Source: a virus
Taxonomy: Duplodnaviria; Heunggongvirae; Uroviricota; Caudoviricetes
Virus record (IMG/VR): IMGVR_UViG_2778261035_000003
Length of the DNA: 4,534 bases
Strand: one strand, 5' to 3'
Part shown: in pieces, positions 1 to 4,534 of the stretch
Layout of the letters: each line of letters begins with the position of its first letter
Position numbering within the stretch: the first letter of the stretch is position 1
Notes under the pieces: model-generated
What the model saw: only the letters and a program-made list of their open reading frames with translations
What the model was told of the DNA's origin: nothing
Databases searched by the model: none
Made by a program: the position numbers and the translations under genes

Positions 1-104
1 AGTGGATTGTCCCCTTTAACGTCCCCAGACCGCTAACGACGCATGTGCCATACGCCGTGTTACAACCAAATTTTGTTAGTACCTTGTTTGTTTGTCTGGA
101 AAGA

Positions 105-158
105 AAGATAAAATGAAGTTGCGCATTATGCAAGTGTTTTTGTTGCGAGATATGCAAT
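105..158 (-). promoter_or_regulatory. Candidate distal operator pair (OL-like) with possible leftward promoter
   Basis: Seen in sequence: two 15-bp sites of form TTGC-N7-GCAA, TTGCGCATTATGCAA (119-133) and TTGCGAGATATGCAA (144-158), matching the TTGCGCGTTAAGCAA site in the repressor/cro intergenic region (926-940). On the minus strand a -35-like TTGCAT (plus 133-128), 17-bp spacer and -10-like TATCTT (plus 110-105) would drive leftward transcription. Promoter assignment is inference. Confidence 0.3.
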
Positions 159-170
159 TTAAAGGGTAAT

Positions 171-192
171 GAAAAGCCACCTTTGGGTGGCT
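171..192 (-). terminator. Putative intrinsic terminator downstream of the repressor gene
   Basis: Seen in sequence: plus-strand GCCACC(176-181)-TTTG-GGTGGC(186-191), optionally extended by an A175:T192 pair. Read on the minus strand this is GCCACC-CAAA-GGTGGC followed by TTTTCATT, about 20 nt past the repressor stop (213-215). The stem is short (6-7 bp) but GC-rich. Confidence 0.45.
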
Positions 193-212
193 AATTGATG
201 AGGAGGTAAGGG

Positions 213-905
213 TTAATTGTGTCGCTTAAGGGTTTGTGACTGGCTGATTAAGACCTTTCCAAAGACCATAAACCGGTGTTCATTTTCGCTGGTAATTCCC
301 CATTCACGGTAAATCTGGTTATCAGAAATCACCAGTAGTTTGTCAGGTATCATTTGCAGTCGTTTGACATAAATTTTATCATCAAAACCAAATACATAGA
401 TACCATCTCCATCAAACTGATTGATACTGACATCAACGAAGATGAGATCTCCTGGCTCAATGGTTGGACACATACTGTCCCCACGAACGTTGATAACTTT
501 AATGTGATTGGCTGGCCGTCCGCCAAACATCGATACAGCATTATCAGTTCTGTATTCAATGGCATGAATCACATCAATGACATCACCGCCCTGGATAAGG
601 CCATTTCCCGCACTGGCACTGACATCCAGCATTTCAATACGGAATACATCCTTCACCTGCGCAACATCCTCACTAATACTGTTTTTACATACAGTATTAC
701 TTTTGACGTCTGAGGTAAAGAGATCAGCAATATCAACACCTAAGCTCCTGGCAATATTACTCAGGGCTTGTTCAGTGAATTGTTTCTGCTTACCTGTTTC
801 CAGGCGTGAGATATTCGCCGCATCCACTCCTATTGCTTCAGCGAGATCGGCGATTTTCATGTTCTTCGCCTGGCGAAGTTGTCTGACTCGGTTTCCTATG
901 TTCAT
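213..905 (-). CDS. CI-like prophage repressor: N-terminal HTH_XRE domain plus C-terminal S24 (LexA-like) autopeptidase domain
   Basis: 230-aa ORF. N-terminus has a classic HTH (KIADLAEAIGVDAANISRLETGK). C-terminal domain has the Ser-Lys dyad in the GDSM (Ser144) and VKRL (Lys181) contexts, 37 residues apart as in LexA. A candidate Ala-Gly cleavage site lies in the linker (SASAGNG, about residues 99-100). The gene is divergent from a Cro-like gene. Confidence 0.9.
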   Translation of the reverse strand: MNIGNRVRQLRQAKNMKIADLAEAIGVDAANISRLETGKQKQFTEQALSNIARSLGVDIADLFTSDVKSNTVCKNSISEDVAQVKDVFRIEMLDVSASAGNGLIQGGDVIDVIHAIEYRTDNAVSMFGGRPANHIKVINVRGDSMCPTIEPGDLIFVDVSINQFDGDGIYVFGFDDKIYVKRLQMIPDKLLVISDNQIYREWGITSENEHRFMVFGKVLISQSQTLKRHN

Positions 906-1002
906 GCGTTTATTACATTTCTTTATTGCGCGTTAAGCAAATCAACTTGCGCAAAATATTTGCGTGAAATAATATGCTCATCACGCAATATGTGGAGGTC
1001 AT
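906..1002. promoter_or_regulatory. Divergent immunity control region (OR-like operators with PRM-like and PR-like promoters)
   Basis: Seen in sequence: operator-like motifs TTGCGCGTTAAGCAA (926-940), palindrome TTGCGCAA (947-954), and inverted repeat TTGCGTGA (960-967) / TCACGCAA (981-988). Candidate rightward promoter: -35 TTGCGC (947-952), 17-bp spacer, -10 TAATAT (970-975), then SD GGAGG (994-998) before the cro ATG at 1003. Candidate leftward promoter: -35 TTGCTT (plus 940-935), -10 TGTAAT (plus 917-912), placing the start at or next to the repressor ATG (leaderless), with no SD upstream. Confidence 0.6.
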
Positions 1003-1263
1003 ATGCAATCACCATTACGGAATGTGCGTAAGGCGCACGGATTTACTTTGCAGCATGTTGCTGCTGGCGTTCAGGTCAATCCAGCGACGCTGAGTCGTAT
1101 TGAAAGACTGGAACAAATTCCATCTATCGATCTTGCAGAACGTCTGGCCAATTTTTTTAAGGGTGAAATCAGCGAAATGCAGATTCTTTATCCGGCACGT
1201 TTTCAATCTAGCCAAAACCAGAATGGGTTTAAACCACAGGAACAGGAGGTAAGCCGTGGGTAA
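1003..1263 (+). CDS. Cro-like HTH_XRE transcriptional regulator
   Basis: 86-aa ORF divergent from the repressor. HTH motif FTLQHVAAGVQVNPATLSRIE. SD GGAGG lies 4 nt upstream of the ATG. First gene of the rightward operon. Confidence 0.85.
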   Translation: MQSPLRNVRKAHGFTLQHVAAGVQVNPATLSRIERLEQIPSIDLAERLANFFKGEISEMQILYPARFQSSQNQNGFKPQEQEVSRG

Positions 1264-1807
1264 GCATCATTGGAAAGTGGAAAAACAACCTGAGTGGTAC
1301 GTGAAAGCTGTCAGAAAAACTATCGCGGCATTGCCTGGGGGTTACGCTGAAGCTGCTGACTGGCTGGATGTAACAGAGAACGCTTTATTCAACCGCCTTC
1401 GTGCAGATGGCGATCAGATTTTCCCGTTGGGATGGGCAATGGTTTTACAGCGTGCTGCTGGCAATCACCACATTGCGGATGCTGTCGCACAGTCTGCTGG
1501 TGGGGTGTTTGTATCACTTCCTGAAATTGAGGAAGTAGAGAACGCCGATATCAACCAGCGCCTGCTGGAGGTCATTGAACAGATCGGCAGTTATTCAAAA
1601 CAGATTCGTTCAGCAATTGAAGACGGGGTGGTGGAACCACACGAGCAGGCAGCAATTAACGACGAGCTGTACATGTCAATTTCGAAGCTGCAGGAGCATG
1701 CAGCACTGGTCTACAAAATCTTTTGCGCTCCAGAAAAGAGTGACGCCCGCGAGTGTGCAGCTCCGGGCGCCGTGGCGTTTTGTGTCTGTGGAGAAACTAA
1801 CGCATGA
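1256..1807 (+). CDS. Phage CII-like regulatory protein (CP76 / YmfL-like family), GTG start
   Basis: 183-aa ORF with GTG start at 1256 preceded by SD GGAGG (1245-1249, 6-nt spacer). It overlaps the cro stop by 8 nt, consistent with translational coupling. Position directly after cro and the central and C-terminal sequence character (LPEIEEV...LLEVIEQIGSYSKQI) resemble phage 186 CII-type regulators. Family assignment is from memory, not a search. Confidence 0.75.
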   Translation: MGKHHWKVEKQPEWYVKAVRKTIAALPGGYAEAADWLDVTENALFNRLRADGDQIFPLGWAMVLQRAAGNHHIADAVAQSAGGVFVSLPEIEEVENADINQRLLEVIEQIGSYSKQIRSAIEDGVVEPHEQAAINDELYMSISKLQEHAALVYKIFCAPEKSDARECAAPGAVAFCVCGETNA

Positions 1808-2952
1808 ACAGTTTAACGGCAAATAACCGTTTGCCGCAACAGCTGGTGGTCAGCGTGGCTGAACACCTGTTGTTACGGCATGAATGCAGATTATCAAATC
1901 ACCTGGCTGTAAGTAACCACAGAGAACTTTACCTGACTGTGGGGGGCGAGTTGTGCAGGAACTTAACTGCTGGTTTCGTGACGGAAGAGGGCTTTATGTC
2001 CATGTTATTCGTTGGGAGCCAGAAACACAGCGCGTTATCTATCTTCGCAAAGACTACCCGCATGAGTGCTTTAGTCCTTTGTGGAAATTCAGGCGTGATT
2101 TTGTTGAGTGCGAAGAACCACCAGCACATTGATTCTGTCATTCCGGGACGTTACACTGTTCAGGCACCTTATAAAGCGGGTGCCGGGATTGGCGTCCTGG
2201 AAATGTTATCGGCGATATATGACGCGCCAGCGTCTTTTTTATCGTCTGCGTCTGCGCACACCCAAATTATGGTGGGCTGGACGGGGGCACCGAAAGGTGC
2301 GCCGGTTTCCGATAACGCCGGTTACGCCAACCCCGTTCAGTTCACCACCAGCGAAATTGGCGTTTCCGGTGGTGAAGGTAATTCACTGTTATCGGAGGCT
2401 GCCATCATGGCTACGATCCCTGCCTTAGTACAACCTGAACTTTGCATTATTGCAGGCAAAGTTGTTACTTCTTCTCTGGCTGTTGCTAGTTATTTCGGCA
2501 AACAACACAAAAACGTAATTCAAAAAATTGCGTCTCTTGAATGCTCTGCCGAATTTACAGAGCTGAATTTTCAGCCCAGTGAGTACATCGACGCATCAGG
2601 CCGCAAACTACCTTGCTATCAAATAACCCACGACGGCTTTGCGTTTCTTGCTATGGGTTTCACGGGTAAACGTGCTGCCCAGTTCAAAGAGGCATACATC
2701 TATGCCTTTAACCAGATGGAGAAACAGCTTTCAAATCCCTCTGTACCGAGCGACGTTGCACATAACGCCAGCGTTCTCTGTTCCTACATTTCATCAATTC
2801 ATCAGGTCTGGCTGCAGCAGCTTTATCCTATGTTGGCAAAAGCCGAATCTCCGCTGGCTGTTAGCTTGTATGACTATATTAATGATGCTTCGGCACTGGC
2901 CTGCCTCATAAATTTGTCGCTGAACCCTTCAGAGGTAAGGGGGCGCAAATGA
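1804..2952 (+). CDS. 382-aa ORF: N-terminal region of unknown function fused in frame to a C-terminal Rha-family (Phage_pRha) regulatory domain; possible internal start at 2407
   Basis: Frame is open for 1149 nt with GC-rich third positions throughout. Start ATG 1804 overlaps the upstream stop (ATGA). Residues about 205-300 (IIAGKVVTSSLAVASYFGKQHKNVIQKIASLECSAEFTELNFQ...YQITHDGFAFLAMGFTGKRAAQFKEAYIYAFNQMEKQL) match the Rha domain. A strong internal RBS GGAGG (2394-2398) sits 8 nt upstream of in-frame ATG 2407, which would give a 181-aa protein with the usual N-terminal Rha placement. Confidence 0.6.
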   Translation: MNSLTANNRLPQQLVVSVAEHLLLRHECRLSNHLAVSNHRELYLTVGGELCRNLTAGFVTEEGFMSMLFVGSQKHSALSIFAKTTRMSALVLCGNSGVILLSAKNHQHIDSVIPGRYTVQAPYKAGAGIGVLEMLSAIYDAPASFLSSASAHTQIMVGWTGAPKGAPVSDNAGYANPVQFTTSEIGVSGGEGNSLLSEAAIMATIPALVQPELCIIAGKVVTSSLAVASYFGKQHKNVIQKIASLECSAEFTELNFQPSEYIDASGRKLPCYQITHDGFAFLAMGFTGKRAAQFKEAYIYAFNQMEKQLSNPSVPSDVAHNASVLCSYISSIHQVWLQQLYPMLAKAESPLAVSLYDYINDASALACLINLSLNPSEVRGRK

Positions 2953-3173
2953 TCCGGAATATTTTCAAACTGTTTACCAATCAGACTTTCCGTTGTCCTC
3001 GTCCGGGTCAGTGGTACACCACGCCTGCAGGGCATGTTCTACGTGTTAGCTTGGTGGACCGTGAATGTCAGAAGGTGATTTGTGAACCGCTGGGCCGTAA
3101 TTACCGCGTCAGTATGCCGCTTATAGCCTTTCGCTCCGGAAAAAACATGAAGCATCTCGGAGGTGCAGCATGA
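2949..3173 (+). CDS. Hypothetical small protein (74 aa), unknown function
   Basis: ATG 2949 overlaps the upstream stop (ATGA). SD-like GAGGTAAGGGGG (2932-2943) lies upstream. Codon usage is consistent with neighbouring genes. Three Cys residues but no recognised motif. Confidence 0.6.
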   Translation: MIRNIFKLFTNQTFRCPRPGQWYTTPAGHVLRVSLVDRECQKVICEPLGRNYRVSMPLIAFRSGKNMKHLGGAA

Positions 3174-3988
3174 GTATGGAGCTGATGGTTAAAGCGATGA
3201 AAATTCGAGTGGGTAATCCATTGCGAAAACTGGTTCTGATCAAGCTGGCTGATAATGCCAGCGATCAGGGGGAGTGCTGGCCCAGCTACCAGCATATTGC
3301 TGACCAGTGCGAGATTAGCAAACGTTCTGTGATGAATCATATTGCGGCCCTTTGTGAGTCCGGGCTGGTAAAAAAAGTCACCCGGAAAGGCGAAAAAGGT
3401 AACTCAAGTAATATCTATCTTCTTCATCTTGATGGTGCAGGAGATTCACTAGGGGGTAGTGCAAATAATTCACTATCTGGTGCAGCAAATTCACCAGGTA
3501 GTGCAGGAGTTACACCAGGGGGTAGTGCAGGAGATTCACCCAGAACCAGTCACTCTTTTGAACCAGTCAATGAACCAGTCAATGAACCAATAGCTGTTGG
3601 TGCATCTGCTGATGAGTCTGTGCGAGTTCGTTCAAACCGACCGGAATACTCTCCGGAGTTTGAGCAGGCATGGCTGGCATATCCCAAACGTGCTGGTGGC
3701 AATTCAAAATCAGCGGCCTTCAAAGCCTGGAAAGCCCGTTTGAACGAGGGGGTAAACCCCGAAACCATGCTGGAAGGTGTGAAACGCTACGCGGGCTGGG
3801 TATCTGCGATGGGTAACAGCGGCACACAATTTGTGAAACAGGCTGTCACGTTCTTTGGTCCGGATCGTCATTTCGAAGAATCCTGGGAAGTTCCTGCGGT
3901 ATCGGCAGCCAGATGCGAAGACCCGTACTTCAAAGCCAGTTACAACAATGTGGACTATAGCCAGATCCCGGCAGGGTTCAGGGGGTGA
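3170..3988 (+). CDS. Putative phage replication initiation / replisome-organiser protein (N-terminal winged-helix HTH_36-like domain, Gly/Ser-rich linker, C-terminal DnaT-like region)
   Basis: 272-aa ORF. ATG 3170 overlaps the upstream stop (ATGA) with SD GGAGG (3159-3163). N-terminus (LRKLVLIKLADNASDQGECWPSYQHIADQCEISKRSVMNHIAALCESGLVKKV) matches the HTH domain typical of phage replication initiators. The central low-complexity linker is encoded by iteron-like DNA repeats. The C-terminal assignment (FEQAWLAYPKR...KAWKAR) is from memory and less certain. Confidence 0.8.
   Translation: MSMELMVKAMKIRVGNPLRKLVLIKLADNASDQGECWPSYQHIADQCEISKRSVMNHIAALCESGLVKKVTRKGEKGNSSNIYLLHLDGAGDSLGGSANNSLSGAANSPGSAGVTPGGSAGDSPRTSHSFEPVNEPVNEPIAVGASADESVRVRSNRPEYSPEFEQAWLAYPKRAGGNSKSAAFKAWKARLNEGVNPETMLEGVKRYAGWVSAMGNSGTQFVKQAVTFFGPDRHFEESWEVPAVSAARCEDPYFKASYNNVDYSQIPAGFRG
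3435..3539. repeat. Iteron-like array: five quasi-palindromic 15-bp cores GTGCA-N5-TTCAC at 21-24 bp spacing (candidate origin of replication)
   Basis: Seen in sequence: cores at 3435-3449 GTGCAGGAGATTCAC, 3459-3473 GTGCAAATAATTCAC, 3480-3494 GTGCAGCAAATTCAC, 3501-3515 GTGCAGGAGTTACAC, 3525-3539 GTGCAGGAGATTCAC. They lie inside the replication gene's linker-coding region, and local codon choice is atypical (gga, tca, cta, agt, aga, ata), suggesting a DNA-level constraint. Function as an origin is inferred by analogy with lambda ori inside gene O. Confidence 0.4.
3543..3590. repeat. Direct repeats of GAACCA(GTCA): four copies, the last three forming a 12-bp tandem GAACCAGTCAAT x2.6
   Basis: Seen in sequence: copies starting at 3543, 3560, 3572 and 3584. 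They encode EPVNEPVNEP in the replication protein and sit immediately downstream of the iteron-like array. Confidence 0.7.
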
Positions 3989-4470
3989 TCATGAGCCTGA
4001 TGAGTGAGATTCAAAAATTCATTGAAAGCAATCCTGGATGTACGACCGGTGATATTGCGAACGCGTTTGCATACTTTCCACGTCCCCGTGTACTGAATAC
4101 GACCAGTAAGTTACGCCAGTGCAGACGTGTCGCTTATCGTAGTGAAGGCAAAACACACCGGCATTTTTCTCGCAAGGCTGTGTTGCCACCTGAGCCGGTG
4201 CTGAAGCATATGAGTGTGGCCAGTAAAAGCTACGTCGGCACTAATGATCAGCGGGTGATTTTGCGCCTGATTCAGCAGGCAGAAGATCTGGAGTCAAGAG
4301 GTTTATTTCGTCGTGCTGCAACGGTGTGGATGGCGGCATTCCGTGAAAGCCACTCCCAGCCAGAACGAAACAATTTTCTGGCACGTCGTGAGCGGTGCTT
4401 ACGGAAAAGCAGCAAGCGCGCTGCATCGGGTGAAGAGTGGTATCTGTCAGGGAATTTCGTGGGGGCTTAA
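3985..4470 (+). CDS. PerC-family-like transcriptional regulator (prophage-encoded, YfdN-like)
   Basis: 161-aa ORF. The C-terminal motif AEDLESRGLFRRAATVWMAAF resembles the conserved LE..G.WRRAA..W core of PerC/Pch regulators (recalled, not searched). Start is either GTG 3985, overlapping the upstream stop, or ATG 3991 preceded by GGGGG (3981-3985); the ATG may be the true start. Confidence 0.65.
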   Translation: MIMSLMSEIQKFIESNPGCTTGDIANAFAYFPRPRVLNTTSKLRQCRRVAYRSEGKTHRHFSRKAVLPPEPVLKHMSVASKSYVGTNDQRVILRLIQQAEDLESRGLFRRAATVWMAAFRESHSQPERNNFLARRERCLRKSSKRAASGEEWYLSGNFVGA

Positions 4471-4534
4471 TGAGTAATAAATATTGCCAGGCGCTGGTGG
4501 AACTGCGGAACAAACCAGCCCATGAACTGAAGGA
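4470..4534 (+). CDS. 5' end of a downstream gene (partial; product unknown)
   Basis: ATG 4470 overlaps the upstream TAA by 1 nt (TAATG). GGGGG (4461-4465) lies 4 nt upstream. The frame is open to the window end (MSNKYCQALVELRNKPAHELK...) with GC-rich third positions like the neighbouring genes. Confidence 0.45.
   Translation, partial: MSNKYCQALVELRNKPAHELK

Follow-up and report, generated by a model that had tools for sequence, protein, structure and literature searches.

A probable two-site left operator beyond the repressor gene in the SfII/mEp460-type immunity module of lambdoid prophages

What is the role of operator-like sites that are located beyond the 3' end of a phage repressor gene, on the far side of that gene from the region in which the repressor is expected to act? 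The question is raised by the window analyzed here (the whole stretch of viral DNA, 4,534 nucleotides), a 4.5-kb early regulatory region of a lambdoid prophage with SfII/mEp460-type immunity (Table 1). Positions 1-1300 share 96-99% identity with PhiR63_1, mEp460, phiSTEC1575-Stx2k, and Stx2a_1447/WGPS2 and 91% identity with Shigella phage SfII; the same immunity type is also found in Stx2a and Stx2k phages, and the module (positions 60-1010) is present in 1040 of 5426 complete E. coli genomes. Two other assignments were considered and rejected: the e14 (ymfK/cohE) immunity of K-12, in which the repressor and cro are sized as in the cdtI type and only the ymfL-like genes are in common with the window; and the SfV immunity, because the window matches SfII, whose cI and cro are unlike those of SfV and SfIV (PMC3851460). 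Literature searches found no paper or annotation that describes the operators of this immunity type; apparently, they are so far undescribed. With the module in about one-fifth of the complete E. coli genomes, and with some Stx2-converting phages carrying it as well, a map of its operators can help to predict immunity groups and induction behavior.

Table 1. Predicted regulatory features and genes in the window, in order of position.
Feature	Positions	Strand	Remarks
5' part of leftward leader RNA	1-97	-	from candidate PL; 1-77 common to heteroimmune phages; hairpin 1 at 37-57
Candidate PL -10 hexamer TATCTT	105-110	-	17 nt from -35 hexamer; predicted start near 97-98
OL1, promoter-proximal left site TTGCGCATTATGCAA	119-133	.	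exact motif; covers PL -35 hexamer and 9 nt of spacer
Candidate PL -35 hexamer TTGCAT	128-133	-	same sequence as operator arm of 119-133
OL2, promoter-distal left site TTGCGAGATATGCAA	143-157	.	exact motif; 24 bp start-to-start from OL1, upstream of -35
Repressor intrinsic terminator	175-192	-	hairpin and U run, between repressor stop and left operator
CI-like repressor, 230 aa	213-905	-	Pfam HTH_3/HTH_26 and Peptidase_S24
Candidate PRM -10 hexamer TGTAAT	912-917	-	predicted; 17 nt from TTGCTT (940-935)
OR3-like site TTGCGCGTTAAGCAA	926-940	.	exact motif; kept in 158/158 haplotypes
OR2 position	947-961	.	palindrome TTGCGCAA (947-954) contains PR -35 TTGCGC
OR1-like site ATGCTCATCACGCAA	974-988	.	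over PR -10 hexamer and start; one-mismatch match
cro-like HTH gene	1003-1263	+	gene calls, Pfam
CII/CP76 (YmfL-like) gene	1256-1807		gene calls, Pfam
ORF with Ash and Rha domains	1804-2952	+	gene calls, Pfam
DnaD-like replication gene	3170-3988		gene calls, Pfam
PerC-like gene	3985-4470		gene calls, Pfam

Exact matches to the 15-bp dyad TTGC-N7-GCAA occur at only three places in the window, 119-133, 143-157, and 926-940, and all three are located within the ~310 nt of intergenic DNA that flanks the repressor gene. The initial annotation had identified two left sites of this form; the coordinates of one (119-133) stand, but the other was placed at 144-158, one base off the exact match. Its comparison of the left sites with 926-940 is borne out when the bases are read from the sequence (13/15 and 12/15 in common). 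The three exact matches compare with 0.27 expected, at least three being found in 1 of 200 dinucleotide shuffles, and an unseeded repeat search returns the same three sites as the top direct-repeat family (D1). When one mismatch is allowed, a fourth intergenic site appears at 974-988, over the -10/+1 region of the rightward promoter; at this stringency the whole window contains 7 sites versus 3.9 expected, and the count alone is no longer significant. No third left site is detected at one mismatch, and positions 95-109 contain nothing that is motif-like. The left sites are located 56-94 bp past the repressor stop codon and, as had also been claimed, beyond the repressor terminator: the hairpin and U run have a folding z-score of -4.4, and the stem has compensatory changes in relatives.

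We collected 241 loci with repressor homologues that are 66-100% identical; these represent 158 distinct flank haplotypes from viral contigs and from species-representative genomes of Shigella, Citrobacter, Pseudescherichia, Klebsiella, Buttiauxella, and Trabulsiella, with E. coli included. Two exact [T/A]TGC-N7-GCAA sites are located ~92 and ~69 bp beyond the repressor stop codon in 146 of the 158 haplotypes, although these counts overstate independence because many haplotypes are closely related, with roughly six distinct identity classes. Two left sites within one mismatch are found in 154 haplotypes, and in all but one of these (153/154) the start-to-start spacing of OL1 and OL2 is 22-24 bp. 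The operator arms are invariant (near 2 bits), whereas the flanks and the five bases at the center are free to vary (e.g., TTGCGTAACGTGCAA, TTGCGAAATGCGCAA, and ATGCGTAAAACGCAA). The recognition helix of the repressor (AANISRLETGKQK) is nearly invariant in the same set of homologues; together with the invariant arms, this fits one protein that reads one arm sequence. In ~1 Mb of distinct related loci, the motif has a density of 31.8 per kb for the OL zone, 24.7 per kb for the OR zone, and 0.061 per kb elsewhere, which corresponds to a ~500-fold enrichment in the two operator zones.

The right operator is organized around the same motif. The distance between the OR1-like and OR3-like sites is 48 bp in 158/158 haplotypes. 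At the OR2 position, only the 8-bp palindrome is invariant (the first eight positions are near 2 bits), and the right arm is degenerate in the window (ATTT); in relatives with <73% repressor identity, this position is occupied by a full site with one mismatch. The resulting operator map has the consensus [T/A]TGCG-N5-NGCAA, with two sites in OL, and two full sites and a half-site in OR.

Which promoter would the left sites control? The initial annotation had proposed that both overlap a leftward promoter; this holds for 119-133, which covers the -35 hexamer and part of the spacer of a candidate PL, and fails for 143-157, which is upstream of the promoter. Among the relatives, the PL -35 hexamer is TTGC[AG][TC] in 152/153 haplotypes, and T1, A2, and T6 of the -10 hexamer are invariant at a spacing of exactly 17 nt in 153/153 (TATCTT in 97, TAATTT in 34, TATTGT in 11, and others). 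The candidate PL matches the consensus at only 7 of 12 positions and is not flagged by a simple consensus promoter scan; PR is built alike and is an equally weak match (TTGCGC at 947-952, 17 nt, TAATAT at 970-975). In relatives with ~70-73% repressor identity, the conserved, covarying leader RNA of the window type (described below) starts 2-3 nt past the predicted start, which supports this placement of the promoter. Alternative registers, with the -35 hexamer in 143-157 or with CATAAT (130-125) as the -10 hexamer, were rejected; neither has an acceptable partner hexamer at 16-18 nt. In mEp460, no other promoter-like site for the early-left operon is found within 1.2 kb leftward. No operator site is located over the -10/+1 region of PL, so repression would depend on occluding the -35 hexamer.

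On the other side of the repressor gene, the right arm of the OR3-like site would be the -35 hexamer (940-935) of a candidate PRM; the complement of its -10 hexamer, ATTACA, is kept in every relative compared. The predicted PRM start is the A of the repressor ATG (905), so the repressor mRNA would be leaderless. In our reading of the sequence, the putative PL, PR, and PRM each use an operator arm (TTGC..) as the -35 hexamer with a 17-nt spacer. From this shared build, and from the repeat pairs D7 and I9, the arrangement OL2-OL1-PL, read leftward, appears to mirror OR2-OR3-PRM.

The left sites are also located within the part of the genome that is exchanged with the repressor. Over positions 1-77, the window has 99-100% identity with phages whose repressors are unrelated (cdtI, 2H10, Ayreon, and Stx2c phages), and this homology ends at ~77; thus, the left sites belong to the immunity cassette and travel with the repressor. 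Phage cdtI has other palindromes, both in the corresponding 100 bp and in its OR. Several remnants have lost the left arm of the module. Two loci (L089 and L177) contain repressor/OR modules in which the OR sites are kept and the left sites are absent, with a host tRNA-Ser gene ~210 bp past the repressor stop codon; in a third (L090, from Klebsiella spallanzanii), a single left site is located beside an apparent host coding sequence. The absence of left sites where the left arm is missing ties them to the leftward operon and not to expression of the repressor.

We therefore consider it likely that 119-133 and 143-157 are a two-site OL that controls the PL of the SfII/mEp460-type immunity module. 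The initial annotation had recognized an OL/PL-like control point here, and its reading is upheld by the retention of position, spacing, and arms in homologues down to 66% identity, by the enrichment of the motif in both operator zones, by the fixed 17-nt separation of the -35 and -10 hexamers, and by the location of the sites inside the immunity cassette. In a lysogen, dimers of the HTH/S24 repressor would bind the two 15-bp dyads. Adjacent operators in lambda have the same 22-24 bp spacing, so pairwise cooperativity between dyads that are 24 bp apart is plausible. Repressor bound to the proximal dyad, over the PL -35 hexamer (133-128) and the adjoining spacer, would silence the early-left operon; in this operon, a long structured leader would precede genes of unknown function in the direction of xis/int. 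The repressor contains Ala99-Gly100, Ser144 (in GDSM), and Lys181, as expected for a RecA-inducible, autocleavable protein of the CI/LexA type; RecA-stimulated (SOS) self-cleavage between Ala99 and Gly100 would relieve repression of PL and PR at the same time. The operator sites are probably shared with Cro.

The same sites could do more than this, or something else. Repressor bound at OL may also pair with repressor bound at OR via a ~800 bp loop (a lambda-like octamer) that would tighten repression of PR and PL and help to fill the OR3-like site to limit PRM; we hold this possibility only tentatively. The geometry permits looping: operator clusters with adjacent sites are present on both sides of the repressor gene, two adjacent full OL sites are 22-24 bp apart, the OL1-to-OR3 distance is ~807 bp in the window and is held at 800-810 bp across relatives, and the OR3-like site overlaps the candidate PRM -35 hexamer; also, looping is established for lambda CI (PMC5977221). 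However, the constant OL-OR distance reflects nothing more than how long the repressor gene is, the window has only a half-site at the OR2 position, and the repressor and OR persist in remnants that have no OL. Cooperativity is not universal among such repressors, and that of 933W lacks even short-range cooperativity (PMC5977221). Comparison with solved structures gives only weak HTH and UmuD matches that are uninformative about oligomerization or contacts of the C-terminal domain.

It is quite unlikely that the left sites mainly serve as a roadblock or insulator that halts read-through from PRM/PRE into the early-left genes. They do follow the repressor terminator on the same strand, at a distance of 18-70 bp, which would suit such a role, but a roadblock needs no -10 hexamer with invariant T1, A2, and T6 at exactly 17 nt from an operator arm, and the early-left operon would be left without a promoter-like site in the 1.2 kb that was searched; a roadblock effect could, however, coexist with promoter control. 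That the palindromes are RNA/DNA hairpins or chance repeats that bind no protein is extremely improbable: each dyad could form a stem of 4-5 bp, but on neither strand does 115-161 fold better than shuffled sequences (z -1.2 and -1.6), the arms keep their sequence and do not covary while the centers vary, and the same ~500-fold enriched motif is located over the OR promoters.

The layout of OL and PL is textbook lambdoid, and nothing in it goes conceptually beyond the lambda paradigm unless looping or the leader RNA behaves unusually. As in lambda, copies of the OR dyad are located beyond the repressor gene, overlapping the leftward early promoter (a candidate promoter here), ~24 bp apart, and inside the immunity region; both systems have an HTH/S24 autocleavable repressor (predicted here) and a cI promoter that apparently gives a leaderless transcript. 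In contrast to lambda, there are two left sites instead of three, none is over the -10/+1 region, and the 15-bp dyads have another sequence; the OL-OR distance is ~0.8 kb versus ~2.4 kb in lambda because the rex genes are absent here. P22 immC contains only the repressor gene between its two operator clusters, giving a compact spacing as in the window; its operator sequence and number of sites are different, however, and P22 has an N-like gene, 24. No N gene is known in the phage group to which the window belongs (PMC3851460). The left operator of the Stx2 phage 933W is also a lambdoid left operator without OL3 (PMC5977221), although its repressor and operator sequences are unrelated to those of the window; given this example, the three-site arrangement of lambda is no defining feature of lambdoid left operators. 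HK022, also from a phage group without N, has a structured leader RNA (putL) directly downstream of PL (PMC9378689); the window-type leader has no sequence similarity to the HK022 PL region, and antitermination is only a hypothesis for it.

The leader downstream of the candidate PL is ~160 nt long and is also found in heteroimmune phages; it continues to the left of the window, as in mEp460 (L001, ~3840-4000). Its fold over 11 diverse versions contains four hairpins, with compensatory changes in 7 of 33 pairs and an invariant unpaired GUAGCCGGAAUGUGCAAG. Neither window positions 1-212 nor the window-type (class B) leader in mEp460 match any Rfam family. The first leftward gene in mEp460 (phrog_204, function unknown) starts ~600 nt downstream of PL. 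A strong 13-bp hairpin with a U run, on the leftward strand of mEp460 and ~470 nt downstream of PL, resembles an intrinsic terminator.

A second, unrelated class of leader (class A; GCAGGACGCCCACGAAGUAGCCGCCGGUGGCAUACGAAUGACCGGAUGAUUCGC) is located downstream of PL in SfII (L002), L206, L115, L141, and other loci. Its stem covaries (CCGGU/ACCGG, CCCGG/CCGGG, CCCCA/UGGGG), and it is often followed by a hairpin and the boxA-like sequence CGCUCUUUAACAA. Class A leaders are also found in SfV, SfIV, SfII, ST64B, ZF40, Yersinia YeP phages, and SPN3UB, and are annotated in none of them. No Rfam match was obtained for class A in the two loci scanned (L115 and SfII), and a blastn-short comparison of both leader classes with the HK022 putL region found no similarity.

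The window-type leader may act in antitermination, a role that we put forward only as a hypothesis. A broader version is rather doubtful: the two-site OL would gate a promoter constructed like PRM, with the -35 hexamer supplied in each case by an operator arm and a further site 21-24 bp upstream; the ~160-nt leader, common to heteroimmune phages without N, would be a novel element for antitermination without a protein, resembling put in role but not in sequence, that allows transcription to pass the terminator ~470 nt downstream; and OL might loop to OR over ~800 bp with two sites.

Two small-RNA matches are located in the early-left region. The ArcA-regulated sRNA-17 of E. coli K1 (193 nt; PMC7719688) maps, according to its published supplementary alignment, into the PL leader (L001, ~3630-3822), ~180-370 bp to the left of window position 1; one of its ends coincides with the leftward-strand hairpin and U run described above. 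In SfII, a segment of this region (L002, 2148-2363, minus strand) matches the Salmonella sRNA STnc100 in Rfam, but below threshold (39.5 bits versus a gathering score of 47).

Two further observations concern the DNA to the right of the operators. Codons 8-12 of cro contain the palindrome GTGCGTAAGGCGCAC (1024-1038, plus strand). Among relatives whose repressor is <73% identical, 29 of 58 distinct sequences have an exact operator match (TTGCGAAAATCGCAA) there, and in the lineage of the window both outermost bases have changed symmetrically. Judged by sequence, this palindrome may represent a fourth operator, ~40 nt beyond the PR start, or may simply result from conservation of the coding sequence.

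Within the ORF at 1804-2952, Rfam identifies matches in 2141-2352 (plus strand) to the C4 antisense RNA (2265-2352, 82.8 bits) and isrK (2164-2240, 63.7 bits), with a weak match to the c4 a1/b1 target (2151-2203); all three are just upstream of the part that encodes the Rha antirepressor. This looks like an RNA-controlled antirepressor module that resembles P1/P7 immI. The Pfam Phage_ASH match (aa 117-212, nt 2152-2439) covers the same DNA as the RNA genes, which raises the possibility that no real protein is encoded by the 5' half of the 382-aa ORF.

Follow-up and report, generated by a model that had tools for sequence, protein, structure and literature searches.

An open frame of 382 codons with a prophage Rha domain probably overlies a DUF4222 gene and a C4-type antisense RNA cassette

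The locus described here raises the question of whether a long open frame is also a long protein. In the window, by which we mean the whole 4,534-nt stretch of DNA analysed, a program-made list of open reading frames contains an ATG-started frame of 382 codons at 1804-2952 on the plus strand, which is also the strand of the parts of this frame described below. A sequence-only reading had placed a Rha domain in the C-terminal half of its product, and profile searches agree, with Pfam Phage_pRha matching residues 222-307 (E 1.6e-31) and TIGR02681 matching residues 218-310. The same reading had pointed to a GGAGG followed by an ATG as the place where a conventional Rha gene would begin. The GGAGG (2394-2398) is present as claimed, 8 nt ahead of ATG 2407-2409, and all of the evidence points to 2394-2409 as the start of such a gene. 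Three explanations had been offered for the 200 codons upstream, namely fusion of an upstream gene to Rha, long and short isoforms, and a new two-domain protein, none of which is supported for a start at 1804. It is very likely that the 382-codon frame is not one protein. We consider it highly probable that this composite frame is accidental, having arisen over a non-coding stretch, a DUF4222 gene read out of frame, a cassette for antisense-RNA control and a genuine 181-aa Rha gene.

The length of the open frame is no evidence of coding, and a second frame (2108-2428) is likewise open across the RNA region. When variable columns are sorted by codon phase, third-codon-position bias is confined to the DUF4222 frame and to 2407 onward. 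The frame upstream of Rha is aperiodic, is interrupted in relatives and overlies an out-of-frame DUF4222 gene followed by a predicted promoter, a terminator and two Rfam RNAs, all of which counts against the three explanations for a start at 1804. The evidence instead fits the case that the sequence-only reading had set against its own proposals, in which the upstream frame is non-coding. Close relatives carry natural 1-nt indels that interrupt the long frame, leaving a stop at codon 140 in L020 and at codon 54 in the L034 type. In L020 the frameshift falls within the loop of the first isrK hairpin, and the frame from 1804 is therefore broken there. PGAP is inconsistent on the long frame, giving a 382-aa protein in H2 and, in H1, DUF4222 plus a 249-aa protein from ATG 2203. 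AlphaFold2, run on the single 382-aa sequence, returned a pLDDT below 50 throughout, including the Rha domain, with a mean of 32.5, too low to favour or disfavour a long protein.

The Rha-family gene itself occupies 2407-2952. Its 181-aa product matches PF09669 (Phage_pRha) at residues 21-106 (E 4.7e-32, 110.8 bits vs 29.9) and TIGR02681 (E 5.5e-34, 116.5 bits vs 45.95), which places it in the Rha family. Variable columns are distributed over the codon phases as 46/47/113 (p=5e-10), and the N-terminus, MAT[IVT]P, is conserved. In this 181-aa form the domain lies at its usual N-terminal place, with no difference from the PF09669/TIGR02681 family, whereas the 382-aa and 249-aa database models add an N-terminal extension that is unsupported by the evidence here. 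By analogy, the product is probably an antirepressor-type regulator. A Peptidase_S24 domain is present in the repressor of the prophage (213-905), which therefore may not need an antirepressor.

Upstream, the 145 nt that separate the stop of ymfL from the start of DUF4222 (1808-1952) show no coding signature in any frame. Their variable columns fall evenly over the codon phases (17/20/19; chi-square p=0.88), and relatives carry one 6-nt and one 1-nt indel. The DUF4222 gene that follows (1953-2132, 59 aa, GTG start) is out of frame with the long ORF. Its product is matched by Pfam PF13973 (E 9.4e-14, 51.2 bits vs a cut-off of 27) and over its full length by phrog_1343 (E 1.9e-35), and 24 of its 33 variable columns are at its own third position (phases 3/24/6, p=8e-6). 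Assignment to DUF4222 is made on both the model score and the coding signature, and PGAP annotates the gene in H1.

The RNA cassette has a predicted sigma-70 promoter at 2129-2157, made up of a -35 hexamer TTGATT (2129-2134), a 17-nt spacer and a -10 hexamer TACACT (2152-2157), with a start near 2164. A simple consensus promoter scan did not list this site, which was found via conservation across alleles. The hexamers (TTGACG..TATATT, TTTACA..CATAGT and TTGACA..TATAGT among others) are fixed in position across very divergent alleles, with a variable spacer between them. The first product would be an isrK / P4-seqA-type leader RNA at 2164-2240, where the model for the isrK Hfq-binding RNA, RF01394, reaches 63.7 bits (gathering score 50). 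The match runs to an intrinsic terminator, with its hairpin at 2221-2234 and a U run to 2240, and alleles differ by compensatory changes in the stem of the first isrK hairpin. Membership of the isrK family is supported by the covariance model, the terminator and the position-conserved predicted promoter hexamers. The c4-a1b1 model (RF03163) stays below threshold at 2151-2203, at 21.4 bits vs 46.7, but despite this the sites a1 and b1 that belong to the leader are present by complementarity.

A C4 / P4-CI-type antisense RNA follows at 2265-2352, matched by RF01695 over model positions 1-87 of 87 (82.8 bits vs a gathering score of 45). Its 3' end reads ...CACCACCAGC and retains the CCACC of the Rfam consensus 3' end. 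Loop a' (2309-2316) is CCGAUAAC, and single-stranded b' (2324-2330) is ACGCCAA. Both have exact complements on either side, upstream in the leader RNA (b1 2189-2195, a1 2205-2212) and downstream (b2 2357-2363, a2 2388-2396), and a2 overlaps the Shine-Dalgarno GGAGG of ATG 2407. In the window, GTTATCGG has three matches (a1, the complement of a', and a2) vs 0.09 expected by chance, and TTGGCGT also has three (b1, the complement of b', and b2). The covariance model, the paired upstream and downstream complementarity and the target over a translation start all identify this RNA as a member of the C4 family. The leader at 2164-2420 has a folding z of -5.29, and the variable columns of the RNA region are spread over the phases as 47/44/43 (p=0.91), with no periodicity across 2164-2406. 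The sequence-only reading could recognise no motif in the first 200 residues of the long frame. That was incorrect, as residues 117-212 are matched by Pfam Phage_ASH (66 bits, cut-off 26), corresponding to nt 2152-2439, the stretch that contains both RNA genes. This stretch shows no coding evolution, and the Ash family (PF10554) is not borne out here as a real protein domain; on sequence grounds, the match seems to be a translation of the RNA cassette of isrK, C4 and their targets.

Comparison of 18 specificity alleles from other prophages, which are phylogenetically non-independent, shows each site varying in step across its three copies. Within these 18 alleles the longest exact complement has a mean of 7.6 nt for a':a1 and 8.2 nt for a':a2; for b':b1 and b':b2 it is 7 nt without exception. 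Between different alleles, the longest complement averages only 3.9-4.6 nt. Covariation was scored by an anchor-based complement search, since the variable loops introduced too much noise into a MAFFT alignment of 70 cassettes. Site a2 is always at the start of the downstream gene, ending 8-12 nt before the ATG in correctly scored alleles. In the L087 type it lies just past the ATG, and in the L034 type, whose gene start is MATTP, pattern scoring placed the start inside a2. The genes that the cassette precedes are varied and encode Rha, Bro-N, Bro-N plus P22_AR_C, or ORF6N domains, with the domain N-terminal in each.

Arrangements of this type are known from several mobile elements. In the immI region of phages P1 and P7, a C4-family RNA lies on the target transcript, and its a' and b' are complementary to a1 and b1 upstream and to a2 and b2 downstream. 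The downstream site covers the ribosome-binding site, the cargo is of the antirepressor type, and the P1 and P7 alleles differ in a'/b' and in their targets. In P1 and P4, the C4 or CI RNA is processed from a longer transcript by RNase P. The element described here resembles P1/P7 immI in its C4 RNA (RF01695), a'/b' site pairs, coverage of the ribosome-binding site, cargo type and co-varying alleles. It differs from P1 in that the cargo is a Rha-domain protein, not Ant, and in that the cassette follows a cII-like gene within the early-right operon of a lambdoid prophage, with an upstream leader that ends with an isrK-type terminator. There is no icd between the RNA and its cargo, so that a2, unlike in P1, is directly on the Rha ribosome-binding site. 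The P1 immI features used for comparison are established ones (Citron and Schuster 1990, as cited in PMC8201110).

The isrK-orf45-anrP locus of Salmonella Gifsy-1 has the same two Rfam families in the same order, the same promoter geometry upstream of the isrK match, an a2 on the Shine-Dalgarno of its cargo gene and a leader ORF at the same AUG. IsrK G28 and G31 pair with orf45 C162 and C159 (Hershko-Shalev et al. 2016, PMC4825925), which by position would be the b1:b' pairing, and anrP expression depends on the translation of orf45 (PMC4825925). The two elements are identical at 184 of 316 positions. Gifsy-1 passes RF03163 (48.1 bits), in contrast to the element here; AnrP is an ORF6N-domain protein, not a Rha protein; and the Gifsy-1 locus adjoins a Q-like antiterminator gene rather than an immunity-replication region. 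The TGA that closes the 45-codon orf45 overlaps the ATG of anrP, at an offset of 134 nt, whereas here the offset is 138 nt and there is no stop. The AUGA stop/start overlap that provides translational coupling in orf45 is thus absent from the leader ORF at this locus. The immunity region of satellite phage P4 (seqA-CI RNA-seqC) is also alike: an isrK match is again followed by a C4 match, both with similar scores, and the ORF over its RNA region, once annotated as 'cI gene product, 137 aa', gives the same Phage_ASH match. The P4 cargo, however, is epsilon and the replication gene alpha, and not a Rha gene with an a2-covered Shine-Dalgarno. The P4 CI RNA acts via premature transcription termination of the left operon (as summarised in PMC4825925). 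Judged by its sequence, the element here is a module of the already known P1 immI / P4 cI / Gifsy-1 isrK-anrP type, placed before a Rha-family gene.

From the analogy with these systems, we infer RNA processing, translational repression and antirepressor activity of Rha, which may combine into a switch. The cassette would be transcribed from its own predicted promoter, and the leader RNA would be made first, with b1, a1 and then the terminator. A read-through transcript would continue with the C4-type RNA, b2, a2 and the Rha start. Once processed, the C4-type RNA would pair with b2 and a2 and block ribosome binding, as in P1 c4-icd-ant, and an antirepressor-type Rha would therefore be silent in the lysogen. 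The leader copies b1 and a1 may compete for the C4 loops, either within the transcript or as a short terminated RNA, and this competition could lift the block, just as anrP is relieved by IsrK in Gifsy-1.

The idea of a fusion, which fails for a start at 1804, survives in a limited form further downstream. A leader ORF of 46 codons (2269-2406), equivalent to Gifsy-1 orf45, starts at an AUG whose position is that of the first orf45 AUG. Because this ORF has no stop, ribosomes from AUG 2269 would run on into Rha, and since it is in frame, a 227-aa isoform is conceivable beside the 181-aa form, much like Ant1 and Ant2 of P1. In this E. coli clade, an orf45-like leader ORF would then have become fused in frame to Rha and been kept stop-free, and both forms would be made once the antisense block lifts. 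We regard two isoforms from AUG 2269, and this history for them, as unlikely. The first orf45 AUG is translated and required for anrP expression in Gifsy-1 (PMC4825925). No stop interrupts the AUG 2269 frame in 20 of 28 alleles, vs 10/28 and 2/28 for the other frames, and most alleles have an AUG-to-ATG distance of 135, 138 or 141 nt; the excess of stop-free frames and length changes that are mostly multiples of three suggest that translation through the C4 region may matter. Against this, a phase test of the 46 codons found no codon periodicity or third-position bias, the peptide varies freely with the RNA specificity sites, and AUG 2269 has no preceding Shine-Dalgarno and lies inside the C4 outer stem. 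Stops occur in the frame in L113 (two of them), in L123 and in the L087, L092 and L136 types, and the downstream gene is intact nonetheless, while in L183 the frame is open yet out of register with the ATG. L183, with an AUG-to-ATG distance of 137 nt, has a truncated ORF of 81 aa and is probably a frameshifted copy. If the longer isoform were true, the antisense RNA gene itself would code for the 46 extra residues of Rha, which would vary from one specificity allele to the next.

A genuine two-domain Ash-Rha protein, either of 382 aa from 1804 or of PGAP's 249 aa from 2203, would need RNA genes inside a coding sequence. The same has been said of the P4 CI RNA, described as 'within a Bro network gene'. 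Such a protein would account for the 66-bit Phage_ASH match, the long forms modelled by PHROGs 821 and 995 and the proteins annotated by PGAP. The sequence-only reading had proposed looking in homologues for a stop codon separating the two parts. In favour of a two-domain protein, the 82 relatives whose sequence extends far enough all have 78 or more open codons ahead of ATG 2407, and one further locus has 93 open codons before its contig ends, but elsewhere stops or frameshifts do intervene. Bro-N types have in-frame stops 3-15 codons 5' of the ATG, as do L123 and L183, and the L020 frameshift and the stops of L113 add to these. The Ash model also hits the P4 'cI protein', a discredited ORF lying over the CI RNA, and the supposed gene would contain a predicted promoter and an intrinsic terminator as well as the aperiodic 2164-2406. 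We therefore consider an Ash-Rha protein very improbable.

Equally improbable is a ymfM-like gene that started at 1804, in an ATGA overlap with the ymfL stop, and lost its own stop to become fused to Rha: K-12 ymfM, which is 112 codons long, has the same start type (MNSLT, ATGA overlap), and phrog_1170 weakly matches residues 47-98, but that match falls on the DUF4222 shadow, and a promoter, a terminator and RNA genes separate the ymfM-like region from Rha. A ymfM-like gene in the first ~112 codons was rejected because 1808-1952 is aperiodic in this family and has no DNA similarity to K-12 ymfM, and over 1831-2003 the window has none to K-12. The K-12-type ymfM has third-position bias in its non-overlapping half.

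The main value of reading the long frame as an accidental overlay on an RNA cassette is for annotation. The 382-aa and 249-aa RefSeq models of E. coli Rha, the long PHROG models and Pfam Ash seem to be translated RNA cassette. The query region is matched in 3030 of 5426 complete E. coli genomes, with at least 80% of its length covered in 512. Recognition of the cassette puts the true Rha start at 2407 and restores the DUF4222 gene hidden by the long model. The early operon of a lambdoid prophage would thus carry an RNA switch of the P1/P4/Gifsy-1 type, and its specificity alleles, at least 18 with matched changes at three sites each, are natural compensatory mutants with which cross-immunity between co-resident prophages may be tested.

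The window spans the immunity and early region of an E. coli prophage that is lambdoid and e14-like. An XRE/Peptidase_S24 repressor gene on the minus strand (213-905) is followed by a cro-like HTH gene (1003-1263), ymfL, a gene of the CII (CP76) family (1256-1807), the long ORF under study (1804-2952), a 74-aa ORF (2949-3173), an HTH_36/DnaD-like replication gene (3170-3988), and a PerC-family gene (3985-4470). The 74-aa ORF matches phrog_1153 over its full length and has no Pfam family; it shares an ATGA with the end of Rha, its ATG lying over the Rha stop codon, and at its 3' end it runs into the start of the replication gene. Iteron-like direct repeats lie inside the replication gene at 3455-3540 and 3559-3589 (units of ~21-24 nt, plus a perfect 12-nt unit present 2.6 times), an arrangement that resembles a lambda O-type initiator gene with an embedded origin. 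A 1.5-kb query around the long ORF is matched in 3030 of 5426 complete E. coli genomes, 512 of them over at least 80% of the query.

The sequence-only reading had described a 382-aa ORF with its Rha domain in the C-terminal half and a strong internal start signal, and these observations are borne out. The ORF is present at 1804-2952, the domain occupies residues 222-307 (Pfam E 1.6e-31; TIGR02681 also matches), and GGAGG at 2394-2398 is followed after 8 nt by ATG 2407. In several relatives the frame is physically broken. A 1-nt deletion near 1950 brings a stop at codon 54 (L034 type), L020 has one extra nucleotide within the first isrK hairpin loop and stops at codon 140, and in-frame stops lie 3-15 codons before the ATG in the Bro-N types, L123, and L183. 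ATG 2407 is the real start of the Rha gene, and the 382-aa ORF is an annotation artefact. PGAP calls are inconsistent: some genomes have the 382-aa model, and in others a DUF4222 gene is called alongside a 249-aa "Rha" starting at ATG 2203.

For comparison, 80 loci carrying close relatives of Rha were retrieved, and another 120 by way of a conserved 16-mer in the C4 5' stem. To look for coding signatures, variable alignment columns were binned by codon phase of the long frame (positions 1/2/3) and compared by chi-square. There is no periodicity at 1808-1952 (17/20/19, p=0.88) or across 2164-2406 (47/44/43, p=0.91). Counts at 1953-2132 (3/24/6, p=8e-6) peak at the third position of the DUF4222 frame, and those at 2407-2949 (46/47/113, p=5e-10) mark the Rha frame as coding. 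Signs of protein-coding selection are thus confined to the DUF4222 frame and to the sequence from 2407 on. A second frame (2108-2428) is likewise open over the intervening RNA region in the window, a region that is simply stop-poor.

The DUF4222 gene is complete at 1953-2132 in a frame other than that of the long ORF (Pfam E 9.4e-14; full-length match to phrog_1343). Its TGA (2130-2132) sits within the -35 hexamer TTGATT (2129-2134) of the predicted promoter that follows, which leaves no spacer between small gene and RNA switch. In K-12 e14 (L204 3323-3681), the annotated "cell division inhibitor YmfM" ORF (ymfM, b1148) encloses a complete DUF4222 ORF in another frame. This ORF (L204 3502-3681) is unannotated; it opens with TTG, 7 nt after an AAGGAG, and has a Pfam E-value of 8.6e-19. 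Among K-12-type relatives, all 8 variable sites in the overlap are third codon positions of DUF4222; the half of ymfM outside the overlap shows a third-position bias of its own (2/3/10). The filamentation phenotype could be attributable to YmfM or to the DUF4222 product, since the test of ymfM cloned the entire ORF (bioRxiv 10.1101/2020.11.19.390815).

An Rfam search of the upstream 603 nt returned two RNA families above curated thresholds, both on the plus strand: isrK RNA at 2164-2240 (63.7 bits, threshold 50) and C4 antisense RNA at 2265-2352 (82.8 bits, threshold 45). An intrinsic terminator (hairpin 2221-2234, then six T) stands at the end of the isrK match, and the leader at 2164-2420 folds far more stably than shuffled sequence (z = -5.29). 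The -35/-10 hexamers of a predicted promoter hold their place 6-7 nt before the RNA 5' end, even between alleles with unrelated spacers. Ahead of Rha the long frame gives a single Pfam match, Phage_ASH (residues 117-212, nt 2152-2439), which coincides exactly with the RNA region. In P4, this model picks out the old 137-aa "cI gene product" ORF (L203 8168-8584, minus strand), which overlies the Rfam C4 match, i.e., the CI RNA, and the derepression protein epsilon belongs to another Pfam family, PF25738. The "Ash domain" of the window is therefore translated RNA genes. Phage_ASH (PF10554) appears to model the translated isrK/seqA and C4/CI RNA region and no protein domain; one study used it as a P4 epsilon/Ash marker (PMC8628076).

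The exposed C4 segment a', CCGAUAAC (2309-2316), is perfectly complementary to GTTATCGG, which occurs at both the upstream target a1 (2205-2212) and the downstream target a2 (2388-2395); the window has 3 matches to this a-type site, where chance would give 0.09. The second segment, b' (2324-2330), is complementary to TTGGCGT at b1 (2189-2195) and b2 (2357-2363). The first bases of the GGAGG preceding ATG 2407 fall within site a2. This layout, a downstream target over the ribosome-binding site, is shared with P1 immI, where C4 RNA pairs with a2/b2 over such a site (Citron & Schuster 1990, as cited in PMC8201110).

Flanking sequence at 1804-2132 is ~97% identical in most loci, and the cassette of RNAs and target sites (2164-2406) falls into discrete alleles that are far more divergent, the kind of mosaic that specificity determinants typically show. 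The sites a1, a', and a2 covary in every allele (e.g., TTAT/ATAA/TTAT, CATA/TATG/CATA, CACCAAA/TTTGGTG/CACCAAA), as do b1, b', and b2. Measured over 18 distinct alleles, with both partners from one allele, the longest stretch of exact complementarity is on average 7.6 nt for a':a1 and 8.2 nt for a':a2, and it is 7 nt in 18/18 for both b':b1 and b':b2; partners from different alleles give means of 3.9-4.6 nt. The sequence elements, their complementarity, and their covariation are established by this analysis. Site a2 ends 8-12 nt upstream of an ATG, or lies just downstream of it in the L087 type. The gene downstream of the cassette, its cargo, varies: Rha of 181-187 or 120 aa, unknown proteins of 77 and 156 aa, Bro-N, or Bro-N with P22_AR_C. 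Any recognised domain is always N-terminal, Gifsy-1 included. Some viral contigs carry tandem C4 motifs ~650-870 nt apart (L095, ~7837 and ~8489; L132, 7675 and 8541); the two L095 cassettes differ in a'/b' specificity and are followed by Rha-like genes, one of 120 and one of 183 aa.

Gifsy-1 has the same promoter geometry upstream of its isrK match, with an ORF6N protein as cargo in place of Rha. At L285 34131-34329 (minus strand), an Rfam C4 RNA (69 bits) lies over the published orf45/STnc1160 region, and a c4-a1b1 match covers IsrK. In the sections consulted, the 2016 Gifsy-1 paper compares the locus to P4 seqA/CI and does not mention P1 c4; the IsrK G28/G31:C162/C159 helix described there (PMC4825925) corresponds by position to the b1:b' pairing. 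Orf45 is a 45-codon leader ORF with an unconserved peptide and a TGA overlapping the anrP ATG, translated and required for anrP expression (PMC4825925). Its first AUG has a counterpart within the C4 5' stem of the window at 2269, which opens 46 codons that continue without a stop into the Rha frame, a distance of 138 nt where Gifsy-1 has 134 nt. Because orf45 must be translated and the leader here is open and in frame, a 227-aa Rha isoform may, with low probability, be made from AUG 2269, or ribosome transit through the C4 region may be required. The leader frame is stop-free in 20/28 unique alleles, against 10/28 and 2/28 for the other two frames, and is mostly 135, 138, or 141 nt long. However, no conservation of the peptide was seen, no Shine-Dalgarno sequence precedes 2269, and stops occur in several lineages, with two in L113.

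P1, P4, and Gifsy-1 are the basis for proposing RNA processing, repression, and antirepressor activity here. The leader would be transcribed from the promoter at 2129-2157, with the majority of transcripts ending at 2240 to give a short isrK/seqA-like RNA bearing b1 and a1. Read-through transcripts, and probably those from the early right promoter, would carry the C4-type RNA together with b2/a2 on the Rha ribosome-binding site. Pairing of the C4-type RNA to b2/a2 would block initiation at 2407, and pairing of a'/b' to the leader copies would relieve the block. The long-ORF finding reduces to an already known kind of system, and its relevance is chiefly to annotation.

Follow-up and report, generated by a model that had tools for sequence, protein, structure and literature searches.

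The analysed window, 4,534 nucleotides of a Caudoviricetes virus (IMG/VR record IMGVR_UViG_2778261035_000003), contains on its + strand a replication initiator gene (3170..3988) for a 272-aa protein in which Pfam, PHROG and AlphaFold2 (AF2) evidence distinguishes a winged helix, a disordered linker and a helical C-terminal domain. The protein matches HTH_36 (PF13730; 44.1 bits vs a cutoff of 25) and PHROG 270, 'replication initiation protein' (1.6e-87), and the gene is 97% identical to the replication genes of SfV (orf39), mEp460, cdtI and Stx2 phages. The N-terminal winged-helix domain (aa 1-88; 3170..3433, +) is modelled by AF2 with pLDDT 70-93 and comprises helices 3-11, 17-29, 40-47 and 51-64 and a wing at 67-85, with aa 51-64 forming the predicted recognition helix. 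A Foldseek search of this domain against the PDB returned generic winged helices only, including the DnaD N-domain (2v79, E=0.02 among many such matches); DnaD_N (PF21984) scored 24.3 bits against a cutoff of 27, and a PDB sequence search with the initiator found no relative. The C-terminal helical domain (3641..3958, +) is of the 'replisome organiser'/YdaU/DUF1376 type according to PHROG, tblastn and AF2, with matches to PHROGs 26426, 1701 and 9327, tblastn matches labelled phage replisome organizer, YdaU family and DUF1376, and AF2 helices from residue 162 to 229.

The last coding segment (3959..3985, +) specifies the C-terminal tail SQIPAGFRG, which shares eight of nine residues with the SQIPPGFRG of E. 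coli DnaT and occupies the extreme C-terminus of both proteins. The rest of the two proteins does not align, and the initiator has no DnaT match in Pfam or NCBIfam; the idea that it is a DnaT homologue was therefore rejected, and the matching nonapeptide is a shared tail motif. Directly downstream, the gene at 3985-4470 is PerC/YfdN-like and not a P-type helicase loader. The close relative SfV is a functional phage in whose genome a survey found no replication gene besides the initiator, and no helicase loader gene anywhere; a P-like gene is present in some other relatives (RAH1 and S1249).

Between the winged helix (1-88) and the helical C-domain lies the linker, with AF2 pLDDT below 50 for residues 91-157. 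The repeat-bearing stretch of the ORF codes for aa 89-143, which fall in this predicted disordered region, in agreement with the initial annotation, which had placed a repeat array in the linker code of the initiator. The same annotation had noted a shift to A/T-ending codons in this stretch, and the shift is pronounced: GC3 is 0.13 at aa 89-143, compared with 0.50 at aa 1-88 and 0.53 at aa 144-272. Given the predicted disorder of the linker, any peptide dictated by the DNA would be tolerable there. Two ORFs overlapping the stretch, 3459-3593 (+) and 3550-3768 (-), were taken as by-products of the repeats.

The array consists of five 15-bp dyad repeats of the form GTGCA-N5-TKCAC (3435-3539), which occupy codons 89-124, immediately 3' of the winged-helix code, with start-to-start distances of 24/21/21/24 bp. 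Exact matches to GTGCANNNNNTTCAC begin at 3435, 3459, 3480 and 3525, and a match with one mismatch begins at 3501. When up to one mismatch was allowed across the whole window, eight matches were found against 0.47 expected, and none of 200 shuffles reached eight; match positions and shuffles thus bear out the five quasi-palindromic 15-bp cores at 21-24 bp spacing described earlier. By pattern matching, and without assignment to a strand, iteron 1 is GTGCAGGAGATTCAC (3435..3449), iteron 2 GTGCAAATAATTCAC (3459..3473), iteron 3 GTGCAGCAAATTCAC (3480..3494), iteron 4 GTGCAGGAGTTACAC (3501..3515, one mismatch) and iteron 5 again GTGCAGGAGATTCAC (3525..3539). The mismatch in iteron 4 lies in TTACAC, which reads TTGCAC in relatives, and its counterpart in SfV and cdtI is the perfect dyad GTGCA-GGAGT-TGCAC. 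Iteron 5 adjoins a conserved block described below; its position is invariant across the initiator family, and the last spacing is 24 bp in 77 of the 89 arrays with at least two copies. Isolated single iteron-like sites occur in the window at 1953 and 2372. SfV, whose complete genome measures 37 kb, carries exact matches to the iteron and to GAACCAGTCA in this one cluster only, and a scan of all 37 kb revealed no second repeat array.

A comparison set of 90 distinct N-domain variants and homologues from many gammaproteobacterial genera, covering Enterobacteriaceae, Pseudomonas, Shewanella, Aeromonas, Marinomonas, Xenorhabdus, Vibrio phages and others, was examined for DNA-level repeats, as had been proposed. 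An iteron array is present in all 90, with two to seven copies (one exception) and nearly all spacings at 21-24 bp. Some copies lie in another reading frame in 51 of the 90 arrays, so that the repeats are kept even where the peptide is not: the DNA dyad is retained while its translation shifts, as with AGTGCAGGAGATTCACC, which yields VVQEIHQ in one copy and a GAAYSP-type peptide in another. Certain arrays pair spacings of 23 and 22 bp, which are not multiples of three. Within the iterons, conservation falls on the arms and leaves the 5-nt spacer free, the pattern of a protein-binding site. Judged from this comparison, selection acts on the DNA rather than on the peptide of the repeats.

The repeat sequence also varies together with the protein. 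Residues 51-54, at the start of the predicted recognition helix, co-vary with iteron class: GTGNA..TNCAC iterons pair with the helix motif [KRE]R[ST][VA], GGGCA..TGCCC with SRSTVK, TGCC-N7-GGCA with CSK[ST]AVR, and GTGAC..GTCAC with KRSVMRH. The corresponding contingency table (65/2/3/20) gives a Fisher p=7e-15, a statistic that ignores shared ancestry. The suggested comparison of repeat sequence with the initiator N-domain across relatives has located the co-variation at the recognition helix, which supports, indirectly, a predicted binding of the iterons by this domain. All the comparative checks suggested with the initial annotation favoured its reading. The initial annotation had further considered that the locus might represent a distinct initiator/iteron specificity; this holds with respect to lambda but not within the initiator's own family, where GTGMA-N5-TKCAC is the commonest class, distributed from Enterobacteriaceae to Pseudomonas and Shewanella.

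These observations bear on the proposal that the repeats are simply a slippage-prone, low-complexity Gly/Ser/Ala/Pro linker, that is, a coding VNTR with no function in DNA. The encoded peptide is indeed G/S/A/P-rich and predicted to be disordered, and copy number differs between strains, near-identical E. coli proteins carrying 1, 2, 5, 7, 8 or 9-10 repeats (8 in the cdtI phage); for ST64B SB42, tandem-repeat variation is listed in the titles of supplementary files (PMC3901673). A linker without DNA function, however, does not account for out-of-frame copies that keep the dyad and alter the peptide, for conserved arms around a free spacer, for phasing held irrespective of multiples of three, or for co-variation with the recognition helix. 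The proposal is already contradicted by the present evidence and is regarded as very improbable.

Directly adjoining the last iteron in every array is a 37-bp block, CCAGAACCAGTCACTCTTTTGAACCAGTCAATGAACC (3540..3576, no strand assigned), which is recognized by its conservation across genera and contains two GAACCAGTCA units 17 bp apart together with GAACC. The array and the block are coupled at a fixed distance regardless of the downstream genes. The window has exact GAACCAGTCA units at 3543, 3560 and 3572 and, at 3584, a fourth, degenerate one. Two further units, an extra 12-bp GAACCAGTCAAT unit and the degenerate unit GAACCAATAG (3572..3593, no strand), were delimited by repeat scanning and strain comparison; they are restricted to the window/SfV type, and their number differs among strains (EPVKEPVKEPVNEP vs EPVNEP variants). 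A GAACCAGTCA repeat block following the iterons had been noted before, and its three exact units are confirmed, but it is not a weak AT-rich tract: it forms part of the family-conserved 37-bp element.

The block is conserved at the level of codons. In a protein search extending to other genera, at least 30 of the 37 bases are matched in ~70 of 79 genes, and most positions of the family alignment are conserved at 90% or more. The fraction of identical codons is 0.88 in the block vs 0.37 in the N-domain (p=2e-6), and synonymous changes make up 19% of codon differences in the block vs 62% in the N-domain. Arginine is invariably encoded by AGA and Ser129 by TCT across genera differing in GC3, and the AT-richer codons AGA, AGT, TCT and GAA are retained even in Pseudomonas genes with a GC3 of 0.65-0.71. 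On family average, the block is a local minimum of GC content, at -0.10 to -0.13 relative to the gene.

One alternative, confined to the block and compatible with the iterons being an origin, is that it serves neither unwinding nor loading and has been kept either because its peptide, PRTSHSFEPVNEP, is a short linear motif of the protein or because it is a junction at which homologous recombination swaps N- and C-terminal modules. The encoded peptide PRTSHSFEPVNEP is conserved, the natural chimeras P0067 and P0072 join a foreign N-domain and iterons to a window-type C-domain precisely at the block, and many different C-domains are found 3' of it across the family. Against a peptide motif, codon choice is nearly fixed whatever the GC3 of the genus, and where the block does change, the substitutions mostly alter the amino acid (T to I, P to S, F to L/S) yet leave GAAYCAGTCA intact, the reverse of what constraint on the peptide would produce. 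As for recombination, it is unlikely that second-order selection would fix 37 bp from E. coli to Pseudomonas. On balance, this explanation of the block appears rather unlikely.

The candidate unwinding element had been described as only moderately AT-rich, and measurement agrees: GC content is 40-47% in 30-nt windows over 3530-3600, so the block is not a classical AT-rich DUE. The least stable duplex of the gene is the AT-rich left flank of the array (3395..3430, no strand; GC 27-33%), with 30-mer dG values of -32.5 to -35.2. The family-average GC dip in this region (-0.09 at -150 to -120) is mostly due to the N/S/I/Y-rich wing peptide. As a DUE the left flank is ranked second, behind the block, because its composition follows that peptide and its sequence is not conserved.

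Pattern scans for DnaA boxes, IHF sites, GATC clusters and Fis patterns detected nothing relevant in 3400-3650; the nearest DnaA box (TTWTNCACA, up to one mismatch) lies outside that interval at 3832, and the sole 'Fis-like' match in the origin scan is iteron 2 itself. Scanning 3100-4100 for promoters and terminators brought up no site resembling a promoter, and the array gave no match of either kind. With Rfam at gathering thresholds there was no match in 3400-3650, the only matches being isrK and C4 upstream. When array and block were folded as single-stranded DNA, z-scores ranged from -0.7 to +1.8 and no hairpin was significant; for the bottom strand of the block the tendency, if there is one, is towards unusually little structure. 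Explanations based on RNA or a hairpin were dropped on these grounds.

Among characterized systems, the closest parallel is oriλ, where four dyad iterons of 18 bp follow one another at 20/24/23 bp, are read in three frames and start from codon 117 just past the DNA-binding domain of O. The same layout had been suggested for the present locus, and the resemblance is confirmed for place and geometry: the candidate origin lies within the initiator ORF where the DNA-binding N-domain meets the linker, and dyads recur about two helical turns apart, as do the four to six iterons of oriλ and the lambda-type origins of Stx phages (six iterons vs four in lambda; PMC7466680). Both systems also show arbitrary iteron frames, iteron numbers that differ between relatives, and specificity residing in the N-domain with an exchangeable C-domain. 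The components, by contrast, are different. BLASTP of the window initiator against lambda O gives no meaningful alignment, and O belongs to Phage_rep_O (PF04492, 123 bits) whereas the window initiator matches HTH_36 only; the iterons, of another sequence, measure 15 bp here and 18 bp in lambda; lambda has a 40-bp tract of ~23% GC where the sequence-conserved 37-bp block stands here; and O is followed by the P gene, the present initiator by the PerC-like gene.

Iteron plasmids (RK2 TrfA, pSC101 RepA, F RepE and R6K pi) likewise have initiator sites ~22 bp apart and winged-helix initiators. Their sites, however, are asymmetric monomer sites, whereas dyad iterons imply binding of a dimer; their Rep proteins have two winged-helix domains, unlike the single one in the AF2 model of the window initiator; they carry DnaA boxes and an AT-rich 13-mer DUE beside the iterons, neither of which is seen here; and the present candidate lies inside coding sequence. 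A search for a small plasmid using this gene as its replicon found none, returning only phage-sized circles that are probably excised prophages. A further parallel comes from the replisome organisers of Gram-positive phages, in which origin repeats lie inside the initiator gene (SPP1 G38P, with oriL in gene 38) and an N-terminal origin-binding domain is combined with a C-terminal domain responsible for recruiting helicase or loader; the rep genes of lactococcal TP901-1 and Tuc2009 specify the same initiator type. These phages encode their own loader and helicase and infect other hosts, and the sequence link to them is no more than the sub-threshold DnaD_N match.

Taken together, we consider it likely (with a probability of roughly 0.75) that a lambdoid prophage of the SfV/ST64B/mEp460/'Eru6' Stx-phage type has its vegetative replication origin at 3395-3600, in the linker code of the single replication gene that the phage carries. 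Origin activity itself is inferred from the sequence, as are initiator binding, the site of melting and the recruitment of a helicase. In the proposed mechanism, dimers of the N-terminal winged helix would read the five dyad iterons; since these are phased at ~22.5 bp, bound dimers would lie on one helix face and could form an O-some-like wrapped complex, whose stress would open the adjoining DNA. The best candidate for strand separation would be the invariantly positioned 37-bp block, where one strand could also be held, by a host factor or by the initiator. Rep proteins that bind one DUE strand sequence-specifically offer a precedent (PMC4081077, PMC10602881), and such binding is, by analogy, the favoured model for the block. 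As the phage is without a helicase, loader or primase gene, the C-terminal 'replisome-organiser' domain and the DnaT-like tail would bring in host DnaB-DnaC. A literature search turned up no data on binding, unwinding or autonomous replication for a member of the family, and no published description of this origin under SfV orf39, ST64B sb42, the Eru types or the motif strings (Weigel & Seitz 2006 being outside its scope); nor is an origin discussed in the Stx-phage papers where these replication regions are classified (PMC8044961, PMC8951638).

It is also conceivable that the repeats are initiator-binding sites serving regulation, as an autoregulatory roadblock in the gene, in copy control by titration or handcuffing, or in replication-type exclusion, with the real unwinding site elsewhere. 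Plasmid and lambda iterons have control and exclusion functions as well (PMC3349717, PMC4488673), no strong AT-rich DUE lies beside the array, and the isolated sites mentioned above would fit such a role. On the other side stand the single cluster in the SfV genome, a geometry and location that match the proven oriλ, and the constant distance between the array and a second conserved DNA element, whatever genes follow. A purely regulatory role is thus considered improbable, and the origin reading is preferred.

A more tentative extension, considered possible but short of likely, combines two proposals: that the block represents a class of second, family-constant origin element, and that the DnaT-like tail hijacks a host partner. 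The block may be a sequence-specific strand-opening or strand-holding site, recognized by a surface of the initiator that is invariant or by a host factor that is conserved, and may set the site of melting and helicase delivery under any helicase system, be it host DnaB-DnaC, a P-like loader, a phage DnaB or a primase-helicase. For the enterobacterial 'solo' initiators, the tail may take over the restart-primosome partner of the DnaT tail and thereby lead to DnaB-DnaC. In their accessible portions, neither the reviews nor a 2026 preprimosome structure paper addresses the function of the DnaT tail.

This initiator type is very common, with ~5,900 protein clusters representing it, and its carriers include many E. 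coli and Shigella prophages, among them Stx2 ('Eru6') and cdt-converting phages, as well as prophages of Salmonella, Klebsiella, Pseudomonas, Vibrio and Shewanella. A known origin would provide a handle on the replication-dependent amplification of toxin, and the origin reading explains a coding VNTR that typing schemes will meet. The natural pairs of initiator and iteron specificity would supply a set for orthogonal replicons. In addition, the block could make it testable how O-type initiators choose their melting site, and the DnaT-like tail could do the same for the question of what the conserved C-terminal tail of DnaT binds.

The window contains four exact copies of the core GTGCA-N5-TTCAC, at 3435, 3459, 3480 and 3525, and a fifth with a single mismatch at 3501, bearing out the recurrence of 15-bp cores at 21-24 bp described in the initial annotation (spacings 24/21/21/24 bp). 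One-mismatch matches to this core number eight across the whole window against 0.47 expected, and none of 200 shuffles reaches that figure. The GAACCAGTCA repeats reported to follow the iterons are likewise present, with exact copies at 3543, 3560 and 3572, and the suggested switch in codon usage is visible as a GC3 of 0.13 in codons 89-143, compared with 0.50 and 0.53 in the flanking parts. The repeat stretch encodes residues that are disordered in an AlphaFold2 model (91-157, pLDDT <50) and are flanked by a confidently modelled winged helix (1-88) on one side and a helical C-domain on the other, placing the repeats, as proposed, in the linker-coding part of the initiator gene. In the complete genome of SfV, a functional phage, exact copies of the iteron or of GAACCAGTCA are found in this one cluster only.

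Because the iterons also encode a repeated G/S/A/P peptide, the question arose whether selection acts on DNA or on peptide. Homologues were gathered by tblastn against phage genomes, a DNA-pattern scan of viral contigs and an N-domain protein search, the last of which, with one genome per species and only N-domain residues 1-87 as query, provided the unbiased sample. In every gene, covering 90 distinct N-domains, an array lies between the winged helix and the remaining protein, in keeping with the lambda-like placement inferred earlier; homologues retaining the linker while losing the DNA-level repeats, the opposite pattern envisaged in the initial annotation, were not encountered. Arrays mostly contain 3-5 copies, and nearly all intervals measure 21, 22, 23 or 24 bp; the final interval is 24 in 77 arrays, and the end of the final copy invariably falls two bases ahead of the next conserved element. 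At least one copy is out of frame in 51 of the 90 arrays, with 23+22 as the typical spacing pattern, and the DNA dyad is thus retained while the peptide changes completely; at homologue locus L025, AGTGCAGGAGATTCACC is translated VVQEIHQ next to an in-frame GAAYSP. The iterons of lambda similarly lie in differing frames (0, 2, 2, 1). Within each copy, conservation is confined to the 5-nt arms, leaving the 5-nt spacer free to vary; the arms form a dyad (GTGMA/TKCAC), perfect in many relatives, which looks like a dimeric helix-turn-helix site.

The first residues of the recognition helix, predicted by AlphaFold2 at residues 51-64, track iteron class: GTGNA-N5-TNCAC is paired with [KRE]R[ST][VA], GGGCA-N5-TGCCC with SRSTVK, TAGGCC..AGCA with DRSTVRK, TGCC-N7-GGCA with CSK[ST]AVR, GTGAC-N5-GTCAC with KRSVMRH, and GTGTA-N5-TACAC with SRKTAIG. 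The anticipated covariation between iteron sequence and initiator N-domain is therefore seen (2x2 table 65/2/3/20, Fisher p=7e-15), although it amounts to consistency rather than proof, since the statistic ignores phylogeny. The window's class is the commonest of the family, ranging from Enterobacter to Pseudomonas, Shewanella and Marinomonas; the distinct specificity previously suggested thus holds relative to lambda but not within the HTH_36 / PHROG 270 family, where it is ordinary. DNA-level conservation and covariation uphold the interpretation of these repeats as a phage origin, and the probability that the iterons are its initiator sites is estimated at roughly 0.75-0.8.

The chief new observation, which goes beyond the initial annotation, is a conserved 37-bp block, CCAGAACCAGTCACTCTTTTGAACCAGTCAATGAACC (3540-3576), abutting the last iteron. 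Across genera, in the protein-based sample, about 70 of 79 genes share at least 30 of its 37 bases, the exceptions being three truncated pseudogenes, six genes at 20-24/37 (several with a block variant three bases shorter) and two Aliivibrio genes. In viral contigs, the block pattern has 120 exact matches, each lying in frame within a homologous initiator gene. Codon choice was compared at conserved residues (58 N-domain and 10 block columns) in 55 sequences <85% identical in the N-domain. The chance of two sequences sharing a codon was 0.88 in the block versus 0.37 in the N-domain (Mann-Whitney p=2e-6). Synonymous changes make up just 19% of codon differences in the block, compared with 62% in the N-domain. 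Arg125 is invariably AGA and Ser129 TCT, including in Pseudomonas genes of GC3 0.65-0.71, and the recurrent changes ACC->ATC, CCA->TCA and TTT->CTT/TCT alter the peptide while GAAYCAGTCA is kept. These codon patterns indicate that block conservation acts on nucleotides. Averaged over the family, GC content reaches a local minimum at the block (-0.10 to -0.13 against the gene); a pattern scan found no DnaA, IHF or GATC motifs in it, and folding analysis gave no fold as single-stranded DNA.

Near-identical E. coli/Shigella proteins of 242, 250, 272, 283-286, 290-294 and 296-302 aa contain 1, 2, 5, 7, 8 and 9-10 repeats, respectively, and in the cdtI phage repeats 1-3 are duplicated in frame (66 bp). 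This variation parallels that between lambda (4 iterons) and lambda-type Stx phages (6); for unwinding in lambda, two iterons and the adjoining tract are enough (PMC7466680). The window type has an extra 12-bp GAACCAGTCAAT unit, the number of which differs among strains. Initiator proteins P0001-P0043 and homologue locus L001 (4231-4540) represent a coding VNTR, variable among proteins >88% identical, with 1-3 GAACCAGTCAAT units; in one of them, P0039, the block is missing entirely, and this one may come from a dead prophage. In two natural chimeras (initiator proteins P0067 and P0072), a foreign N-domain with its own iterons is fused to a window-type C-domain exactly at the block. N-domain and iterons thus travel as one inherited unit, with the block as the module or recombination boundary.

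As the early-right region of a lambdoid prophage, the window carries a cI-like S24 repressor (213-905, minus strand), cro (1003-1263), a CP76/YmfL-type cII (1256-1807), a DUF4222 gene (1953-2132), a Rha-type antirepressor (2407-2952), a small PHROG-1153 gene (2949-3173), the 272-aa HTH_36 'replication initiation protein' (3170-3988) and a PerC/YfdN-like gene (3985-4470; Pfam PerC, 33.5 bits; PHROG 1324 'transcriptional activator'), which overlaps the initiator stop codon by 4 nt and occupies the place of P in lambda. At 97% identity, the initiator gene matches SfV orf39 as well as replication genes from mEp460, the cdtI phage and numerous Stx2 phages, and its product shows 87% identity to ST64B sb42. 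In Stx-phage nomenclature this replication type is named 'Eru6' (representative Stx2a_WGPS2; PMC8951638); no origin is discussed in PMC8951638 or PMC8044961. Across 5,426 complete E. coli genomes, identity to the full-length window reaches 94.9% at best, against 97-98% to many phages for the initiator gene alone, and the window is therefore a mosaic without an exact counterpart in that collection. Just upstream of the antirepressor, Rfam gathering-level matches to isrK (2164-2240, 63.7 bits) and C4 antisense RNA (2265-2352, 82.8 bits) suggest a P1/P7 c4-ant-like (isrK-type) immunity module. The ORF of 382 aa called mechanically at 1804-2952, annotated as a single 'antirepressor' CDS in the cdtI phage, is probably not one gene. 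The iteron-like GTGAAGGTAATTCAC (2372-2386), located past the C4 RNA but before the antirepressor start codon and with perfect dyad arms, could be a chance occurrence, 0.47 one-mismatch matches being expected per window, or a candidate site linking the initiator to antirepressor expression.

The initiator C-domain is of the 'replisome organiser' / YdaU / DUF1376 type. In relatives sharing the N-domain, the C-domain differs, and the genes downstream encode P-like loaders, DnaC plus DnaB, a DnaB-like helicase or a primase-helicase. No loader, helicase or primase gene follows the initiator in the window or occurs anywhere in the SfV genome, and host DnaB-DnaC would therefore have to be recruited. 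The initiator ends in SQIPAGFRG (3959-3985), identical at 8 of 9 residues to the E. coli DnaT C-terminus, SQIPPGFRG; outside these nine residues the two proteins do not align. Such a tail is found in enterobacterial members only, which in the cross-genus sample means 2 of 76; others are acidic-hydrophobic, e.g., EDPLI, WEDFI and NEYL. Since the consulted portions of reviews and of a 2026 preprimosome structure paper call the mode of DnaB-DnaC recruitment by DnaT unknown and do not address its tail, the match is a lead, not a mechanism.

By analogy with oriλ (PMC7466680), a mechanism consistent with all of these findings can be proposed. Dimers of the winged-helix domain would sit on the phased dyads and assemble a wrapped O-some-like complex, which would destabilise the adjoining DNA. 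The block is the best candidate opening site because of its fixed position relative to the last iteron, its AT-richer composition through codon choice, its lack of structure as a single strand and its conservation regardless of downstream replication genes. Its sequence conservation suggests specific recognition, and the reader could be a host factor or the invariant part of the initiator, of which residues 1-48 hardly vary. A precedent for the step in which the block would be recognised and a strand held comes from plasmid Rep proteins and from DnaD, which hold a single strand of their DUE (PMC4081077, PMC10602881, PMC10201434); a role as melting or strand-holding site is nevertheless put forward tentatively, at somewhat less than even odds.

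A literature search found no paper describing this origin, the iteron classes or the block; its coverage was incomplete, and an earlier mention is possible. Compared with oriλ/O, the initiator has no sequence similarity to lambda O and falls in a different Pfam family, and the window lacks a true AT-rich tract and a P gene. The origin would work like oriλ/O, yet it does not belong to that family by descent; its initiator belongs to the HTH_36 / PHROG 270 initiator family.

Follow-up and report, generated by a model that had tools for sequence, protein, structure and literature searches.

PerC of EPEC (89 aa, encoded on pEAF) and PchA, PchB and PchC of EHEC (104 aa) are small, single-domain proteins acquired horizontally, whose genes lie on a virulence plasmid or within prophages. 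Pch relieves the silencing of LEE1 by H-NS, StpA, Hha and YdgT, and in vitro it reduces the binding of H-NS (PMC4764244). The prophage-borne pchABC genes rise in expression upon SOS induction and activate ler; activation of LEE1 is confined to PerC and the group 1 Pch proteins (PchABC), with PchD being without effect on ler and PchE showing an effect of less than 2-fold (PMC5931665). The PerC-like proteins encoded by PICI reportedly had no effect on LEE1 fusions, and EcCIMP1_025 repressed LEE1; its authors noted a similarity to ANR proteins and suggested an ANR-like action (PMC11773190). PchD, PchE (from the P4-like element Sp7/OI-51) and EcCIMP1_025 are, in this respect, mobile-element PerC proteins that depart from LEE activation. 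The ANR prototype, Aar, is a three-helix protein of 63 aa without a DNA-binding domain that binds both AggR and H-NS (PMC5570504); ANR proteins (Aar, Rnr, Cnr) are single-domain, about 60-70 aa in length, and their genes accompany AraC-family virulence regulators. Within E. coli K-12, yfdN of the cryptic prophage CPS-53/KpLE1 has been termed 'the K12 unique PerC homologue' (PMC5931665). We found yfdN in the literature only within expression or overexpression lists, and found no direct functional test of YfdN.

We examined an ORF within a window of 4,534 nt (the whole stretch of DNA analysed) that the first-pass annotation had read as a PerC-like regulator placed within a prophage early operon. 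It was identified as a yfdN orthologue, joining an N-terminal winged helix (predicted) to a C-terminal PerC/ANR-like module.

The yfdN-type gene and its operon

From its gene content, the window was assigned to a lambdoid prophage, of which it covers the immunity and early-right region. The early-operon position proposed for the ORF, right after the replication gene, was borne out by the order of cI-like, cro-like, YmfL/CII-like, Ash/Rha and replication genes (Table 1). The ORF itself exists as annotated, at 3985..4470 on the + strand, and encodes 161 aa when counted from GTG 3985; translation probably starts instead at ATG 3991, giving 159 aa. This ATG is the likelier start because AGGGGG is positioned 5 nt 5' of it, the RefSeq gene for the identical allele has its start set at the matching position, and relatives down to 25% identity begin with MS(L/I) at the equivalent position in the alignment of two-domain relatives.

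The Shine-Dalgarno-like run AGGGGGTGA, read directly from the sequence, falls within the final codons and the stop of the replication gene, which indicates that the yfdN-type gene is translationally coupled to it. The replication-gene stop (TGA 3986-3988) ends 2 nt ahead of ATG 3991, and the TAA stop of the PerC-family gene has one base in common with the methylase ATG at 4470; on the strength of these stop/start arrangements the replication gene, the yfdN-type gene and the methylase gene are tightly coupled. Terminator-like sites on the + strand were absent between ~2490 and the yfdN-type gene, promoter-like sites were absent near it, and an Rfam scan found no RNA element within its ORF.

Table 1. 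Features of the window, with coordinates and strand; residue numbers are counted from ATG 3991.
Feature	Coordinates	Strand	Description
CI-like repressor	213-905	minus	S24-peptidase
Cro-like HTH gene	1003-1263
YmfL/CII-like gene	1256-1807
Ash/Rha-family gene	1804-2952
isrK Hfq-binding RNA match	2164-2240	+	Rfam 63.7 bits (gathering 50)
Terminator-like hairpin and T-run	2221-2234		coincides with isrK 3' end
C4 antisense RNA match	2265-2352	+	Rfam 82.8 bits (gathering 45)
74-aa gene	2949-3173		function unassigned
Replication-initiation gene	3170..3988	+	HTH_36 N-terminus, DnaD/primosomal-like C-terminus; transcribed together with, and coupled to, PerC-family gene
Iteron-like array	3435-3539		four overlapping 39-nt copies starting GTGCA, 62-100% identical, 21-24 nt apart
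Perfect tandem	3559-3582		TGAACCAGTCAA x2
Mosaic block	3910..4310		65-70% DNA identity to common yfdN allele; flanks 94-100%
Conserved replication-protein tail	3920-3988		last codons AGG GGG TGA
Shine-Dalgarno-like run for ATG 3991	3980..3988	+	AGGGGGTGA
YfdN-type PerC-family CDS	3991..4470	+	159 aa plus stop; maximal ORF from GTG 3985
Winged helix-turn-helix (predicted)	3991..4170	+	residues 1-60; H1-beta-H2-H3-beta hairpin; net charge +6; pLDDT 93-97
Near-perfect palindrome	4056-4071		TGCGAACGCGTTTGCA, 16 bp
Variable linker (predicted disordered)	4171..4248	+	residues 61-86; pLDDT 47-59
PerC/ANR-like three-helix module	4249..4413	+	residues 87-141; basic; pLDDT 95-98
Pfam PerC PF06069 match	4276-4428		residues 96-146
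C-terminal tail	4414..4467	+	residues 142-159; conserved W-x-L-x-G-x-x-x-G motif; modelled at low confidence
Dam-type N6-adenine methyltransferase, start	4470..4534	+	first 21 codons; overlaps TAA of PerC-family gene

Two further parts of the operon drew attention. Within the Ash/Rha ORF the isrK and C4 RNA matches both overlap the stretch matching Pfam Phage_ASH (aa 117-212), which suggests an antirepressor-like gene under RNA control of the P1 c4/ant type or the Gifsy-1 isrK type; the N-terminal part of this 382-aa ORF may be untranslated, because the lengths annotated for relatives are 249 or 321 aa. Within the replication gene, the iteron-like array and the tandem that follows it probably represent the phage origin, located inside the initiator gene as in lambda O.

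YfdN identity and PerC-family membership

Over its full length the protein has 71% identity to K-12 YfdN, and the match to phrog_1324 (PHROGs, 'transcriptional activator') is likewise full-length, at 1.3e-64. Full-length homology and a slot between a replication gene and an adenine methyltransferase gene, the two marks of the YfdN subfamily, were both found. K-12 YfdN has the same two-domain layout and likewise lies between a replication-gene remnant (yfdO-like) and a methylase gene (yfdM); the prophage is a remnant in K-12 whereas it is intact here, and the window allele is of a rarer N-terminal type, its winged helix being 65% and its linker 35% identical to those of K-12 YfdN. The exact protein is encoded on 12 public contigs, where the prophages are intact and inserted next to proBA. 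We class the ORF as a yfdN orthologue, and the lambdoid E. coli prophage carrying it as intact.

Among 5,426 complete E. coli genomes, the 3' half of the gene had matches in 2,555, and this allele matched over the whole gene in only 54; YfdN-type proteins match in about half of the complete genomes of this species. Relatives were also found in Salmonella, Hafnia and Citrobacter. RefSeq labels relatives and orthologues "yfdN: PerC family transcriptional regulator", and a 99%-identical protein already carries the name in NCBI. As the gene is common, already named and already assigned to PerC, its detection carries little weight as a finding.

Pfam PerC (PF06069) matched the protein with 33.5 bits (E 5e-8), above the gathering score of 22.6, which upholds the PerC-family call of the first-pass annotation by the profile check proposed there; each of the 32 two-domain relatives also matched PerC individually (E up to 0.01). 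BLASTP against EPEC PerC (the 89-aa pMAR2 protein) aligned PerC residues 6-51 with residues 95-140 at 35% identity over 46 aa (pairwise E 6e-6). The core A..LE..G..RRAA..W..ER..R..C is common to EPEC PerC and the protein; the EPEC PerC core positions are invariant or nearly so across the 32 two-domain relatives, with A97, L100, R108, A109, R133 and C136 being invariant. A tblastn search of plasmids with the C-terminal module did not reach pEAF PerC.

The same annotation had supposed that about 90 N-terminal residues are no part of canonical PerC (89 aa), and this was correct: PerC homology begins near residue 87-95. EPEC PerC and PchA/B/C share the helical core and the PF06069 match, but they begin at the first PerC helix, whereas the present protein adds a winged helix and linker before it and, unlike canonical PerC/Pch, carries the conserved W-x-L-x-G tail behind it. 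The small single-domain form (about 89-104 aa) was not what was found; at 159 aa with an added winged helix and linker, the protein therefore belongs with the long YfdN subfamily and not with the canonical short form. It is almost certainly a YfdN-type PerC-family protein, as judged by homology. The further suggestion of an extended variant held as to the extension but not as to novelty: the YfdN type, its N-terminal extension included, is widespread, named and annotated, and the extension is the winged-helix domain of a whole subfamily and not peculiar to this locus.

Several database proteins were considered in drawing the limits of this type. PchE and PchD were rejected as examples of the long YfdN type, PchE being located in the P4-like Sp7/OI-51 and described among the smaller variants. 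High-identity proteins with only the C-terminal or only the N-terminal part were rejected as natural stand-alone domains; decayed prophages accounted for most of them, as fragments, products of a frameshift or chimeras created by deletion. In the databases, many entries labelled 'PerC family' are chimeric and join the YfdN C-terminal module to N-termini of Dam, HTH_36 replication protein, RusA or KilA-N/Rha-like type (proteins P0033/P0034, P0036/P0037, P0049/P0055, P0125 and P0128). They probably stem from deletions in decaying prophages, and can mislead surveys of domain architecture.

Membership in the PerC family, together with the behavior of the SOS-induced, prophage-borne PchABC described above, would fit a protein that activates host virulence loci (LEE1/ler) and so couples prophage induction to virulence expression. 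We consider such a role quite improbable. LEE1 activation is limited to PerC and group 1 Pch, the PICI homologues lack it and EcCIMP1_025 opposes it; identity to PerC is only 35%, over 46 aa; the 2,555 genomes with the 3' half include K-12-type strains without LEE, most hosts of the gene, K-12 among them, have no LEE, and relatives extend to the other three genera named. The location also differs, being a phage early operon here as opposed to a virulence plasmid or other prophage sites for PerC/Pch; PchD, PchE and EcCIMP1_025, for their part, are short and lie on PICI/P4-like elements or islands, whereas the present protein is two-domain and encoded in a lambdoid early operon. A protein cannot be labelled an 'activator', or linked to LEE, on the ground of PerC-family membership. 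Members of the family differ, giving activation, no effect or repression, and we infer that the direction of effect is not predictable from membership.

Gene neighbourhood in relatives

Homologues at 34-36% identity showed the order replication gene, yfdN-like gene, adenine methyltransferase (MT-A70), LexA-like and RusA, and the gene directly upstream of the yfdN-like gene encoded a replication protein at each of the 28 full-length viral loci. The upstream replication proteins of these viral loci were of at least three unrelated N-terminal types, yet shared a common tail, ...DYSxIPxGFRG. In the window the last codons of this tail double as the Shine-Dalgarno for the next gene, and this embedded Shine-Dalgarno accounts in part for the conservation of the tail. 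The tail was also considered as a contact hint, through covariation with the winged helix; none was seen, the tail being the same across alleles.

A role in replication might underlie the close and ancient association with the replication gene; the protein would then be an accessory factor that cooperates, at the phage origin, with the initiator encoded upstream, e.g., recruiting or loading the host helicase like lambda P, which occupies the same position. The start/stop overlap with the replication gene, the replication protein directly upstream at the 28 viral loci and at L006, the three N-terminal types ending in one tail, and an iteron-like origin ~450 bp upstream are all compatible with such a role, as is the finding that, in full prophages with the exact protein (L042-L045), no helicase or helicase loader was recognisable between cro and Q beyond the HTH_36/DnaD-like protein. 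We nevertheless regard it as unlikely. A 29%-identical homologue lies directly after, and coexists with, a lambda P-type helicase loader; another distant homologue follows RecT; and a third, in an integrative element, heads an operon beside AlpA, neither of the two being adjacent to a replication gene. These loci weaken the proposal that YfdN substitutes for a lambda P-type loader. The tail, with its embedded Shine-Dalgarno and lack of covariation with the winged-helix allele, also counts against such a role, and every PerC/ANR relative characterised so far acts on transcription or on H-NS. The common denominator of the homologue loci is a phage or mobile-element early operon and not replication as such.

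The slot after the yfdN-like gene is filled by adenine methyltransferases from two unrelated families, Dam (PF05869) in the window and MT-A70 (PF05063) in more distant relatives (L006 1912-2580, L007 577-1239, and many viral loci among L012-L038). This recurrence from unrelated families might indicate that the protein is a partner or regulator of the adjacent enzyme, for instance in the manner of a PapI-like winged helix, at sites sensitive to methylation, and weak matches to FaeA/PapI-type proteins were seen (E 0.18 and E 0.11). These matches were not significant, and the methyltransferase is missing in several loci: a LexA-like gene follows directly in L015 and L016, and unrelated genes follow in L009-L011. 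We hold a partnership of this kind to be very improbable.

Domain architecture, allele mosaicism and possible action

An AlphaFold2 model, computed from the alignment of 32 sequences, divided the protein into the domains listed in Table 1. The N-terminal domain has the H1-beta1-H2-H3-beta2-beta3 topology and a structural likeness to solved winged helices, and is predicted to be a DNA-binding-type winged helix resembling those of MarR, ArsR and BlaI; some relatives matched MarR_2, HTH_24 or Penicillinase_R, and a BFVD fold search returned generic winged-helix matches only. Conserved basic residues are found in the recognition helix and wing (K/R at positions 40, 46, 49 and 57), and these, with the net charge of +6, favour nucleic-acid binding. 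Winged helices can serve as protein-binding modules too. The linker varies in length among relatives and has 35% amino-acid identity to the common allele. Fold matches of the C-terminal helices were limited to generic TPR-like helical repeats, and a phmmer search of PDB sequences found no solved PerC or ANR structure.

The ANR profile (NF033650) matched the protein with 21.2 bits (E 1.9e-4), which is below the NCBIfam cut-off of 32 and does not place it in that family; among the two-domain relatives 25 of 32 gave a match at E up to 0.01, the best being 4e-9. By these profiles the PerC and ANR families look related, and the small three-helix module of ANR proteins resembles the C-terminal module here. 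The protein might then be an ANR-like anti-activator that only binds protein, sequestering an AraC-family regulator or H-NS, with the winged helix as a second protein-binding or dimerisation domain. Repression of LEE1 by EcCIMP1_025, for which ANR-like action was suggested, and the activity of Aar without DNA binding are in accord with this. ANR proteins, however, are single-domain and lack the DNA-binding domain seen here, their genes accompany AraC-family virulence regulators whereas this gene lies in a phage early operon, the profile score is below the cut-off, and the basic residues and charge of the winged helix favour binding of nucleic acid; we think it doubtful that the protein acts through protein binding alone.

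Our favoured reading, which we hold tentatively and at somewhat short of an even chance, draws on analogy with the characterised relatives: the protein would be a DNA-tethered modulator of H-NS-type silencing or regulators. Expressed from the early promoter under repressor control, it would be present only once the prophage is induced or a cell infected, and would act during lytic development. The three-helix module may make contact with a host factor that is itself conserved, of the H-NS family or the AraC type, and could remodel H-NS-family silencing complexes as Pch does, or bind H-NS or AraC-type regulators as ANR/Aar does. The exchangeable winged helix would anchor this module at DNA sites specific to each allele; these would most likely lie on the phage, with sites on the host chromosome a further possibility. 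A possible functional analogy to T7 gp5.5 and H-NST (cited in PMC5570504) can be drawn, whereby an early phage protein would be directed against H-NS silencing.

Comparison with the common yfdN allele gave dN/dS of about 0.08-0.11 for the winged helix, where dS exceeded 2 (saturated), and 0.17-0.28 for the PerC module, where dS was 0.2-0.3. With dN/dS of 0.08-0.28 both domains are under purifying selection, and so are real and constrained; the difference in dS (>2 against 0.2-0.3) indicates that they have had different histories. From the replication gene the divergent mosaic block takes in the 3' end, and from the yfdN-type gene the parts coding for the winged helix, the linker and the first helix of the PerC module. 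Discordance between domains was also seen in P0029/P0083 (N-domain 48% and C-domain 89% identical) and, in the opposite sense, in P0063/P0086 (77% and 47%); it was exceptional, with a gap of at least 30 points in only 6 of 496 pairs. Concrete constructs for testing are provided by the domain model together with the allele mosaic.

A broader and rather improbable extension of the DNA-tethered model may be mentioned, namely that YfdN-type proteins represent the DNA-tethered, possibly ancestral form of a PerC/ANR superfamily, in which a swappable winged-helix cassette delivers a module binding H-NS or regulators, and of which PerC, Pch and ANR would be derivatives without the tether. If this were true, a swap of the winged-helix cassette, as in the rare allele of the window, would re-target anti-silencing. 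The divergent cassette coding for the winged helix also contains the near-perfect palindrome TGCGAACGCGTTTGCA, which may have arisen by chance.
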